The translations under genes were made by a program, and so were the position numbers. A DNA stretch of 64,000 nucleotides from an uncultured bacterium (lineage in GTDB: Bacteria > Fidelibacterota > Marinisomatia > Marinisomatales > UBA1611), in NCBI GenBank assembly GCA_965660855.1, contig CBFIBM010000001.1, forward strand, positions 326,705-390,704, written 5' to 3'. How positions within the stretch are numbered: the first letter of the stretch is position 1; each line of letters begins with the position of its first letter. The notes under the pieces were generated by a model. That model made no database searches. It was not told the DNA's origin and saw only the letters and a program-made list of their open reading frames with translations. Of the stretch, positions 1 to 64,000 are shown piece by piece.

Positions 1-451
1 CATAACCAATAAGGAGACTGAATAAAAGAATACCTTCTATTCTTGTGTATTGATCATCTGTTGTCCATCCATTAAATCCAAAAAATAAAAAGAAAATTAA
101 AGCAGTTGATATTAATAAGAAAAATCCATCCCTATTAAAAAGTTTAGATGAGGTTGCAATTGGCCTTATCATTGCAGTCCCACCAAGGATGAAACCCAGA
201 TTAAATATATTAGAACCAATAACATTGCCAATAGATATGTCTGTTTGACCAGTTACAGCAGCACTAATAGTTACTGCAAATTCAGGAGCCGATGTACCAA
301 ATGCTACAACTGTTAGTCCAACTACCAAGTCAGAAATCTTTAAACTATGTGCAATTTCAGCAGCAGAATCAACAAGCCAGTCCGCCCCTTTCCAGAGCAT
401 TATAATTGAAATTACTACTAAAATTCCATCTATTATTATGTTTGTGTCCAT
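1..451 (-). CDS. Ca2+/Na+ antiporter, CaCA (YrbG-like) family; N-terminal part only, gene runs off the left edge
   Basis: Absent from the ORF track because it is open at the window edge. Manual minus-strand translation from ATG (451-449) gives MDTNIIIDGILVVISIIMLWKGADWLVDSAAEIAHSLKISDLVVGLTVVAFGTSAPEFAVTISAAVTGQTDISIGNVIGSNIFNLGFILGG. The GTSAPE and GNVIGSNIFN alpha-repeat signatures are typical of CaCA exchangers. Confidence 0.8.
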   Translation of the reverse strand, partial: MDTNIIIDGILVVISIIMLWKGADWLVDSAAEIAHSLKISDLVVGLTVVAFGTSAPEFAVTISAAVTGQTDISIGNVIGSNIFNLGFILGGTAMIRPIATSSKLFNRDGFFLLISTALIFFLFFGFNGWTTDDQYTRIEGILLFSLLIGY

Positions 452-608
452 TTTATTCTACTTCATTAAATTAATTGGAATTAAAATACATTGAAATTTT
501 ATAAATATTAACAATGAATATTACAATTTATGATTTAATTTGGGACTAATATAATCTTAACATTTATACAAAAATTAGTATTTAAACTATCTTGGAAAAC
601 ACTATTTA

Positions 609-1262
609 ATGATTGAGTTTCAAAACGTATCTTACTCACATGAAAAGGGATATGGAGTAAGTAATTTGAATATGAATGTTCCTGATGGAGAATTTGCATT
701 TTTGATCGGACCCACTGGAAGTGGGAAAACAACTCTGATGAGGCTGGTCTATTTTGACTTACTCCCTGATACAGGAATTGTTCGAGTAAATAGTTTTTTA
801 TCTAATAAAATAAAAAAACATCATATACCAAATGCGAGAAAATCTATTGGGATGGTTTTTCAGGATTATAAATTGTTAACCGATAGAACTCTATTCGAGA
901 ATATATCACTGCCTCTTCATGTTTTAGGGTTTAATAATAAAGAAATTAAAAATCGTGTTGACGAAGCTTTAGATCTAGTTGGCTTAACAGGGAAGGAAGA
1001 CCATTCTTCTTTTGAATTATCTGGAGGTGAACAACAAAGAGCCTGCCTTGCAAGAGCAATAATTAAAGAACCAGATGTTATTTTAGCTGATGAACCAACG
1101 GGGAATTTAGATCCCGTAGCATCATTTGAATTGGTAAGACTATTAGAAACTATCAATGAAACTGGAACAACAATTTTGATGGCCTCTCATAATTACAATC
1201 TCATAAAAGGGCGAGGTAGACCCATATATGAGCTTAAAGATGGTAACCTGAGGGTAAGGTAA
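609..1262 (+). CDS. ftsE: Cell division ATP-binding protein FtsE
   Basis: Walker A GPTGSGKTT, ABC signature LSGGEQQR, Walker B ILADEPTGNLD. The 217 aa product is followed after a 2 nt gap by an FtsX-type permease. Confidence 0.9.
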   Translation: MIEFQNVSYSHEKGYGVSNLNMNVPDGEFAFLIGPTGSGKTTLMRLVYFDLLPDTGIVRVNSFLSNKIKKHHIPNARKSIGMVFQDYKLLTDRTLFENISLPLHVLGFNNKEIKNRVDEALDLVGLTGKEDHSSFELSGGEQQRACLARAIIKEPDVILADEPTGNLDPVASFELVRLLETINETGTTILMASHNYNLIKGRGRPIYELKDGNLRVR

Positions 1263-1264
1263 TA

Positions 1265-2137
1265 ATGAATAAGCTTGTTTACCTATTATTTGAAGGTTTT
1301 AAAAATATTATGCGACATAAAATGACTGCTTTTACTGCAGTTTTATCCCTTTTAATCTCTTTATATATTGTAGGTCTACTATCTATTGGTGAGAGCAATA
1401 CATATAAAATATTACAATATCTTAGATCAAAATATAAAATTGAAGTCTTTTTTAATCAATCAGTTGGAAATGAAGAGGCAATTGGTTTAATACATAAAAT
1501 AAAAAAAATCAAGGGTGTTAGAAATGCAACCATTATAGAAAAAGAGGATGCCGTTCGAATTTTCAATGATCAATTTGGTGAAAATATAATTGATATATTA
1601 GGATATAACCCATTACCAGTAAGCGCAGTTATTAATTTAGATAGAAATAAAAAAGAATTAATCAGAGTCGAACCTATTATAAAGTCCATAAAAGAACTTG
1701 GTCAAGTTGAAGAAGTTAAATACCAAGGGAATCTAATAAATAAAATAGAACAAAATTTTAAAAAAGTAACGGATAGAATACCAATTATTACATTCTTAAT
1801 CACAACGATCGCGCTTCTAATAATATACAACACAATTAAATTGTCTATTTATTCTCGAAAGGATTCTATCTATACCTTACAATTAATTGGTGCAAGTAGG
1901 CTATTTGTTAAATCTCCATTTATAATAGAAGGTATTTGCCTTGGATTAATTTCTGTTTTTTTGGTCATTCCATTTTTAGTTTTAACTGTTGAAGCCTTGA
2001 ATTATTTTATATCAAATTTTACATCATTGAATTTAAAATTAATTTTTGATTTACTAACCTTCCTTAAGCTTGCAGCTTTGATCATTTTTATAACATTCAT
2101 TGGTAGCTACAGGGCAGCATCTAGTTTCTTGAAGTAA
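1265..2137 (+). CDS. ftsX: Cell division permease-like protein FtsX
   Basis: 290 aa with an N-terminal TM, an extracytoplasmic domain of about 130 aa and three C-terminal TMs. It is tightly coupled to ftsE. Confidence 0.85.
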   Translation: MNKLVYLLFEGFKNIMRHKMTAFTAVLSLLISLYIVGLLSIGESNTYKILQYLRSKYKIEVFFNQSVGNEEAIGLIHKIKKIKGVRNATIIEKEDAVRIFNDQFGENIIDILGYNPLPVSAVINLDRNKKELIRVEPIIKSIKELGQVEEVKYQGNLINKIEQNFKKVTDRIPIITFLITTIALLIIYNTIKLSIYSRKDSIYTLQLIGASRLFVKSPFIIEGICLGLISVFLVIPFLVLTVEALNYFISNFTSLNLKLIFDLLTFLKLAALIIFITFIGSYRAASSFLK

Positions 2138-2222
2138 TTGCTTTCAATTATTGTTCATTATGGTAAAAAAATAATAAATTTATTTTCTGTATTTAACAGT
2201 AAAATAAAATTTTGAGGTAATA

Positions 2223-2741
2223 GTGGCAAAAACTACAAAAAAAGAAACGAAAAAAGAGAAAAAAACAGCAACAGTAAAACCTAAGAAAAAAGAAACAAAA
2301 TTAGATATTCTCAACAAAGAGTTCCTTGAACTTCAAGACAAACATGTTAGGTTAAAAGCTGAGTTTGATAATTTTAGAAGAAGAAAATCGGAAGAGTTCT
2401 CAAAACTATTACAGTATGATGGAGAGGATGTCATTAAGGGATTCTTACCAATAATTGATGATTTAAAAAGAATGATTGCATCGGAGGAAGAGGCATCCAT
2501 AGATACTATGAAAGATGGTATTCAAATGGTCGATTCAAAAATTAGTAAATTTTTTGAGAAATTAAATATAGAACCATTTGCTGAAAAAGGAGATATGATG
2601 GATGCTGATATGCATGATGCAATGTTAACCAAAAAAGAAGAAAGCATGGAAGATAATTCAATCTTAGAAGTATTTGAAAGTGGTTATACTTATCGAGAAA
2701 AGGTTATTCGTCATGCAAAGGTTATAGTGAACAAAAAGTGA
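2223..2741 (+). CDS. grpE: Nucleotide exchange factor GrpE
   Basis: Hallmark EFDNFRRR motif and a Lys-rich N-terminus. GTG start; 4 nt GTGA overlap with dnaJ. Confidence 0.95.
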
Positions 2742-3835
2742 GAGATCTTTATGAAGTGATTGGGGTTCCGAAAGATGCTAGTAATGATCAAATAAAAAAA
2801 TCATATCGTAAACTAGCTTTGAAATATCATCCAGATAAGAATCCTGATAATCCTGAGGCTGAAAAAAAATTTAAGGAAGCTGCAGAAGCGTACGCTGTTT
2901 TAAGTGATCAACAAAAACGGTCAAGATATGATCAATTTGGCCATGCAGGCGTTGGCATGGGAGATAATGCTGGTCATGGTGGCTTTAGAGGTGGTGGTGT
3001 TCATATGAGCATGGATGATATATTCTCTCAGTTTGGTGATATTTTTGGAGGAGGTGGAAGCCCTTTTGATAGTATTTTTGGAGGCGGAAATTCACGAAGA
3101 AGAAGCAAAGGAAATGATGTTCGAATAAAATTAAAATTACCGTATGAAGAAATTCTAAAAGGTGTTGAGAAAAAAATAAAGATTAAAAGAATAGTTGTAG
3201 CTCCTGGAGCTGAATTTAAAACTTGTCCAACCTGTCAAGGTCAAGGGCAAGTCACTACTGTACAGAATACCATTCTTGGTCAGATGAGATCAGCTTCTGT
3301 ATGCCCTCATTGCGAAGGTGCGGGTAAAAGAATAGGTAATCGCCCACCGGGATCAGGGCCTGATGGAATGGTTAGAAAAGAGGAAACAATCAAGATAAAA
3401 GTTCCTGCAGGTGTTGAAGAAGGGAACTATATGACTGTAAATGGGCAGGGAAATGAGGATATAAATGGTAATCCTGGTGATTTAATTGTTGTTTTTGCTG
3501 AAAGTAGTCATGACTACTTTGTAAGAGATGGTGAAAATGTTATCCTTGAATTAAATATTTCATATCCTACTGCTGTACTGGGTGGTAAAATAGAAATACC
3601 AGTAATAGGTGGTAAAGCTGGTCTTAAAATACCTTCTGGTATACAGTCAGGCCAAGTTCTTAGAATGAAAGGTAAGGGATTTCCACGTCTAAGAGGAAGA
3701 TCAAACGGAGACCAATTGGTAAAAATACAGATAAATACCCCTAAAAATATTTCAAGAGGTGTTAAGAAGATTATTGAAAACTTAGGAAAAGAAATTGAAG
3801 ATATAAAAAATCCATTTACTAAAATTGAATTATAA
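2738..3835 (+). CDS. dnaJ: Molecular chaperone DnaJ (only two CxxCxGxG motifs)
   Basis: J-domain with HPD (KYHPDKN), a G/F-rich linker, CPTCQGQG and CPHCEGAG motifs, and C-terminal substrate-binding domains. Confidence 0.95.
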
Positions 3836-3955
3836 TAATAAAAATATTATAGCTGTTTTAATTTTATTAAAATCCATTATAATAATGTTTATTGTTAAAT
3901 TAAATAATGATAAAAATATATCTAAGATAAAGAAAATAGAATATTTGGGAAAACT

Positions 3956-4699
3956 ATGCTGACAAAACAAAATAAAACTGATTTATTGGAGATAGCTATC
4001 ATTTTTGCAATGTTTTTTCTAATAGTAGTGATTTATGTTCCAGTTGCTATTTGGGAAAAAGAAGAGTTCTTTGAAAAAGAAAGCAGATATAGAATGCAAA
4101 ATGTCTATGATGTTGAAACATTCTATTCACAATTAACTGGAGAATATAATCCCAATTATTTAGAGGCACTTTCCGTAGTGAATGCGGCCCGAGATTCTAC
4201 AGTTGCTGACTCCTTATTCTTTGGTGAACAAAGAATCGTATTATTTGGAAAAGAATTTTCAGTTGATATTAACGAATCGTTTACTTTTGAATATGATACA
4301 ACCTTCGGTATTAAAAGTTTTAGAAAAGATACTATAAATGATACTACCCTGCAAATTGCTGTTTTTTCTAAAGATTTAGGTCGTAACGACACAAGTTTTA
4401 TCAGAAAAAGAGATTTAAATCTTTATAATCAAAATGAAGATTTTATAGGTGTTGTAAATGAAGAACCCTTAAAACGCGTTGAGGCAATTGAATATTACAA
4501 GACCAATATTCCAGACTCCACAACTTTTTATTGTCCTCTTTCAAATGAACCTTATGATTTAGAAATAAATAGCGATGGAACTCAATTATCAGTATCTAGT
4601 CCTATAGATGATCCTATAACAGAATCCAGGTATTTGATTTTTGCATTTAGAGCTGGTAGCCATGGTGTGATTCAAGGTGGAAGACGAAGTTGGGATTAA
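3956..4699 (+). CDS. Hypothetical membrane-anchored protein with pilin-like N-terminal helix
   Basis: 247 aa ORF with a single N-terminal hydrophobic helix, TDLLEIAIIFAMFFLIVVIYVP. I recognise no family for the remainder. Confidence 0.6.
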   Translation: MLTKQNKTDLLEIAIIFAMFFLIVVIYVPVAIWEKEEFFEKESRYRMQNVYDVETFYSQLTGEYNPNYLEALSVVNAARDSTVADSLFFGEQRIVLFGKEFSVDINESFTFEYDTTFGIKSFRKDTINDTTLQIAVFSKDLGRNDTSFIRKRDLNLYNQNEDFIGVVNEEPLKRVEAIEYYKTNIPDSTTFYCPLSNEPYDLEINSDGTQLSVSSPIDDPITESRYLIFAFRAGSHGVIQGGRRSWD

Positions 4700-4714
4700 A
4701 TTAATATACCTATT

Positions 4715-6463
4715 ATGATTGGCATCGTCATATCAGATTCCTTCTTGCTCACTGGAAAGTGGGAAGAAAGTGATGTCGGGTGGACGCTTAATGCCATTGA
4801 GAAAATAGATTTTACCGAATCTATATTTCCTATTCTCTTCAATGAAAACGAGCTCAACTCAATTCTTGCTTCAGCACTAAGAAAAGCAAAAGAAATTCAT
4901 TCATTTGATGCTGTTGATGTCCTAGTTGGTCTTCCAGACTTATTTGTTGAACATTCAGTTGTAGAGAAAGATCAAGATTTATCCAAAGGAGATTATCTAG
5001 ATTATTTTCAATGGTTAGAGAAACAAAAAGGAAGACCTTCAAATCAAGAAGTTTATACTTACGGCCAAATTTATTACCCCGCTGAAAGTAATATTCATAT
5101 TTGCACTGTACCCAAATCATTGGTAAGAACTTTAAAGTTGTCCATTACAGAAATGGGAGGGTATACAAAGTGGATGGGGCCAGTAAGTACGCTTTATTTA
5201 GATGGATCAAGTATATCTGAAGCTGCATTAATTCATAGAAGTGGAAGCAAGTATTCTTTTATGAAAGTTCAAAATAACAGATTTGATATGGGAGTTGTAA
5301 CCTTTTCAGGTGGAATAGCGCGAGTGGCCTCTACTACAGATTCAAGCGAGGATGTTACACTTGCGGCTTTGGGCTTAGAGAAGTCTGACCTAGATGATAT
5401 ACCCGTGTTTTGTCCACAAAAATTAGGTAGGCAAGCAACAAGTGCATGGGAATTTTCGGATTTTCGGCCAAGTATACCATTTGAAAATGTTAATTTAGCT
5501 GTTCCTATTAATCCAAAAATTCCTCGATATGAAGCTAATATTTTATCACAGTTAATTACCTCAAATTGTATTGGTTTTTCAATGAATTTTTTTGAGGAGC
5601 CAGGAATTACAGAATTCTTTTTTACTCAAGTAATTCCAACCTCTATAAATCAAGAAGAGGCTACTGATAAAACTGTAAATCCAATCGAAGATTTAGATAG
5701 CGCTGATAGTGAATCAGATGATGAAGAAATTTCAAATGTTCAAAATTCCCAATCGATTACAAATTTTTCTCTGGTAGTTTTTCTTATTGTTTTACTTTTT
5801 ATTGCTTTCAACTATATGAAGCTTCAAGATCAGATAAATAATTCATTTTTTGGAATTAAAGATACATTTAAGATTGAACGGTCAGGTTTTGATTCATCTG
5901 CAGTTTCAAAGGGAAAAATAGAGTCAGCAAATACAGATTTATTGAGGAATTCAAAAGCGATCTCTTCATCAATATTAAGTTTATTAACTGAAACAGATTT
6001 AAATCGTTATAATGCATTAACAATAACAAAATCATTTTTAAGTCTTGAATATTTAAGCGGATCTAACCCAAACATAGAGAACATACTAGGAATAGATCCT
6101 ACATCTTTTTCTGTTGAGGCTACCGGTAAAGATAGCACTGTTTTTTTGTGGTATTATAGTTTTGAACTACCCATTCCAGATAACGACATAATTCCTGGTA
6201 AAATTAATAAAATAGATTTAATGGAGCAGCTAGATACCACTCTTACTGATTATTCTTTAAAATATTTTGAACAAGTATTTACAAAAAACCAAATTTATGG
6301 TCCGCTTTTGATTTGGGTTAGAGGGAAAGCTGATATTCTCCAAGCAAGCGCTATCTTTTCTAATGTTGATAATGATATCCTATTAAGAAAATTTGTTTTA
6401 TTTAATAAATCAGATAAACCAAATCCAAGAGCAGGTTTTTACGTATCAATCCTTGAAGATTAA
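4715..6463 (+). CDS. Hypothetical bitopic membrane protein (cytoplasmic N-domain, acidic linker, one TM, C-terminal domain)
   Basis: 582 aa ORF with an acidic stretch DLDSADSESDDEE followed by the TM FSLVVFLIVLLFIAFNYM. No family assigned. Confidence 0.65.
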   Translation: MIGIVISDSFLLTGKWEESDVGWTLNAIEKIDFTESIFPILFNENELNSILASALRKAKEIHSFDAVDVLVGLPDLFVEHSVVEKDQDLSKGDYLDYFQWLEKQKGRPSNQEVYTYGQIYYPAESNIHICTVPKSLVRTLKLSITEMGGYTKWMGPVSTLYLDGSSISEAALIHRSGSKYSFMKVQNNRFDMGVVTFSGGIARVASTTDSSEDVTLAALGLEKSDLDDIPVFCPQKLGRQATSAWEFSDFRPSIPFENVNLAVPINPKIPRYEANILSQLITSNCIGFSMNFFEEPGITEFFFTQVIPTSINQEEATDKTVNPIEDLDSADSESDDEEISNVQNSQSITNFSLVVFLIVLLFIAFNYMKLQDQINNSFFGIKDTFKIERSGFDSSAVSKGKIESANTDLLRNSKAISSSILSLLTETDLNRYNALTITKSFLSLEYLSGSNPNIENILGIDPTSFSVEATGKDSTVFLWYYSFELPIPDNDIIPGKINKIDLMEQLDTTLTDYSLKYFEQVFTKNQIYGPLLIWVRGKADILQASAIFSNVDNDILLRKFVLFNKSDKPNPRAGFYVSILED

Positions 6464-6976
6464 ATGAAAATAATCAGTGGAAAGTTTGGTAGCCGAAAAA
6501 TTATTACAAGTAAAAAACTTTTATATAGACCAACTAAATCCAGAGTCAGGAAAAGTTTATTTGATACCTTGAATCCATATAATTATGAAAATGTCTTAGA
6601 CTTATTTGCAGGTTCTGGGATTTTAGGTTTTGAAGCTGCTAGTAGAGGAGGTAGCGATATTACTTTTGTAGAAAATGATTATAAAATTATGGAGAAAATA
6701 AAGAAAAATGCCTTATTACTAGAGGGTCCTAGCTATAATTTTATTGTTGATAATGTATTTTCTTTTATACAATATACAAAAAATAGATTTGATCTCATTT
6801 TTGCAGATCCACCTTATGAAAAATATGATTTATCTTTGTTAATAAAACAAATTCCAACTTTATTAAATACCAACGGGAAATTTATTTTAGAGTGTACGAA
6901 AAATCAAAATCTATTAGATGGTGTAAAATATGTTGATTATGGCACGTCTAGGATCTTTATTTGGGAAAATTCATGA
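6464..6976 (+). CDS. rsmD: 16S rRNA (guanine966-N2)-methyltransferase RsmD
   Basis: DPPY motif (FADPPYEKY) and SAM-binding DLFAGSGILGFEA; 170 aa. Confidence 0.9.
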   Translation: MKIISGKFGSRKIITSKKLLYRPTKSRVRKSLFDTLNPYNYENVLDLFAGSGILGFEAASRGGSDITFVENDYKIMEKIKKNALLLEGPSYNFIVDNVFSFIQYTKNRFDLIFADPPYEKYDLSLLIKQIPTLLNTNGKFILECTKNQNLLDGVKYVDYGTSRIFIWENS

Positions 6977-7452
6977 AAAAAATTATTTATCCTGGAACAT
7001 TTGATCCAATACACAATGGACATTTAGATATTGCAAAAAGAGCCTCTAATTTATTTGATGAAGTTGAATTTGTTCTAGCCATAAATGGGCAAAAACAACC
7101 TCTATTTTCTATTGAAGAAAGATTGAAAATGATACGAGATTCAGTGAATGATATTAATAATATTAAAGTTAGTTTTTTTGAAGGTTTAGTTGTTGATCAC
7201 GCAAAAGCGGTAAAAGCAAATTCAATTATTCGAGGAATGAGACATGTAAGTGATTTTGAATATGAATTTCAAATGGCTATGATGAATTTTCATTTAGATC
7301 CAAAAATAACCTCATTATTCATGATGCCAGATGAAAAGTATATTCATTTAAATTCCACATTAATTAAGGATGTTGTTAAAAATGGAGGAGATGTTTCTAA
7401 ATTTGTACCAAAATCTGTTTATAATGAATTATTATCTAAATATTCTGACTAA
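6973..7452 (+). CDS. coaD: Phosphopantetheine adenylyltransferase CoaD
   Basis: YPGTFDPIHNGHLDI nucleotidyltransferase motif. I prefer ATG 6973 (ATGA overlap with the rsmD stop) over the TTG at 6961 used in the ORF track. Confidence 0.95.
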   Translation: MKKIIYPGTFDPIHNGHLDIAKRASNLFDEVEFVLAINGQKQPLFSIEERLKMIRDSVNDINNIKVSFFEGLVVDHAKAVKANSIIRGMRHVSDFEYEFQMAMMNFHLDPKITSLFMMPDEKYIHLNSTLIKDVVKNGGDVSKFVPKSVYNELLSKYSD

Positions 7453-7496
7453 ATCTTTTTAATTTAAAATACTCAAAGAAACAAAAATTTTATTTA

Positions 7497-7790
7497 ATGC
7501 CAACCTACGATTATTTATGTAATACTTGCGGAGAAAAGTTTGAGCATTTTCAATCAATGTCAAGCCCTGCTCTTAAACAGCGTCCTGAATGTGAAAAGGA
7601 TGACTGTAATGTAAAGCGTATTGTTAGCGGGGGCACCGGATTAATTTTTAAAGGGTCTGGATTTTATTTAACAGATTATGGAAAACCAAAATCTGAAAAA
7701 TCACGAGACGAAAAAACTAATAAAAGTACTAAAAAAGAAAAAAAGAAAAAAAATATTTCAAAAAATAAAACAAGGAAAACCAGTAAATGA
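7497..7790 (+). CDS. FmdB-family zinc-ribbon protein with Lys-rich tail
   Basis: N-terminal [16 protein letters not shown]...RPECEKDDC (CxxC...CxxxxC) and a poly-Lys C-terminus. ATGA overlap with icd. Confidence 0.8.
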
Positions 7791-9010
7791 GCTCATCTAA
7801 ATCTATATCCATGGAAAATGGAAAATTAATTGTTCCAGATAATCCAGTTATTCCATTTATTGAAGGAGATGGGATTGGTCCTGATATTTGGAGAGCCTCT
7901 GTTAAAGTTTTCGATGCAGCAGTTAATAAAGCTTTTCACGGAGATAAAAATATAGAATGGTTAGAGGTCCTTGCAGGTGAGAAAGCATTTGAAGCTACAG
8001 GTGAGTGGTTACCTCAAGATACATTAGATACAATTACAAAGTATAGTGTCGCAATAAAAGGCCCTCTGACAACCCCAGTTGGAGGAGGTATTCGGTCTTT
8101 AAATGTTGCTTTGAGGCAGAAATTGGACTTATATGCCTGTGTACGTCCAGTAAGATGGTTTAACGGTGTTCCATCACCAGTGAAAGAACCAAACTTAGTT
8201 GATATGGTTATATTCCGAGAAAACACTGAGGATATATATGCTGGAATTGAATGGATGCATGGTAGTGAAGGCTTGGAAAAAGTGAAATCATTTTTAATGA
8301 ATGATATGGGTGTTACAAATATTAGATTTCCAGATACTGTAAGTTTAGGTGTAAAACCTGTATCTAAAGAAGGTACGGAAAGAATTGTTAAAGCAGCAAT
8401 TGAAGACGCCCTAAAACATAATCGTAAATCAGTCACCCTAGTACACAAAGGGAACATTATGAAATATACTGAAGGTGGATTTCGAGATTGGGGATACCAA
8501 TTAGTAAAAAATGAATACTCTTCTGAAGATCTTGACGGTGGGCCGTGGCAAACTATACGTAGGAACGGTAAAGAGTTAATTGTAAAAGATGTGATCGCAG
8601 ATGCATTTTTACAGCAAATTTTACTAAGGCCAAGTGAATATGATGTTATTGCCACATTAAATTTAAATGGAGATTATATCTCAGATGCTCTCGCAGCTAT
8701 TGTCGGAGGTATAGGCATTGCTCCAGGTGCTAACATTAATTATGTTAGTGGTCATGCTATTTTTGAAGCAACTCATGGAACAGCTCCAAAATATGCTGGA
8801 AAGGATCAAGTCAACCCAAGCTCAGTCATCCTTTCAGGCGTTATGATGTTAGAGTACCTAGGGTGGCAAGATGCTGCTGATTTAATTGTTAAAGGGATTG
8901 AAGGTGCAATTTCAAATAAACGGGTAACTTACGATTTTCATAGGCTAATGGAAGGTGCAACAAAGTTAAAATGTTCTGAGTTTGGAGATGAAATCATATC
9001 AAATATGTAA
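7787..9010 (+). CDS. icd: NADP-dependent isocitrate dehydrogenase
   Basis: 407 aa prokaryotic-type IDH. Recognisable stretches include [32 protein letters not shown] and [13 protein letters not shown]. Confidence 0.95.
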
Positions 9011-9068
9011 TTTCTATCAATACTTATTTAATCTAATGCAATTTATTAATTGACCACTGCTAAGTGTA

Positions 9069-10034
9069 ATGTTTATTGATTTTACAGAGGTTGATTTGTT
9101 CGCTGGTAGCGGTGGAAAAGGTGCTGTCAGCTTTAGGAGAGAAAAGTTCATACCACTAGGTGGTCCAGATGGTGGTGATGGCGGTCGAGGCGGGCATATA
9201 ATATTTAAAGCAGACTCCAATCTAAGAACTTTACAAGATGTAAGATATAATAGAAAATATCGTGCTGAAAATGGATTTGGTGGTGGTAGTTCAAGAAAAA
9301 CTGGTAGAAGTGGGAAAGATAAAATTATAAAAGTTCCAGTTGGAACTATAATAAAGAGAAAAACATCTCAAGAAATAATTGGTGATTTAACTTCAGATAC
9401 TGATACTGTTATTGCCTGTAGTGGTGGCCGTGGGGGTAAAGGGAACATACGTTTTAAATCATCAACAAACAGGGCACCTAGAAAATCTCAACCAGGTGAG
9501 CAAGGTGAACATGGTTGTTTTGAAATTGAATTGAAGATTTTAGCAGATGTCGGATTAGTTGGTATGCCTAACGCTGGAAAATCAACATTACTTTCTCATA
9601 TTTCTGCAGCGAAACCAAAGATTGCTGACTATCCTTTTACAACGTTAGAGCCCAATCTTGGCATTGTTAAGTATGGAGAATACAAATCTTTTGTTATGGC
9701 TGATATACCAGGTCTTATTGAAGGAGCAAGTAAAGGTAGAGGTCTTGGACATAAATTTTTAAAACATGTTGAGAGGAATAAAGTTTTATTATACTTGATA
9801 GAAACTATCGACCCGCATCCATTTAAAACATTCAAAATGCTTGAAAAGGAGGTTCTTGATTTTAATCCTGATTTAATAGCAAAACCTGTAGTGATATGTA
9901 GAACAAAATCAGATATTAATTTTGATTTATCCGAAGAATGGAGGGAGTTTAACCAGAATGTTAATATAATATCATCAGTTTCAGGAGATGGCCTTAATAA
10001 ACTGATTGATATTTTAAGTGGGTTAATTAGTTAA
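9069..10034 (+). CDS. obg: GTPase Obg/CgtA
   Basis: Gly-rich Obg fold (GGPDGGDGGRGG, GGRGGKGN) with G1 GMPNAGKST and G3 DIPGLIEGA. Confidence 0.95.
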   Translation: MFIDFTEVDLFAGSGGKGAVSFRREKFIPLGGPDGGDGGRGGHIIFKADSNLRTLQDVRYNRKYRAENGFGGGSSRKTGRSGKDKIIKVPVGTIIKRKTSQEIIGDLTSDTDTVIACSGGRGGKGNIRFKSSTNRAPRKSQPGEQGEHGCFEIELKILADVGLVGMPNAGKSTLLSHISAAKPKIADYPFTTLEPNLGIVKYGEYKSFVMADIPGLIEGASKGRGLGHKFLKHVERNKVLLYLIETIDPHPFKTFKMLEKEVLDFNPDLIAKPVVICRTKSDINFDLSEEWREFNQNVNIISSVSGDGLNKLIDILSGLIS

Positions 10035-10084
10035 AATACTCATTTTTAGATCTGATTATAATTATTAATTTTAGTGTGATTTTT

Positions 10085-10171
10085 GGAGAGGTGGCCGAGT
10101 GGCTGAAGGCGCTTCCCTGCTAAGGAAGTAACATCGTAAGGTGTTCGTGGGTTCGAATCCCACCCTCTCCG
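10085..10171 (+). tRNA. tRNA-Ser (anticodon GCT)
   Basis: Hand-folded cloverleaf. Acceptor GGAGAGG/CCTCTCC, anticodon stem CTTCC/GGAAG with loop CTGCTAA, a long variable arm, and T-arm GTGGG-TTCGAAT-CCCAC. No CCA is encoded. Confidence 0.9.
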
Positions 10172-10190
10172 CAGTAACTCTGTCGATAAT

Positions 10191-10212
10191 AAAGTCCCTT
10201 GCAAGGACTTTT
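10191..10212 (+). terminator. Possible intrinsic terminator after tRNA-Ser
   Basis: 7 bp stem AAAGTCC/GGACTTT with a 7 nt loop. The T-run is short, so this is weak. Confidence 0.35.
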
Positions 10213-10424
10213 AACACCAGCGGGAATGATATTTAACCAAAGAAAAACCTATTTTTCGAATTTCTCATAAATATCAATTTGTATTTAGATTTTTTTATTA
10301 AGTTAAAATTAAGATTTTTAGTATAAAAACTACCATTGACCTAGAAGCAATTATTGGATTTTTTTTAGCTAATTGTTATCATAATTTTGAAATCATATAA
10401 ACTCATAACTAGTATATAAAATAA

Positions 10425-12707
10425 ATGTCTTCAGAGGAAAGAAAGTTAGCTGCAATTGTTTTCACTGATATTTGTGATTTTACAAAATTAATGTCAACTG
10501 ATGAGAATAAGGCCATGGCTCTCTTAGAGCAACAGAGAGCTCTACTTAAGCCAATAATAAATAATTTTAATGGTGAATGGTTGAAAGAGATTGGAGATGG
10601 TATTTTAATGTCATTTCCAAGTGCAGTGAATGCAGTAACATGTTCCCTAGAAATTCAGAGAATATTGGCTCATAATCAAGACCTTACAATACGGATTGGA
10701 ATTCACATAGGTGATGTTATTAAAAAAGATGGGGATGTCTTTGGTGATGGAGTAAATATAGCCTCAAGGTTAGAGCCCTTAGCTGAGCCTGGAGGTATAT
10801 GTGTTTCTGAGCGTGTTCATGAAGATATTAAGAATAAACCAGACATTAGTACGGCTTTTCAAGAAGAACAGCTTTTAAAAGGTATTGATAAGCCTATAAA
10901 AGTGTATTCTATTTTTACTAAAATGGGTTCTTTAGATAATTTGCAGAATCAAAAAGATCCGGTCCAGATTAATAAAAAGAGTAAACCTTTAATTTTTATC
11001 TCATTATCAGTGATTTTAGTCATTTTTATATCAATATTTATTATAAAATCTAAAGAAAATGTAGTTGGAGAAGATGCTAGAAAATCTTTGGCGGTATTAC
11101 CTTTTGATAATATGAGTGAAGATAATAAATCAGAATACTTTAGTGATGGTATTACAGAAGATATTATCACTTATTTATCGAAAATAGAGGGCTTAAAAGT
11201 GATCTCCCGTACTTCAATTATGCAGTATAAAGATTCAAAAAAGAATATTAAAGATATTGCAAATGAACTTGGGGTAAATAATATCCTAGAAGGAAGTGTT
11301 CGAAAAGTAAATAATCGAGTTCGTATAACTGGTCAATTAATTGACGCTAAAACCGATGAGCATCTTTGGGCAGAAATATATGATCGTGAACTTGATGATA
11401 TATTCTCTGTTCAAACAGAAGTTGCAAAAAGTATAGCATCAGCGTTAAAAACCGAAATGACTGATGATGATATTGAGAGATTAAGTAAAGTTGTTACTAA
11501 TAATACAGACGCATATGAACTATTATTGAAAATAAAAAATACTAATTATTTAGTCCGTCAAGAATGCTTAAAAAGAGAGGAGGTACTAAAAAAAGTTGTC
11601 GAATTGGATCCAGAATCTTCTTATGCATATGCTAGATTAGGAGGCATTCATTCGTGGATATATTTTTTCGGAATGGATAGAACAAAAAAAAGGCTAGAAA
11701 TGGCTAAGGAGGCGTTAGATAAAGCATTAGAAATAGATCCACTATCATCTACAGCTCATCTCGAGATGGGATTTTATCACTACGCCGGATTTTTGGATTT
11801 TGAAAAAGGGTTAAAAGAGTATAAAATAGCTGATCGACTGTCTCCAAACGACTCAGAGATAAAATGGAGAATTGCTCTCATATTAAGAAGACAAGGTAAA
11901 TTTGAAGAGTCATTTGATCTAATGAAAAAGTGTTTTGATCTTGATCCTAAGAATGCACTCATACCTGATCAAATGGTATTAATGACATCCTATTTAGGTT
12001 TGAGTAACCTATTTGATCGATACTTTAAAATTGCAAGCGATCTCGGAATGAATGTTACCACCGGACTCATGTATAAGGTTACAGAAAAATTTGGAAGAGA
12101 TGGTGACTTGAATGAGTACAAAACAATTATAGAGGAAGCCAGTAAAGTAGATCATGACACTTGGTTTCATAGCTTTATAGCAGAATATTATAGAATTAAT
12201 AAAAATTATGAACTCGCATTCAAACATATTGATAGAATCCGTGATCAAGATCAGAATTCTCAAACAAGTTATACACCGAAAGATTATTTAAGGGCGATAA
12301 TTTACCTTGAGATGGGTGAGAAAGAAAAAGCTATGGAACTTTTCACTATTGCTTTAAATGATATTGAAGAAAAATTAAAAAGTGAGAAAGATGATCCACG
12401 GTTTTTAGCATTTAAAGGAAAAGTCTTAGCTTATCTTGGAAAAGAAAAGGAAGCTATAGAATTTGGAAATAAAGCCACAAATATTGTTTCAGTTGAAAAT
12501 GATAAATTACAAGGTGGCGATTATAATTATAACCTTGCAAAAATTTACTCAGTGACCGGTAATTATGAATTAGCAGTCAATGAGTTAGAAAAGATTTATA
12601 ATGCTCAACCAAAAGCAGCATTTTTAGGATTGTTATTATATGATTATGAATTATCTTATATTCAACAATATGAAGGTTTTCGTAATTTAGTTAATAAATA
12701 TAAATAA
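10425..12707 (+). CDS. Class III adenylate cyclase with TM, TolB-N-like periplasmic module and TPR repeats
   Basis: N-terminal cyclase domain with metal Asp residues in FTDICDF and EIGDG, Lys at the purine-specifying position (LKEIGDG), and GDGVNIASRLE. This is followed by a TM helix, an LAVLPFDNMS...ITGQLID module and a long TPR-like C-terminus. Confidence 0.85.
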   Translation: MSSEERKLAAIVFTDICDFTKLMSTDENKAMALLEQQRALLKPIINNFNGEWLKEIGDGILMSFPSAVNAVTCSLEIQRILAHNQDLTIRIGIHIGDVIKKDGDVFGDGVNIASRLEPLAEPGGICVSERVHEDIKNKPDISTAFQEEQLLKGIDKPIKVYSIFTKMGSLDNLQNQKDPVQINKKSKPLIFISLSVILVIFISIFIIKSKENVVGEDARKSLAVLPFDNMSEDNKSEYFSDGITEDIITYLSKIEGLKVISRTSIMQYKDSKKNIKDIANELGVNNILEGSVRKVNNRVRITGQLIDAKTDEHLWAEIYDRELDDIFSVQTEVAKSIASALKTEMTDDDIERLSKVVTNNTDAYELLLKIKNTNYLVRQECLKREEVLKKVVELDPESSYAYARLGGIHSWIYFFGMDRTKKRLEMAKEALDKALEIDPLSSTAHLEMGFYHYAGFLDFEKGLKEYKIADRLSPNDSEIKWRIALILRRQGKFEESFDLMKKCFDLDPKNALIPDQMVLMTSYLGLSNLFDRYFKIASDLGMNVTTGLMYKVTEKFGRDGDLNEYKTIIEEASKVDHDTWFHSFIAEYYRINKNYELAFKHIDRIRDQDQNSQTSYTPKDYLRAIIYLEMGEKEKAMELFTIALNDIEEKLKSEKDDPRFLAFKGKVLAYLGKEKEAIEFGNKATNIVSVENDKLQGGDYNYNLAKIYSVTGNYELAVNELEKIYNAQPKAAFLGLLLYDYELSYIQQYEGFRNLVNKYK

Positions 12708-12846
12708 AATAAATATTAGGTTTAAATTTCGCTATTTGAGTTAATTACAGTATTATTTTCCATAATAGTAAGTCAGGTATTTTCTCATTTGTATAGTACT
12801 ATTTCTGAAATAATTAAAGTTTATGATTGTGCTCACAATTTCCTAT

Positions 12847-14139
12847 TCAGATAGAATATACCTTTGTCTTTTTATCTCTTCCTTTTAAAGCAATTTCACC
12901 TTGAGATGATGCAATTGAATAGAGATCTTTTGTTAATGCAGTATATATTTCTTGACTAAAAGCTATATCCGTATTGAACTCTTTGTTCGCCTGCTCTAAT
13001 CTAGCTGCAACATTCACAACGTCACCTATAGCAGAATATTGTAACATTCTTTCACTTCCAATATTTCCAGATATGATACTACCAGTGTGAATTCCAGTTC
13101 TTGCTGTTATTTTTTTAATACCATGATTGGACCAATAACGTGATAGTTCAGATTCTTCCCATTTTTCGTTTAGGATTTCTAATTGTTCACGCATTTTAAT
13201 AGCGCATTTAACAGCTTGATTTTCATGGTTTTCAAGTTCTTCAGGAGCACCAAAAACAACCATCATGCAATCACCTATATAGTTAAGGATATGTCCACCA
13301 TGTTTATCGATAATATCATGCATTGCAGTAAAATATTCATTTAAAAACTCCACAGCAACTTTGGGTGACATGTGTTCAATTATTGTTGAGTAAGATGATA
13401 TATCTGTAAAAGATAAGGTAACCCATTTATTTTCACCAGATAGAGCTCCCTCATCAGAAAGCATTTTATCAGATAATACATCACCAAAATAGCGTTTTAA
13501 GGTTTTTTGCATTAAGTTTTTTGTTTGATCAATCGAAACGGTTTTTGCAAAGTTTAATCGATTATTGTGTTCATTATTATACCTGTTCCAAATTATAAGA
13601 ATTATCGGTACTGGAATTGTAAAGACAATTATATCCGTGGAAATTCCATTAAAGTTCATGGCAGGCAGTAATGTTGCTAGTAAAAAGATTAAAAGAGATA
13701 TTGTTGTAACTAAATTAAATGGAAACATAATACCGATAAACATGAATATTGCAGGTATGGATGCTAGAAAATTAATCGCATCTATCTCTGGTGCATTTTC
13801 AATAGCTATGACCTGAAGTACCTGGTATGTATGAACTAATACTACCATGACAGCAATAAATAATCCATGTCTTTTTGCTTTGAATGATTCTGGAAAAATA
13901 AAAAAGGAGAGAGTCATTCCAATTAAGATGGGAAAACCAATCAAAATAGGTCTAAAGCCACCAAGTCTTTGATAGGCAGTGAAAGTATCAAAAACTAGAA
14001 TTAAAGAAATAAAAATAATCGCAAAATTCAATATCTTTTTTAGTTTGATCCACTGAGATTCCATAAACTGATCTTCCATTACAGGATTTTCGAACTTACA
14101 TGTGTATCTGTCTATTCTAGAAAAATTATTTTCATTCAT
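12847..14139 (-). CDS. Membrane-bound class III nucleotidyl cyclase (multi-TM N-terminal sensor-like domain)
   Basis: About 190 aa of hydrophobic helices, then the cyclase core: SFTDISSYS, NYIGDCMMVVFGAP, GDVVNVAARLEQ. Asn replaces the usual Lys/Glu specificity residue. Confidence 0.85.
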   Translation of the reverse strand: MNENNFSRIDRYTCKFENPVMEDQFMESQWIKLKKILNFAIIFISLILVFDTFTAYQRLGGFRPILIGFPILIGMTLSFFIFPESFKAKRHGLFIAVMVVLVHTYQVLQVIAIENAPEIDAINFLASIPAIFMFIGIMFPFNLVTTISLLIFLLATLLPAMNFNGISTDIIVFTIPVPIILIIWNRYNNEHNNRLNFAKTVSIDQTKNLMQKTLKRYFGDVLSDKMLSDEGALSGENKWVTLSFTDISSYSTIIEHMSPKVAVEFLNEYFTAMHDIIDKHGGHILNYIGDCMMVVFGAPEELENHENQAVKCAIKMREQLEILNEKWEESELSRYWSNHGIKKITARTGIHTGSIISGNIGSERMLQYSAIGDVVNVAARLEQANKEFNTDIAFSQEIYTALTKDLYSIASSQGEIALKGRDKKTKVYSI

Positions 14140-14204
14140 ATTTTATGTTTCCAATGTATAGTTTAACAAAATTTTCACAAAAAAAATTAGAAAAATGGAA
14201 TTGT

Positions 14205-14579
14205 TTACGATTTTTGATTTGGATTGGAAACACTCATTTCAATCAATTCCTCAATATCTACATAATCTAGGGCTTTTTCATGAGTTGCTTCAAGGTCAAC
14301 CTGGGGTGCAAATCCAGCTAAGTAGGCCTCTTTCCAACGCAGTGCGCAAATACACCACCTATTCCCCTTTTTGAGTCCTGGGAAGTTATATAGTTCATTA
14401 GGAGTGGATAGGTCATTTCCCCTTGATTTTGAAAATTTCAGGAATTCATTTGTCATAACTGATGCGACAACATGTCTTCCTTGATCTTGATTATTTGTTC
14501 TACAAAATCCATCTCTGAAAAAACCAGTTAACGGTTTTTTTGAGCATAATTTTAAATCTGTGCCTAATACATTTTTCAT
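14205..14579 (-). CDS. DUF2237 family protein
   Basis: 124 aa containing PLTGFFRDGFCRT...GRHVV...GNRWCICALRWKEA, which is characteristic of DUF2237. Confidence 0.8.
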   Translation of the reverse strand: MKNVLGTDLKLCSKKPLTGFFRDGFCRTNNQDQGRHVVASVMTNEFLKFSKSRGNDLSTPNELYNFPGLKKGNRWCICALRWKEAYLAGFAPQVDLEATHEKALDYVDIEELIEMSVSNPNQKS

Positions 14580-14754
14580 ATGATAAGTTACAAATAAACT
14601 AGTAAACTATATTACTAGGGAAAATAAAAAAATAATAGTACCTAAATATAGCAGTTTAAGAATTTAACTTTAGATATATAAAAAAATAAAAATTGCATTA
14701 AAGATGATTTTTTTATTATTATTATTTATGTTAACAATGGAAGGTTCCAATTGA

Positions 14755-15426
14755 ATGGATGTTTTTGAGTTTATCAAAGAAAAAAGAACAGAGGTAAAAG
14801 AAAATACGGAGCAGTATAGAGCTATCTTGGAACCGAAGCTTAGATTATTATCAAAGCAGATTAATTCAAAAATAATTAATAACTTAAATAATCCATGGAT
14901 ATCTAACTTAATCCCATTTGACAGTTCTTCATTATTTAGTAAAAAATATAAAATTGATAATGAAAAGATTAAAAATGCCTATCATAAAATCAATGAAAGA
15001 ATAGGGGAAGAAATTTTTATTGGAGATTGGGAGCTAATAGATCAAAATCGAATAAATACTTTTGCAGAAGTAACAGGGGATAAACAATGGATCCATATTA
15101 ATACTGAAAAAGCAAAAAAAGAATCGCCATTTAAATCTACCATCGCACATGGTTTTCTAACTTTATCCATGATACCAAGGTTGACCGAAAGTCTCCAACA
15201 AAAAAAACTATATTCTAATTCAAAATTGATTGTGAATTATGGTTTAAACCAAGTACGATTTCCATACCCTGTAAGATCTAATTCTAAAATTAGAGGTAGA
15301 GTAAAATTAATCAGTGCAATACCTTTGAAAAAGAGTATTGAAGTTGTGAATGAAATTAGTATCGAAATGGAAGGAAAAAAGCGTTTTGGATGTGTTGCTG
15401 AAACAGTACTAAGGTTATACTATTAA
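14755..15426 (+). CDS. MaoC-like (R)-hydratase / hot-dog fold protein
   Basis: C-terminal 150 aa contain INTFAEVTGDKQWIHINTEKAKKESPFKSTIAHGFLTLS. The N-terminal extension of about 70 aa is unexplained, so the true start may lie further downstream. Confidence 0.8.
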   Translation: MDVFEFIKEKRTEVKENTEQYRAILEPKLRLLSKQINSKIINNLNNPWISNLIPFDSSSLFSKKYKIDNEKIKNAYHKINERIGEEIFIGDWELIDQNRINTFAEVTGDKQWIHINTEKAKKESPFKSTIAHGFLTLSMIPRLTESLQQKKLYSNSKLIVNYGLNQVRFPYPVRSNSKIRGRVKLISAIPLKKSIEVVNEISIEMEGKKRFGCVAETVLRLYY

Positions 15427-15458
15427 ATGATTCTTATAAAAGCAAAGGAAGCGATACA

Positions 15459-16103
15459 ATGATTATAAAATATATTATTTCAGTTTTAGTTTTTTCCCTT
15501 TTCTCTTGCGAGAAAAAACAAGAAGCAAAAAGTACCAGTAATTCTATCAAAATAGAATCACTGCAGGTTGGAAACTATTCTTTAGATAAATTAAAATCTA
15601 AATTATCGTGGGTAGGTCGAGAGATTACCACTAAAACACACACGGGAACCATTGATATTAAAAGTGGAAATATAATGGTGGAGGATAATGGTAATATTTC
15701 AGGGGAAGTTTTACTCGAAATGAATACAATTATAGTCACTGATTTAGAGGGAAGGAGCAAAGAGTATCTTGAAGGACACCTTAAAAGTGAGGATTTTTTT
15801 AGTGTTGTAGATCATCCTGAAGCAAAATTAACATTTAGAAATAATTCAGATATATTAAGTAATAAAATTACATTTGATGGAGAATTAACTATCAAATCGA
15901 TATCAGAAAAAGTTGAATTTGAAGTCTATTTATCACAAGGGTCGCCGAATATTCATGCTGATGCAAGTTTAACATTTGATAGAACAAAATTTAATGTTAA
16001 ATACAGGTCTGGACTATTTTTTGATGATTTGGGTGATAAATTAATTTTGGATGATATCGATGTTAAATTGAATATTATTGCTGATATTCTTGCTGAAAAA
16101 TGA
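15459..16103 (+). CDS. YceI-like lipoprotein
   Basis: Lipobox LFSC. YceI motifs: SKLSWVGREITTKTHTGTI, HLKSEDFF...HPEAKLTF, TIKSISEKVEF, FDRTKFNVKY. Confidence 0.85.
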   Translation: MIIKYIISVLVFSLFSCEKKQEAKSTSNSIKIESLQVGNYSLDKLKSKLSWVGREITTKTHTGTIDIKSGNIMVEDNGNISGEVLLEMNTIIVTDLEGRSKEYLEGHLKSEDFFSVVDHPEAKLTFRNNSDILSNKITFDGELTIKSISEKVEFEVYLSQGSPNIHADASLTFDRTKFNVKYRSGLFFDDLGDKLILDDIDVKLNIIADILAEK

Positions 16104-16112
16104 TTTAATCTC

Positions 16113-16220
16113 TTAAGTCTTTTCTAGATTTTTTGATCCCCAGTCACCTAATTTATTAAAAACTGGAAGTAGTGTTTTACCTTTACTGGTTAGAGAGTAC
16201 TCAACTCTTGGTGGAATTTC
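16113..16220 (-). pseudogene. Remnant (C-terminal ~35 codons) of an HxlR-family transcriptional regulator
   Basis: Manual minus-strand translation gives [35 protein letters not shown]. This matches the wing/C-terminal helix consensus of HxlR regulators. It is preceded directly by an in-frame TAA and has no N-terminal wHTH. Confidence 0.65.
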
Positions 16221-16228
16221 TTAGTAAA

Positions 16229-16634
16229 AATGGAATAATCAATGGAAATATTATCTTAGATATTAAAGTCAATTGACGTTAAGGATTTAGGAGGACAGTG
16301 GAAAGAAAAACTAAATGGTCATTTGAAAAGTCAAGATTTTTTTGATATTGTCAATTATCCAACATCAAATCTAAAATTTAATGGTAACATAAATAATAAG
16401 ATAAATGAACAATATCTATTTAATGGGGACCTTACAATTAAGGGTATCACTCATCCAATTTCATTTGCTTCAAAAATTAACAATAAAAATGAAATGCTGA
16501 TTGTAGATGCAAAACTTACGTTTGATAGGTCTTAGTATGATGTCAGATTTGGCTCTGGAAAATTTTTTGAAAACCTTGGTGATAAATTAATTTTCGATGA
16601 AATAGAGGTGGATGTAATTCTTATTACAAATTAA
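16229..16634 (+). pseudogene. Degraded second YceI-like gene (5' truncated, one frameshift, one in-frame TAG)
   Basis: Three pieces align with the upstream paralogue from about residue 76 to the end. They are NGIINGNIILDIK (frame A), then SIDVKDLGGQWKEKLNGHLKSQDFF...LTFDRS (ORF 16323..16535), then a TAG, then YDVRFGSGKFFENLGDKLIFDEIEVDVILITN*. Confidence 0.75.
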
Positions 16635-16718
16635 ATATCATGTATTATTGATACTATTATTCATTTACTTTAAATAGTGGATTTATATTTTTGTAATAGT
16701 CTAATATATCGATAGGCT

Positions 16719-17858
16719 ATGAAGTATATATTAAAAAGAAGAGAAATAATTAAGATAATAATCGGGGGATTAATATCTATCTTCAGTTCTCTCTTTGGAT
16801 TGAATAAGTTTCATAAAAAAAAGGTTACAAGCGTTTCCATGAATAATATTAAAAGAATAACTAATTTGCCTGAAAACGGACCATGGCCAACATTGGATCC
16901 TTTTTTATTTTGTGTTCATCATAATGATGAATATCCACTCGCAACTAAAAATTATTTTCCTAAATCAAGTTTAAGTGGAAGAAATATTGGAAATGATTTT
17001 TCTAATAAAGATGGGTGGAACATGTATCATGGTGAGACTATTCCAGGTTTTCCAAAACATCCTCATAGAGGCTTTGAAACATTAACGGTAGTAGAAAAAG
17101 GATTTATTGATCATTCAGACTCTTTAGGGGCTACTGCAAGATATGGTAATGGAGATTCCCAATGGTTAACTGCCGGTAATGGAATTAACCACTCAGAAAT
17201 GTTTCCACTATTCAATCAAGATAAGATTAATAAGCTAGATTTTTTTCAAATTTGGATTAACCTTCCAGCCAAAAATAAATTTGTAAGTCCAAAATTTTTA
17301 ATGTTCTGGAAAGATCAGATTCCTAAAGTGAAATTAAAAGATAAAAATGGTGTAGTGTCTACGATGGAAATAATCTCTGGAGATTTTAATAAGATTAAGG
17401 CTCCAGTTGCACCACCAAATTCCTGGGCAAGTAATCCTCTGAATCATGTTGCTGTTTGGGTATTACATTTAAAAAGTAAAGGAATTGTTAAAATACCCAA
17501 GGCTGCTACAGACATCAATAGATGTCTTTATTTAAACAAGGATACCAAAATTAATTTAAATAATAATCCAATAAAAGCTCATACTATGATCGAATTACAT
17601 TCTGACAAAAGCATTTCTTTGGAAAATAAAGGATCTGATACTAAAATATTAATCCTTCAAGGAAAGCCCATTAATGAGCCAGTTGCAAAATATGGACCTT
17701 TTGTGATGAATACAAGATCAGAAATAGAACAAGCATTTCATGATTATAATTCAACTGGATTTGGTGGATGGAAATGGGAAAAACCTGACCCCATACATGG
17801 AAGTTTCAATGGGAAATTTGCGAAGTATCCAAATGGAGATTTCGACAAGCCATCGTAG
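16719..17858 (+). CDS. Pirin-family protein with N-terminal twin-arginine-like signal/anchor
   Basis: Pirin cupin motif FPKHPHRGFETLTVVEKGFIDHSDSLG...NHSEM. The N-terminus is KRREIIK followed by the hydrophobic IIIGGLISIFSSLFG. Confidence 0.9.
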   Translation: MKYILKRREIIKIIIGGLISIFSSLFGLNKFHKKKVTSVSMNNIKRITNLPENGPWPTLDPFLFCVHHNDEYPLATKNYFPKSSLSGRNIGNDFSNKDGWNMYHGETIPGFPKHPHRGFETLTVVEKGFIDHSDSLGATARYGNGDSQWLTAGNGINHSEMFPLFNQDKINKLDFFQIWINLPAKNKFVSPKFLMFWKDQIPKVKLKDKNGVVSTMEIISGDFNKIKAPVAPPNSWASNPLNHVAVWVLHLKSKGIVKIPKAATDINRCLYLNKDTKINLNNNPIKAHTMIELHSDKSISLENKGSDTKILILQGKPINEPVAKYGPFVMNTRSEIEQAFHDYNSTGFGGWKWEKPDPIHGSFNGKFAKYPNGDFDKPS

Positions 17859-17906
17859 GCAATTAATAGATGGTAAAATTTTAAAATAAAATAAAAGGAA
17901 AATTAA

Positions 17907-18299
17907 ATGAAAAAAACATTTAACGATATGGTTGAAGAATCAAGAGATAATCTAGATATTATTGATTCTCACACACTTAATTCTTTGATAGAGAAAAAAG
18001 AAGATATGGTGATAATTGATGTAAATGATAAAGAGGATGTCGAGCAAAGGGGAATGGTAGATGGAGCAATAAATGTTTCACTAGGAACACTCTATTACAA
18101 GGCTGATGATAAAGTTCCTGAAGATTTTAAAGACAACCGTATTCAAGATAGAAATAAAAAAGTAGTGGTTACATGTGGGCTGGGTATGTGCGCAGCAATT
18201 GGTGGGAAAGTTTTAAAGGATATGGGCTTTAAAGATGTTGTTCTTTTAGATGGCGGTGTGACAAAATGGAAAGAAGACGGCTATGAATTAAAAAAGTAA
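17907..18299 (+). CDS. Rhodanese-domain protein
   Basis: 130 aa single rhodanese fold with the active-site loop VVTCGLGMCAA. Confidence 0.8.
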   Translation: MKKTFNDMVEESRDNLDIIDSHTLNSLIEKKEDMVIIDVNDKEDVEQRGMVDGAINVSLGTLYYKADDKVPEDFKDNRIQDRNKKVVVTCGLGMCAAIGGKVLKDMGFKDVVLLDGGVTKWKEDGYELKK

Positions 18300-18310
18300 T
18301 TTAAGTTGTT

Positions 18311-18339
18311 GGGTGCTTGGATATTTTTTTCAAGCATCC
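18311..18339. terminator. Hairpin between convergent genes (possible bidirectional terminator)
   Basis: GGGTGCTTG-(11 nt T-rich loop)-CAAGCATCC forms a 9 bp stem with one G-U pair. There is no flanking U-tract, so this is tentative. Confidence 0.3.
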
Positions 18340-18345
18340 ATAACT

Positions 18346-20034
18346 CTACTTCATTAAAATAATCTTTTTAGTATCGCTAAATGAACCCGCATCAAATAAT
18401 ATGAAATAAACTCCACTGGAATGATTACTTGCGTCCCATTTTTGCAGGTATTTCCCTTCGTTAAATTTTATATTATTTATTATCTGAAATATTTCGTTTC
18501 CCTTTATATCAAATATTTTAAGACTTACCATTTCTTGTTTGTGTAATTGAAATGGTATGTTCACCACTGGATTAAAAGGATTTGGGTAAGATATATTTAA
18601 TGAGTGCTGTTTTGGATAAATCGATGAATTATCATTGTTTAATGTGAACTCAAAGTTAAAGGGTTCTCCTAAATCATGACTCAAGGTAGATCCAAAATAA
18701 CCGGAAACCTCTAATTCTGAAATATTAATAATTTCAAATTCAGAGGTTAAATTGTCATCAGAGTATGTTAATTGAGTTAAAAGTCCCTCACCTGGTGGTA
18801 TTGGATTTCCAAAGTATTGTGAAAGTCCAACAACTAATCCAGCATCATTTGTGGAAATAGTCCAACTTTCTTCTTCGGCTCTTCCACCAGATCCACTAAG
18901 GATGGGAATTGATGAGAGCGTGTTTTCTTCATCTGTTAAAAAAGAAATTTTAAATTGAAATCCATATATTGGTTCATAATTCATTAAGTATATATCTATT
19001 GTTTTATTCATGGTGTTTTGTGCAATAATCTGGAATGAAGCATCTGCATTAGAAATCATTTCGTCACTGTAAACTATCAACTGTGATTCAATAAAATAGA
19101 ATGGTTCAGTATGACCGTTATAATTATAATTACATTCCGCACAGGTTACACCATCAATACACGCTGGATTATTAGGCGAACATGCGTTAAAATAATCTTG
19201 AAGTACGTAATCTAGTTTAATATTTGATCCAGCATTTATGTAATCGAGAAGATTAAAATCTTGAGGAGTTACTTTATCACCCGGACAGAAACCAGCTCTA
19301 TCATAAATCCAAGTACCATTTTGGGGAGAGCAGTTATTACTTTCACAATCAGACCTCCATATGTTATGAATAAAAGTAGGTTCATCATTTATATTTATAT
19401 CATGTATTTTGTAGGAAAACTCTGCTGCATTATCTGTGTTCCCCTGTCCATGACCTGTTGTAATCATCCTTAAATTACTCGCTAAAGCATTTGAAGGTAT
19501 ATATCCATTGTAAGAAGGTATATCAATAGGGTTTGTATTATCCCCATATACTAAATTGGAGTAATTCCATACTTTTCTAATTGAAGTATAAGCGTAATCA
19601 GGATTACCAACAATAAAATCAAAAGAAATTGAAACAAGCCAACCAGGGTCTACCCATGTATCAATGTATGATCTTAAAATTACATCTCCTATTAAAAAAG
19701 ATCTATAATCGGATACGTTTAGTGACCATCCACATTCAACACCATATGGAGTCACATATCTACCAATTTCAAACCAATCATCACGATTATTAACAGAGAT
19801 TTGAGCTTTTCTATCCCAAGGATCACAGCCACCATTTGGACATTCAAGATTAATATTCATAATGATTTCTGAAAAATGTGTGGTATGATTTGGAAATGAT
19901 ATTGTATCAGTAAAAACCCTATTATTTCCAGAGTTTCCAAAAAAGTGATGCACTCTATCCAGAGCAACAATGGTTGTGTCTCCTTTGAGGTTTAAAAATT
20001 GAAATAGGAATATTATGAGAATATATTTTTTCAT
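18346..20034 (-). CDS. Secreted PNGase F-like (peptide-N-glycosidase F family) protein with T9SS C-terminal sorting domain
   Basis: Signal peptide present. ECPNGGCDPWDRKAQISVNN..WFEIGRYVTPYG, SFDFIVGNPDYAYTS, AAEF and YDRAGFCPGDKV resemble PNGase F as I recall it (ECPNKTCDEWDR..., DFDIVYGTPDYKYS, CAEW, PDRAGWCPG). The C-terminus YPNPFNPVVNIPFQL...KKIILMK is a type-A T9SS CTD. Confidence 0.75.
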   Translation of the reverse strand: MKKYILIIFLFQFLNLKGDTTIVALDRVHHFFGNSGNNRVFTDTISFPNHTTHFSEIIMNINLECPNGGCDPWDRKAQISVNNRDDWFEIGRYVTPYGVECGWSLNVSDYRSFLIGDVILRSYIDTWVDPGWLVSISFDFIVGNPDYAYTSIRKVWNYSNLVYGDNTNPIDIPSYNGYIPSNALASNLRMITTGHGQGNTDNAAEFSYKIHDININDEPTFIHNIWRSDCESNNCSPQNGTWIYDRAGFCPGDKVTPQDFNLLDYINAGSNIKLDYVLQDYFNACSPNNPACIDGVTCAECNYNYNGHTEPFYFIESQLIVYSDEMISNADASFQIIAQNTMNKTIDIYLMNYEPIYGFQFKISFLTDEENTLSSIPILSGSGGRAEEESWTISTNDAGLVVGLSQYFGNPIPPGEGLLTQLTYSDDNLTSEFEIINISELEVSGYFGSTLSHDLGEPFNFEFTLNNDNSSIYPKQHSLNISYPNPFNPVVNIPFQLHKQEMVSLKIFDIKGNEIFQIINNIKFNEGKYLQKWDASNHSSGVYFILFDAGSFSDTKKIILMK

Positions 20035-21461
20035 TTCAGAAATAAAATTTTATTAGTAAGGATATTTTCTCCATCTGACAATCGGATAATATATGTTCCA
20101 GAGCTAACATTCATTGGCTTCCATGAATAATTGTAAGAGCCTGATTTTAAATGTTCATCAATTAACACATGAGTTAGCTGTCCATTAATATTATAAATAT
20201 GAGCTTTTATATTTTTATCTGATTTTAAGCTAAAAGATATGTTGCAAATTGGGTTAAATGGATTTGGTCCAGATTTCAATTTATATAGATTTGGAGAAAG
20301 AATTTGTTTAGCTTTTACTAAGTTTTTACCCCACCCTCCTAAAGATATTTGCTTAATTTCATTCTTTAGTGGCATTTTCAGATTAAAGCTAGATGGTAAA
20401 GAAGATCCATCCAAAGAAAAACCTATAATCTTTTTCCCTTTTTGGGTCCAGCTCCAATTAGAGGGTAATCCATCATAGGAAATTAAACTTTCATTTAATA
20501 ATTGTATTTCAAAACCTAAAATTTCACCATTCGATTCCAAATGAATGTTGTTATTTTGTTTAAAAAATTCAGCTTCTGTCAAAATGGTTCTATTCGTTAT
20601 ATTTATTTCTAAAACTAATTGAATTATTGTAATAACATCAATTATATCAATTGACCCATCTTGATTGATATCGGATGCATAAACTTGTAATGGCGATCCA
20701 ACTTCATATCCTAACATTATAGATACTAGCATAACAGCATCATAGATATTTATTGATTCATCAAAGTTTATATCACCTAAGATACCAGATAAAGAATGTC
20801 CATCAACCCAACTTGGTGAACCGCGTAATAAACCATAATGACTATTGTTAGAATGATCAAAGAGTGTATCACCAGTTCCTTCATCGAAAGTATAATATGC
20901 AACTAAACCCTCTTCATTTCCTGTAAGACTTTGATCTATGAATTGATTAATCTCCTCTGAAGTTCTTGATATATTCCATAATCGTACTTCATCTATTCGT
21001 CCGCTAAAAAATCGGCTACTATAATCTGAACCAATTCTAAGAGGATTATTATTTGATGTAACATTTAGGGATGTTCCTGAGAGGTTATATTCTGAACCAT
21101 TTATATATAATTTTCGAGTATTTTGATTTTTTACTGCCGCAATATGGTACCATTGGTTTGCATTAAGAATACCAGTATTTGTAGTTGCCTCATCAAAACT
21201 TAAGCCTGTATATGGTGCTTGGTCTGTAAGCCTTAATAAATAACCATTTGCTGCGCTAGATTGATATTTTGATACAATTCCACTCAGCCATGAAAATTCT
21301 TCCGGAAATATCCATGCTTCAATTGTGTAATTTGAAGTAAGATCTAATTGATTATGATCTGATATTAAGACGTAATCATTTATTCCATCAAAATCTAACG
21401 ATTTATCTTGGCACAATAATAGATTGTAAAGAAATAAGCTAAGAGAAATATAACATTTCAT
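20031..21461 (-). CDS. Secreted LamG/concanavalin-like lectin domain protein with dockerin-like repeats and T9SS CTD
   Basis: LamG signature: DFDGINDYVLI...YTIEAWIFPEE...GRIDEVRLWN. Two dockerin-type Ca-binding repeats: GDINFDESINIYDAVMLV and SDINQDGSIDIIDVITII. C-terminus GPNPFNPICNISF...KILFLK. 4 nt overlap with the downstream PNGase F-like gene. Confidence 0.8.
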   Translation of the reverse strand: MKCYISLSLFLYNLLLCQDKSLDFDGINDYVLISDHNQLDLTSNYTIEAWIFPEEFSWLSGIVSKYQSSAANGYLLRLTDQAPYTGLSFDEATTNTGILNANQWYHIAAVKNQNTRKLYINGSEYNLSGTSLNVTSNNNPLRIGSDYSSRFFSGRIDEVRLWNISRTSEEINQFIDQSLTGNEEGLVAYYTFDEGTGDTLFDHSNNSHYGLLRGSPSWVDGHSLSGILGDINFDESINIYDAVMLVSIMLGYEVGSPLQVYASDINQDGSIDIIDVITIIQLVLEINITNRTILTEAEFFKQNNNIHLESNGEILGFEIQLLNESLISYDGLPSNWSWTQKGKKIIGFSLDGSSLPSSFNLKMPLKNEIKQISLGGWGKNLVKAKQILSPNLYKLKSGPNPFNPICNISFSLKSDKNIKAHIYNINGQLTHVLIDEHLKSGSYNYSWKPMNVSSGTYIIRLSDGENILTNKILFLK

Positions 21462-21580
21462 GCGTTTTAAAATAAATTTGTTATAATAAATGTTGTCTGA
21501 ATATATCTATTTTAATTATCGGAATGAATTTTATTTTGTATTTGATTATTAGTAACCTTTCAATATAAGATTTAATACCG

Positions 21581-21805
21581 ATGGACTTTGTAATATTAAT
21601 TTTATCTATACTTTGCACTATTTTTTATGTGGTGATAATGCCTTTTGCTCTAAAAAATAAAAATATTAAAGTTCATGATAACCAGTTTCAAGATTTTGTT
21701 AACAACGATTCAGGCTATGCTTGGTCTATTTCATCAAATAGAAAAAAACAGTATTACCATAGTTTAAATAAACGCTTAAAAATAAATGCAAAACAAAGAA
21801 TGTAA
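21581..21805 (+). CDS. Small hypothetical membrane protein
   Basis: 74 aa ORF with one TM. No other support. Confidence 0.3.
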   Translation: MDFVILILSILCTIFYVVIMPFALKNKNIKVHDNQFQDFVNNDSGYAWSISSNRKKQYYHSLNKRLKINAKQRM

Positions 21806-21832
21806 GTAGGTATTCATATCTAAACTAATTCT

Positions 21833-22456
21833 ATGCCTAATTTTGACTCCTTTGATAATCTTAGTAAGAATGGGGTTCTTAATTTTAAAGAACTTCATTT
21901 AGAATATATTCCGAACTTTTTAACGCCTAAAAGTAGTAACACCCTACATAAAATATTTAGAAACTCTATTAAATGGAAAAATGATAATTTTAAAATAATG
22001 GGTAAAAATTATAAGGTGAGTAGAAAAGTAGCACTTTATGGTGATAAAAATATTTTTTATAAATATTCTGGGTCTAAAAAAGTAGCAATTCCATGGACTG
22101 AAAACCTTATAATTCTGAAAAATAAAATTGAAAAAATATCTAAAACAAATTATAATTCAGTATTATTAAATGAATATGATGATGGGGAAGTATATATGGG
22201 TTGGCATAGTGATAATGAAAGAGAGCTGGGTATTAATCCTACGATAGCATCTGTGAGTTTGGGTTCATCAAGAGATTTTTTATTCAAGCATAAATTTGAT
22301 AAAGCCTTAAAAAAAGTAAAGATTAATCTATCAAATGGATCTTTATTAATAATGAAGGGGCAAACACAGCATTTGTGGAACCATTGTCTTCCGAAAAGGC
22401 GCTTGGTTCATGAGGGAAGGATTAATCTGACCTTTAGAAATATTATCAATTCATAG
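21833..22456 (+). CDS. alkB: Alpha-ketoglutarate/Fe(II)-dependent dioxygenase AlkB
   Basis: MGWHSDNERELG (HxD), ASVSLGSSRDFLF, and HCLP...RINLTFRN (distal His and Arg). Confidence 0.85.
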   Translation: MPNFDSFDNLSKNGVLNFKELHLEYIPNFLTPKSSNTLHKIFRNSIKWKNDNFKIMGKNYKVSRKVALYGDKNIFYKYSGSKKVAIPWTENLIILKNKIEKISKTNYNSVLLNEYDDGEVYMGWHSDNERELGINPTIASVSLGSSRDFLFKHKFDKALKKVKINLSNGSLLIMKGQTQHLWNHCLPKRRLVHEGRINLTFRNIINS

Positions 22457-22536
22457 AACTGATATCGTCCATAAAATTATTGTTTTTAATAGAATTAGAA
22501 ATTACTTTTTTATAAAATATGATGTTAATTTAAATT

Positions 22537-23517
22537 ATGAAAATAACAATACTGATTATATCCTTGGTTTTTTCCCTATTAAACGGACAATTACTTGAAG
22601 ACCTCGATGATTTTAAAAAACTAAAAAGAAATTTCATTTTAGAACCGTCATTCATTGAAAAAACTGATGGTTTATGGTATAATGGGATAGAAGATGAGTT
22701 ATTTACTGGTAGGGTAATAGTTTATTCAAAGTCAAATCCTGAAGGGATAAAGTTAGCTGAATGTACCATAGTAAATGGTATCAAAAGTGGGTTCTTAATA
22801 CAATATTACAATAAAAAACATATGGTTCCTGGAATTAAAGGACTATACGTGAATGGAAAAAAAGAGGGTGTGTGGACGTGGACTTTTCCTGATTACAGTA
22901 AATATCTTAACGCATGGAGGGATGCAGAATCGCAGATTATAACTAGTATTGAATTCCGTGATGATAAAAGACACGGTTATATAACGATTGATCGAGCTAC
23001 CATTGAAGAAAAAGGAGTTATTGAAAAATACTCCTTTTTGAGAAATGATATTTTATTGAGGGGTCAATACACTGATAGTAATAAGTCAGGAACTTGGTTA
23101 TTCAACGAATACGAATTAAGTGATTTTGATGAGATGTCAGAGCCCTATGATATCGATATGGATCCGTTTTATTGGTCAAAAAAAGAGGTCTACGATAAAA
23201 CAGGTAACCTAGCGTATAATGAATGCCGTGAGCCTTGGGATAGAGAAATTGAATGTAAACCGACTAGCTATAAATATTTTAACCCGAAAATATTTATTTA
23301 TAACGATCAGAAGATATTAGCTGATAAATTAAAAACCAACAGTAGTAATATTACCTACATCCCTGATGATAATGGGTTCCAAGTTAAAGTGAATTTAAAA
23401 GATTTTAAGAACCATATCATGAAGCATCATCCAAACGGTACGAGTGTTCACAAGCAAAAGGGCTCTTCTTTTACGATTGATGATAGTTTTAGAAAAATGC
23501 TAGGAAACTTAAGATAA
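22537..23517 (+). CDS. Secreted protein with MORN-variant (YwqK-like) repeats
   Basis: Signal peptide. Repeats of the type G.K.G....YY.NG and NGKKEGVWTWTFPD. Confidence 0.65.
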   Translation: MKITILIISLVFSLLNGQLLEDLDDFKKLKRNFILEPSFIEKTDGLWYNGIEDELFTGRVIVYSKSNPEGIKLAECTIVNGIKSGFLIQYYNKKHMVPGIKGLYVNGKKEGVWTWTFPDYSKYLNAWRDAESQIITSIEFRDDKRHGYITIDRATIEEKGVIEKYSFLRNDILLRGQYTDSNKSGTWLFNEYELSDFDEMSEPYDIDMDPFYWSKKEVYDKTGNLAYNECREPWDREIECKPTSYKYFNPKIFIYNDQKILADKLKTNSSNITYIPDDNGFQVKVNLKDFKNHIMKHHPNGTSVHKQKGSSFTIDDSFRKMLGNLR

Positions 23518-23563
23518 TGGAGATTTTTTCTTTAAAGTATTTATCCTTTACGGTTCTAGATCA

Positions 23564-24037
23564 TTGAAAAGAATTAATGAATGGTTAGTCGCTTATGGCG
23601 AAAGTCATAAAAATCCTTTAAATAAGAAAATTCATTGGATTTGCGTTCCAGCAATAATGTTTAGTGTTGTTGGGCTACTTTTTTCAATTCCTCATGATAG
23701 TTTTCCTTATATTTATGGTATTATTCAGATTAATTGGGGTTTCATCGTAATAGGATTGGTTATAACATATTATATAAGATTATCAGTTTCTATGGGTATT
23801 GGAATGTTTTTAATTAGTATTTTTTTGATTTTGGGGAATCTCGCTATAAAATTATATCTAACATTTGAATTATGGAAAGTTTCTACTGTAATATTTATCT
23901 TTGCTTGGGTAGGTCAATTTGTTGGCCACAAAATCGAGGGGAAGAAACCCTCTTTTTTCCAAGATATTCAATTCTTACTTATTGGCCCTGCTTGGCTTTT
24001 ATCTTTTATTTTTAAAAGATATGGTATAAAGATCTAG
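23564..24037 (+). CDS. DUF962 (Mpo1-like) membrane protein
   Basis: N-terminal YGESHKNPLNKKIHWICVPAIMF and conserved HKIEGKKPSFFQD; 4 TMs. Confidence 0.75.
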   Translation: MKRINEWLVAYGESHKNPLNKKIHWICVPAIMFSVVGLLFSIPHDSFPYIYGIIQINWGFIVIGLVITYYIRLSVSMGIGMFLISIFLILGNLAIKLYLTFELWKVSTVIFIFAWVGQFVGHKIEGKKPSFFQDIQFLLIGPAWLLSFIFKRYGIKI

Positions 24038-24054
24038 TAATGAGTGCTTTCTAA

Positions 24055-24699
24055 TTGTATTGCTTTATTATTCTATCATTTTTGATAAGTGGGCTTAATG
24101 GTGCAATAAAACTTGATAAAATCCTCCTATTCAACTCAAATACTTACTATGGTACATTTATAAAATCTACAAATGAAAAAGTATTTTTTAAAATATCTGG
24201 AAATACTGAAGCAGATTCAGTTGATATCGTAAATATCCAGTTATTACAACTTTCTAGTGGAAACAAAATCATAGATAACGGAGTTATTGTTGGAAAAGTA
24301 AAAGTAGAAGATCTAGCCATAAGAAATGTAAGACAGGAACTTGAAGGTTCGTTCAAATGGAAAGCAATTGGAGTAGCAAGCGTTCCTATTAGTTTATTAT
24401 CTGGGTCCTTATTTTGGAATTTGAGTAAACGATTTAGTTCTTCGAATAATGGTATACCCCCAGCGTTATTGTTTGGGTTTTCTTCGGTTTTTAGTTTTCA
24501 ATTTACTCTTGCAAATATTAACATTTTAGTGAAAGGGTTACCAAAAGATATTGATTTTAATGCAAAAGAATTATATGAAAATGTTTATGCTAAAGAATTA
24601 AAAAAACAAAGAAGAATTCTTCTTTCAAGAGGAATTCTTATTGGTACATTAGGAACAGGAATGTTTGCTTATCTATCTAAAAATGTAAAAGTGAATTAA
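24055..24699 (+). CDS. Hypothetical membrane protein
   Basis: 214 aa ORF with a signal/TM, a beta-rich N-domain and 3 C-terminal TMs. TTG start; no family assigned. Confidence 0.5.
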   Translation: MYCFIILSFLISGLNGAIKLDKILLFNSNTYYGTFIKSTNEKVFFKISGNTEADSVDIVNIQLLQLSSGNKIIDNGVIVGKVKVEDLAIRNVRQELEGSFKWKAIGVASVPISLLSGSLFWNLSKRFSSSNNGIPPALLFGFSSVFSFQFTLANINILVKGLPKDIDFNAKELYENVYAKELKKQRRILLSRGILIGTLGTGMFAYLSKNVKVN

Positions 24700-24728
24700 A
24701 TTTTTTGAATCAATAGAGGCTTACTAAA

Positions 24729-25580
24729 ATGAAGAAAGAACTTAAATTCTTAAAACTTACATTACTAATTGCTTTAATATCATTCAGTTGTGAAGATACA
24801 GAAATAAATAGAAATTTTAGTTCAGTTCCAACTGTTTTTACAAAAAAAGTTCTATTAGAAGAATTTACAGGTTCATGGTGTGGATACTGTCCAGATGGAG
24901 CAGAAAGACTGGAAGAGTTAGTCAATGATTATGATGTAGTCGGTGTTGCCATTCATTCTCAGGATGCTATGGAAATACAACATGGAGTATATCTTGAAGA
25001 AGTTTATCCAATGTCTGGTTACCCTGGTGGTATGGTTGATAGAATTTCTTATGAAGGGTATGTGGGGCATAATAGAGGATGGTGGTCATGGCTTGCTGAT
25101 CAGCAATTACAAAAAAGTGCAGTTTGTGGTCTGGCTATAAATTCTCAAGTTAGCGGTGATAAAGCAAATATTGAGGTTAGGTATGCCTTTAATACTGAAG
25201 TTATATTAGAAAATCATAAATTAAATGTTTACCTAGTGGAGGATAATGTTCAAGGAGAAGGATATGGTTTCGATCAACGAAATTATTATAATTCCGATAC
25301 TTCAAGTACTTTCTTTAATCAGGGCGACCCTATCATAGGGTATCTACATAATAATACACTAAGAAATGCTATCTATCCAAATTCACTTGGGGAATCATTG
25401 TTTGAAGAAAGTTTAACCAATATGGCTTTTGCAAGTTTTTTTCAAATAGATATATCAAATTATAATAAAAAAAACTTGAAAGTTGTTGCTTTCATTACAA
25501 AGGTTGGAGAAAGCGTACTTGATCATGAAGTTCTTAACGTTCAAAAATGCGATGTTGATGGATTTCAGGACTGGGACTAA
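24729..25580 (+). CDS. Omp28-related thioredoxin-like lipoprotein
   Basis: Lipobox ISFSC. VLLEEFTGSWCGYCPDG matches the Omp28-family EEFTG.WC..CP motif. Confidence 0.7.
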   Translation: MKKELKFLKLTLLIALISFSCEDTEINRNFSSVPTVFTKKVLLEEFTGSWCGYCPDGAERLEELVNDYDVVGVAIHSQDAMEIQHGVYLEEVYPMSGYPGGMVDRISYEGYVGHNRGWWSWLADQQLQKSAVCGLAINSQVSGDKANIEVRYAFNTEVILENHKLNVYLVEDNVQGEGYGFDQRNYYNSDTSSTFFNQGDPIIGYLHNNTLRNAIYPNSLGESLFEESLTNMAFASFFQIDISNYNKKNLKVVAFITKVGESVLDHEVLNVQKCDVDGFQDWD

Positions 25581-25589
25581 TAGTTAGAA

Positions 25590-25829
25590 ATGGATTTTAT
25601 ATCAGTAGAAACGTTGGGCTGGCTTGCATTTTTTTTTCTACTAATAGGTTATTATCTAAACTCACAGATTGATAAAAATTGTTTCTATTATTGGGCTTTA
25701 GGGAACATATTGTATGCAATATATGGTTTCTCTGTTAACGCTGTGCCTATAATTGCTACAAGTATTTTAATCTTAGGTATGAATATTTATGGTTACATCA
25801 ATTGGGATAAAATAAAAAAAATATCATAA
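25590..25829 (+). CDS. Small 3-TM membrane protein
   Basis: 79 aa with three hydrophobic helices. Family not assignable by eye. Confidence 0.45.
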   Translation: MDFISVETLGWLAFFFLLIGYYLNSQIDKNCFYYWALGNILYAIYGFSVNAVPIIATSILILGMNIYGYINWDKIKKIS

Positions 25830-25833
25830 TATC

Positions 25834-26532
25834 ATGAAAAATAAAAACATAATCATCACAGGCGGTAATAAAGGGATTGGCTTTGGTCTCGTAAAAAAAC
25901 TATCTGAAAAACATAATATTATATTTACAGTTCGATCCAAGAAAAAGGGAGAAAAAACGTTAAATTCTTTGATAAATGTCCATAGTATACCAAAGTATGT
26001 TATAATGGATGTCACATCCTCATCCTCTGTGAATAGAGGATTTGAATTAATTAATGAATCTATGGGATCTATTGATATCCTTATAAACAATGCTGGGATT
26101 TTAATCCCTGGCTTAAAGTCTAATATACCTGCTATTGATACAAATGAAGACGATATCTTAAAAACATTCAATACAAACACAATGGGAGTATTGCGAGTTA
26201 CAAAATCCGCAGTTCCATTGATGAAAAAAGAATCTATGGTACTTAATATTTCAAGTGGTATGGGACAGTTAGAAGATATGGGAACTGGTTCTGCTGCTTA
26301 TCGATTATCGAAAACAGCCTTAAATGCTCTTACTGTGATATTAGCATCTGAACTGAAAGCTAAAAGTATATACGTGAATGCTATTTGCCCCGGTTGGGTT
26401 CAAACTGATATGGGCGGAGAAAACGCAGAATTAACTGTGGATGAATCTGTAAGTAAAATTATTAAATTTATTTATTCTGATTCAATCCCTAATGGTAAGT
26501 TTCTCAGAAATGGTAAAATACTACCATGGTAA
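25834..26532 (+). CDS. Short-chain dehydrogenase/reductase (carbonyl reductase-like)
   Basis: TGGNKGIGFG cofactor motif, NNAG, and catalytic S...YRLSK. Confidence 0.9.
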   Translation: MKNKNIIITGGNKGIGFGLVKKLSEKHNIIFTVRSKKKGEKTLNSLINVHSIPKYVIMDVTSSSSVNRGFELINESMGSIDILINNAGILIPGLKSNIPAIDTNEDDILKTFNTNTMGVLRVTKSAVPLMKKESMVLNISSGMGQLEDMGTGSAAYRLSKTALNALTVILASELKAKSIYVNAICPGWVQTDMGGENAELTVDESVSKIIKFIYSDSIPNGKFLRNGKILPW

Positions 26533-26711
26533 TGAATATTTTATATTTTTAGATTATTTCTTATTTTTTCTTAAAAATTAAGTCTTTTAATGTTTTTTTA
26601 ATTAATTAACACCGTATAAGTTATTTTTCATTAGATTATATTATTAATTTTTATTGATAAAAATGTAATTTGTCAAATTTATTTTTCTAATTTTAAATTA
26701 AGAGGTTAATC

Positions 26712-28865
26712 ATGTTTAATTTAATTAAACTATTTATTGTACTGTTTTCCCTAAATCTTTTCGCAAATACTCTGAATGTTTCAGTGAATGGTAACAATGA
26801 AACTGGTGATGGTTCATTCGATAATCCATACGCTACAATTCAAAAAGGAGTAGATGAAGCCAGTCCAAATGACACAGTTTATGTATTTGACGGAATATAT
26901 GATGGAGGAATTATCATCAATGATAAACCACTGACCTTGCTTGGGCAATCCAGAGAAGAAACAAAGATTAATATTATTAGAAGTACCCCCCAAATTTCTA
27001 TTATAGATGTTCAAGATGACATGGTTAAAATTGCTAATTTTAGGATTAAAAGAGGTAGTTCAGATCGTGGGGGTGGCATCTATTCAAAAAATTCAAAGGT
27101 AATGATCAGTAACAGTGATTTTTCACATAACATTTCTAGTTCAAATGGTGGGGCAATATATGCTGATCGATCAGAAATTGAAATTGATAACTCTTTATTT
27201 TTTCTAAATTCATCAGACTCTCTTGGTGGCTCAATATATGCTCACAAAACAAAATTAGTTCTTCATGACCTAGAATTACGAAATAACAGTGCAGTGGCAG
27301 GTGGTGCTATTGGTTTAGATACTCTATCTCATTGTTTAGTAAATAATTCTGAAATCTTTAATAATGGCGCGAATGTAGGTGGTGGAATTGCCGTTTTTGA
27401 TGGTGGTAAGCTTAGTATTCTAAATTCAGATATTTATGGTAATAATGCAAATGCCGTGGGAGGTGTAATTCCACAACACTCTGATCCAGATAATTTTCCA
27501 TTGTATGGGGGTGGTGGCGGTTTATATCAACAGTTCTCTGATAGTTTAATTATTAAAAATTCTAACTTTGATAATAATACGGCACCCACTGGGATAGGTG
27601 GTGGCCTTGCTATCTATTATAGTAAGGATATTGAATTAGAAAACGTAAATATTAATGGCAATGAATCAGGCGGAGCTGGAGGTGGTATTTGTTTTTTACG
27701 TTCAGATTATATTAATTACAATGGTGGTGTAATTAGAGATAATAGATCAAATTCTAACAGTGGTGGAGGTATCCATTTAGGAACCGAATCTTTTGATGCT
27801 TCAATTATAGTTAATGCTACATTTAGTAGATTAGATTTTATTAATAATTATGCACAGGTTGGAGGTGGTGGTCTAATGTTATGGTCAGCCCGAGTGAATG
27901 TCTACAACTCAACATTCTCTCAAAATGAAGCAAATGATAATGATGGAACCTCTAGTTGGAGCGGTGGTGGTTTATCATCTCACTCCGTAGCTGAGCCAAA
28001 TATAATAAATTCTATATTTTATAATAATTATCCCAACTCATTACATCATCCATCTACAACTTCAAACATGAGCGTAAAGTATTCTCTTCTTGAAGAGTTT
28101 CATAGCGGAGTAGAAAATCTTATTGAGATTGATCCTCTATTCAAAGATCCCGAAGGTGGCGATTTTACTCTGCAACCAAATAGCCCATGTATTGATGCTG
28201 GGATGTCTGATTTTGATTATGATGGTATTGATGAAATCAATGATTATTTAGGTTCAGCTCCGGATATGGGTTCTACCGAATTTATGCTCGATCCCCCATT
28301 GGGTTTTAACGGATTTATATTAGATTCATCTGTAGTTCTAACTTGGTTACATATTACAGATCCAGGTTTTCAATACTATAAAATTGAACAATCGAATGAC
28401 TCTTTATTTAATGACGAAGTATTAGAGTTATATATCACTGAGAATACACATACCACTGAAAACCTTAATTTTGATTCAACGTATTTTTTCAGAGTTTCTG
28501 CATTTGTTGGATACTGGACAGATTATTCTCCAGTATTAGCTTTTACTCTTGAAACTTTAGAATTGGAAAAGAACATGTTACATGCTCAGGAATTTAATGT
28601 AAGTCAAAACTTCCCAAATCCATTCAATCCAATTACTTCGATTCAATATACCATACCAGTAAATGGATTTGTAGATATCATTATTTACGATATGAAAGGT
28701 AGAGTGGTAAAAAACTTAAAGAGTGATTATGAAGTTGCAGGAACCAAATCTATTCGGTGGAATGCAACAGATAACTTCGGTTCGTCTGTTCCTACTGGAA
28801 TGTACATTTATAGTGTCAAAGCTGGACCATTTCTGAAAAATACAAAAATGATTTTACTGAAGTAA
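26712..28865 (+). CDS. Secreted right-handed beta-helix protein (Pmp-like GGAI/FxxN repeats) with FN3-like domain and T9SS CTD
   Basis: Signal peptide. Numerous GGAIY/GGSIY/GGGI/GGGL repeats paired with F..N/N.A turns. C-terminus NFPNPFNPITSIQYTIP...KMILLK. Confidence 0.8.
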   Translation: MFNLIKLFIVLFSLNLFANTLNVSVNGNNETGDGSFDNPYATIQKGVDEASPNDTVYVFDGIYDGGIIINDKPLTLLGQSREETKINIIRSTPQISIIDVQDDMVKIANFRIKRGSSDRGGGIYSKNSKVMISNSDFSHNISSSNGGAIYADRSEIEIDNSLFFLNSSDSLGGSIYAHKTKLVLHDLELRNNSAVAGGAIGLDTLSHCLVNNSEIFNNGANVGGGIAVFDGGKLSILNSDIYGNNANAVGGVIPQHSDPDNFPLYGGGGGLYQQFSDSLIIKNSNFDNNTAPTGIGGGLAIYYSKDIELENVNINGNESGGAGGGICFLRSDYINYNGGVIRDNRSNSNSGGGIHLGTESFDASIIVNATFSRLDFINNYAQVGGGGLMLWSARVNVYNSTFSQNEANDNDGTSSWSGGGLSSHSVAEPNIINSIFYNNYPNSLHHPSTTSNMSVKYSLLEEFHSGVENLIEIDPLFKDPEGGDFTLQPNSPCIDAGMSDFDYDGIDEINDYLGSAPDMGSTEFMLDPPLGFNGFILDSSVVLTWLHITDPGFQYYKIEQSNDSLFNDEVLELYITENTHTTENLNFDSTYFFRVSAFVGYWTDYSPVLAFTLETLELEKNMLHAQEFNVSQNFPNPFNPITSIQYTIPVNGFVDIIIYDMKGRVVKNLKSDYEVAGTKSIRWNATDNFGSSVPTGMYIYSVKAGPFLKNTKMILLK

Positions 28866-28903
28866 TCATTTGAACTTTTGAGATTAAAAGCAATAAAATT
28901 TGT

Positions 28904-30124
28904 ATGTTAATGTTTAGACATTCTATGAAGATACTATACAAAATTCCTTATCTTGCATTTTTAATAAGTTTGTTGCAATCTCAGGATGATTATAGTTTGG
29001 AGGATATTAATACAAACTCAACATCTTACGGAGACTCCATTGGAATTTCTTATTTTGAAAATAATGTAGTTATCCACTATTTTGGTCATTTTTATTGAGG
29101 GACTTGCACTGCCAGGTTTGGACAGTTAAATAGTCTATACGATGATTTTAAGTCTCAAGGTTTGAACATAGAATTAGTTGGAATTGGTAAAGATAGTCAT
29201 CTTAGTAGTTTAAATAACTGGATAAGCGGAAACTCTGCACCTATTGTTGCAGATGAGAGCCCATTCAATGTTTGGAATAATTGGAACGCAGGACAAAGAG
29301 AAATGTTTATTACGGACTTAAGCGGTAATATTGTTTTTCAAGAAAATATAACAAGTGGTATTCCGGATACTCTTGAAGGATTTTTGTTAGATTTATTATC
29401 ATATAATAGTCCAAGCCTTTGTGAGTTAGGTGATGTGTATGTTTCAGAAGCTCATAACTCTGGAGACCCTGAAGATTATATTGAAATCTATAACTCAACT
29501 AATGAGGATTGTTCTCTTGAAGGATTTCAACTGGATGATTCAAGTTTATTAGATGATTTTACATTTGGAGAAGTTATTCTTTCTGCAGGTGGATACTGGG
29601 TTGGATACGAAGATGACGATGATAGTTTTAGTTCGGGATTAAGTTCAGACGGTGATTCAGTTGTCTTTGCTGACCCTTCTGGTAATTATATAGTGAATAT
29701 CTTAGGACCATCAGAAGAATTCGAAGGGACTTCTTTGACTCACAATTTTTCATCTGATGGAGAGGCTTGTTATTCATTACCATCTCCGGGGTTGGATAAT
29801 GAAGAGTGTATTGTTTTAAAAGTAGATAATAATAGCCATTTAATTAGCACCTTTACATTATTTAATAATTACCCTAATCCATTTAATCCTAAGACTACAT
29901 TTCAATTTAGTTTGGAATATAAAAATTATATAAACATTAATATTATTAACCTTAAAGGCCATGAGGTAAAAAAAATATTAAGTAAAAAAATGGAACCTGG
30001 TATATATTCCATTACATGGAATGCAACAGATAATAACAATGTCATAGTCCCTTCTGGAGTTTATTTTTATAAAGTTCAATCAGGAGCCTTCCATAAAACA
30101 AAAAAAATGATATTAATAAAATAG
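28904..30124 (+). CDS. Candidate selenoprotein: signal peptide - TlpA/redoxin-like domain with U-G-T-C motif (in-frame TGA 29096-29098) - lamin-tail domain - T9SS CTD
   Basis: ORFs 28904..29098 and 29162..30124 share one frame and are separated only by one TGA plus 21 sense codons. The read-through junction is VVIHYFGHFY-TGA-GTCTARFGQLNSLYDDFKSQGLNIELVGIGKD, which matches the redoxin fold with TGA at the first CxxC Cys. The LTD motif is VYVSEAHNSGDPEDYIEIYNSTNEDCSLEGFQL. The CTD is NYPNPFNPKTTFQF...KMILIK. The alternative reading is a recent nonsense pseudogene. Confidence 0.6.
29099..29136 (+). promoter_or_regulatory. SECIS-like bipartite hairpin immediately 3' of the in-frame TGA
   Basis: Lower stem is GACU(29101-29104)/AGUC(29132-29135). 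Upper stem is ACUGCC(29108-29113)/GG-a-CAGU(29120-29126) with a bulged A. The apical loop is AGGUUU, with its GG about 19-20 nt after the U of UGA. Hand-folded; no energy was computed. Confidence 0.45.
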
Positions 30125-30138
30125 CATAAAGGTTTTAC

Positions 30139-30411
30139 ATGAATAAATTATACATGCAGACGATTTTAATTCTAATATTTATGACATTTTCTTTATCATG
30201 CGGCTCTCTTAATAAAGCTCATGGTGAATTGCATTACAACAATAACATATCAAAAGGTCAAGAACTCATTGATTTAAAAAAAGCTTTGGATGAAGGTGCT
30301 ATTTCTAAAGATGAATTCGAATTAATGAAGGAAAAAGTGATAGATAATGAATACACAAAAGAAATTATTGATACTTCGAAGAATGGTATAAAAACTAAAA
30401 TAGTTATTTAG
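30139..30411 (+). CDS. Small lipoprotein with SHOCT-like C-terminal motif
   Basis: Lipobox LSCGS. GAISKDEFELMKEKVI resembles a SHOCT domain. Confidence 0.6.
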   Translation: MNKLYMQTILILIFMTFSLSCGSLNKAHGELHYNNNISKGQELIDLKKALDEGAISKDEFELMKEKVIDNEYTKEIIDTSKNGIKTKIVI

Positions 30412-30417
30412 GTAAAT

Positions 30418-31203
30418 ATGATATCGATTAGATGTATCCTAATCTTAGTTATTTTTACAAAACTTCTATTCTCATCAAAAATTATTTATCAAGATTGTAA
30501 TGAACCATTAGAGCCTCCTTACCATGGAACTATTTTTTTAGATCCAAATATCATCACAAAATTTGACAAGTCCTCTTTCGAGAAGATTGAGTATGTGGGT
30601 AAAGAAGAAAGAGTTATGTTTGATCGGAGATACGATGATTGGATAACCGTAGTACCCTTCATTTTTATAGCATCTTTTTCTGATAATTTAATTATTGAAG
30701 TCCAAGTTAATCCAGAATTTATTACAGTTAAAGATGCGAAAAATATAGCTTCAAAATATTGTATGCCTGTAGGACAACTACCAACTTCTTTAAGGTTGGA
30801 AGTTAAAACCATGTGGATACATCGAGGAATGAAGGCGTTTGGTGGTGGAAATCAAAATATTTTGATACATACAGATTGGTCTGAAATGCATTATGAAGAT
30901 CAAGGAATTCTTGAGGAAACTCTTTTTCATGAAGCGACACATACTTCATTAGACGGCCTTTTTTCAGAGGATGAAAATTGGATCAATGCCCAAGAAAAAG
31001 ATTGTAACTTTATTTCAACCTATGCTTTAGAAAATCCTGAAAGAGAGGATATTGCGGAAAGCTTTTTACCATTTTTTGTAATAAAATTCTTCCCAAATCG
31101 TATACCAGCCTCCATGAACAAAACAATCCTTGAAACTATACCAGCAAGAATAAAATATTTTGATGATAAAGTTTTAGATTATTTTCCGTTAATAATTGAA
31201 TGA
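30418..31203 (+). CDS. Putative secreted zinc-dependent hydrolase (HExxH)
   Basis: Signal peptide and a single HExxH motif (LFHEATHTSLD). No family assigned. Confidence 0.6.
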   Translation: MISIRCILILVIFTKLLFSSKIIYQDCNEPLEPPYHGTIFLDPNIITKFDKSSFEKIEYVGKEERVMFDRRYDDWITVVPFIFIASFSDNLIIEVQVNPEFITVKDAKNIASKYCMPVGQLPTSLRLEVKTMWIHRGMKAFGGGNQNILIHTDWSEMHYEDQGILEETLFHEATHTSLDGLFSEDENWINAQEKDCNFISTYALENPEREDIAESFLPFFVIKFFPNRIPASMNKTILETIPARIKYFDDKVLDYFPLIIE

Positions 31204-31940
31204 AATTTCATCTATTTCTATTTTTAAACCTTATTTCAATACATAATTCTCATGCTATTAATGTTCATGTTTATGATAAAGAATCACAAAAACCTATAGA
31301 GAGTGTAAACATATTTTCTGATCATAAAGGAGTTACAACAAATTTCAATGGTTTTTGTAACTTGGGAATTTTTAATGATGATGAAATAATAAATTTTTCA
31401 TCAATCGGTTATAAACTTTTAAAAATTAAAAAGATAAATGTTTATGAAAATATTTATCTGGAAAGAGAAAATCTTTTATTGGATATGGTTCATGTGGTAT
31501 CATTAAGTAAAGATGAAAAAAGAAAATATAATAGACTTGAATCAGATCTTAGAATTGTTCTCCCATATGCAAAAATGACTGCTAAACTAATAAAAGAGTA
31601 TGAACCTGACCTTCTTAAGATAAATGAATATGTTTTTTATAAAAAATATTTTGGAAAAAAAAAGATTTTTAAAGCAATTGAGGATGATCTAATTAAAACT
31701 TATGGAAATAAGATTCGTAAATTAAAAAGAAGACAAGGGAGGCTATTAATCAAATTGATAGATAGAGAAACTAATAAAACATCTTTCACAATCATTAAAG
31801 AATTTAGAAATATTTTAACAGCAAGTTTTTGGCAATTAACAGCTAAAATTTTTGGACATAATTTAAAATCTTCTTATGATCCCAAAATTGGAAATAACAT
31901 TTATATTGAATACCTTATAAATAAGATAGAAAAAAGTTGA
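31200..31940 (+). CDS. DUF4294 family protein with CarboxypepD_reg-like N-domain
   Basis: RRQGRLLIKLIDRETNKTSFTIIKEFRNILTASFWQLTAKIFGHNLKSSYDP matches my recollection of the DUF4294 core. ATGA overlap with the upstream gene. Confidence 0.7.
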   Translation: MKFHLFLFLNLISIHNSHAINVHVYDKESQKPIESVNIFSDHKGVTTNFNGFCNLGIFNDDEIINFSSIGYKLLKIKKINVYENIYLERENLLLDMVHVVSLSKDEKRKYNRLESDLRIVLPYAKMTAKLIKEYEPDLLKINEYVFYKKYFGKKKIFKAIEDDLIKTYGNKIRKLKRRQGRLLIKLIDRETNKTSFTIIKEFRNILTASFWQLTAKIFGHNLKSSYDPKIGNNIYIEYLINKIEKS

Positions 31941-32509
31941 AATTATTAATTTCATTTAAAATATTATTATTTAGTTATGCTTTTCTCTCAACCACCATAA
32001 ATGGAGAAAAAAATAATATACTTATTTACGATTTTCAAACTTCTAAACCTTCCAGGGATTGGTATATAGTCAATGATAATGTAATGGGAGGATATTCTAA
32101 AGGTTCTGTTTTAAAAAATAAAGATGGTAACGGAATTTTTACTGGAAAAATATCTCTTTACAATAATGGAGGTTTTAGTTCTGTAAGGTATAATTTTGAA
32201 AAAATAGAAGTTTCTTCACTTGATACTTTAATTTTTCATGTAAATGGAGATAATAATTATTATCAAATTCGAACCAAACATTCTTTTTATGATAGACATG
32301 TATATACTAAAAAAACATTTATAAAAAAAGGATGGCATTTTGTAAAAGTTCCTTTAAATGAGATGAATGCTTCTTTTAGAGGTAGAAGGTTACGAATGAA
32401 TAATTTTGATAAATCTCAAATTATAGAAATAGGAATTTTATTTGGAAATAAAGTCCAAGAGAGTTTTAATTTAGAAATTGAATTTATTCGTCTAGGTAAA
32501 TATAAATGA
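31937..32509 (+). CDS. CIA30-like (complex I intermediate-associated protein 30 family) domain protein
   Basis: Signal peptide. W.IVNDNVMGGYSKGSV motif typical of the CIA30 family. TTG start overlaps the upstream stop. Confidence 0.75.
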   Translation: MKLLISFKILLFSYAFLSTTINGEKNNILIYDFQTSKPSRDWYIVNDNVMGGYSKGSVLKNKDGNGIFTGKISLYNNGGFSSVRYNFEKIEVSSLDTLIFHVNGDNNYYQIRTKHSFYDRHVYTKKTFIKKGWHFVKVPLNEMNASFRGRRLRMNNFDKSQIIEIGILFGNKVQESFNLEIEFIRLGKYK

Positions 32510-32653
32510 AGTTAAAATATGTTATTTGATTCCTTGAAAATATTTCTTAAGTGTATTGATTGAGTAGTAATGGAGTAGATAAACTATTTGAACTTTTGTT
32601 AAATTCAATGTAAGATTATCTATCTTATTAAAATTTTAGAAAAAAGGGTATAA

Positions 32654-33610
32654 ATGAAAGTTAAAATATCATTTTTAATAATTGTTTTTTTTGCACTTAA
32701 TTGTGCTGGTGATAAAACAAATAAAAAAGAAAGTGAAACTATAAATCAATTAAAAAATGATGAATCTCAAAAGGTGAAAGATGAAAAAAATGCTGCGCAA
32801 CTAAAAGCTGAAAAAGATGCCGAAGCTAAAAAAATAGCGAAGCTAAAGGCTAAAAAAGAAGCGGATGCCAAAAAAAGTGCAGAGCGTAAAGTTAAAAAAT
32901 TAGCTGAAGAAAAAAGACTTAGAGAATTAAAAGCTAAGAAAGATGCTGAAGCTAAAAAGTTAGCTGATTTAAAAGCCAAAGAAAAAGCAGAGGCTCAAAG
33001 GCTAGCTATTGAACAGTTAGCTAAAGAAGAAGCCAAACGTTTAGCAGAGAAAGAAGCCTTAAAAATTGCAGAACAATTATTAAAAGAAGCTGAAGCCAAA
33101 AAGCTTGCAGAGAGAGATCTTTCCAAACAGGTTGGTGAAATAAATTCTCAAGGTGAAAGAGATGGTAGTTGGGTTTTTTATAATAAAGAAGGTAAAAAAG
33201 AAAAAGAAATTAAATATGATAATGGGCAGGACACCCTATGGGTCTATTTTAATGATAAAGGACTAAAAGAACGTGAGGGGAAAAAAGTAGATGGAAAGGA
33301 AGAAGGAAGTTGGACTTTCTACAATGAAAAAGGGATAAAAGAAAGAGTCTCTGAACATAAATCAGGGAAAGAAGATGGTATTTATTCTTTGTGGCATGAA
33401 AATGGTCAAAAGAAAGAAGAAGGACCATATAAAGGTGAGACAAGAATTGGTGAGTGGACTTGGTGGTATGAAAATGGAACTAAATGGCAAGAAGGAAGTT
33501 ATCTTAATGGTCAAAGAAATGGTACTTGGAAAACTTGGAAAAGAAATGGAAAGCGGTGGAAGGATGAAACATTTGATAATGGTGAATTTGTCAGTCGAAA
33601 AAAATATTAA
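32654..33610 (+). CDS. Lipoprotein with Lys/Ala/Glu-rich coiled-coil region and C-terminal MORN-variant repeats
   Basis: Lipobox ALNCAG. A TolA-like KAKKDAEAKKLA repeat region of about 113 aa. Then repeats of the type G.K.G.W.(F/W)Y.ENG.K..EG. Confidence 0.7.
   Translation: MKVKISFLIIVFFALNCAGDKTNKKESETINQLKNDESQKVKDEKNAAQLKAEKDAEAKKIAKLKAKKEADAKKSAERKVKKLAEEKRLRELKAKKDAEAKKLADLKAKEKAEAQRLAIEQLAKEEAKRLAEKEALKIAEQLLKEAEAKKLAERDLSKQVGEINSQGERDGSWVFYNKEGKKEKEIKYDNGQDTLWVYFNDKGLKEREGKKVDGKEEGSWTFYNEKGIKERVSEHKSGKEDGIYSLWHENGQKKEEGPYKGETRIGEWTWWYENGTKWQEGSYLNGQRNGTWKTWKRNGKRWKDETFDNGEFVSRKKY
32792..33130 (+). repeat. Imperfect in-frame low-complexity repeats encoding (A/E/K)-rich heptad-like units
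   Basis: Reiterated gct-aaa-aaa-ga(a/t)-gc(t/g)-ga(a/t)-gc(t/c)-aaa-aa(a/g)-tta-gct units are visible in the DNA. They also generate spurious ORFs in other frames and on the opposite strand. Confidence 0.6.
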
Positions 33611-33658
33611 TAAAACCTATTAAAATAATTTTCTTATCTAAGTTTGGTAAATTAGAGA

Positions 33659-34135
33659 ATGGATACGTTTAGCCATGCCTTGTGGGGGAAAGGCTTATTT
33701 GGATATCGTGGTTATGGAAAATCTGCCATATTTTTTGGTGCAATGCCAGACCTATCTTCATTTGGCTTATTATTTATTGTAAACTTGATCACGAGAAGTA
33801 ACCAAGAATTTGGACCTCCTAAAATAAAAGATATCCCTGATTGGGTTTTTTTAAATTATGATGTAACACATAGTTTTGTTATTGCATTTGGGTGTTTGTT
33901 TTTTACTTATTTTATTAATAAAAGTTTTGCTTTTGCCATGTTAGCATGGCCGTTTCACATTTTATTAGACTTCCCATTTCATTCTAAAGCATATTTTCCA
34001 ACAAAATTATTTTACCCTTTAACCAGTTTTTCTTTTGATGGCATTCCTTGGTCAAATCCAGAGGTGTGGTTCCCTAATATATCAGGGATAATAATTTTAT
34101 TTATTTACAGATATAAATCAAACATTAGTGAATAA
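33659..34135 (+). CDS. Membrane-bound metal-dependent hydrolase-like protein (DUF457/YdjM-like)
   Basis: MDTFSHALWG start and a multi-TM profile with conserved His residues. The assignment is tentative. Confidence 0.55.
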   Translation: MDTFSHALWGKGLFGYRGYGKSAIFFGAMPDLSSFGLLFIVNLITRSNQEFGPPKIKDIPDWVFLNYDVTHSFVIAFGCLFFTYFINKSFAFAMLAWPFHILLDFPFHSKAYFPTKLFYPLTSFSFDGIPWSNPEVWFPNISGIIILFIYRYKSNISE

Positions 34136-34238
34136 TAATTCTTAAAAAATAAAACTTTATTAAAGTAACTTAAGTGAGGAATAATTAACATAATCTATCA
34201 GACATACTATGCGTTCACTTAATTAGGAAAAATAGCCT

Positions 34239-34943
34239 TTGAACAATCTGAAAAACGATAATATTTATTTAAATAAAAAGGAACATATATACACGTTAAG
34301 ATCAAATCCTTCTATTCAATTTACTAGTGTTACAACTTTTGTTGATAAATTTTTTGAAAAATTTGACTCAAAAAAAATTGCTAAAAAACTAGTTGAAACA
34401 CACCCTAAATATTCAAACTTAACAATCGAAGAATTAATTAAAGAATGGAAAGATGCTGCTGACCATGGAACTTTTGTTCATGAGGAAATTGAAAGTTGGA
34501 TCAATGATGAGAAAATTCCTTCAGAAAATAAATCGAAATATGGAATTAGGTGGCTGCATCAATATAAGAAAAAATCTAATTTGGAGATATTTCCTGAGAT
34601 CATTATATATAGCGAGGAACTTAAAATTTCTGGCACAGTAGATATACTTGCCTTAAATAAATATTCAGGTAAATATGATATTATTGATTGGAAAACATCA
34701 AAAAAGATAAACAAGAGGTCATTCAATCGTAAAATGGGTATAAAAGCGTCTACTTATAATATTATGGATTGTAATTTTAGTCATTATTCTCTTCAATTAT
34801 CGATGTACAGGTATTTACTTGAGAGATATTATGGCTTGGAAGTTGATAATCAATATATTGTACAATTAAAAGAAGACTCTGCTATTCCATTTTCCACGCC
34901 TTATATGAAAGAAGATATTATACGGATGCTTGGTGATAACTAA
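34239..34943 (+). CDS. PD-(D/E)XK superfamily nuclease (Cas4/RecB-nuclease-like core, no Fe-S cysteines)
   Basis: Ordered motifs: GTFVHEEIE, GTVDIL (D), IIDWKTS (D/ExK) and QLSMYRYLL (QxxxY). TTG start. Confidence 0.7.
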   Translation: MNNLKNDNIYLNKKEHIYTLRSNPSIQFTSVTTFVDKFFEKFDSKKIAKKLVETHPKYSNLTIEELIKEWKDAADHGTFVHEEIESWINDEKIPSENKSKYGIRWLHQYKKKSNLEIFPEIIIYSEELKISGTVDILALNKYSGKYDIIDWKTSKKINKRSFNRKMGIKASTYNIMDCNFSHYSLQLSMYRYLLERYYGLEVDNQYIVQLKEDSAIPFSTPYMKEDIIRMLGDN

Positions 34944-35804
34944 ATGTCCTACATTAAAAAAATTAAAAAAGAAAATAATAACATTATACTTTACAAGTGC
35001 CCAGAGCCTGTTGCTGAACTATTAATACCATCAGGAGAAACTCTTCTCTTAGCTTTTTTAGACGTAGAAACAACTGGACTTAATTACCAAGTTGATGAGA
35101 TAATTGAGCTGGCTGTAAAAGTAATATCAATTGAAAAAAATACTGGTAGTATAATTAATATAGTAAACTCATATGAGTCATTTAATGAATCTATTAAGCC
35201 GATTGATGAGAAAATTACAAAAATAACAGGTATTAATAAAAAAATGGTTCAAGGGAAAGAAATAGATTGGAATAATGTTGAAGAAATTCTTAAAGATGTT
35301 GATGTTATAATTTCTCATAATGCTTCATTTGATAAACCTTTTATTGATTCAAACTTAGAGTTATCAAAAAATAAATTATGGGCTTGTTCTATGAAAGATA
35401 TTGATTGGATGGAGAAAGGGTTTGTTAGTTCCAAACAAGAAATGCTATGTCTATGGCATGGATTTTACTTCGATGCACATCGCGCGATGAATGATGTAGA
35501 TGCTTTAATCCATCTTATAACACATCCGTTTTACGAAAATAATAAACCTATTATCGAATTATATAATAATTCAAAAATTGTACAGTATAATGTATGGGTT
35601 ACTAATTTCCCATATAATGCTGAGAAAAAAGATAAAATTAAATCCAATGGCTATTTCTGGAATAATGAAAAAAAACTATGGTTCAAGAGAGTGTCTAAAG
35701 AAGAATTGGAAAAAGAAAAGCAATATCTAATAAAAATTATTTATTTTGACACTTTTGATGGATTTATTGAAGCAATAGACCCAAAAGATAAATATAAATC
35801 TTAA
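34944..35804 (+). CDS. DEDDh 3'-5' exonuclease (DnaQ-like) with C-terminal DUF5710-like module
   Basis: ExoI FLDVETTGL..DEIIELA, ExoII ISHNASFDKPF, ExoIII HRAMNDVDAL. The C-terminal FPYNAEKKDKIKSNGYFWNNEKKLWF resembles the DUF5710 motif. It starts 1 nt after the upstream stop. Confidence 0.85.
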   Translation: MSYIKKIKKENNNIILYKCPEPVAELLIPSGETLLLAFLDVETTGLNYQVDEIIELAVKVISIEKNTGSIINIVNSYESFNESIKPIDEKITKITGINKKMVQGKEIDWNNVEEILKDVDVIISHNASFDKPFIDSNLELSKNKLWACSMKDIDWMEKGFVSSKQEMLCLWHGFYFDAHRAMNDVDALIHLITHPFYENNKPIIELYNNSKIVQYNVWVTNFPYNAEKKDKIKSNGYFWNNEKKLWFKRVSKEELEKEKQYLIKIIYFDTFDGFIEAIDPKDKYKS

Positions 35805-35837
35805 AATTTTTTACAACATAGTACCCGAAAAGAGAGT

Positions 35838-36383
35838 ATGTATTTTATGAAATTCATTAAGCTTCCATGTATTGTTCTAGTTTCAAGCCTGTTAATTTTT
35901 TCTCAATCTAGTTTAGAAAGACAACTGAAAGAATTAGATGAATTAAGGGCAAAGCTTGATGGGTTAAAATCAATAGAAACTAAAGAAAATAATAATGGTA
36001 TGAGTGAAATTGATATTTGGTCATTCATAAAATCTTCATGGGAGAGTCAGCTTAAAGGTGAAGATTGGGTTTCAAAATTTTGCTCAGATGAGGTTTCTTA
36101 TTGGAATTCTGAACTACCGATACCATATGATATTGAATCGTTAGCTAGAATTTCATCTTATAAAAAAAATAATACAAAAATGCTTTTTTACGATATAAAT
36201 GAAATTAAAATATTAGTGAAATCAAAGCTAGCATTAGTGTTCTATTATTACAATTCTGAAATTTTAGATGCGAGTGGCAGAATTATCAAGAACCAAGGGA
36301 AAATATCCGATGTAGTAATATTAGAAAATAATCTCTTGAAAATTATATCAAGAATAGAAAATCCGCTTAAGGTTATTGAATAA
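35838..36383 (+). CDS. Secreted hypothetical protein (possible SnoaL/DUF4440-like fold)
   Basis: Signal peptide and an alpha+beta C-terminal region. Weak assignment. Confidence 0.5.
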   Translation: MYFMKFIKLPCIVLVSSLLIFSQSSLERQLKELDELRAKLDGLKSIETKENNNGMSEIDIWSFIKSSWESQLKGEDWVSKFCSDEVSYWNSELPIPYDIESLARISSYKKNNTKMLFYDINEIKILVKSKLALVFYYYNSEILDASGRIIKNQGKISDVVILENNLLKIISRIENPLKVIE

Positions 36384-36386
36384 ATA

Positions 36387-36896
36387 GTGCACTTTGTTTT
36401 TAAATATATTTTTTTTATTTCTTTTGTAATTTTTTTTTCATGTAATAGTGATTTGAAAGATAATGCAGGTCTTTTGAAGAGCAACCCAACTGGGTTTTAT
36501 GGCGAAAGTTATAAGCCTGATGTTAATTATGATATTTCATCTCTACTAAATGACTCAGATGATTTAATAGGTGAAATTGTTGAGGTTCAAGGCAGGGTGA
36601 CTGAAGTCTGTCCATTAAGAGGTTGTTGGGTGAAAATTTCCGATATTTCTAAAAAAGAAACAATTAGAGTAAAAGTTGACGATGGTGAAATTATTTTTCC
36701 TCTTTCAGCGCTTGATAGAATAATTAATGTCAAGGGAATTTTTAAAAAAATTTTATTTACTGAAGAGCAAGCAATTAATTGGAAGGTTCATCTCGCCGAG
36801 GAAAAGGGAATACCTATAAAGCCTGAAATGGTAATAATAAATGAAGAAGATTTATTTGAATTTAGGATTGACTGTTCTTCAGCTCAAATTTTCTAA
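36387..36896 (+). CDS. DUF4920 domain lipoprotein
   Basis: Lipobox FFSCNS. VEVQGRVTEVCPLRGCWVKISD...IRVKVDDGEIIFP is typical of DUF4920. GTG start. Confidence 0.7.
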   Translation: MHFVFKYIFFISFVIFFSCNSDLKDNAGLLKSNPTGFYGESYKPDVNYDISSLLNDSDDLIGEIVEVQGRVTEVCPLRGCWVKISDISKKETIRVKVDDGEIIFPLSALDRIINVKGIFKKILFTEEQAINWKVHLAEEKGIPIKPEMVIINEEDLFEFRIDCSSAQIF

Positions 36897-36904
36897 TAAT
36901 TAAA

Positions 36905-37303
36905 TTGATTAAAAGTCATATGATTGGTGTAGTAGGCGGAATAATTAAGAAAGATCAAAAAGTTTTGATATGTAGAAGAAACCTAAATCAACCAATGCCC
37001 GGATATTGGGAGTTTCCTGGTGGAAAAATTGAATTTGGAGAAACTGAGAAAGAATGTCTTAGAAGGGAATTAAAAGAAGAATTAGATATTAACTCAAAAG
37101 TCGGTACTTTAATTAGCAATTATAAATATAATTATTCTGAAAAATCTTTTAATTTATTTTTTTATAATATTTCTAGTTACAAAGGAAAAATTAAAAATAG
37201 AGTTCACGATAAAATAATTTGGGAAAAAATAGAAAATTTTAAAAAGTATAAATTTCTTCCTGGTGATGTACCTTTAATAAATGAATTTCTAAAGCTAAAA
37301 TAA
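36905..37303 (+). CDS. mutT: NUDIX hydrolase, MutT-like 8-oxo-dGTP diphosphatase
   Basis: Nudix box GGKIEFGETEKECLRRELKEELDI preceded by WEFPGG; 132 aa. Confidence 0.85.
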   Translation: MIKSHMIGVVGGIIKKDQKVLICRRNLNQPMPGYWEFPGGKIEFGETEKECLRRELKEELDINSKVGTLISNYKYNYSEKSFNLFFYNISSYKGKIKNRVHDKIIWEKIENFKKYKFLPGDVPLINEFLKLK

Positions 37304-37309
37304 TTAACA

Positions 37310-38368
37310 ATGGAGAAATACAGGAAAATAATTCATGTAGATATGGATGCTTTTTATGCTTCAGTTGAAGTATTAGATAATCCTGAATTAATTGGAAAGG
37401 CTGTAGTTGTTGGCAGTGATAGTAATAGAGGAGTTATTGCAGCTGCATCTTATGAAGCTCGCAAATATGGTATTCGATCAGCTATGGCATCAGTAACAGC
37501 TAAAAAAAAATGTAAAAGTTTAATTTTTATAAAACCAAGAATGAATCGGTATCGTGAAGTTTCAAAGCAAATTAAAAATATTTTTTTTGAATATACAAAT
37601 TTAGTAGAACCTTTATCTTTGGATGAAGCTTATTTAGATGTCAGTAATCATAAGATACTGGCAAGTGATATAGCATTTTTAATAAGAAAAAAGATTTTTA
37701 AAAATATAGGAATTACAGCCTCGGCAGGGATATCAATCAATAAATTTGTTGCTAAGATGGCTACAAACTGCAATAAACCGAATGGTCAAAAAACAATACA
37801 TCCTCTGAAAGTAAATACTTTTATAGACAGCCTACCGATAGATAAATTCTTTGGTATTGGCAAAGTTACTGCAAAAAAAATGAGAAATTTTAATATTCAT
37901 ACTGGATCAGATCTACGAAAATTAGACTTACCTTTTTTAATTAAAAATTTTGGTAAATCAGGTAAGAAATATTTTGATGTAATTAGAAATAATAGTATCA
38001 GCCCAGTGAATCCAAATCGCATAAGAAAATCTATTGGAGTAGAACACACTTTTAAACAAGATCTTGTATCAGTTGACTCCATGAAAGTAGAGCTTCAAAA
38101 ATTATGTGAAGAATTAGAAGGAAGAATGAAGAAAAAGAAAAAAAAAGGAAGAACCATTACATTGAAACTCAAGTATAGTGACTTTACTCAATTAACCAGA
38201 AGCCATACAAAAAATGAATATATAAAAAACCAATCTGAAATTATTAAAATCTGCAAACAGTTTTTATATGAGCTCGACCTCAGTAAACCAGTTAGATTAT
38301 TAGGGGTATCTCTTTCAAAATTAAATTTACATAATAATTATACAAATCAAATAAACCTTAATTTTTAA
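37310..38368 (+). CDS. dinB: DNA polymerase IV
   Basis: IIHVDMDAFYASVE, SLDEAYLDV and a GIGKVTAKK helix-hairpin-helix; 352 aa. Confidence 0.95.
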   Translation: MEKYRKIIHVDMDAFYASVEVLDNPELIGKAVVVGSDSNRGVIAAASYEARKYGIRSAMASVTAKKKCKSLIFIKPRMNRYREVSKQIKNIFFEYTNLVEPLSLDEAYLDVSNHKILASDIAFLIRKKIFKNIGITASAGISINKFVAKMATNCNKPNGQKTIHPLKVNTFIDSLPIDKFFGIGKVTAKKMRNFNIHTGSDLRKLDLPFLIKNFGKSGKKYFDVIRNNSISPVNPNRIRKSIGVEHTFKQDLVSVDSMKVELQKLCEELEGRMKKKKKKGRTITLKLKYSDFTQLTRSHTKNEYIKNQSEIIKICKQFLYELDLSKPVRLLGVSLSKLNLHNNYTNQINLNF

Positions 38369-38374
38369 CATTTA

Positions 38375-38950
38375 ATGGAAAAAAAATATAATTTTCAAAA
38401 AATAAATATTGATAAAATAGGAAATTTTTATTTAAGATATAGTAAAAAGATAAAACGAATTAAAATATCAATTAATCTGATCGGTGATCTTTTGGTTGTG
38501 GTTCCAAATCATAATACTTATGAAGATGCAATTAGATTTATAAACTCGAATATTAAATGGATAACAAAAAATAAAAATAAAACTTTTAGTAAAAAGATAA
38601 ATATCATTAGTTTCAATTTTAATAAGGATTCATTGGCTGATTTTAAACTAAAAATAAAATTAAAAGTGGACCAAATTTGCGTGAAATATAATTTTAAGTA
38701 TAATAAAATCTATTTTAAAAATATGATTTCTAGATGGGGAAGTTGCAGTAGCAAAAATAATATTTCTTTTAATACTTTGATGTATCACTTAAAAGAGGAT
38801 CTTCAAGATTATATCATTAAACATGAATTGTTACATACAAAAATTAAAAATCATAGCAATAAATATTGGAACGAGCTTGAAAAGATTTGTGAGGACTCTA
38901 GATATAAAAATGCGATTATTAAAAGATCGTATTTCATAAAACATTATTAA
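38375..38950 (+). CDS. YgjP-like (DUF45 / M48-like) metal-dependent hydrolase
   Basis: RWGSCSSKNNISFN and HELLHTKIKNHSNKYW (HExxH...H) are typical of DUF45. Confidence 0.75.
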   Translation: MEKKYNFQKINIDKIGNFYLRYSKKIKRIKISINLIGDLLVVVPNHNTYEDAIRFINSNIKWITKNKNKTFSKKINIISFNFNKDSLADFKLKIKLKVDQICVKYNFKYNKIYFKNMISRWGSCSSKNNISFNTLMYHLKEDLQDYIIKHELLHTKIKNHSNKYWNELEKICEDSRYKNAIIKRSYFIKHY

Positions 38951-39143
38951 CTTAAAATTTTCCTTGTGGATTATGATAAAAATGAATTAAAGAAAAGGTT
39001 GCCATTAAATATTATCGCAATTATTCTATCTGCATTATTAATTTATCTTTTCTTTTTATTAATCAAATAATATAATTTATTGATGTCTTTATGATTATAA
39101 AATATCAATTCAAATTTTAGTACATAGATGGCAATTATTTAAA

Positions 39144-39875
39144 ATGATTGATGCTCAGTTTTTTTTTATAACTATTTTATTGATTCTTTTTGTAGCTGGA
39201 ACTTTTCACTTTAAGACACCAAAAGCTTCAATTCCATTATTTATTATATACATATATTTTGTATTTTTTTCAGATACAACTAATTATGCAGATGAAATAA
39301 TATTAACTGACAAGTCAGTTAATATTGAAAATAAACCTTATTCCTCAGATATAGATAGTAAGTCCAATGATATAATAATTAAGCCGGTAAAACCAACGTT
39401 TGAACCTAAACCCCTAACATTTGATTTAGATAGAAAAAAACTTAGAAATGATAAAAAACAGGAAGAAGAATTAATAAATCCTAAACTGGAAAATAAAAAA
39501 AATATTGTTGAAGAAAAAACGACCTTTCCTTCAAGTTCTGAACTTGTTTTAAAAGATATTATGATTTGTAAAAATATTGAACAAAGAACACCAGTTGGTG
39601 CTGATATCATTTTTACTAACAATGTTGATTCGCTTTATTGCTTTTCTAGAATTAAAAACCCTGGTGAAAAAAAAGAGATTAAGCATGCCTGGTATTATGA
39701 AAATAGATTAATGACTCAGGTAAGGTACAATATAAAAAAATCCAATACATATCGTTCTTGGACAAAAAAAACTATTCTTCCTTCACAAATAGGTAATTGG
39801 CGTGTGGACATACATGATAATTATGGTACAATAATTGGAAGTAAAAAATTTAAAATTGTTGAAGTTGAAAATTAG
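39144..39875 (+). CDS. DUF2914 domain membrane protein
   Basis: N-terminal TMs. The C-terminal CKNIEQRTPVGADIIF...LYCFSRIKNPGEKKEIKHAWYYENR...GNWRVDI matches the DUF2914 pattern. Confidence 0.7.
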   Translation: MIDAQFFFITILLILFVAGTFHFKTPKASIPLFIIYIYFVFFSDTTNYADEIILTDKSVNIENKPYSSDIDSKSNDIIIKPVKPTFEPKPLTFDLDRKKLRNDKKQEEELINPKLENKKNIVEEKTTFPSSSELVLKDIMICKNIEQRTPVGADIIFTNNVDSLYCFSRIKNPGEKKEIKHAWYYENRLMTQVRYNIKKSNTYRSWTKKTILPSQIGNWRVDIHDNYGTIIGSKKFKIVEVEN

Positions 39876-40800
39876 TTATTTTTACATAATCTTAATATTT
39901 ACTTTTCTTTCTCATTCTTGTCAGCCAATAGAAAAAGAAAAATCAATTGAAATGAATTGGACATCATTTGATTTAGATATGCCAAAAGGTATCCAAATAC
40001 TTCAAGGAGTTAATAAAGAAATCCCTCTTAAGGCTTGGGTTGCTATAGTTGATTTAAGTAATGAAAAAATTACAGCTAAAATTTTATCATCTTTCGATAA
40101 AGATAGAATGGAAACACCAAGTCAATTTATGCTAAATACTAATGCTCTTATAGTAATGAATGGAGGGTATTTTATTTCAAATAAAATACCAGCAAGCCAT
40201 GTGGGTCTTTTAAAAACTGATGGAATTCTAAGGGAGCCTGCAAGTCCTTCACTGTTAAAAGATAACCTTAGGTATTTTATATCAAGGGGTGCATTCGGTT
40301 TAAGTAGAGATGGCTTCCCAGATATAGCCTGGGCAACAACTAAAATGGACTCAATATTCCAATTAGTAAAGCCCATTAATAATCGTCCTGGATTTGCAGC
40401 ACATCCTATTCCAAAAGATGAGAAAATTCATTGGAATGTTTACGGAGCAATACATGCTGGGCCAGTTTTAATGTCGAATGGAGAGATAAATATAACCCTT
40501 GAAGAAGAAGTTTTTTTTAATACCCCTATAGCAGGTGTACACCCTCGTTCTGCAATTGGATATACAAAAAAGAATGAATTAATAATGATGGTCGTCGATG
40601 GAAGACAGCCTGAAAGTAGAGGTGTATATTTAGAAGAATTAGCAATTATGCTTAAGTCGTTTAATTGTCATGAGGCTTTAAATTTAGATGGAGGTGGCTC
40701 AAGCGCTATTGTTGCAGATACTAGATTATTAAATAGACCTTCTGGTCTAACTTCTCAAAGAGAGGTTATGTCTGCAATAGGAATTTACTATAATAAATAA
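39835..40800 (+). CDS. Phosphodiester glycosidase family lipoprotein (DUF2233)
   Basis: Lipobox LSHSC. MNGGYF, PRSAIGYT and ALNLDGGGSS motifs. The annotated ATG overlaps the upstream gene by 41 nt, so a downstream TTG may be the real start. Confidence 0.75.
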   Translation: MEVKNLKLLKLKISYFYIILIFTFLSHSCQPIEKEKSIEMNWTSFDLDMPKGIQILQGVNKEIPLKAWVAIVDLSNEKITAKILSSFDKDRMETPSQFMLNTNALIVMNGGYFISNKIPASHVGLLKTDGILREPASPSLLKDNLRYFISRGAFGLSRDGFPDIAWATTKMDSIFQLVKPINNRPGFAAHPIPKDEKIHWNVYGAIHAGPVLMSNGEINITLEEEVFFNTPIAGVHPRSAIGYTKKNELIMMVVDGRQPESRGVYLEELAIMLKSFNCHEALNLDGGGSSAIVADTRLLNRPSGLTSQREVMSAIGIYYNK

Positions 40801-40801
40801 A

Positions 40802-41416
40802 ATGAATTTACTGAGAGAAGTATATGATTGGATTTTGACCTGGGCTGATAAACCTTCTGGGGGTAAAATTTTAGGAATGATTTCTGCTGCTGAAGCTTCT
40901 TTTTTCCCCATACCTCCTGATATTCTTTTGATACCTCTAGCTTTAGGAAATAGGAAGAAAGCTCTAATGTATGCAGCTATCTGCAGTGTTTCATCTGTGA
41001 TTGGTGCTATTGTTGGATATTCTATAGGTAAATGGCTTTGGTATTCTCAGCCAAATGTTTTTTCTGATTTTGCAGAATTTTTTTTCCTTCATATTCCGGG
41101 TTTTTCTCATGATTCATTTGAAAAAATAAAAGTACTTTATGAAAAATATAACTTCTTAATTATATTTACTGCAGGCTTTACTCCTATACCGTTTAAACTT
41201 TTTACAGTAAGCGCAGGAGCTTTTAATATCAATTTATTTTTATTTTTTCTAGCTTCAACTGTTAGTAGAGGTGCAAGATTTTTTATCATTGCTTTTCTAA
41301 TAAAATATTTTGGAGAACCAGTTAAATTATTAATAGATAAGTATTTTAATATTTTAGCTATTTTATTTACACTATTTTTAATATTTGGATTTGTATTATT
41401 AAAATATATTTTGTGA
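40802..41416 (+). CDS. YqaA/DedA-related membrane protein
   Basis: AEASFFPIPPDILLIPLAL motif and a multi-TM profile. Confidence 0.8.
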   Translation: MNLLREVYDWILTWADKPSGGKILGMISAAEASFFPIPPDILLIPLALGNRKKALMYAAICSVSSVIGAIVGYSIGKWLWYSQPNVFSDFAEFFFLHIPGFSHDSFEKIKVLYEKYNFLIIFTAGFTPIPFKLFTVSAGAFNINLFLFFLASTVSRGARFFIIAFLIKYFGEPVKLLIDKYFNILAILFTLFLIFGFVLLKYIL

Positions 41417-41465
41417 TTACATAAGACTTATTGATTTTCATAAAATCAACTTTTATATTATAGAT

Positions 41466-42017
41466 ATGTATAAAGAAGATCATAGTCACTCAGAAGAAGA
41501 TAGTCGGTGGTATAAGGAGATCGAATCTAGGGAAATAGATTCCGATCTTATGAGGGCAGTTAGTATTAATGATCCAATCTCTAAAATTGGCCTTATTGAA
41601 CCTCCTATTGTTGAAGTTGGTACCAGTCTAAAAAATGCACTAAACCTTCTCCAAAAAGAACAAAAAAACTGTCTTTTAATCTTAGAAAATGATTCATTAG
41701 TTGGTATTCTCACAGAACGGGATATATTATTAAAGGTTACAGGTAAAGGTTATGACTTTGGTTTAGTTACAGTTGATGAGTTCATGACAGCTAATCCCGA
41801 ATACCTTAACCCTGAAGATCCACTTGCATATGCACTTAATAAAATGCACGTTGGTGGTTTTAGGCATGTTCCAATTTTAAATGCCTCACGTAAGCCAATT
41901 GGACTCATAAGCATAAACAATATTATTTCAACCATTGCAGATTATTTTAGTCGTGAAATCATAAATCTTCCTCCACTAAATAGAATAGTAGACTCCAAAA
42001 TGAGAGAGGGTGGATAA
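41466..42017 (+). CDS. CBS domain pair protein
   Basis: Two CBS repeats (LVGILTERDILLKV; PIGLISINNII) with the conserved GGFRHVPIL. Confidence 0.8.
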   Translation: MYKEDHSHSEEDSRWYKEIESREIDSDLMRAVSINDPISKIGLIEPPIVEVGTSLKNALNLLQKEQKNCLLILENDSLVGILTERDILLKVTGKGYDFGLVTVDEFMTANPEYLNPEDPLAYALNKMHVGGFRHVPILNASRKPIGLISINNIISTIADYFSREIINLPPLNRIVDSKMREGG

Positions 42018-42768
42018 ATATTTAACTTTTTACCAAATTTTTAATAGAAAAAGAAATATTTCAAAATCTTTTTTACTCTTATTATCAATTCTATTAAGCC
42101 AAGATTTCAGGGATCCTCAATTCAATATTAATTTTGATAATTACATTGATGTTCTAGATGAAAACCTATCAGCTTCTTTCTTTGGCGAAATATCGAGTAA
42201 CCAAATAGATGATTTAAATATAAATTGCATAGTAAACTTCAATAATCTTCCACAAGATTGGGTCTTTGCTACTTGCATAAATACTAATTGCTATAGCTCA
42301 AATATTGACACAATAGTTTTTCCTTTAAGCTCTAATCTACCATCTAATATAAGAATTGATGTAGCAGCTACCACTTTAGATATAGGTAACATTGAGCTCG
42401 AATTTTTCGATGAAAATAGCCCTACAGAAAAACTATACTCTTCTTTAACAATTTCAAATTATTTATCAGAAATAAATACTGATTTTAGATTTAAAAATTT
42501 TCACTTAATTGCTTACCCTAATCCTTTTAATAGTAATTTAAATATAAAAATTGCTAGCAAAATTTCAGAATTTGTCTCAATTAGTATTTTTAATGTAAAA
42601 GGTGAATCAGTTAAGGTCTTTGATGATTTTCAAGTCTACTCCGGAGAAACTATTTTAAAGTGGTCTGGTATTAATAGTTATGGAAATGAAATTCAATCAG
42701 GAATTTATTTCATCCTTATTAAGGGTAATTTTTTTAAGGATTATATTGAAGTACTTTATATAAAATAA
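42010..42768 (+). CDS. Secreted hypothetical protein with T9SS CTD
   Basis: Signal peptide. C-terminus AYPNPFNSNLNIKI...GIYFILIKG...VLYIK. Confidence 0.7.
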   Translation: MDKYLTFYQIFNRKRNISKSFLLLLSILLSQDFRDPQFNINFDNYIDVLDENLSASFFGEISSNQIDDLNINCIVNFNNLPQDWVFATCINTNCYSSNIDTIVFPLSSNLPSNIRIDVAATTLDIGNIELEFFDENSPTEKLYSSLTISNYLSEINTDFRFKNFHLIAYPNPFNSNLNIKIASKISEFVSISIFNVKGESVKVFDDFQVYSGETILKWSGINSYGNEIQSGIYFILIKGNFFKDYIEVLYIK

Positions 42769-42794
42769 ATATTATAATTTTTTATGGAGGTTAT

Positions 42795-44150
42795 ATGCTC
42801 ATAGTAAGAATAATCATTTTTTATATATTATTTTTTAATCTAATTATTTCTAAGACATTAAATGATAAATATACAGATATTTCTCTTCAAATTATTTCAC
42901 AAGCATTAACGGATAGTACAGCATATCATAGGCTTGCTCATATGTGCGACAAATTTGGACCACGTTTGAGTGGAAGCTCTAACCTTGAAAATTCAATTAA
43001 TTGGATTTTAAAAGAAATGAAGAATGATGGTTTGGATAATGTAAAAGGCGAAAGAGTACGGGTACCAGTTTGGAAAAGAGGGGATGAATATATTAGGTTA
43101 TTGAAACCACATATAAGAGAATTAAACATGCTAGGACTAGGTGGTAGCGTTCCTACTCCTAAGGGTGGTATAGTTGCTGACCTTATTGTAGTTGAAAATT
43201 TTGATGAGTTGAAAGAAAAAAAAGATAAGGTCAAAGGGAAAATTGTTCTATACAATTGCTCTTTTACAAATTATGGTGAAACGGTAGCATATAGATATTT
43301 TGGAGCTATTGAGGCTGCTAAATATGGAGCAGTTGCTAGTTTAGTAAGATCAATAGGACCTTGGTCAATGGATACACCGCATACGGGATTAATGGGATAT
43401 GATAACAATATAAAAAAAATACCACATGCTGCTATAACGATGGAGGATGCGATGAGTTTCAGTCGGCTTTATAAAAGTGGAGAAAAGATCACATTAAAAA
43501 TTAAAATGGATGCTAAAACGGGTGGAGATGGTTGGTCTAGGAATGTAATTTCTGAAATAAGAGGATCAAAATACCCAGATGAAATTATTGTAATTGGTGG
43601 TCATATTGATTCATGGGATGTTGGACAGGGAGCTCATGATGATGGAGGCGCTTGCATTGCTTCTTGGGAGGTTTTAAGAATTATTAAATTATTAGGTTTA
43701 AAGCCTAAGAGAACTATAAGGTGCGTATTATGGACAAATGAAGAAAATGGTTTGATGGGCGCACAGGCGTATAGGGACATGCATCTTGATGAAATGAAAA
43801 AACACATAGTTGCAATAGAATCTGATGGAGGTGTATTTGCCCCTGAAGGTTTTGGGTTTACTGGAAATGAAAAAGATTTTGAATTGATAAAAGATATACA
43901 TGAACTCTTAAAACCTTTAAAAGCAAATAATGCAACAAAAGGTGGTTTAGCTGCAGATATCGGTCCTTTACATGATGAGGGTGTTCCTGTGATGTCCTTG
44001 AAGGTGAATTCTTCAAAGTATTTTTGGTACCATCATTCACCAGCAGATACGTTTGATAAGGTTGATTTTATTGAATTTAATAGCTGCGTGGCTTCAATGG
44101 CTATAATGGCATTTACCTTAGCAGATCTTGAAGAGACATTATCACGATAA
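42795..44150 (+). CDS. M28 family metallopeptidase with PA domain (carboxypeptidase Q-like)
   Basis: GGHIDSWDVGQGAHDDGGA, NEENGLMGA and HHSPADT zinc-ligand motifs. Signal peptide and good SD (GGAGG). Confidence 0.85.
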   Translation: MLIVRIIIFYILFFNLIISKTLNDKYTDISLQIISQALTDSTAYHRLAHMCDKFGPRLSGSSNLENSINWILKEMKNDGLDNVKGERVRVPVWKRGDEYIRLLKPHIRELNMLGLGGSVPTPKGGIVADLIVVENFDELKEKKDKVKGKIVLYNCSFTNYGETVAYRYFGAIEAAKYGAVASLVRSIGPWSMDTPHTGLMGYDNNIKKIPHAAITMEDAMSFSRLYKSGEKITLKIKMDAKTGGDGWSRNVISEIRGSKYPDEIIVIGGHIDSWDVGQGAHDDGGACIASWEVLRIIKLLGLKPKRTIRCVLWTNEENGLMGAQAYRDMHLDEMKKHIVAIESDGGVFAPEGFGFTGNEKDFELIKDIHELLKPLKANNATKGGLAADIGPLHDEGVPVMSLKVNSSKYFWYHHSPADTFDKVDFIEFNSCVASMAIMAFTLADLEETLSR

Positions 44151-44230
44151 TTTCTTATTAAAGATGGAGATTTTATTATTTAAAAAACCTTATATTTTCA
44201 CCTATTTTTAATAACATATGGTGTTTTTTT

Positions 44231-45562
44231 ATGTCTAAAGTTGAAATAACAGGTTATGGTGATGATTTAACTGTAAATGGAATAAGAATTGGAGATCTTA
44301 CTCCTTCTCAGCATGAAAAAATAGAAATGGATAAAGGTGGACAAAATTATTCACCATTAGAGGATGTTGTTGTCTCTAAAGTAAAAGATTCTTCAACATT
44401 AATAGCAAGAAAACCTGATCCAAGTGATATAAGTAAATACATTGAATCTGATCTCTTAGATGGGCTTTGTTGTTACTCAGCTGTTAATCAAGGGCAACTT
44501 AATCAAACTATAGTGGATTCTGTCATCCATCATTTAAAGAATGAAAAGCTACCTACAGTTCCCAGGTCCATAAGACATAAATATATGAGTGCATTTTTAT
44601 TAGCAGCAACTGGAATTTCTGATATGGACAAAGTAGTACCTAAAGTTGCTGGTGTGGAATCTTGGGAGCTTACATTTAAAATTTGCAGGCGATGGGGTTA
44701 TATGGTTAAAGGAATCCCTAAAGATCAAGGTATTATGGTTGGAGCTACAGGAAACTTTCATGGAAGATCACTTGCGGCTGTTTCTATGTCTGATGATCCG
44801 GATTCTAGAAAAGGGTTTGGTCCATTTGTTCCTGGAATTGAACTAGTAAAATTTAATGATATAGATTCCCTAAAATCTTTATTTGAAGAAAAAGGTGATA
44901 GAATCGCAGCTTTTATGGTTGAACCTATTCAAGGAGAGGCAGGAGTTATCGTTCCAGATGATAAATATCTGCCTCGAGTTTCCGAATTATGTAAAAAATA
45001 TAACATATTACTAGCCGTAGATGAGGTTCAAACTGGATTTGGAAGAACTGGTGCACATTTTGCACATCAATTATATAATATCAAACCTGACATTATGGGA
45101 TGTGGTAAAGCTGCCGGTGGAGGAATTTTACCAGTATCCTTTGTTGCAGGTAGAAAAGAGGTTATAGATGTGTTAACCCCTGGAAGCGAAGGATCTACTT
45201 TCGGTGGATATCCACTAGCATCAGTTGTTGGTACTTACGCTATTAAAGTTTTGATTGATGAGGGTTTAGCGCAAAATGCCAAGGAAAAAGGTCAAAGGTT
45301 ATTGCAAAATTTAGAAGAAATTAAATTAAATTATCCAGATAAAATTATGGAAGTAAGGGGTAAAGGTTTATTAACGGCATTTGAGATGCATAATGAAAAA
45401 CATTTAGATGGACATGCAATATCTGTTGGTCTGTTGGAAAAAGGTGTATATGCTAAAGAGACACATCATACTACTGTAAGAATTGCACCAGCTTTAACAA
45501 TTTCTAATGAACAAATTGATATCTTATCAGAAACTATAAATGCAGTTATAAAAGGATTATAA
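44231..45562 (+). CDS. Class III aminotransferase, ornithine aminotransferase-like (divergent)
   Basis: [36 protein letters not shown] and a PLP-Lys in GCGKAAGGG. The N-terminal third is more divergent (AGVES in place of the TGAEA-type motif). Confidence 0.75.
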
Positions 45563-45566
45563 CAAA

Positions 45567-47084
45567 ATGAGTATATTAGAAACTTTAGGGATTAAAGAAC
45601 TTAATTATGGGGCTTGTTTCGGTCCAGATGGATGGATAAATACTAAAAATAATGGAAATATTATTTCTACAAACCCAACAAATAATCAGGAAATTGCATC
45701 TGTAAATAACTGTAGTATAGAAGATTATAAACTAGTAGTTAATAAATCACTTGAAGCACAAAAAGAGTGGTCTAAAGTTCCTGCGCCTGAAAGAGGACAA
45801 TTGGTCAGAAGAATGGGAAATGCTCTTCGAGATTACAAGGATCCATTAGGTAGTTTAGTCTCCCTAGAAATGGGGAAAATTAAACAAGAGGGAGATGGCG
45901 AGGTTCAAGAGATGATCGATATAGCTGACTTCGCTGTAGGTCAATCCAGGATGCTGTACGGAAAAACCATGCATTCTGAAAGAGTTGAGCATAGAATGTA
46001 TGAGCAATGGCATCCAGTTGGAATTGTTGGTGTTATAAGCGCATTTAATTTTCCAGTTGCTGTATGGAGTTGGAATGCTTTTATTGCTGCTATCTGTGGT
46101 AATTCAACAATCTGGAAACCTTCTCCATCTACGCCACTATGCGCTATAGCAGTGCAGAATATATGTAATGAAGTTTTATCTGCGAGTAATATGCCTAGCA
46201 TTTTTAGTACTGTGATAGGCCCTGGATCAGTTATAGGGGAAGAAATGATTAATGATAAAAACATATCATTAGTCTCTTTTACGGGATCAACAAAAGTTGG
46301 AAGGCATGTAAATGAAATGGTTTCTAAAAGGTTTGGAAAAGTAATTTTAGAGTTAGGAGGAAATAACTGTATAATTGTAGATGAAAGTGCAGATATGAAT
46401 TTAGTAATTCCTGCTATAGTTTTTGGTGCTGTCGGAACTGCTGGGCAAAGATGTACAAGTACAAGACGTGTTTTAGTGCATCATAGCAAATATAATGAAT
46501 TAAAAACGAAGTTAATTTCTGCCTACAAACAGGTGAATATTGGAGATCCACTTGATCCAGACACACTTATGGGACCGTTAGTAGATGCAGCTGCTATTGA
46601 TAATTTCGAAAAAGCTATAACAAGAGCTAAAAAATTAGGTGGAGATGTTATCTATGGAGGTGATAAACTCAATCTTGGGGGTAATTTTATTAATCCGACT
46701 ATCATAAAAGCTGAAAACGATTGGAAAGTTGTCCAAGAAGAAACGTTCGCCTCAATTTTATATTTGATGACATTTGAAAAATTAAAAGACGCTATTTTTT
46801 TACAAAATGATGTTCCTCAAGGCTTATCTTCTTCTATTTTTACTTTAAATATCAGAAGTGCCGAATTATTTTTATCTTCCCAAGGTTCAGATTGTGGAAT
46901 TGCTAATGTTAATATAGGCACATCTGGGGCAGAAATTGGTGGAGCTTTTGGAGGTGAAAAAGAAACTGGTGGTGGAAGAGAATCTGGATCGGATAGCTGG
47001 AAACAATACATGCGTAGACAAACAAATACAATTAATTGGAGCAAAAAACTCCCTTTAGCTCAAGGTATTAAGTTTGATATTTAA
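45567..47084 (+). CDS. Aldehyde dehydrogenase, ALDH7/piperideine-6-carboxylate (aminoadipate-semialdehyde) dehydrogenase-like
   Basis: ELGGNN and GQRCTSTRR (catalytic Cys), EETFASILY, and an N-terminus typical of antiquitin-type enzymes. Located next to lat. Confidence 0.85.
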
Positions 47085-47102
47085 TTCAACTATAGGATAT
47101 AA

Positions 47103-48455
47103 ATGCAGGTAAATTTTAAAAATACAAGAGAAATCATCTCTAAACATATGCTTGCGGACGGAATGTCTCCTGTAATAGACCTTGAAAAAAGCCATGGATC
47201 GTGGCTTGTTGATGGTAAAAGTGGAAGAAAGTATTTAGATCTATTTTCTATGTTTGCATCTATGTCCATTGGTTACAATCATCCATATGTATTATCTCAG
47301 AAAGAAAGATTAGCCAATGCTGCAATTAATAAGCCAACAAATTCAGATATATATTCACCTGAGATGGCAAAATTTGTTAATACATTTTCAAGAATAGCAC
47401 AACCAGATTACTTACCATATTCGTTTTTTATTGAAGGTGGTGCATTAGCGGTTGAAAATGCTTTAAAAGCAGCTTTTGATTGGAAGGTTAGACTTAACCT
47501 GTCTAAAGGAAAAAGAGAGCAAGGGAATAAAATTATTCATTTTAAAGATTGTTTTCATGGGCGGTCCGGGTATACTATGTCTCTTACTGACTCCCCAGAT
47601 CCCAGAAAAGTTCAGTATTTTCCAAAATTTGATTGGCCCAGGGTAAGTAATCCAGCTATGGTTTTTCCTCTAAATGATAGGAATCTTGACCTCGTTCGTG
47701 AAAATGAGAAAATTTCTATCGATGAAATAAAAAATATAATACATAATTCTGCAGATGATATAGCAGGTTTAATTATTGAACCAATTCAAGGCGAAGGCGG
47801 TGATAATCACTTTCGAAAAGAGTTTTTGATGAAACTTAAGGAATTATCGCTAGAAAATGACTTCCTTTTAATTTTTGATGAAGTTCAAACTGGGATTGGT
47901 ATTACAGGAAAAATGTGGGCTCATCAGAGGTTTGTTGATAATAATTGTTCAATTGGATGTAAAAGCTTTTGTAAAAAAGTCATTCCAGATCTAATGAGTT
48001 TTGGAAAAAAGACTCAAGTGTGTGGAATATTAGGTGGAGAAAGATTAGATGCTATAGAAAATAATGTTTTTAAAGAATCAAGTCGTATAAATTCTACTTT
48101 TGGTGGCAACCTGGTCGATATGGTTCGTTTTACAATTTATTTGGAAGTAATTGAAAATGAAAACCTTCTTCAAAATGCCTATGAAAACGGAAAATATTTA
48201 TTAAAATCAATTGAAACTCTTGAAAATAAATTTTCAGGTCTTGTTTCAAATTCAAGAGGGAAGGGTTTATGGTGTGCTTATGATCTCCCAGATCCTAATA
48301 CACGAGATCGTCTTATTGAACTCATCCATGAAGAGGGAGCTATTATACTTGGTTCTGGGCACCGATCAATTCGATTTAGACCACATCTAAATATTACAAA
48401 AGAAGAGATAGATATAGCAGGAGATATGATGAAATCTGCTCTATTAAAACTTTAA
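47103..48455 (+). CDS. lat: L-lysine 6-transaminase (lysine epsilon-aminotransferase)
   Basis: NKPTNSDIYS, FFIEGGALAVENALKAAFDWK, FHGRSGYT, KFDWPR, EPIQGEGGDNHFR, LIFDEVQTG and FGKKTQVCG closely resemble LAT sequences as I recall them. Confidence 0.85.
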   Translation: MQVNFKNTREIISKHMLADGMSPVIDLEKSHGSWLVDGKSGRKYLDLFSMFASMSIGYNHPYVLSQKERLANAAINKPTNSDIYSPEMAKFVNTFSRIAQPDYLPYSFFIEGGALAVENALKAAFDWKVRLNLSKGKREQGNKIIHFKDCFHGRSGYTMSLTDSPDPRKVQYFPKFDWPRVSNPAMVFPLNDRNLDLVRENEKISIDEIKNIIHNSADDIAGLIIEPIQGEGGDNHFRKEFLMKLKELSLENDFLLIFDEVQTGIGITGKMWAHQRFVDNNCSIGCKSFCKKVIPDLMSFGKKTQVCGILGGERLDAIENNVFKESSRINSTFGGNLVDMVRFTIYLEVIENENLLQNAYENGKYLLKSIETLENKFSGLVSNSRGKGLWCAYDLPDPNTRDRLIELIHEEGAIILGSGHRSIRFRPHLNITKEEIDIAGDMMKSALLKL

Positions 48456-48457
48456 TT

Positions 48458-49156
48458 TTGGATTCTCAATCGGGTATATTATACTTAGTTTCTACTCCAA
48501 TAGGAAACCTTGGTGATATTACATTTAGAGCCATTGAAACGTTGAAGAAAGTTAATGTTATTGCTGCAGAGGACACTAGGCATTCAAGACGTTTATTAAA
48601 TCACTATGGAATAAAAACACCTTTGCTATCATATTATGAGCATAATAGAGATATGAGAATTCCTAAGATAATTGAAACCATAAAGTCTGGTGATAGTGTT
48701 TCATTAATAACGGATGCTGGAACACCTGCAATCTCCGATCCCGCTTATAAATTAGTAAGATTTGCTATTGAGAATAAGATTAAAGTAGAGTCAATACCAG
48801 GTGCATCAGCCGTCTTAGCTTCATTAGTTCCGTCCGGTTTGCCTACGGATAGATTTATCTTTGAAGGATTTCTTCCTCTTAAAAAGGGTAGGATAAAAAG
48901 AATCAAATCTATGCAGGATGAGATCGCTACAATTATTCTTTATGAATCACCAAAAAGATTAACACGGACTTTAAGACAACTTACAGAAATATTAGGGGAT
49001 AGACCGGCAGTGGTTGCGAGGGAATTAACTAAAATTCACGAAGAATATGTTAGAGGAACCTTAAAAGATTTGTATGCTCATTTTATTGAAAAATCTCCAA
49101 AAGGAGAATGCGTAATTTTAATTGGAAAAAAGGATGAGAATGTCCACTTCAATTAA
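48458..49156 (+). CDS. rsmI: 16S rRNA (cytidine1402-2'-O)-methyltransferase RsmI
   Basis: LYLVSTPIGNLGDITFRA, IAAEDTRHSRRLL and TDAGTPAISDP. TTG start. Confidence 0.9.
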   Translation: MDSQSGILYLVSTPIGNLGDITFRAIETLKKVNVIAAEDTRHSRRLLNHYGIKTPLLSYYEHNRDMRIPKIIETIKSGDSVSLITDAGTPAISDPAYKLVRFAIENKIKVESIPGASAVLASLVPSGLPTDRFIFEGFLPLKKGRIKRIKSMQDEIATIILYESPKRLTRTLRQLTEILGDRPAVVARELTKIHEEYVRGTLKDLYAHFIEKSPKGECVILIGKKDENVHFN

Positions 49157-49760
49157 GTCAGTTTTTATATCTTTTGAAGGGATTGATGGTTGTGGAAAAT
49201 CAACCCAGGTAAAATTACTCATGAAAAAACTTTATGATCAAAAAATCAAAGCTATTTTAGTAAGGGAACCAGGAAGTTCTAAAATTGCTGAAGATATAAG
49301 ATCAATTTTATTAGATAATAAAAATAGTGATATGTCAAGTCAAACAGAAGCACTCCTAATGACTGCATCGAGAGCACAACTTACTAGAGAAGTAATTATT
49401 CCAAAATTAGAGGATGGCTATGTTATAGTTGCCGATCGATTTCAAGATTCCACTATTGCTTATCAAGGTGGAGGAAGAGGTTTGGATGTATCTTTTCTTA
49501 GAAATTTAAATTTATTTGCAACTGAAAAACTAGTTCCTGATTTGACATTTTATTTGGATGTTACAGTAGAGGAAGGCTATAGAAGAGTAAATAAAAAAAT
49601 ATTTGATCGTATTGAAAATGCTGGAAAACATTTTCAATCTAGAGTGAGAACAGAATACTTAAAGTTAGTAGAAAAAGAACCTAATAGAGTTATTTTAGTA
49701 GATGGTAATGATTCTGTAGAAAAAATACATTCTATTATTTGGAATAAAATATCAAATTAA
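49140..49760 (+). CDS. tmk: Thymidylate kinase
   Basis: FISFEGIDGCGKSTQ P-loop, DRF, YQGGGRG. I prefer ATG 49140 (AAGGA SD 6 nt upstream) over the TTG at 49122. It overlaps the rsmI end. Confidence 0.9.
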   Translation: MSTSIKSVFISFEGIDGCGKSTQVKLLMKKLYDQKIKAILVREPGSSKIAEDIRSILLDNKNSDMSSQTEALLMTASRAQLTREVIIPKLEDGYVIVADRFQDSTIAYQGGGRGLDVSFLRNLNLFATEKLVPDLTFYLDVTVEEGYRRVNKKIFDRIENAGKHFQSRVRTEYLKLVEKEPNRVILVDGNDSVEKIHSIIWNKISN

Positions 49761-49775
49761 AGAGTTAACAATTAA

Positions 49776-51401
49776 ATGCTAAATATTTACAAAATTTCTA
49801 TAATTATAATAATCAATTTAAATTTTATTTATCCAAGTAAAAATGTCTACAAACAGGTTAGAAAAAATCAATCTTTAATTAATGACGTCTATCGACATTT
49901 AGTTACTAATTATGTTGATGATATTGATTTAGACACGTTTACAAAATTAAGTATAAATAATATGCTTCTTGAATTAGACCCCTACACAGTCTACATGGAA
50001 GATGAAGAAAAAAGTGGCATAGAAATGTTAACTAAAGGAAAATACGGAGGTGTAGGAATTCAAATTGGTAAAAGAGAAAAGGTATTAACTGTAATCTCCC
50101 CAATGGAGGATTCACCAGCAAAAAAAGCTGGAATCATGAGTGGAGATAAAATTATAAAAATAGATCAACAAGATACTGAAAATTTATCAATGGATGATGC
50201 TGCTAAATTAATTCGAGGACAAAAAGGTACAAACATTACATTAAGTATAAAAAGATACGGTGAAAATGAACTAATTGACTTTGATTTAAAAAGAGAAAAT
50301 ATTAAAGTGAAAGATGTCTCATTTTCTGGTAAATTAGATGAATCAACCGGTTACATTCGACTAACAAGGTTTTCAAGAAATTCAGATAATGAGTTAAAAA
50401 TATCTATCGAAAAACTTTTAGAAGACAAAATAGATGGTTTGATAATAGATTTGAGAGATAACCCAGGCGGGCTATTAAATGCTGCTGTGAATATACTAGA
50501 TTTATTTACTCCAGAAAATCAGTTATTAGTTTGGACTGAGGGGAAAACACAAAAGTCTCAAAAAAAATATTTAAGTAAGAATCCAGCATTAGTACCTGAA
50601 GATTTAAAAGTTACTGTTTTAGTTAATCAGGGTAGTGCATCAGCTAGTGAAATTGTTGCGGGCGTTCTACAAGACCTTGATAGAGCAGTTGTTATTGGTA
50701 GGTCAACATTTGGAAAAGGTTTGGTTCAAACTGTTTATAATATCGATAGAGATAGATCTCTGAAAATAACCACAGCAAAATATTATATTCCGAGCGGACG
50801 TTTAATTCAAAAACCGGGATATCTACCAGATGAAATATTAGCGGATACTTCAAAACAAGATACTCTTTTTTACACTAAAAGTGGTAGGAAAGTTTCGGGT
50901 GCAGGTGGAATAGTTCCAGATTATGAAATTGAATTAGATAAGATAAGTCCAATATTATCTGCATCATGGAGGCAAGGTCTCTTTTTTAATTTTGTCCAGA
51001 AAAATAAGATGAACTATGAACAATTTTCAGATGTATTAAAAGATAATGACCTAATGAATAAATTTGAAGAGTATATTTACTCAAATGACCTAGATATTTA
51101 TATGAAAGGAGAGTATAAGTATTTAGAAATGAAAGAACTAATGTTAGAATTAGATTCAACTAGTGTTCAGATACAAGGTGGTTTAGATATTTTGGATTCT
51201 TATTTTGAAGAAATGGCATTAACTCAATTTGAGAAGGAAAAAGATAAACTTAGCCATCATCTAGTAGTTGAATTCGCAGATCATTTTAACGGTACAAAAG
51301 CAAAAACAAAATTAATGGCTGAAAAAGACAAAGATATAATTAAAGCTTTAGAAATTATGGAAGATCAAATGTCCTATAAAAATGTATTTATTCCTCAATA
51401 A
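49776..51401 (+). CDS. S41 family C-terminal processing peptidase with PDZ domain
   Basis: PDZ (SPAKKAGIMSGDKIIKID), then DLRDNPGGLL, GSASASEI (catalytic Ser) and GKGLVQ (Lys). Confidence 0.9.
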   Translation: MLNIYKISIIIIINLNFIYPSKNVYKQVRKNQSLINDVYRHLVTNYVDDIDLDTFTKLSINNMLLELDPYTVYMEDEEKSGIEMLTKGKYGGVGIQIGKREKVLTVISPMEDSPAKKAGIMSGDKIIKIDQQDTENLSMDDAAKLIRGQKGTNITLSIKRYGENELIDFDLKRENIKVKDVSFSGKLDESTGYIRLTRFSRNSDNELKISIEKLLEDKIDGLIIDLRDNPGGLLNAAVNILDLFTPENQLLVWTEGKTQKSQKKYLSKNPALVPEDLKVTVLVNQGSASASEIVAGVLQDLDRAVVIGRSTFGKGLVQTVYNIDRDRSLKITTAKYYIPSGRLIQKPGYLPDEILADTSKQDTLFYTKSGRKVSGAGGIVPDYEIELDKISPILSASWRQGLFFNFVQKNKMNYEQFSDVLKDNDLMNKFEEYIYSNDLDIYMKGEYKYLEMKELMLELDSTSVQIQGGLDILDSYFEEMALTQFEKEKDKLSHHLVVEFADHFNGTKAKTKLMAEKDKDIIKALEIMEDQMSYKNVFIPQ

Positions 51402-51448
51402 TATATATTATTTAATAAAAAACTTATATTAATTTCTGTTTAAATATA

Positions 51449-51522
51449 GGGCGATTAGCTCAGTTGGTTAGAGCGCTACGTTGACATCGTAGAGGTCGGC
51501 GGTTCGACTCCGTCATCGCCCA
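51449..51522 (+). tRNA. tRNA-Val (anticodon GAC)
   Basis: Acceptor GGGCGAT/ATCGCCC, D-arm GCTC-AGTTGGTTA-GAGC, anticodon stem CTACG/CGTAG with loop TTGACAT, and T-arm GGCGG-TTCGACT-CCGTC. No CCA is encoded. Confidence 0.9.
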
Positions 51523-51529
51523 CTACATA

Positions 51530-53476
51530 ATGAAAAAAATAAAAATAACATTACCAGATAATTCAATAAAAGAAGTAGATCATGGATCCACTCCATCTGA
51601 TGTAGCTCTTCAGATTGGTCCTGGGTTAGCACGATCTGTTGTTGTTGCAAAAGCTAATAATGTTTTGGTAGATCTTAATATACCTTTGACCGAAGATTGT
51701 AATCTTCAATTATTTAATGGTGAAACAGAAGAAGGACATGATACCTTATTACATTCTACAGCGCATTTAATGGCACAAGCAGTTAAAGAAATATATCCAA
51801 ATGCAAAAGTAACTATTGGGCCAACTATTCAAAACGGATTTTATTATGATTTCGATGTAGACACTCCATTCACTGAAAAAAATCTTGAAGAAATTGAATT
51901 GAAAATGAAAGAGCTTGCAAAATCATCTCAAGAAATTATTCGCGATGAAATATCTGTTGATGAGGCAATAGAGAAATTTGAAGAAATGGGAGAGTCATAT
52001 AAAGTTGATATTGTTAAGAACATAGATAAAAGTGAAATTCTCTCTACATATACTCAAACTAATTTCATGGACCTTTGTAGAGGTCCACATGTATCAAATA
52101 CATCGAAGATCAAATATTTTAAGCTCACTTCAACCTCTGGCGCATATTGGCGTGGAGATGAAAAGAATAAGATGCTACAGAGAATTTATGGTACAGTTTT
52201 TTCAAATAAAGATCTTTTGAAAAAGCATCTTCAAAACCTGGAAGAAGCAAAAAAAAGAGATCACAGAAAACTAGGTAAGGAGCTAAGTATTTATTTATTT
52301 GATGATGAAATTGGTTCTGGCCTACCTTTGTGGTTGCCAAATGGTACGATTATTATTGAAGAATTAGAAAAGTTAGCTAAAGAAACAGAGCAGAAAGCAA
52401 GTTATCAACGCGTTCGTACTCCTCATCTTACAAAAGGATCTCTTTATGATAAATCAGGTCATTTAGAACATTATAAAGACTCAATGTATCCAGCTATGGA
52501 TATTGATGGAACTGAATATTATATCAAACCTATGAATTGCCCTCATCATCATAAAATTTATTCATCTTCCCCAAAAAGCTACAGAGATCTACCTGTAAGG
52601 CTAGCTGAATATGGAACATGCTATAGATATGAAAAGTCAGGGCAATTATTTGGATTAATGAGAGTTAGAAGTTTACAAATGAATGATGCTCATATCTATT
52701 GTACAAAAGATCAATTTAAAGATGAATTTTTAGCTGTATGTAATATGTACCTTGAATATTTTAAAATATTTGATATTCAAAAATATTCAATGAGACTCAG
52801 TTTGCATAGTAACGAGGGTCTAGGTGAAAAATATGTAAATAATCCTGAACTTTGGGAGAAGACAGAATCTTGGGTTAGGGAAGTTCTGGTTGATGGTGGC
52901 TTTGATTTTGTTGAATCGAAGGGTGAAGCTGCTTTTTACGGACCCAAAATTGATGTTCAAGTATGGAGCGCAGTTGGAAAAGAATTTACTTTAGCAACTA
53001 ATCAGGTAGATTTTGCTGTTCCGGAAAAATTCAACTTAACCTACAAAGATGAAAAAGGTCTAGAAAAAACCCCTCTATGTATTCATAGGGCTCCACTTGG
53101 CACCCATGAAAGGTTTATTGGATTTCTTATTGAACATTTTGGAGGTAATTTCCCACTCTGGTTAGCACCAATACAAGTTGCTGTTCTTCCAGTATCTGAT
53201 AAAGTGTTAGATTATGCAAATATCATAGTAGAAGAATTAAAATCCATAAATATAAGGGTTGATTTAAATAGTAAGTCTGAAAAAATAGGTTCAAAAATAA
53301 GACAAGCTGAATTAAATAAAATAAATATAATGCTTATTTTGGGTGAAAAAGAAAAAAATGAAAAAACTGTATCTTTAAGGAGACGTTTTGATGGAGATAT
53401 GGGTAAATTACACTTAAATGAATTAAAAGAAATATTATTAACTGAAATAAAAAACAGGAGGCTTACTCATAGCTAA
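51530..53476 (+). CDS. thrS: Threonyl-tRNA synthetase
   Basis: 648 aa with a TGS N-domain (ITLPDNS), editing-domain HSTAHL, class II core (CPHHHKIY, RVRSLQMNDAHIY) and an anticodon-binding C-domain. Confidence 0.97.
   Translation: MKKIKITLPDNSIKEVDHGSTPSDVALQIGPGLARSVVVAKANNVLVDLNIPLTEDCNLQLFNGETEEGHDTLLHSTAHLMAQAVKEIYPNAKVTIGPTIQNGFYYDFDVDTPFTEKNLEEIELKMKELAKSSQEIIRDEISVDEAIEKFEEMGESYKVDIVKNIDKSEILSTYTQTNFMDLCRGPHVSNTSKIKYFKLTSTSGAYWRGDEKNKMLQRIYGTVFSNKDLLKKHLQNLEEAKKRDHRKLGKELSIYLFDDEIGSGLPLWLPNGTIIIEELEKLAKETEQKASYQRVRTPHLTKGSLYDKSGHLEHYKDSMYPAMDIDGTEYYIKPMNCPHHHKIYSSSPKSYRDLPVRLAEYGTCYRYEKSGQLFGLMRVRSLQMNDAHIYCTKDQFKDEFLAVCNMYLEYFKIFDIQKYSMRLSLHSNEGLGEKYVNNPELWEKTESWVREVLVDGGFDFVESKGEAAFYGPKIDVQVWSAVGKEFTLATNQVDFAVPEKFNLTYKDEKGLEKTPLCIHRAPLGTHERFIGFLIEHFGGNFPLWLAPIQVAVLPVSDKVLDYANIIVEELKSINIRVDLNSKSEKIGSKIRQAELNKINIMLILGEKEKNEKTVSLRRRFDGDMGKLHLNELKEILLTEIKNRRLTHS
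53456..53471 (+). promoter_or_regulatory. infC translation initiation region: AGGAGG Shine-Dalgarno plus non-AUG (ATA) start inside the thrS 3' end
   Basis: AGGAGG lies at 53456-53461, with 7 nt spacing to ATA at 53469-53471. The IF-3 reading frame is open from here and there is no in-frame ATG/GTG/TTG before conserved IF-3 N-domain residues. Confidence 0.5.
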
Positions 53477-53981
53477 AAAGCAAAAGCAACGTATAAATAA
53501 TGATATTACTTCCATTGAAGTAAGGTTAATTGGACAAGATGGTGAACAGTTCGGTGTTGTTCCTATTGAAGTTGCACTAAATAAAGCCCAAGATTTTGGT
53601 CTAGATCTTATGGAAGTTTCGCCTAATGCAAAACCTCCAGTTTGTAAAATTGTAGATCATGGAAAACTAAAATACGAAGAGAAAAAGAAACAGCAAATTA
53701 ATAAAAAAAAGCAACACGTTGTTAAATTAAAAGAGATTAGACTCAGGCCAAGAATTGAAGAACATGATCTTATGACTAAATTAAATCATGGCAGAAAATT
53801 TCTTTCCGAAGGAGCTAAACTTAAAGTAACTTTGATGTTTCGTGGGCGTGAGTTAGCACGAATTGACTTAGGAAAAATTGTAATGAATAGAGTTTTAGAA
53901 GAATTGGCAGATGTGGCTGAGGTTGAAAAGGATATTCCCCTTGAAGGCCGACGCATGTCAATGATCCTTAATGCTAAATAG
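53469..53981 (+). CDS. infC: Translation initiation factor IF-3 (non-canonical ATA start)
   Basis: The ORF track starts only at internal M 53610. In-frame upstream codons read (I)AKKQKQRINNDITSIEVRLIGQDGEQFGVVPIEVALNKAQDFGLDLMEVSPNAKPPVCKI, which is the conserved IF-3 N-domain. IF-3 genes classically use AUU/AUA-type starts. Confidence 0.85.
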   Translation: MAKKQKQRINNDITSIEVRLIGQDGEQFGVVPIEVALNKAQDFGLDLMEVSPNAKPPVCKIVDHGKLKYEEKKKQQINKKKQHVVKLKEIRLRPRIEEHDLMTKLNHGRKFLSEGAKLKVTLMFRGRELARIDLGKIVMNRVLEELADVAEVEKDIPLEGRRMSMILNAK

Positions 53982-53990
53982 GAGTACTGG

Positions 53991-54185
53991 ATGCCTAAAA
54001 TGAAAACAAGGCGCGGAGCCGCGAAGCGGTTTAAAATCTCAGGTTCCGGCAGGATTAAACGAAACAAAGCAAACCATAGACATATGCTAGTTCGCAGATC
54101 AAACAAGGTAAAGAGAAAAATGAGGCAGACAGGTGTTCTAGCACCAGGTGACCTTAAACTTGTTAAAGCGATGCTAGGCGTCTAA
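53991..54185 (+). CDS. rpmI: 50S ribosomal protein L35
   Basis: MPKMKTRRGAAKRFKISGSGRIKR; 64 aa. Confidence 0.95.
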   Translation: MPKMKTRRGAAKRFKISGSGRIKRNKANHRHMLVRRSNKVKRKMRQTGVLAPGDLKLVKAMLGV

Positions 54186-54204
54186 AAACTGGAGACGATA
54201 AAAT

Positions 54205-54549
54205 ATGCCAAGAGCAAATAGTTCCGTTCCACGACATCGTCGTCATCGGAAAATCGTCAAGCAGGCCAAAGGCTACTATGGTGCCCGGAGCCGCACATTT
54301 AAATCTGCAAAAGATGCAGTGGTTAAAGCAGGTCTCTATGCATATAGAGATAGGCGTCAGAGGAAGCGGATGTTCCGCAGACTCTGGATCACAAGAATCA
54401 ATGCAGCGTGCCGGCTTAATGGTACTACGTATTCAATATTTATAAATGGTCTGAAGACAAAAGGTATTGACTTGGATCGGAAAATTCTAGCTGACATGGC
54501 CGTGAATGATCCGCAAGCCTTTACCGCATTGACAGTATCAGTTAAGTAG
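54205..54549 (+). CDS. rplT: 50S ribosomal protein L20
   Basis: [30 protein letters not shown]...[11 protein letters not shown]; 114 aa. Confidence 0.95.
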
Positions 54550-54554
54550 CTGGT

Positions 54555-55547
54555 ATGTCAATTCAGGAACAACTCGATTCGGTCAGGAATGATTTTCTGA
54601 CCGATATCGAATCCTTTTCCAAAAACCCCAAGGAAGTTAGTGAACTTAAATTTAAATACTTAGGCCGCAAAGGAAAGGTAGCTTCTTTATTCTCCCTGAT
54701 AGGTAAGGCTAGTCACATTGAGAGACCATTGCTTGGACAAAAATTAAATGCACTTAAGAAAGAATTATCTAGTGTAATCGAAGAAAAAGAACTGTCTTTT
54801 GCGAATAGCAATAACTCTGTAAATGTATCAAAAAGAGATTTTACTCTACCTGGTCGTATACAACCTAGTGGTTCTCTACATATACTTGAACAAACTTTAT
54901 CCGAAATAAAAGAGATCTTTAAAAGTATAGGATTTCATATTGCATATGGTCAAGAAGTAGACGATGAGTACCATAATTTTACAGCCTTAAATGTTCCTGA
55001 ACATCATCCATCAAGAGATATGCAAGATACGTTTTTTATTAACCCTGAGATTGTTTTAAGGTCTCATACTTCAAATGTCCAAATACACTTAATGGAATCA
55101 TTGGATCCTCCAATTAAATTTATTGTACCGGGACGTGTATATCGAAATGAATCAATAAGTTATAAAAGCTATTGTCTATTTCATCAAGTAGAAGGTATTT
55201 ATATTAATAATAAAGTCTCATTTTCAGAATTAAAAGGATGTTTGGAATATTTTATAAAACAAATGTTTGGTTCAAATAAAAAAATGCGATTCAGACCATC
55301 TTTTTTCCCTTTTACTGAGCCTAGTGGGGAGGTTGATATATGGGATGATGAAAGAAAACAATGGATGGAGATACTTGGTTGTGGAATGGTTGATCCTAAT
55401 GTACTTGAAAATGTTGGATATGATTCTAAGAAATGGAAAGGTTATGCATTTGGTATGGGAGTTGAGAGAATTGCAATGCTAAAATATAAAATTGATGACA
55501 TTAGGTTATTTTATAATGGTGACATAAGATTTTTGGAACAATTTTGA
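54555..55547 (+). CDS. pheS: Phenylalanyl-tRNA synthetase alpha subunit
   Basis: HPSRDMQDTFF, LRSHTSNVQ, GRVYRNE, FFPFTEPS and GMGVERIAML class II motifs. Confidence 0.95.
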   Translation: MSIQEQLDSVRNDFLTDIESFSKNPKEVSELKFKYLGRKGKVASLFSLIGKASHIERPLLGQKLNALKKELSSVIEEKELSFANSNNSVNVSKRDFTLPGRIQPSGSLHILEQTLSEIKEIFKSIGFHIAYGQEVDDEYHNFTALNVPEHHPSRDMQDTFFINPEIVLRSHTSNVQIHLMESLDPPIKFIVPGRVYRNESISYKSYCLFHQVEGIYINNKVSFSELKGCLEYFIKQMFGSNKKMRFRPSFFPFTEPSGEVDIWDDERKQWMEILGCGMVDPNVLENVGYDSKKWKGYAFGMGVERIAMLKYKIDDIRLFYNGDIRFLEQF

Positions 55548-57922
55548 TGATTGTATCCATAGATTGGTTAAAAGAATTTGTTAATGTAGATGATAATGTA
55601 GAAGATATCTCTGAAGTATTATCAAATCTAGGACTTGAAGCAGAAATTTCTTCGGTTCCACTAAATTATCCTGGTGTAAAAGTTGGTTATGTAGAGAAAA
55701 CTGTGAAGCATCCTAATGCTGATAAACTACAAGTTTGTGATATTAATGATGGAAATTCAATTAATAAAGTTATTTGTGGTGCACCTAATGTTAAAGCTGG
55801 ACAAAATATCGCTTTTGCAACTGTAGGTACTACTTTGCCTGGGAATTTTAAAATTAAAAAAGCTAATATTAGAGGAATAAATTCATATGGCATGATTTGC
55901 TCTGAGAGGGAATTAAATCTTTCAGATGAACATGAGGGCATAATGATATTGCCCGAAAATTTAACTGTAGGGGATGATTTTAGTTCTGCATATGGTTATA
56001 AATTTATTTCTGTTGCAATTGATATTACTCCTAATAGGTCAGATGCATTTTCTTATCTAGGTGTAGCCAGAGATATTGCTACTTATAAAAATAAACCACT
56101 AAAGAAAATAAAAGTCAATAAAAGAAAACCCTATTCCAATAGAAGTGTGCAAATATCTATTGAAGATTTAACTGATTGCCCTAGATACATAGCTGGAGTT
56201 ATTAATAACATAAAAGTTAAAAGTAGCCCCGAATGGATTATTGAAAGATTAAAAGCCTCAGGTTTAAGAAGTATAAATAATATTGTTGATATTTCAAATC
56301 TGGTAATGTTGGAGATGGGACATCCCTCCCATATATTTGATTATGAATCATTACATACTAATAAAATCCATATTAGAAGGTCTAAAAATGGAGAAACTTT
56401 TAAAACTTTAGATGATAAAATACATAATTTAAAAAAAGAAAATTTATTAATTACTGATGGTGAAAAACCTATTGCTCTAGCCGGGTTAATGGGTGGTGCG
56501 AATTCATCAATTAGTTCCAAAACTAAATCTGTATTAGTTGAATGTGCATATTTTAACCCGATTACGATTAGGAAGAGTTCAAAAGTTTTAGGATTATCCA
56601 CAGATGCATCAAAAAGGTTTGAGCGGGGAGCAGATCCAAATAGTTGCGAATATGCATTTTGGAGGATTGTAAATCTTATTGAAATTTACGCGAGTGGTAC
56701 TTTAGAATCAGAAATGATTGATAACTACCCTGAAATTATTGAGAAAAAAATTATTAATTTAGATGTTGAAGAGATTGAAAATGTTTTAGGAGTTAAAATT
56801 CCTATTTCCAAAATAGAAAGTATTTTAATTGGACTAGAAATTGAACTTAAAAAGAATAAGGGTGGGTATATTTGTACTGTACCTACTTTTAGGCCTGATT
56901 TGACTCGACAAATTGATATTATTGAGGAAGTAGCGAGGGTTTATGGTTATGATTCCATACCGATAAAAAATTCAATAAACGGGAATTTCAGATTTTCAAA
57001 TCCTGATCCTGAAAAAAATTATGACCTTTTACGAACTTATTGCTCTGGATTGGGCTTTAATCAGATATATTCAAACTCACTTCAAAATAAAACTGAATCC
57101 AGCAGATCTGGAATTAACCCAGTAAAAATGATGAATCCACTAAATAAAGAAATGGGCTATTTAAGGACTGAATTAATTACAGGTTTAATAAAGGCTTCAA
57201 CTTTTAATATAAATCATGGTGCTTCAAATTTTAAATTATTTGAATTGTCAAATGTTCATGAACAGAAAGGAGAAAAATTAAATGCTATTATTGAATCAAA
57301 ACATTTAGCTGGAATTATTTATGGAAAAAATGATAATAATAATATACATAATATAAATTTTAGTGAAGATATTTATGTTCTAAAAGGAGTGTTAAGTTTT
57401 TTATTTGAGAAAAAGTTTATTACAAATCTAGAATATGAAAGGGATAAACATTCATTATTTAATGATTCATATTCAATTATTATAAATAAGAAAAAAGTTG
57501 GACATATTGGTCAAATCTCTGTACCTAATATGTCAGATATAAAAGCTAATTTAGATTCACTTCATGGGTTTTACGTTAACTTAGAACCGATTAAAGGAAT
57601 GTTAAATAGTAAAAAATTATATAAAAAAATAAATTTATTACCTCAATTACAAAGAGATTTAAATTTAGTTTTACCTCATAATCAAAATATAGGTGAGCTA
57701 GTAAACCTAATATCTAAAATAGGAAGAAATTTAGTAAAATCTGTCAAACCTATCGATATTTTTATAGATGAAAAAGCTCTTGGAAACCAATCTAAGAGTG
57801 TTACTTTCTCTATTATTTTTCAACATAAGACTAAAACACTTAAAGATAAAGATGTAAATCCTATTATTAATGAAATTATAAATGTTGCTGAAAATGAGTT
57901 TAGTGCTAAATTAAGAGTATGA
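55544..57922 (+). CDS. pheT: Phenylalanyl-tRNA synthetase beta subunit
   Basis: 792 aa with an N-terminal tRNA-binding OB domain (HPNADKLQVCDI), B3/4 and B5 domains, and a C-terminal FDX-ACB domain. 4 nt overlap with pheS. Confidence 0.95.
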   Translation: MMIVSIDWLKEFVNVDDNVEDISEVLSNLGLEAEISSVPLNYPGVKVGYVEKTVKHPNADKLQVCDINDGNSINKVICGAPNVKAGQNIAFATVGTTLPGNFKIKKANIRGINSYGMICSERELNLSDEHEGIMILPENLTVGDDFSSAYGYKFISVAIDITPNRSDAFSYLGVARDIATYKNKPLKKIKVNKRKPYSNRSVQISIEDLTDCPRYIAGVINNIKVKSSPEWIIERLKASGLRSINNIVDISNLVMLEMGHPSHIFDYESLHTNKIHIRRSKNGETFKTLDDKIHNLKKENLLITDGEKPIALAGLMGGANSSISSKTKSVLVECAYFNPITIRKSSKVLGLSTDASKRFERGADPNSCEYAFWRIVNLIEIYASGTLESEMIDNYPEIIEKKIINLDVEEIENVLGVKIPISKIESILIGLEIELKKNKGGYICTVPTFRPDLTRQIDIIEEVARVYGYDSIPIKNSINGNFRFSNPDPEKNYDLLRTYCSGLGFNQIYSNSLQNKTESSRSGINPVKMMNPLNKEMGYLRTELITGLIKASTFNINHGASNFKLFELSNVHEQKGEKLNAIIESKHLAGIIYGKNDNNNIHNINFSEDIYVLKGVLSFLFEKKFITNLEYERDKHSLFNDSYSIIINKKKVGHIGQISVPNMSDIKANLDSLHGFYVNLEPIKGMLNSKKLYKKINLLPQLQRDLNLVLPHNQNIGELVNLISKIGRNLVKSVKPIDIFIDEKALGNQSKSVTFSIIFQHKTKTLKDKDVNPIINEIINVAENEFSAKLRV

Positions 57923-58104
57923 AAGATAAATCATTACTTCATGAATTAGATCTCAAGGTTAGGCAATTAGTTGCATCCTTGGAAAGAGAGAAAGCTAAAA
58001 ATATAAATTCAAATGAAGCAGAAGCTGCTACAAAAAAGTTAGGTTTAGTGAAATCTAAGATTGAAAACTTAGTTTCCTTAATTGATCAATTGGAGAGTGT
58101 TTAG
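57919..58104 (+). CDS. Small coiled-coil protein (possibly ZapB-like)
   Basis: 61 aa predicted all-helical ORF. It overlaps the pheT stop by 4 nt and abuts zapA. No family is certain. Confidence 0.55.
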   Translation: MKDKSLLHELDLKVRQLVASLEREKAKNINSNEAEAATKKLGLVKSKIENLVSLIDQLESV

Positions 58105-58395
58105 ATGTCAGAAGATAATAACCAAGTTAAAATTTCTATCTTTGGTCAAGAATATTCCGTTAAAGCACCAGCTGACCCTGAATATATAAAAAAAATTGCA
58201 GAATTTCTTGATGGGAAAATGAGAGAGGTACAGTCTGGATTTTCGACTACTCAATCATCCACCAGAATTGCAATTTTAGCAGGGATGAACATAACTGATG
58301 AATTGTTTAACGCCAGACAATCTGGTGAATCAACAGATAATGATACAGAACAAAAAATTTCTTCACTCATCGATCTTATCGATGAGACTTTATAG
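58105..58395 (+). CDS. zapA: Cell division protein ZapA
   Basis: VKISIFGQEYSVKAPADPEYIKKIAEFLDGKMREV is the typical ZapA N-terminal pattern; 96 aa. Confidence 0.85.
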   Translation: MSEDNNQVKISIFGQEYSVKAPADPEYIKKIAEFLDGKMREVQSGFSTTQSSTRIAILAGMNITDELFNARQSGESTDNDTEQKISSLIDLIDETL

Positions 58396-58415
58396 CTAAT
58401 AAATATACATTTTAA

Positions 58416-59315
58416 ATGAGTGATCCGAAAATTTTATCTGGTAAGGATGTAAGTATTGATGTCTATAAAAGTTTATCAAAAAGAATAAAATTATTAAAAG
58501 ATAAAAAAATTATTCCTAGTTTAGCTGTTATTCTCGTTGGTGATAATCCCGCTTCTAGTGTTTATGTTAGGTCTAAAGCAAAAACATTTAAAAAGCTTAA
58601 CTTATTTAGCAAAACTTTTACTCTTTCTTCAGATGTATCTTCCGAAGATTTATTAGATTTAATATTTAAATTAAATCAAAATGTTAAATATCATGGGATA
58701 TTAGTTCAGCTTCCTCTTCCAAAACATATTAATTCTCAAAAAATAATTGATTCTATAAGTCCAGAAAAGGATGTTGACGGGTTTCATCCACAAAATGTAG
58801 GTCTACTTACCATTGGAAACCCCAGATTTATACCATGTACTCCCAAGGGAATTATGCGTATCTTGGAATACTATTCAATCTCTCTTGAAGGAAAACATGT
58901 TGTCATAGTCGGACGTAGCAATATTGTCGGCAGGCCAATTTCCATTCTTTGCAGTCACAAAGGTTTAAATAAAAATGCCACTGTCACAATTTGTCACTCT
59001 GGATCTAAAGATATTTCAAATTATACTAGAGTAGCAGATGTAGTGATGGTTGCTTTAGGGGTTCCTAATTTTCTTTCTGCAGAAATGATTAAAAAAGATG
59101 CAATTATTATTGATGTTGGAATAAATAGAGTTGAATCACGTACTGTATCAAAAGGATATGAATTGGTTGGGGATGCTGATTTTAAAAATCTTATAAAAAA
59201 AGTTTCTTCTATTACTCCTGTTCCAGGCGGTGTTGGTCCTATGACAATTGCAATGCTAGTTGAAAATACTGTAGAGTCAGCCGAAGCTATGTATAAATTT
59301 AATACTATTTCATAG
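58416..59315 (+). CDS. folD: Bifunctional methylenetetrahydrofolate dehydrogenase/cyclohydrolase FolD
   Basis: VGDNPASSVYVRSK, GILVQLPLP, VDGFHP, VVIVGRSNIVGRP and TPVPGGVGPMT. Confidence 0.95.
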   Translation: MSDPKILSGKDVSIDVYKSLSKRIKLLKDKKIIPSLAVILVGDNPASSVYVRSKAKTFKKLNLFSKTFTLSSDVSSEDLLDLIFKLNQNVKYHGILVQLPLPKHINSQKIIDSISPEKDVDGFHPQNVGLLTIGNPRFIPCTPKGIMRILEYYSISLEGKHVVIVGRSNIVGRPISILCSHKGLNKNATVTICHSGSKDISNYTRVADVVMVALGVPNFLSAEMIKKDAIIIDVGINRVESRTVSKGYELVGDADFKNLIKKVSSITPVPGGVGPMTIAMLVENTVESAEAMYKFNTIS

Positions 59316-59388
59316 CGCCCGTAGCTCAGCTGGATAGAGCATTAGATTCCGGTTCTAAAGGTCACAGGTTCAAATCCTGTCGGGCGCA
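59315..59388 (+). tRNA. tRNA-Arg (anticodon CCG)
   Basis: Acceptor GCGCCCG/CGGGCGC, D-arm GCTC-AGCTGGATA-GAGC, anticodon stem TTAGA/TCTAA with loop TTCCGGT, and T-arm ACAGG-TTCAAAT-CCTGT. The first base is the G of the folD TAG stop. Confidence 0.9.
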
Positions 59389-59478
59389 CTATTAATGTTA
59401 ATTTAATATAAATACCTAAAAAGGATAATTATCAAAAAGAATACAATATTAGGAATAGCTATTTGTTTAATATTATCA

Positions 59479-60507
59479 TTGGCAAGCTACCTTATAAAGG
59501 ATTCTATTACTGTTAATATTTTCAGATTGCCTAAAAATACGATTTCACCAATTACTTTAGCCATAATCGGGGGCTTATTTCTAAGACAATTTTTTGATTA
59601 TTTTTCAGTGTTTGATGATGGTTATCAATACTGTATTAAAAAATTATTAAAAATAGGAATAATTTTACTCGGTATGAGATTAAGCTTTTTACAAATGCTT
59701 GATGTATCATTTGCATCTGTTTTGATAGTTATTCCAATTATTATTCTTACTATTACAAGTGTTTTAACCATAAGTAAATATTTAAAAATTCAAAGAAGAT
59801 TATCTATATTGATCGCAGTTGGTACTAGTATTTGCGGTGCATCTGCGATTGCAGCTGCATCACCAGCAATAAATGCAAAAAAAGAAGAAATGTCCTATGC
59901 AATAGCTAACATAACGTTATTCGGTTTATTCAGTATGATTTGCTATCCATATTTTGCAAATATTATATTTCCAGAAAATTCTTTTGCCGTTGGATTATTT
60001 TTAGGCTCTGCAATTCATGATACTTCACAGGTAACTGGTGCAGCAATGATTTATGACCAAGTTTTTATGAGTTCTGATGTATTAAACATAGCAACAGTTA
60101 CAAAACTATTAAGAAATACTGCAATGGTCGCTGTAATTCCATTTTTAGCCATAAAATTTACCTCATCAGATCATAAAATAAAAAGGTCAAGAAATATTTT
60201 TAAACTGTTTCCAATGTTTATTTTAGGTTTTATATTTTTTGTTTTTTTAAGAAGTCTTGGAGATTTCTTTTTCCTTGAAGGTAAGTATATATTTGGATAT
60301 TTGAATACAGATAATTGGATGAAAAGTATTTCTATTCTATCATTTTTATCAAAATTTTTATTAACTACTTCTATGGCAGCGATTGGGTTATCAACTAATT
60401 TAAGAGTTCTTAAAAATATGGGTTTGAAAACTTTTTATTTTGGTTTTACCATTTGTTGTTTTGTTGGTTTAATTTCTATTACAATAATTAAAATTATTAT
60501 CATTTAA
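59479..60507 (+). CDS. YeiH/UPF0324 family membrane protein (putative sulfate exporter family)
   Basis: Multi-TM protein with AVGTSICGASAIAA and GSAIHDTSQV motifs. The frame is open upstream to 59407 without an ATG, so the start (TTG 59479) is uncertain. Confidence 0.8.
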   Translation: MASYLIKDSITVNIFRLPKNTISPITLAIIGGLFLRQFFDYFSVFDDGYQYCIKKLLKIGIILLGMRLSFLQMLDVSFASVLIVIPIIILTITSVLTISKYLKIQRRLSILIAVGTSICGASAIAAASPAINAKKEEMSYAIANITLFGLFSMICYPYFANIIFPENSFAVGLFLGSAIHDTSQVTGAAMIYDQVFMSSDVLNIATVTKLLRNTAMVAVIPFLAIKFTSSDHKIKRSRNIFKLFPMFILGFIFFVFLRSLGDFFFLEGKYIFGYLNTDNWMKSISILSFLSKFLLTTSMAAIGLSTNLRVLKNMGLKTFYFGFTICCFVGLISITIIKIIII

Positions 60508-60512
60508 TATCA

Positions 60513-61178
60513 ATGATTTTTTTTCTTTTATTATTTTTTAAAATCTCTTTCCTTTTTGGGGCTTATCCAAATAAGGAAGACATTTCTTCCTTTTTAAATG
60601 CAAAATTTAGTGGTGATACTTCTCTGGTTAATGAGTACATATCTGATAATTTTATTTATTATCATGCTCCGTTTATTGGATTAGGAATAAAAGCTTTTTA
60701 TGTAGATGGTGGATTGTTAGTAACGGATGTATTCAATGATTCATTACAAACAAATTTATCAGTGGGAGATAGAATACATGAATTTAATGGTCATACTGTG
60801 AATAAAGAAGGTATACTTATTAAAGGAGCAGTTGGAGATATCCAAGAATTAATAATTACCAAGAAAGATTCTTCTTCTTTTTCGAGCCTTAAGATACCTC
60901 TCTCAATTATAAGAGAAAGTGAAAACTCTTCAACCTTTCTAAAAAATATTAAAAGTTATTCTGATTTATGGTATGATTATGATTTTACACTAAACGAGTT
61001 TTTTTCAAAAAAAAATAAGATTTTCATCCATTATAGTTGGGAAGGATCACTGGAGGAAAATTCTAATGTATATCATTTTGATGCATTCGAAGTATTTACT
61101 ACTGATAAAAAAACTGGATTAATTTTAGATTCAAAATCCTTGTGGAACGAATTACAGTTTAGAAATCAATTTAAATAG
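60513..61178 (+). CDS. Secreted hypothetical protein
   Basis: 221 aa ORF with a signal peptide and a possible PDZ-like insert (LSVGDRIHEFNGHTV). No family assigned. Confidence 0.5.
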   Translation: MIFFLLLFFKISFLFGAYPNKEDISSFLNAKFSGDTSLVNEYISDNFIYYHAPFIGLGIKAFYVDGGLLVTDVFNDSLQTNLSVGDRIHEFNGHTVNKEGILIKGAVGDIQELIITKKDSSSFSSLKIPLSIIRESENSSTFLKNIKSYSDLWYDYDFTLNEFFSKKNKIFIHYSWEGSLEENSNVYHFDAFEVFTTDKKTGLILDSKSLWNELQFRNQFK

Positions 61179-61962
61179 AGTTTAGCTCTTTTAAAAGTTG
61201 ATGGTAAATATTAGGGTTGGCCACAACAATGTTTTTATCGGTATTTAGATTATACTTTTCTCCATTTATTTTCGAAACTATACATCCCGATTCTTGTGCT
61301 ATTAAAATACCTGCTGCAGTATCCCACGGATAAAGATCATATTCCCAGAATCCATCAATTTTCCCCTCTGCTACGTGACAGATATCTATTGCAGCAGCAC
61401 CTAACCTTCGAACGCCTTGTGTTAAGCCAGTTAAATGTTTAAATAATTTCATATTTTTATTCCATAATTCACCATGCTCGTAACCGAACCCTGTAGTTAG
61501 TAAAGAATGAATTAATTCTGAAGTAGTGGAACAAAAAATTCTACTGCCCTCACAATATGCACCTTCTGAATCTATTGCAGAATAAAGTTTAATATTTGGC
61601 ATTTCTAATACTGCTGCAATTAAGGGTCTGTTCTTATATAATAATCCTATGGAAACTGCAAAACAAGGATATCTGTGTACAAAATTTGTTGTTCCATCCA
61701 AAGGATCAATTACCCATAAAAAATCAGAGTTGTTTAAAACTTTTCCTGATTCTTCAGCTAAAAAGCTATGGTCAGGGTAGGATGATTGGATTATCTTTTT
61801 TATTAGTTTTTCAGAACTTTTATCCGTTTCGGTAACTAAGTTTGTTCTACCTTTCTGATCAATAGTTTTTGGACCATCGAGTGCTTCCATAATAAGGTTT
61901 GAAGCTGCAATTGCCGCTTCTACAGCCACATCAAGTAATTTATTTTTGTTTGTAAGGGACAT
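61171..61962 (-). CDS. suhB: Inositol monophosphatase family protein (SuhB-like)
   Basis: FLAEESG, WVIDPLDGTTNF and YPWDTAAG motifs. There is an 8 bp tail-to-tail overlap with the convergent upstream ORF. Confidence 0.85.
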   Translation of the reverse strand: MSLTNKNKLLDVAVEAAIAASNLIMEALDGPKTIDQKGRTNLVTETDKSSEKLIKKIIQSSYPDHSFLAEESGKVLNNSDFLWVIDPLDGTTNFVHRYPCFAVSIGLLYKNRPLIAAVLEMPNIKLYSAIDSEGAYCEGSRIFCSTTSELIHSLLTTGFGYEHGELWNKNMKLFKHLTGLTQGVRRLGAAAIDICHVAEGKIDGFWEYDLYPWDTAAGILIAQESGCIVSKINGEKYNLNTDKNIVVANPNIYHQLLKELNSI

Positions 61963-63520
61963 GCTTTAACGAGAAATATTCTTTTGTAATTAGTTTTGTT
62001 GTTCCAATTAGCAAGACAATAGATATTAAATTTGGAAAAGTCATCATCCCAAGGCATGCATCTCCAAAAGCCCATACAGTTTCTAATTCTGCAATAGCCC
62101 CAATAAAAACAAATAAAACATATATGTATAGGTAAGGTTTAATTGCTTTTTCACCAAATAAATAAACTGCAGATCTATTTCCATAAAATGACCATGCAAT
62201 CGCAGTAGAAATAGCAAAAAGAAGAACAGAAAACGTAACTATCTTATCCCCAGAATTAAAAAGAAAGCTAAGACCATTTTTAAACGCAAGAGATGTAAGT
62301 AGACTACTATTAAGGAGCTCCCGTCCTTGGAAATAACCAGCTTCCAACGCACGCTGAACTTCTTGTATTGAGTTTGCAGAAATTTTAACATAAAATTCAG
62401 TGTGCATCCAAGTATCTGTAGAAATAATCACTAATGCTGTCATCGTGCAAATGATTAGGGTATCAATATAGGGCCCTAACATTGCTACTGCACCTTCACG
62501 TACGGGATATTTTGTCTTTGCTGTACTGTGTGCTATTGCTGCAGATCCTTGTCCTGCTTCATTTGAATAGAGGCCTCTTTTAATACCCCAAAGCATAGTC
62601 ATAAGGATTCCACCACTTGTACCCGCAACGGTTGCAGGTGGATTAAAAGCCATTTGTATGATTAAACTAAAACTATTAGAAATTTTATCAATATTATAAA
62701 GTATAATGGTTGCCGCTGCAGTTACATATATTAAAGCCATAAAAGGCGCTAAAAATCCAGTAAATGTACCAATTCTACTGATACCTCCAATTATGACAGC
62801 TGCGACTATAATAGCTAATAAAATACCTATAAAAAATTGGAAATAAGATAATTGAAAACCATCCCATATTTCATGTTTTATAATAATAGGATGTGCATTA
62901 CCTATTATGCTAGTTGCTTCAGAGTATAACTGATCGGAAACGGTAAAAGATTGAATGGCATTCCCTGTCGCAAACGAGCAAATAACAGCAAAAGAAGCAA
63001 ATGCAACTGCCATCCATCTCCAATTTTTACCTAACCCATTTTCAATAGTATACATAGGACCACCCGCAGTGTTGCCCAATGCATCCATTTCTCTATATTT
63101 TAGTGAGAGTGTACATTCTGCAAATTTGAGAGTAGTTCCAAAAAATGCAGTGATCCACATCCAAAAAACTGCACCTGGACCACCATAATAAATAGCTGTT
63201 GCGACCCCAGCTATATTTCCTATTCCAACTGTTGCAGATAAAGCTGTTGTCAAGGCTTTAAAATGATTTAAATCGCCTTCATCATTAGGGTTATCGTATA
63301 CCCCTTTCGTTACCTCAATTCCATGTTTAAGATATCGAATCTGTGGAAATCCAAGTTTAATTGTGACATAAACACCAGCGCCTACAAGAGCTATAACCAT
63401 AATTGGTACGGATCGATTGCTTGGAAAAGACCATACCATATCAAAAACCTTTAGTCCAAACGCATACATTATAAAAATAATAATACTAAAACTTATTAAT
63501 CCTGCTGTCCTTCTATCCAT
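61940..63520 (-). CDS. Alanine/glycine:cation symporter (AGCS family)
   Basis: 526 aa multi-TM protein with GNIAGVATAIYYGGPGAVFWMW and SNEAGQGSAAIAHS. Confidence 0.9.
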   Translation of the reverse strand: MDRRTAGLISFSIIIFIMYAFGLKVFDMVWSFPSNRSVPIMVIALVGAGVYVTIKLGFPQIRYLKHGIEVTKGVYDNPNDEGDLNHFKALTTALSATVGIGNIAGVATAIYYGGPGAVFWMWITAFFGTTLKFAECTLSLKYREMDALGNTAGGPMYTIENGLGKNWRWMAVAFASFAVICSFATGNAIQSFTVSDQLYSEATSIIGNAHPIIIKHEIWDGFQLSYFQFFIGILLAIIVAAVIIGGISRIGTFTGFLAPFMALIYVTAAATIILYNIDKISNSFSLIIQMAFNPPATVAGTSGGILMTMLWGIKRGLYSNEAGQGSAAIAHSTAKTKYPVREGAVAMLGPYIDTLIICTMTALVIISTDTWMHTEFYVKISANSIQEVQRALEAGYFQGRELLNSSLLTSLAFKNGLSFLFNSGDKIVTFSVLLFAISTAIAWSFYGNRSAVYLFGEKAIKPYLYIYVLFVFIGAIAELETVWAFGDACLGMMTFPNLISIVLLIGTTKLITKEYFSLKHVPYKQK

Positions 63521-63603
63521 GAATTCTCCGAAAAATATAAATAAAGTTCTTAAACAACATGTAAAAGTATATTTAGCAAAAAGATATTAAAAGACAATTG
63601 ATT

Positions 63604-64000
63604 TTAATGTATATAATAAGAATAATTAATGGAATTAATTGTAAAAGACAATTTTGATTCGTGTTTTATGTGTTCTTTATACATTAAATATCCGGCCGTT
63701 ATACCCATCAAAGCACCAAACATTACATCAGTAGTATAATGATTATCAGATGCAATTCGATAATATCCAGTTAATGATGCTAATGAAAGAGTAGTTAACC
63801 AAATGAAATTTTTACTTTTTGGAAATTGGTTAGAAAGTAATAATGAAGTTGACGTTCCAATTGCAAATACTGTACTTGTGTGACCGCTGTAAAATGATTT
63901 ATATGATTCATTTGTTTTTCTTCTAGAAGAATCATGACGATATATAGGTCTTTCTCTACTTGATATATTCTTTGTAAAATTAGTAATAATTCCATTTACA
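63604..64000 (-). CDS. PAP2-family phosphatase, C-terminal part (5' end beyond right edge)
   Basis: Absent from the ORF track because there is no Met in the window. Manual minus-strand translation gives ...TKNISSRERPIYRH...SFYSGHTSTVFAIG...YRIASDNHYTTDVMFGALMG...*. It carries all three PAP2 motifs (KxxxxxxRP, SGH, RxxxxxHxxxD). The listed ORF 63795..63995 is in the wrong frame. Confidence 0.8.
   Translation of the reverse strand, partial: VNGIITNFTKNISSRERPIYRHDSSRRKTNESYKSFYSGHTSTVFAIGTSTSLLLSNQFPKSKNFIWLTTLSLASLTGYYRIASDNHYTTDVMFGALMGITAGYLMYKEHIKHESKLSFTINSINYSYYIH

Follow-up and report, generated by a model that had tools for sequence, protein, structure and literature searches.

A predicted selenocysteine-containing redoxin with a type IX secretion signal, from the Prx-like 2 family, in a Marinimicrobia (SAR406) bacterium

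The 'Prx-like 2' predicted selenoprotein was described in 2008 from the GOS ocean metagenomes (Zhang and Gladyshev, PLoS Genet, PMC2398784). At that time it was represented by single reads only and no sequenced prokaryotic genome had a strong homolog, and its authors considered it a very distant homologue of peroxiredoxins (Prx), with 100 Cys homologues (PMC2398784). The sequences read ...HYFGHFT-U-GTC-TARFGQLNDLY..., where U is selenocysteine (Sec). Some reads carry a fusion to a lamin-tail domain, others a ...NFPNPFNP... tail of the type IX secretion system (T9SS), and one fusion was named 'distant Secretin_N' (PMC2398784). The wider family is covered by the NCBIfam domain model NF053656 ('TUGYCR motif thioredoxin fold (seleno)protein', release 20.0), with extracytoplasmic proteins that have Sec or Cys at one and the same column. 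Most of the core proteins in it are lipoproteins, come from lineages of higher GC content (e.g. Myxococcota), and many are Cys forms.

More distant likenesses are found among other thioredoxin-fold proteins. ResA, TlpA, CcmG (DsbE) and StoA (cd02966) are extracytoplasmic and have their dyad at the start of helix α1. The peroxiredoxin and Prx-like thiol:disulfide oxidoreductase selenoproteins (PF00578) share the common thioredoxin fold and carry TxxU or UxxC, and a catalogue from 2026 lists a UxxC selenoprotein that is broadly similar in kind to the one presented here. The catalogue also contains outer-membrane and other extracytoplasmic bacterial selenoproteins. The N-terminal domain of vertebrate selenoprotein P (PF04592) is likewise an extracellular UxxC thioredoxin-like module. 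The type-A cargo of the T9SS, in the FCB group, combines an N-terminal signal peptide with a C-terminal Por_Secre_tail/TIGR04183 domain. In the literature, no account was found of a T9SS cargo with a selenocysteine redox domain, and nothing was found for TUGYCR, for a selenoprotein together with type IX secretion, or for Marinimicrobia together with selenocysteine.

The gene under study occupies positions 28904–30124 of the forward strand in a 64-kb stretch of DNA (the window); all features below lie on this strand. As had been noted from the sequence alone (hereafter, the sequence-only reading), two ORFs, 28904–29098 and 29162–30124, share one frame and are parted by a TGA (29096–29098) and 21 sense codons. 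Frame and translation agree with this description. Read through the UGA, the gene has 406 codons, ends with a TAG stop at 30122–30124, and has the junction ...NNVVIHYFGHFY[TGA]GTCTARFGQLNSLYDD... The true start is probably the ATG at 28925 (MKILYK...) rather than 28904, because homologue L004 (MKVLLK...) begins at the equivalent position. The stretch 28904/28925–30124 is best explained, with a probability of about 0.85, as a single intact gene from a bacterium of the Marinimicrobia (SAR406), in which UGA would be decoded as Sec and whose product would be exported.

By its sequence, this gene belongs to Prx-like 2, a family known since 2008 as a prediction. BLASTP aligns it with the GOS sequence JCVI_READ_1367439 at 60% identity over 253 residues (E 1e-114), the alignment reaching into the lamin-tail region, and the '#Prx-like 2' entries of Dataset S1 contain the strings GTCTARF, HYFGH and UGTCT (PMC2398784). 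Both have the same U-G-T-C, and the family as gathered here shares with the GOS sequences the UxxC motif with occasional UxxU, the marine enrichment, a weak similarity to SelP_N, and the fusions. The sequence-only reading had taken the architecture for unusual. This claim of novelty fails, as the protein is 60% identical to a published Prx-like 2 sequence with the same U-G-T-C and a lamin-tail fusion. What is new is the assignment to Marinimicrobia/SAR406, the full-length surface-display architectures with a lamin-tail domain (LTD), a T9SS C-terminal domain (CTD) or a dockerin, and the analysis of the SECIS. With NF053656, whose cut-off is 100, the window protein reaches 96.3 bits (E 1.5e-27, residues 28–151), a narrow miss by 3.7 bits that leaves homology in no doubt. 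The family members L028 and L114 pass with 116.9 and 106.5 bits, and P0001 and P0004 reach 99.9. The T-U-G-Y-C-R motif itself is absent, the window protein having Y-U-G-T-C-T-A-R and a distant Sec form (L112) S-U-S-Y-C-R. GOS_C (NF045500) was rejected as the family identity, being absent from the NCBIfam matches at E values up to 1.

The domain order proposed by the sequence-only reading, signal peptide, redoxin with UxxC, lamin tail and T9SS CTD, was recovered in full from the 406-residue translation. A Sec-type signal peptide, MKILYKIPYLAFLISLLQSQ (28925..28984), is predicted by inspection, with a basic n-region and an 11-residue hydrophobic core. The mature protein would begin near DDYSLEDIN, and a ...GQ|YDYSLEDxN boundary is conserved in the homologues. 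It is followed by the thioredoxin-fold redoxin domain (residues 28–151, 28985..29356), matched by NF053656, AhpC-TSA, Thioredoxin_8 and Redoxin. The AhpC-TSA match (PF00578) is borderline: where the cut-off is 26, the entire protein scores 25.9 bits and the isolated domain 28.9. The LTD (PF00932, residues 176–263, 29429..29692) is found with an E value of 4.5e-12 and 46.8 bits (cut-off 34.3). The type A CTD (residues 323–403, 29870..30112) scores 29.1 with PF18962 (cut-off 27) and 36.5 with TIGR04183 (cut-off 23). With a CTD above both cut-offs and the signal peptide seen by inspection, the protein has the features of a T9SS type-A cargo, and at least three other genes in the window bear a CTD. 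Other family members have the T9SS tail only, a dockerin-like tail or no tail, and the redoxin module would be extracytoplasmic in every one of them. In the proposed pathway, the signal peptide would direct the protein across the inner membrane via the Sec translocon, and the type-A CTD would then lead it through the T9SS to the cell surface. We infer this export route and surface location, as well as the catalytic chemistry, substrate and electron donor considered below.

The structure prediction and a search of 1.84 billion proteins were run on the exact database sequences, which have W at the Sec site. The top Foldseek matches are ResA, DsbE, StoA and DsbF (E 2e-7, TM-scores 0.57/0.69), and ResA, DsbE and StoA are also the best matches in the PDB profile search (E 1e-3). 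The profile alignment places the U on Cys74 of ResA and the C on Cys77. The fold match noted from the sequence, to redoxins of the TlpA/ResA type with the TGA on the first Cys, agrees with these results. The AF2 model, of moderate confidence (pLDDT 69.6, from a 9-sequence alignment), shows a thioredoxin fold with the dyad at the N-terminus of α1. The cis-Pro region of ResA (SPlPTTF) lies opposite ...SQ.RDLF... (Q-R-D), which has no proline, in a stretch where the alignment is weak and the model uncertain. The window protein differs from ResA, TlpA, CcmG and StoA by an identity below 20%, by Sec instead of Cys, and by its surroundings, as neither a CcdA/DsbD partner nor a cytochrome-maturation context was found near the gene. 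The whole protein falls just short of the peroxiredoxin model (PF00578), at 25.9 against 26, and its motif HYFGHFYUGTC lacks PxxxT. From the Prx selenoproteins it is set apart by the absence of the PxxxTxxC motif, and the homology is very distant. Membership in the glutathione peroxidases (GPx) was rejected (Pfam E 0.02–0.1). The likeness to selenoprotein P is weak, with one precomputed weak match (P0130) and two of 34 members matching SelP_N at an E value of 0.031 or worse. This similarity is below significance, and the Sec-rich C-terminal tail is absent here.

In the mechanism considered, Sec65, at the N-terminus of α1 in a ResA/TlpA/Prx-like thioredoxin fold, would be the attacking nucleophile, and Cys68 would resolve the intermediate as a selenenylsulfide within U-G-T-C. 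The preferred activity is that of an enzyme which reduces or isomerises the disulfides of extracytoplasmic substrates, with peroxide reduction a close second. In the latter case, decoding and export would be the same, and H2O2 or an organic hydroperoxide would oxidise Sec65 to a selenenic acid, to be resolved by Cys68 in the manner of atypical 2-Cys Prx or of thioredoxin-dependent GPx. Several observations point this way. The GOS authors regard the family as homologous to Prx, though very distantly (PMC2398784). AhpC-TSA is the most frequent Pfam match (31 of 34 members), the profile and Foldseek matches over the active-site helix include structures of plant GPx5 and fungal GPx, and a Cys-form relative is called 'peroxiredoxin family protein' by PGAP. 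An invariant Arg in ...QRDLFVLD..G may also correspond to the Arg motif of Prx. However, the motif is UxxC, without the PxxxTxxC of Prx, the best structural matches (ResA, CcmG, StoA and DsbF) are disulfide oxidoreductases, and the GSHPx Pfam model stays far below threshold. A peroxidase is on this evidence possible but rather unlikely. No DsbD/CcdA-type partner adjoins the window gene or is conserved across loci, and an all-vs-all BLAST of the flanking ORFs from 16 loci revealed partial synteny only, with no conserved neighbour and no reductase that might supply a surface redoxin with electrons.

Homologous loci were gathered with a query built from the region 3' of the TGA only. As the codon was excluded from the query, the resulting set of 111 loci is unbiased for TGA. 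All 111 have TGA at the same column, with redoxin-domain identities down to 37% (median 55%). The question left by the sequence-only reading, whether orthologues carry TGA or TGY, is thereby answered in favor of TGA, and the signs of decay it had looked to are not seen: each of 66 complete homologous ORFs contains exactly one in-frame stop, and no locus is otherwise disrupted. Invariant residues occur on either side of the TGA; those 5' of it are D10, N12, S15, F36 and G37, and Arg108, Trp82/100/103, Gln107 and Asn124 are invariant too. Together with the 66 single-stop ORFs, this indicates that both sides of the codon are translated. The resolving Cys68 (TGC, 29105..29107) is invariant in alignment A3, and among 106 unique genes its codon is TGT in 69 and TGC in 36; in one relative (L113), a second TGA takes its place, giving UxxU. 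At the column of the TGA itself, distant homologues have CxxC (P0059, P0068, P0073, P0105, P0125 and others), so that Sec and Cys are paired at one position. The reading of TGA 29096..29098 as Sec, residue 65 and first position of the redoxin UxxC, which was the central claim made from the sequence, is strongly supported by the 111 TGA codons and the Cys homologues at the same column, and from these we infer that Sec is actually inserted.

The putative Sec codon is followed by a bacterial SECIS-type stem-loop, ACUGCCA/GGUU/UGG(A)CAGU (29108..29126), identified by its invariant apex, its covariation and a recoding control. The apical GGUU (29115–29118) stands at +19 to +22 counted from the U of UGA. 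According to the published criteria, a bSECIS has a loop of 3–9 nt whose two leading nucleotides include a G, a stem of at least 4 bp, a spacing of 16–37 nt and an MFE of -7.5 or lower. The window hairpin, with a 16-nt spacing, the GGUU loop and -14.9 kcal/mol, falls within these bounds, whereas only 52 of 86 family sequences pass all four criteria when folded globally. RNAfold recovers the window hairpin with an MFE of -14.4 kcal/mol (z -2.56 against dinucleotide shuffles). No consensus structure was returned by RNAalifold for the 86-sequence alignment; support was drawn from counting the pairs explicitly, with slid and shuffled alignments as controls, and from synonymous recoding.

G19, G20 and U22 are invariant in the 86 sequences, and U21 is found in 85. 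The Arg codon at +18 to +20 is CGG in 69 sequences and AGG in 17, never AGA, while the background usage for Arg is 54% AGA, 3.6% CGG and 17% AGG. Elsewhere in the hairpin, TTC is used in 67 of 86 (15% in the background) and GCC in 50 of 86 (9%). The pair 17–25 is CG in 50 sequences, UA in 19 and UG in 15, and A18 faces U23 in all 17 cases. Paired cells amount to 77.6%, compared with 18–42% when the partners are slid, and the covariation score is 0.219 against 0.04–0.10, a value reached by none of 500 shuffles. The thermodynamic and covariation support that the sequence-only reading had proposed to look for is thus found. Upon synonymous recoding, the MFE changes from -7.8 for the real sequences to -2.4 kcal/mol for the recodings (mean z -3.44), and the hairpin, present in 83 of 86 real sequences, is formed in 37% of the recodings. 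The distant Sec forms L112 and L114 have the same register and a GUU loop on different, fully compensated stems.

A bipartite hairpin had been proposed from the sequence, and both arms do exist in the window: GACT 29101–29104 with AGTC 29132–29135, and ACTGCC 29108–29113 with GGaCAGT 29120–29126, the GG being at +19/+20. Only the upper stem-loop is conserved. The conserved element does not include the outer stem GACU/AGUC, its inner pairs (5–39, 6–38 and 7–37) being formed in 7 to 39 of the 86 sequences. Conservation of the hairpin is also partly protein-driven, as much of it overlaps highly conserved codons. At the Rfam gathering threshold, only three tRNAs are found in the window, and in permissive mode the match to SECIS_4 is insignificant (E 3.2; 13 bits, where the gathering score is 38). 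The expectation that the hairpin would accompany TGA alone is not cleanly upheld. It is absent from two of three Cys-form genes examined and is kept by the third (L117), perfectly and in the same register, so that it is not exclusive to TGA forms; in L117 it may be a fossil SECIS or have another role. In the proposed mechanism, the hairpin at 29108–29126, with its GGUU apex 19–22 nt past the UGA, would act as a bacterial SECIS and bring SelB-GTP-Sec-tRNA(Sec) to the ribosome, so that translation would go on instead of terminating.

Near-cognate suppression or an alternative code could instead place Trp, Cys or Gly at the UGA, with the hairpin as a generic stimulator of read-through. The Sec machinery was indeed not found in the window. 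None of 20 ORFs of suitable size is selA, selB or selD, all being housekeeping or other genes; the three genes were also not found in the fetched flanks, and neither the window nor 27 flanking loci yielded a tRNA-Sec. Public gene callers give W by applying code 4, and the Cys-form gene that retains the hairpin could be taken in the same sense. Yet each of the 676 codons for Trp counted over 106 unique genes of the family is TGG, and TGA is the terminator of 6 of 80 family genes and of 5 of 30 long ORFs in the window, as had already been remarked for other genes here. TGA is consequently not a sense codon for Trp. It is present at one column only, where distant homologues have Cys, as is the signature of Sec/Cys exchange, and the hairpin fits the bacterial SECIS consensus with the loop G at the expected distance. 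Moreover, the genome of one member is on record with SelD, SelA and SelB: locus L028, which carries a TGA member, comes from the single-cell genome SCGC AAA003-L08, listed as Sec-utilizing (defined by SelD/SelA/SelB) with 5 known selenoproteins. Read-through with another amino acid is thus very improbable.

Termination at the UGA would yield a 64-residue peptide and a separately initiated protein, from TTG 29162 or a later ATG, and most public annotations split the gene in this manner. Such a split would cut the thioredoxin fold between β1 and α1, at the active site, and leave a downstream product without a signal peptide yet with a T9SS sorting domain. The 21 codons that separate the TGA from the next start belong to the best-conserved part of the protein (GTCTARFGQLN), and the positions of the downstream starts vary between homologues. 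Two separate genes are very improbable. The pseudogene raised as an alternative by the sequence-only reading, or an assembly or sequencing error, would take a single transition from TGY or TGG to TGA in this genome and agrees with the window alone, but its probability is negligible given that TGA stands in all 111 loci, which are independent, were drawn from many different samples, assemblies and single-cell genomes and go down to 37% identity, without frameshifts or further stops.

With the TGA read as Sec, nearly every public annotation of these genes is wrong, either splitting them at the TGA or placing a spurious Trp at the active site through code 4, and a true selenocysteine codon was recognised from letters alone, without tools. 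SAR406, or Marinimicrobia, is among the most abundant bacterial groups of the deep ocean. It is tentatively suggested, at somewhat short of an even chance, that these bacteria display a Sec-redoxin outside the cell, anchored by a T9SS CTD, a dockerin-like tail or a lamin-tail spacer, that it acts on extracellular substrates without an obvious periplasmic reductant, and that it is probably one of several secreted UxxC selenoproteins in the phylum; the last point is made probable by the noticing of a second, W-U-P-A-C family. The extracellular substrates may be peroxides, disulfide-bonded organic matter or metalloids. If this is true, the protein would be the first T9SS-secreted selenoprotein described and, in its logic, a bacterial counterpart of the extracellular selenoprotein P, and it would tie the ecology of SAR406 to the availability of marine selenium. 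For the biogeochemistry of marine selenium and redox processes, a surface selenoenzyme would be moderately interesting if experiments confirmed it.

No other credible gene with an in-frame TGA was found in the 64-kb window. On the contig of another family member (L027), a second candidate, W-U-P-A-C, was observed that is unrelated to the redoxin.

In the window, TGA at 29096-29098 on the forward strand lies between two ORFs of the same frame (28904-29098 and 29162-30124), with 21 sense codons separating it from the next possible start. Read-through gives a product of 406 residues containing ...NNVVIHYFGHFY-[TGA]-GTCTARFGQLNSLYDD.... The N-terminal region has a thioredoxin fold (AhpC-TSA, 25.9 to 28.9 bits, cut-off 26; also Thioredoxin_8 and Redoxin), followed by a lamin-tail domain (residues 176-263; 46.8 bits, cut-off 34.3) and a T9SS C-terminal sorting domain (CTD; residues 323-403; PF18962, 29.1, cut-off 27; TIGR04183, 36.5, cut-off 23). 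Pfam and NCBIfam agree on this architecture, which had been proposed in the sequence-only reading. The true start is probably other than the ATG at 28904 (MLMFRHSM...); the close homologue L004 starts (MKVLLK...) at the equivalent of the ATG at 28925 (MKILYK...), and a start there would provide a typical signal peptide. In this window of about 30% G+C, TGA is also an ordinary terminator, closing 5 of the 30 long ORFs. As frame, domains, hairpin arms and stop usage were all verified, the original observation was accurate.

The UGA at 29096-29098 very likely encodes selenocysteine (probability about 0.9), as argued by the conservation of the TGA, its pairing with Cys in homologues, and a SECIS element. 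Homologues found by protein search are 46-55% identical to the window protein and all have 'W' at the TGA position; under the standard code this is an in-frame stop in the DNA, so the gene callers had applied code 4. In syntenic close relatives on Tara contigs, the gene is split at the same codon. To avoid bias toward the codon, genomes and metagenomes were scanned with the region 3' of it only, yielding 24 loci in the former and 80 in the latter, the best of 181. All taxon-labelled genome loci are from Marinimicrobia ('Neomarinimicrobiota'), the others being labelled just 'bacterium'. All 111 loci that could be scored, window counted, have TGA as the codon immediately before G-x-C, and none has TGY, TGG, TAA or TAG there. 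Each of the 66 unique complete ORFs has exactly one in-frame stop and no further lesion. Redoxin-domain identity across the family ranges from 37% to 100% (median 55%), and D10, N12, S15, F36 and G37, 5' of the TGA, are invariant in the family alignment (A3). Since residues are conserved on both sides of the TGA, protein-level selection acts on both sides.

These data rule out a pseudogene born of a nonsense mutation, the alternative offered in the sequence-only reading; the comparisons of orthologues proposed there, for TGA versus TGY and for decay, both came out on the side of a selenoprotein. The two-sided selection likewise excludes two separate genes meeting at the TGA and, with the TGA recurring at all 111 loci, a sequencing error. 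TGA as a plain sense codon for Trp is ruled out, as Trp is TGG in 676 of 676 cases in 106 unique family genes, TGA is among the terminators (TAA 49, TAG 25, TGA 6), and in-frame TGA is confined to one column.

Searching 1.84 billion representatives with a profile brought up 312 relatives. Many of these are incomplete, stopping at profile position 55-56 or starting after position 60, the trace left by splitting of the gene at the TGA. The closer site-spanning relatives have a code-4 'W' at the Sec column, and TGA was confirmed in the DNA of the three checked: L112 (S-U-S-Y-C-R), L114 (T-U-G-T-C-R) and L113. Remoter relatives have a genuine Cys there, as CxxC, e.g. ...WYFGHANCGYCSAQF... and ...YYFSSVHCGTCQVRF..., in keeping with the claim that the TGA occupies the first Cys of a redoxin motif. 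Such Sec/Cys pairing at one column is the usual mark of a true selenoprotein family. Public collections misrepresent these genes in two ways, either breaking them at the TGA or translating them in code 4 with a spurious active-site Trp (loci L001-L003, L112-L114 and L118, and many protein entries), a systematic annotation artefact of low-GC metagenome contigs. The L113 gene (479-1156; ENA LUOE20-1 scaffold_81292) carries a pair of in-frame TGAs spaced by three codons (G-U-A-G-U-T, UxxU) and encodes a dockerin-like C-terminus; its hairpin has an AGUU loop at +19 to +22, counted from the second UGA. A similar 'WxxW' occurs in the translations P0126, P0128 and P0137.

The hairpin arms following the UGA lie where the sequence-only reading had placed them, and the region has a folding energy of -14.4 kcal/mol, with z = -2.56 relative to dinucleotide-shuffled sequences. 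The window hairpin agrees with the bSECIS criteria summarised in PMC13188914. The family was compared as 86 unique sequences in codon register, the U of UGA being position 0. At the apex, G19, G20 and U22 never vary, and U21 is found in 85 of 86. The Arg codon at +18 to +20 is CGG (69) or AGG (17), never AGA or CGH, whereas the window's own genes use AGA for 54% of Arg, CGG for 3.6% and AGG for 17%. TTC is used in 67/86 (background 15%) and GCC in 50/86 (background 9%). The stem, in which 12/13-19 pair with 23-29/30, is 7-8 bp long, and G20-U21-U22 form its cap. The window belongs to the AGG-UUU class, where A18-U23 closes a GGUU loop and A26 is bulged; A18 goes with U23 in 17/17, both changes being synonymous. 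Pair 17-25 is C-G (50), U-A (19) or U-G (15), and pair 16-26 takes five standard pair types. In the alignment, 77.6% of stem cells pair, against 18-42% with slid partners, and covariation scores 0.219, compared with 0.04-0.10 in controls; none of 500 shuffles reached the observed values. Because protein conservation could mimic hairpin signals, each peptide was synonymously recoded 100 times with window codon usage. The minimum free energy was -7.8 kcal/mol for real and -2.4 kcal/mol for recoded sequences (mean z -3.44), the hairpin being found in 83/86 and 37%, respectively. The remote Sec forms L114 (GGAAUCG/CGGUUCC) and L112 (GAAGCCA/UGGCUUC) keep the register and the GUU loop with stems that differ from that of the main family (CUGCCCG/CGGGCAG).

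RNAalifold gave no consensus structure for the family hairpin, just 52 of the 86 sequences passed all bSECIS criteria in the global fold, and the match to Rfam SECIS_4 was below significance. The proposed hairpin is upheld in its arms, thermodynamics, covariation and recoding behaviour; its outer stem lacks conservation in the family. Nor is the hairpin exclusive to TGA forms. Of three Cys-form genes, L115 and L116 lack it, and L117 (406-993; P0159, C-P-I-C-R) still has one, GCGCUCA/GUU/UGGGCGC, with a perfect stem of 7 bp and in the register of the Sec forms; it may be the fossil SECIS of a recent Sec-to-Cys replacement.

An AF2 model of the redoxin domain has moderate confidence (pLDDT 69.6). 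Foldseek, run on this model, and a PDB profile search both place ResA, DsbE/CcmG, StoA and DsbF nearest, with Prx-like and GPx structures ranking lower; the Sec aligns to Cys74, the nucleophile of ResA. Family members differ in their C-terminal part: T9SS CTD alone (about 255 aa), lamin-tail domain plus CTD (about 395-406 aa, including the window protein), dockerin-like tails, no tail, or longer forms. All are predicted to be extracytoplasmic, and members of the wider family are mostly lipoproteins. From the ResA-like fold and these extracytoplasmic forms, we infer that the window protein would be a surface-displayed UxxC selenol/thiol oxidoreductase. The activity favoured for it is reduction or isomerisation of disulfides, peroxide reduction being the main alternative. 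No conserved adjoining reductase was found at the family loci. SCO1/SenC is matched by 25 of 34 family members (best E 1.5e-4) and SelP_N, weakly, by 2 of 34 (E 0.031 or worse); P0130 (L116:15-437) has a precomputed weak match to Pfam SelP_N. One Marinimicrobia MAG, SI037_bin34 (JABHHG01), has two paralogues on separate contigs (L024, U-G-T-C; L029, U-S-I-C), which shows diversification of the family within genomes.

The decisive comparison for novelty is the GOS selenoproteome. There, Zhang and Gladyshev (2008) described 'Prx-like 2', a family with UxxC and some UxxU motifs that comprised 99 sequences with Sec and had 100 homologues with Cys; it was enriched in marine data, weakly SelP_N-like, and found in domain fusions. 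Their Dataset S1 holds sequences with ...HYFGHFTUGTCTARFGQLNDLY..., some Prx-like 2 sequences running on into a lamin-tail region or T9SS tail. The window protein is 60% identical to one member over 253 residues (E 1e-114). It scores 96.3 bits against NCBIfam NF053656 ('TUGYCR motif thioredoxin fold (seleno)protein'; cut-off 100), a cut-off that every Cys form tested and part of the Marinimicrobia members pass. The family is therefore already known, as a computational prediction. A 2026 catalogue also already includes outer-membrane and other extracytoplasmic bacterial selenoproteins, and the unusualness claimed for the exported protein does not stand. Three things alone are new: the SAR406 assignment, the recognition of the surface-display modules, and the detailed SECIS analysis.

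No Sec machinery was found in the window or the fetched flanks. A TGA member (L028) is carried by the single-cell genome SCGC AAA003-L08, classified as Sec-utilizing (SelD/SelA/SelB definition) with 5 known selenoproteins by Peng et al. (2016), who also reported SelD in three other SAR406 single-cell genomes. On the contig of another family member, L027:8453-9577 (TGA at 8723) encodes ...SMNATW-U-PAC-Y..., with a middle part rich in Cys and a tail resembling dockerin; the TGA recurs in an independent contig copy (L118:527-1081; 2/2 DNA copies). Most of its 159 public homologues begin 'MDELIE...' directly 3' of the TGA, a truncation seen in more than 100 public entries, and the few named entries are hypothetical proteins. 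It is a candidate for another secreted selenoprotein family of Marinimicrobia, unrelated to the first.

Many of the proteins encoded around the selenoprotein gene are predicted to be secreted or at the surface. At least three further window genes carry a T9SS CTD: 18346-20034 and 20031-21461 on the reverse strand, and 26712-28865 on the forward strand, which encodes a 717-aa protein directly 5' of the selenoprotein gene and whose syntenic orthologue in L004 has a Beta_helix Pfam match on record. An Omp28-like gene lies at 24729-25580. Bearing no relation to the selenoprotein, a run at 44231-48455 (ornithine--oxo-acid transaminase, L-piperidine-6-carboxylate dehydrogenase, L-lysine 6-transaminase) for lysine/ornithine catabolism is consistent with an amino-acid-degrading lifestyle.
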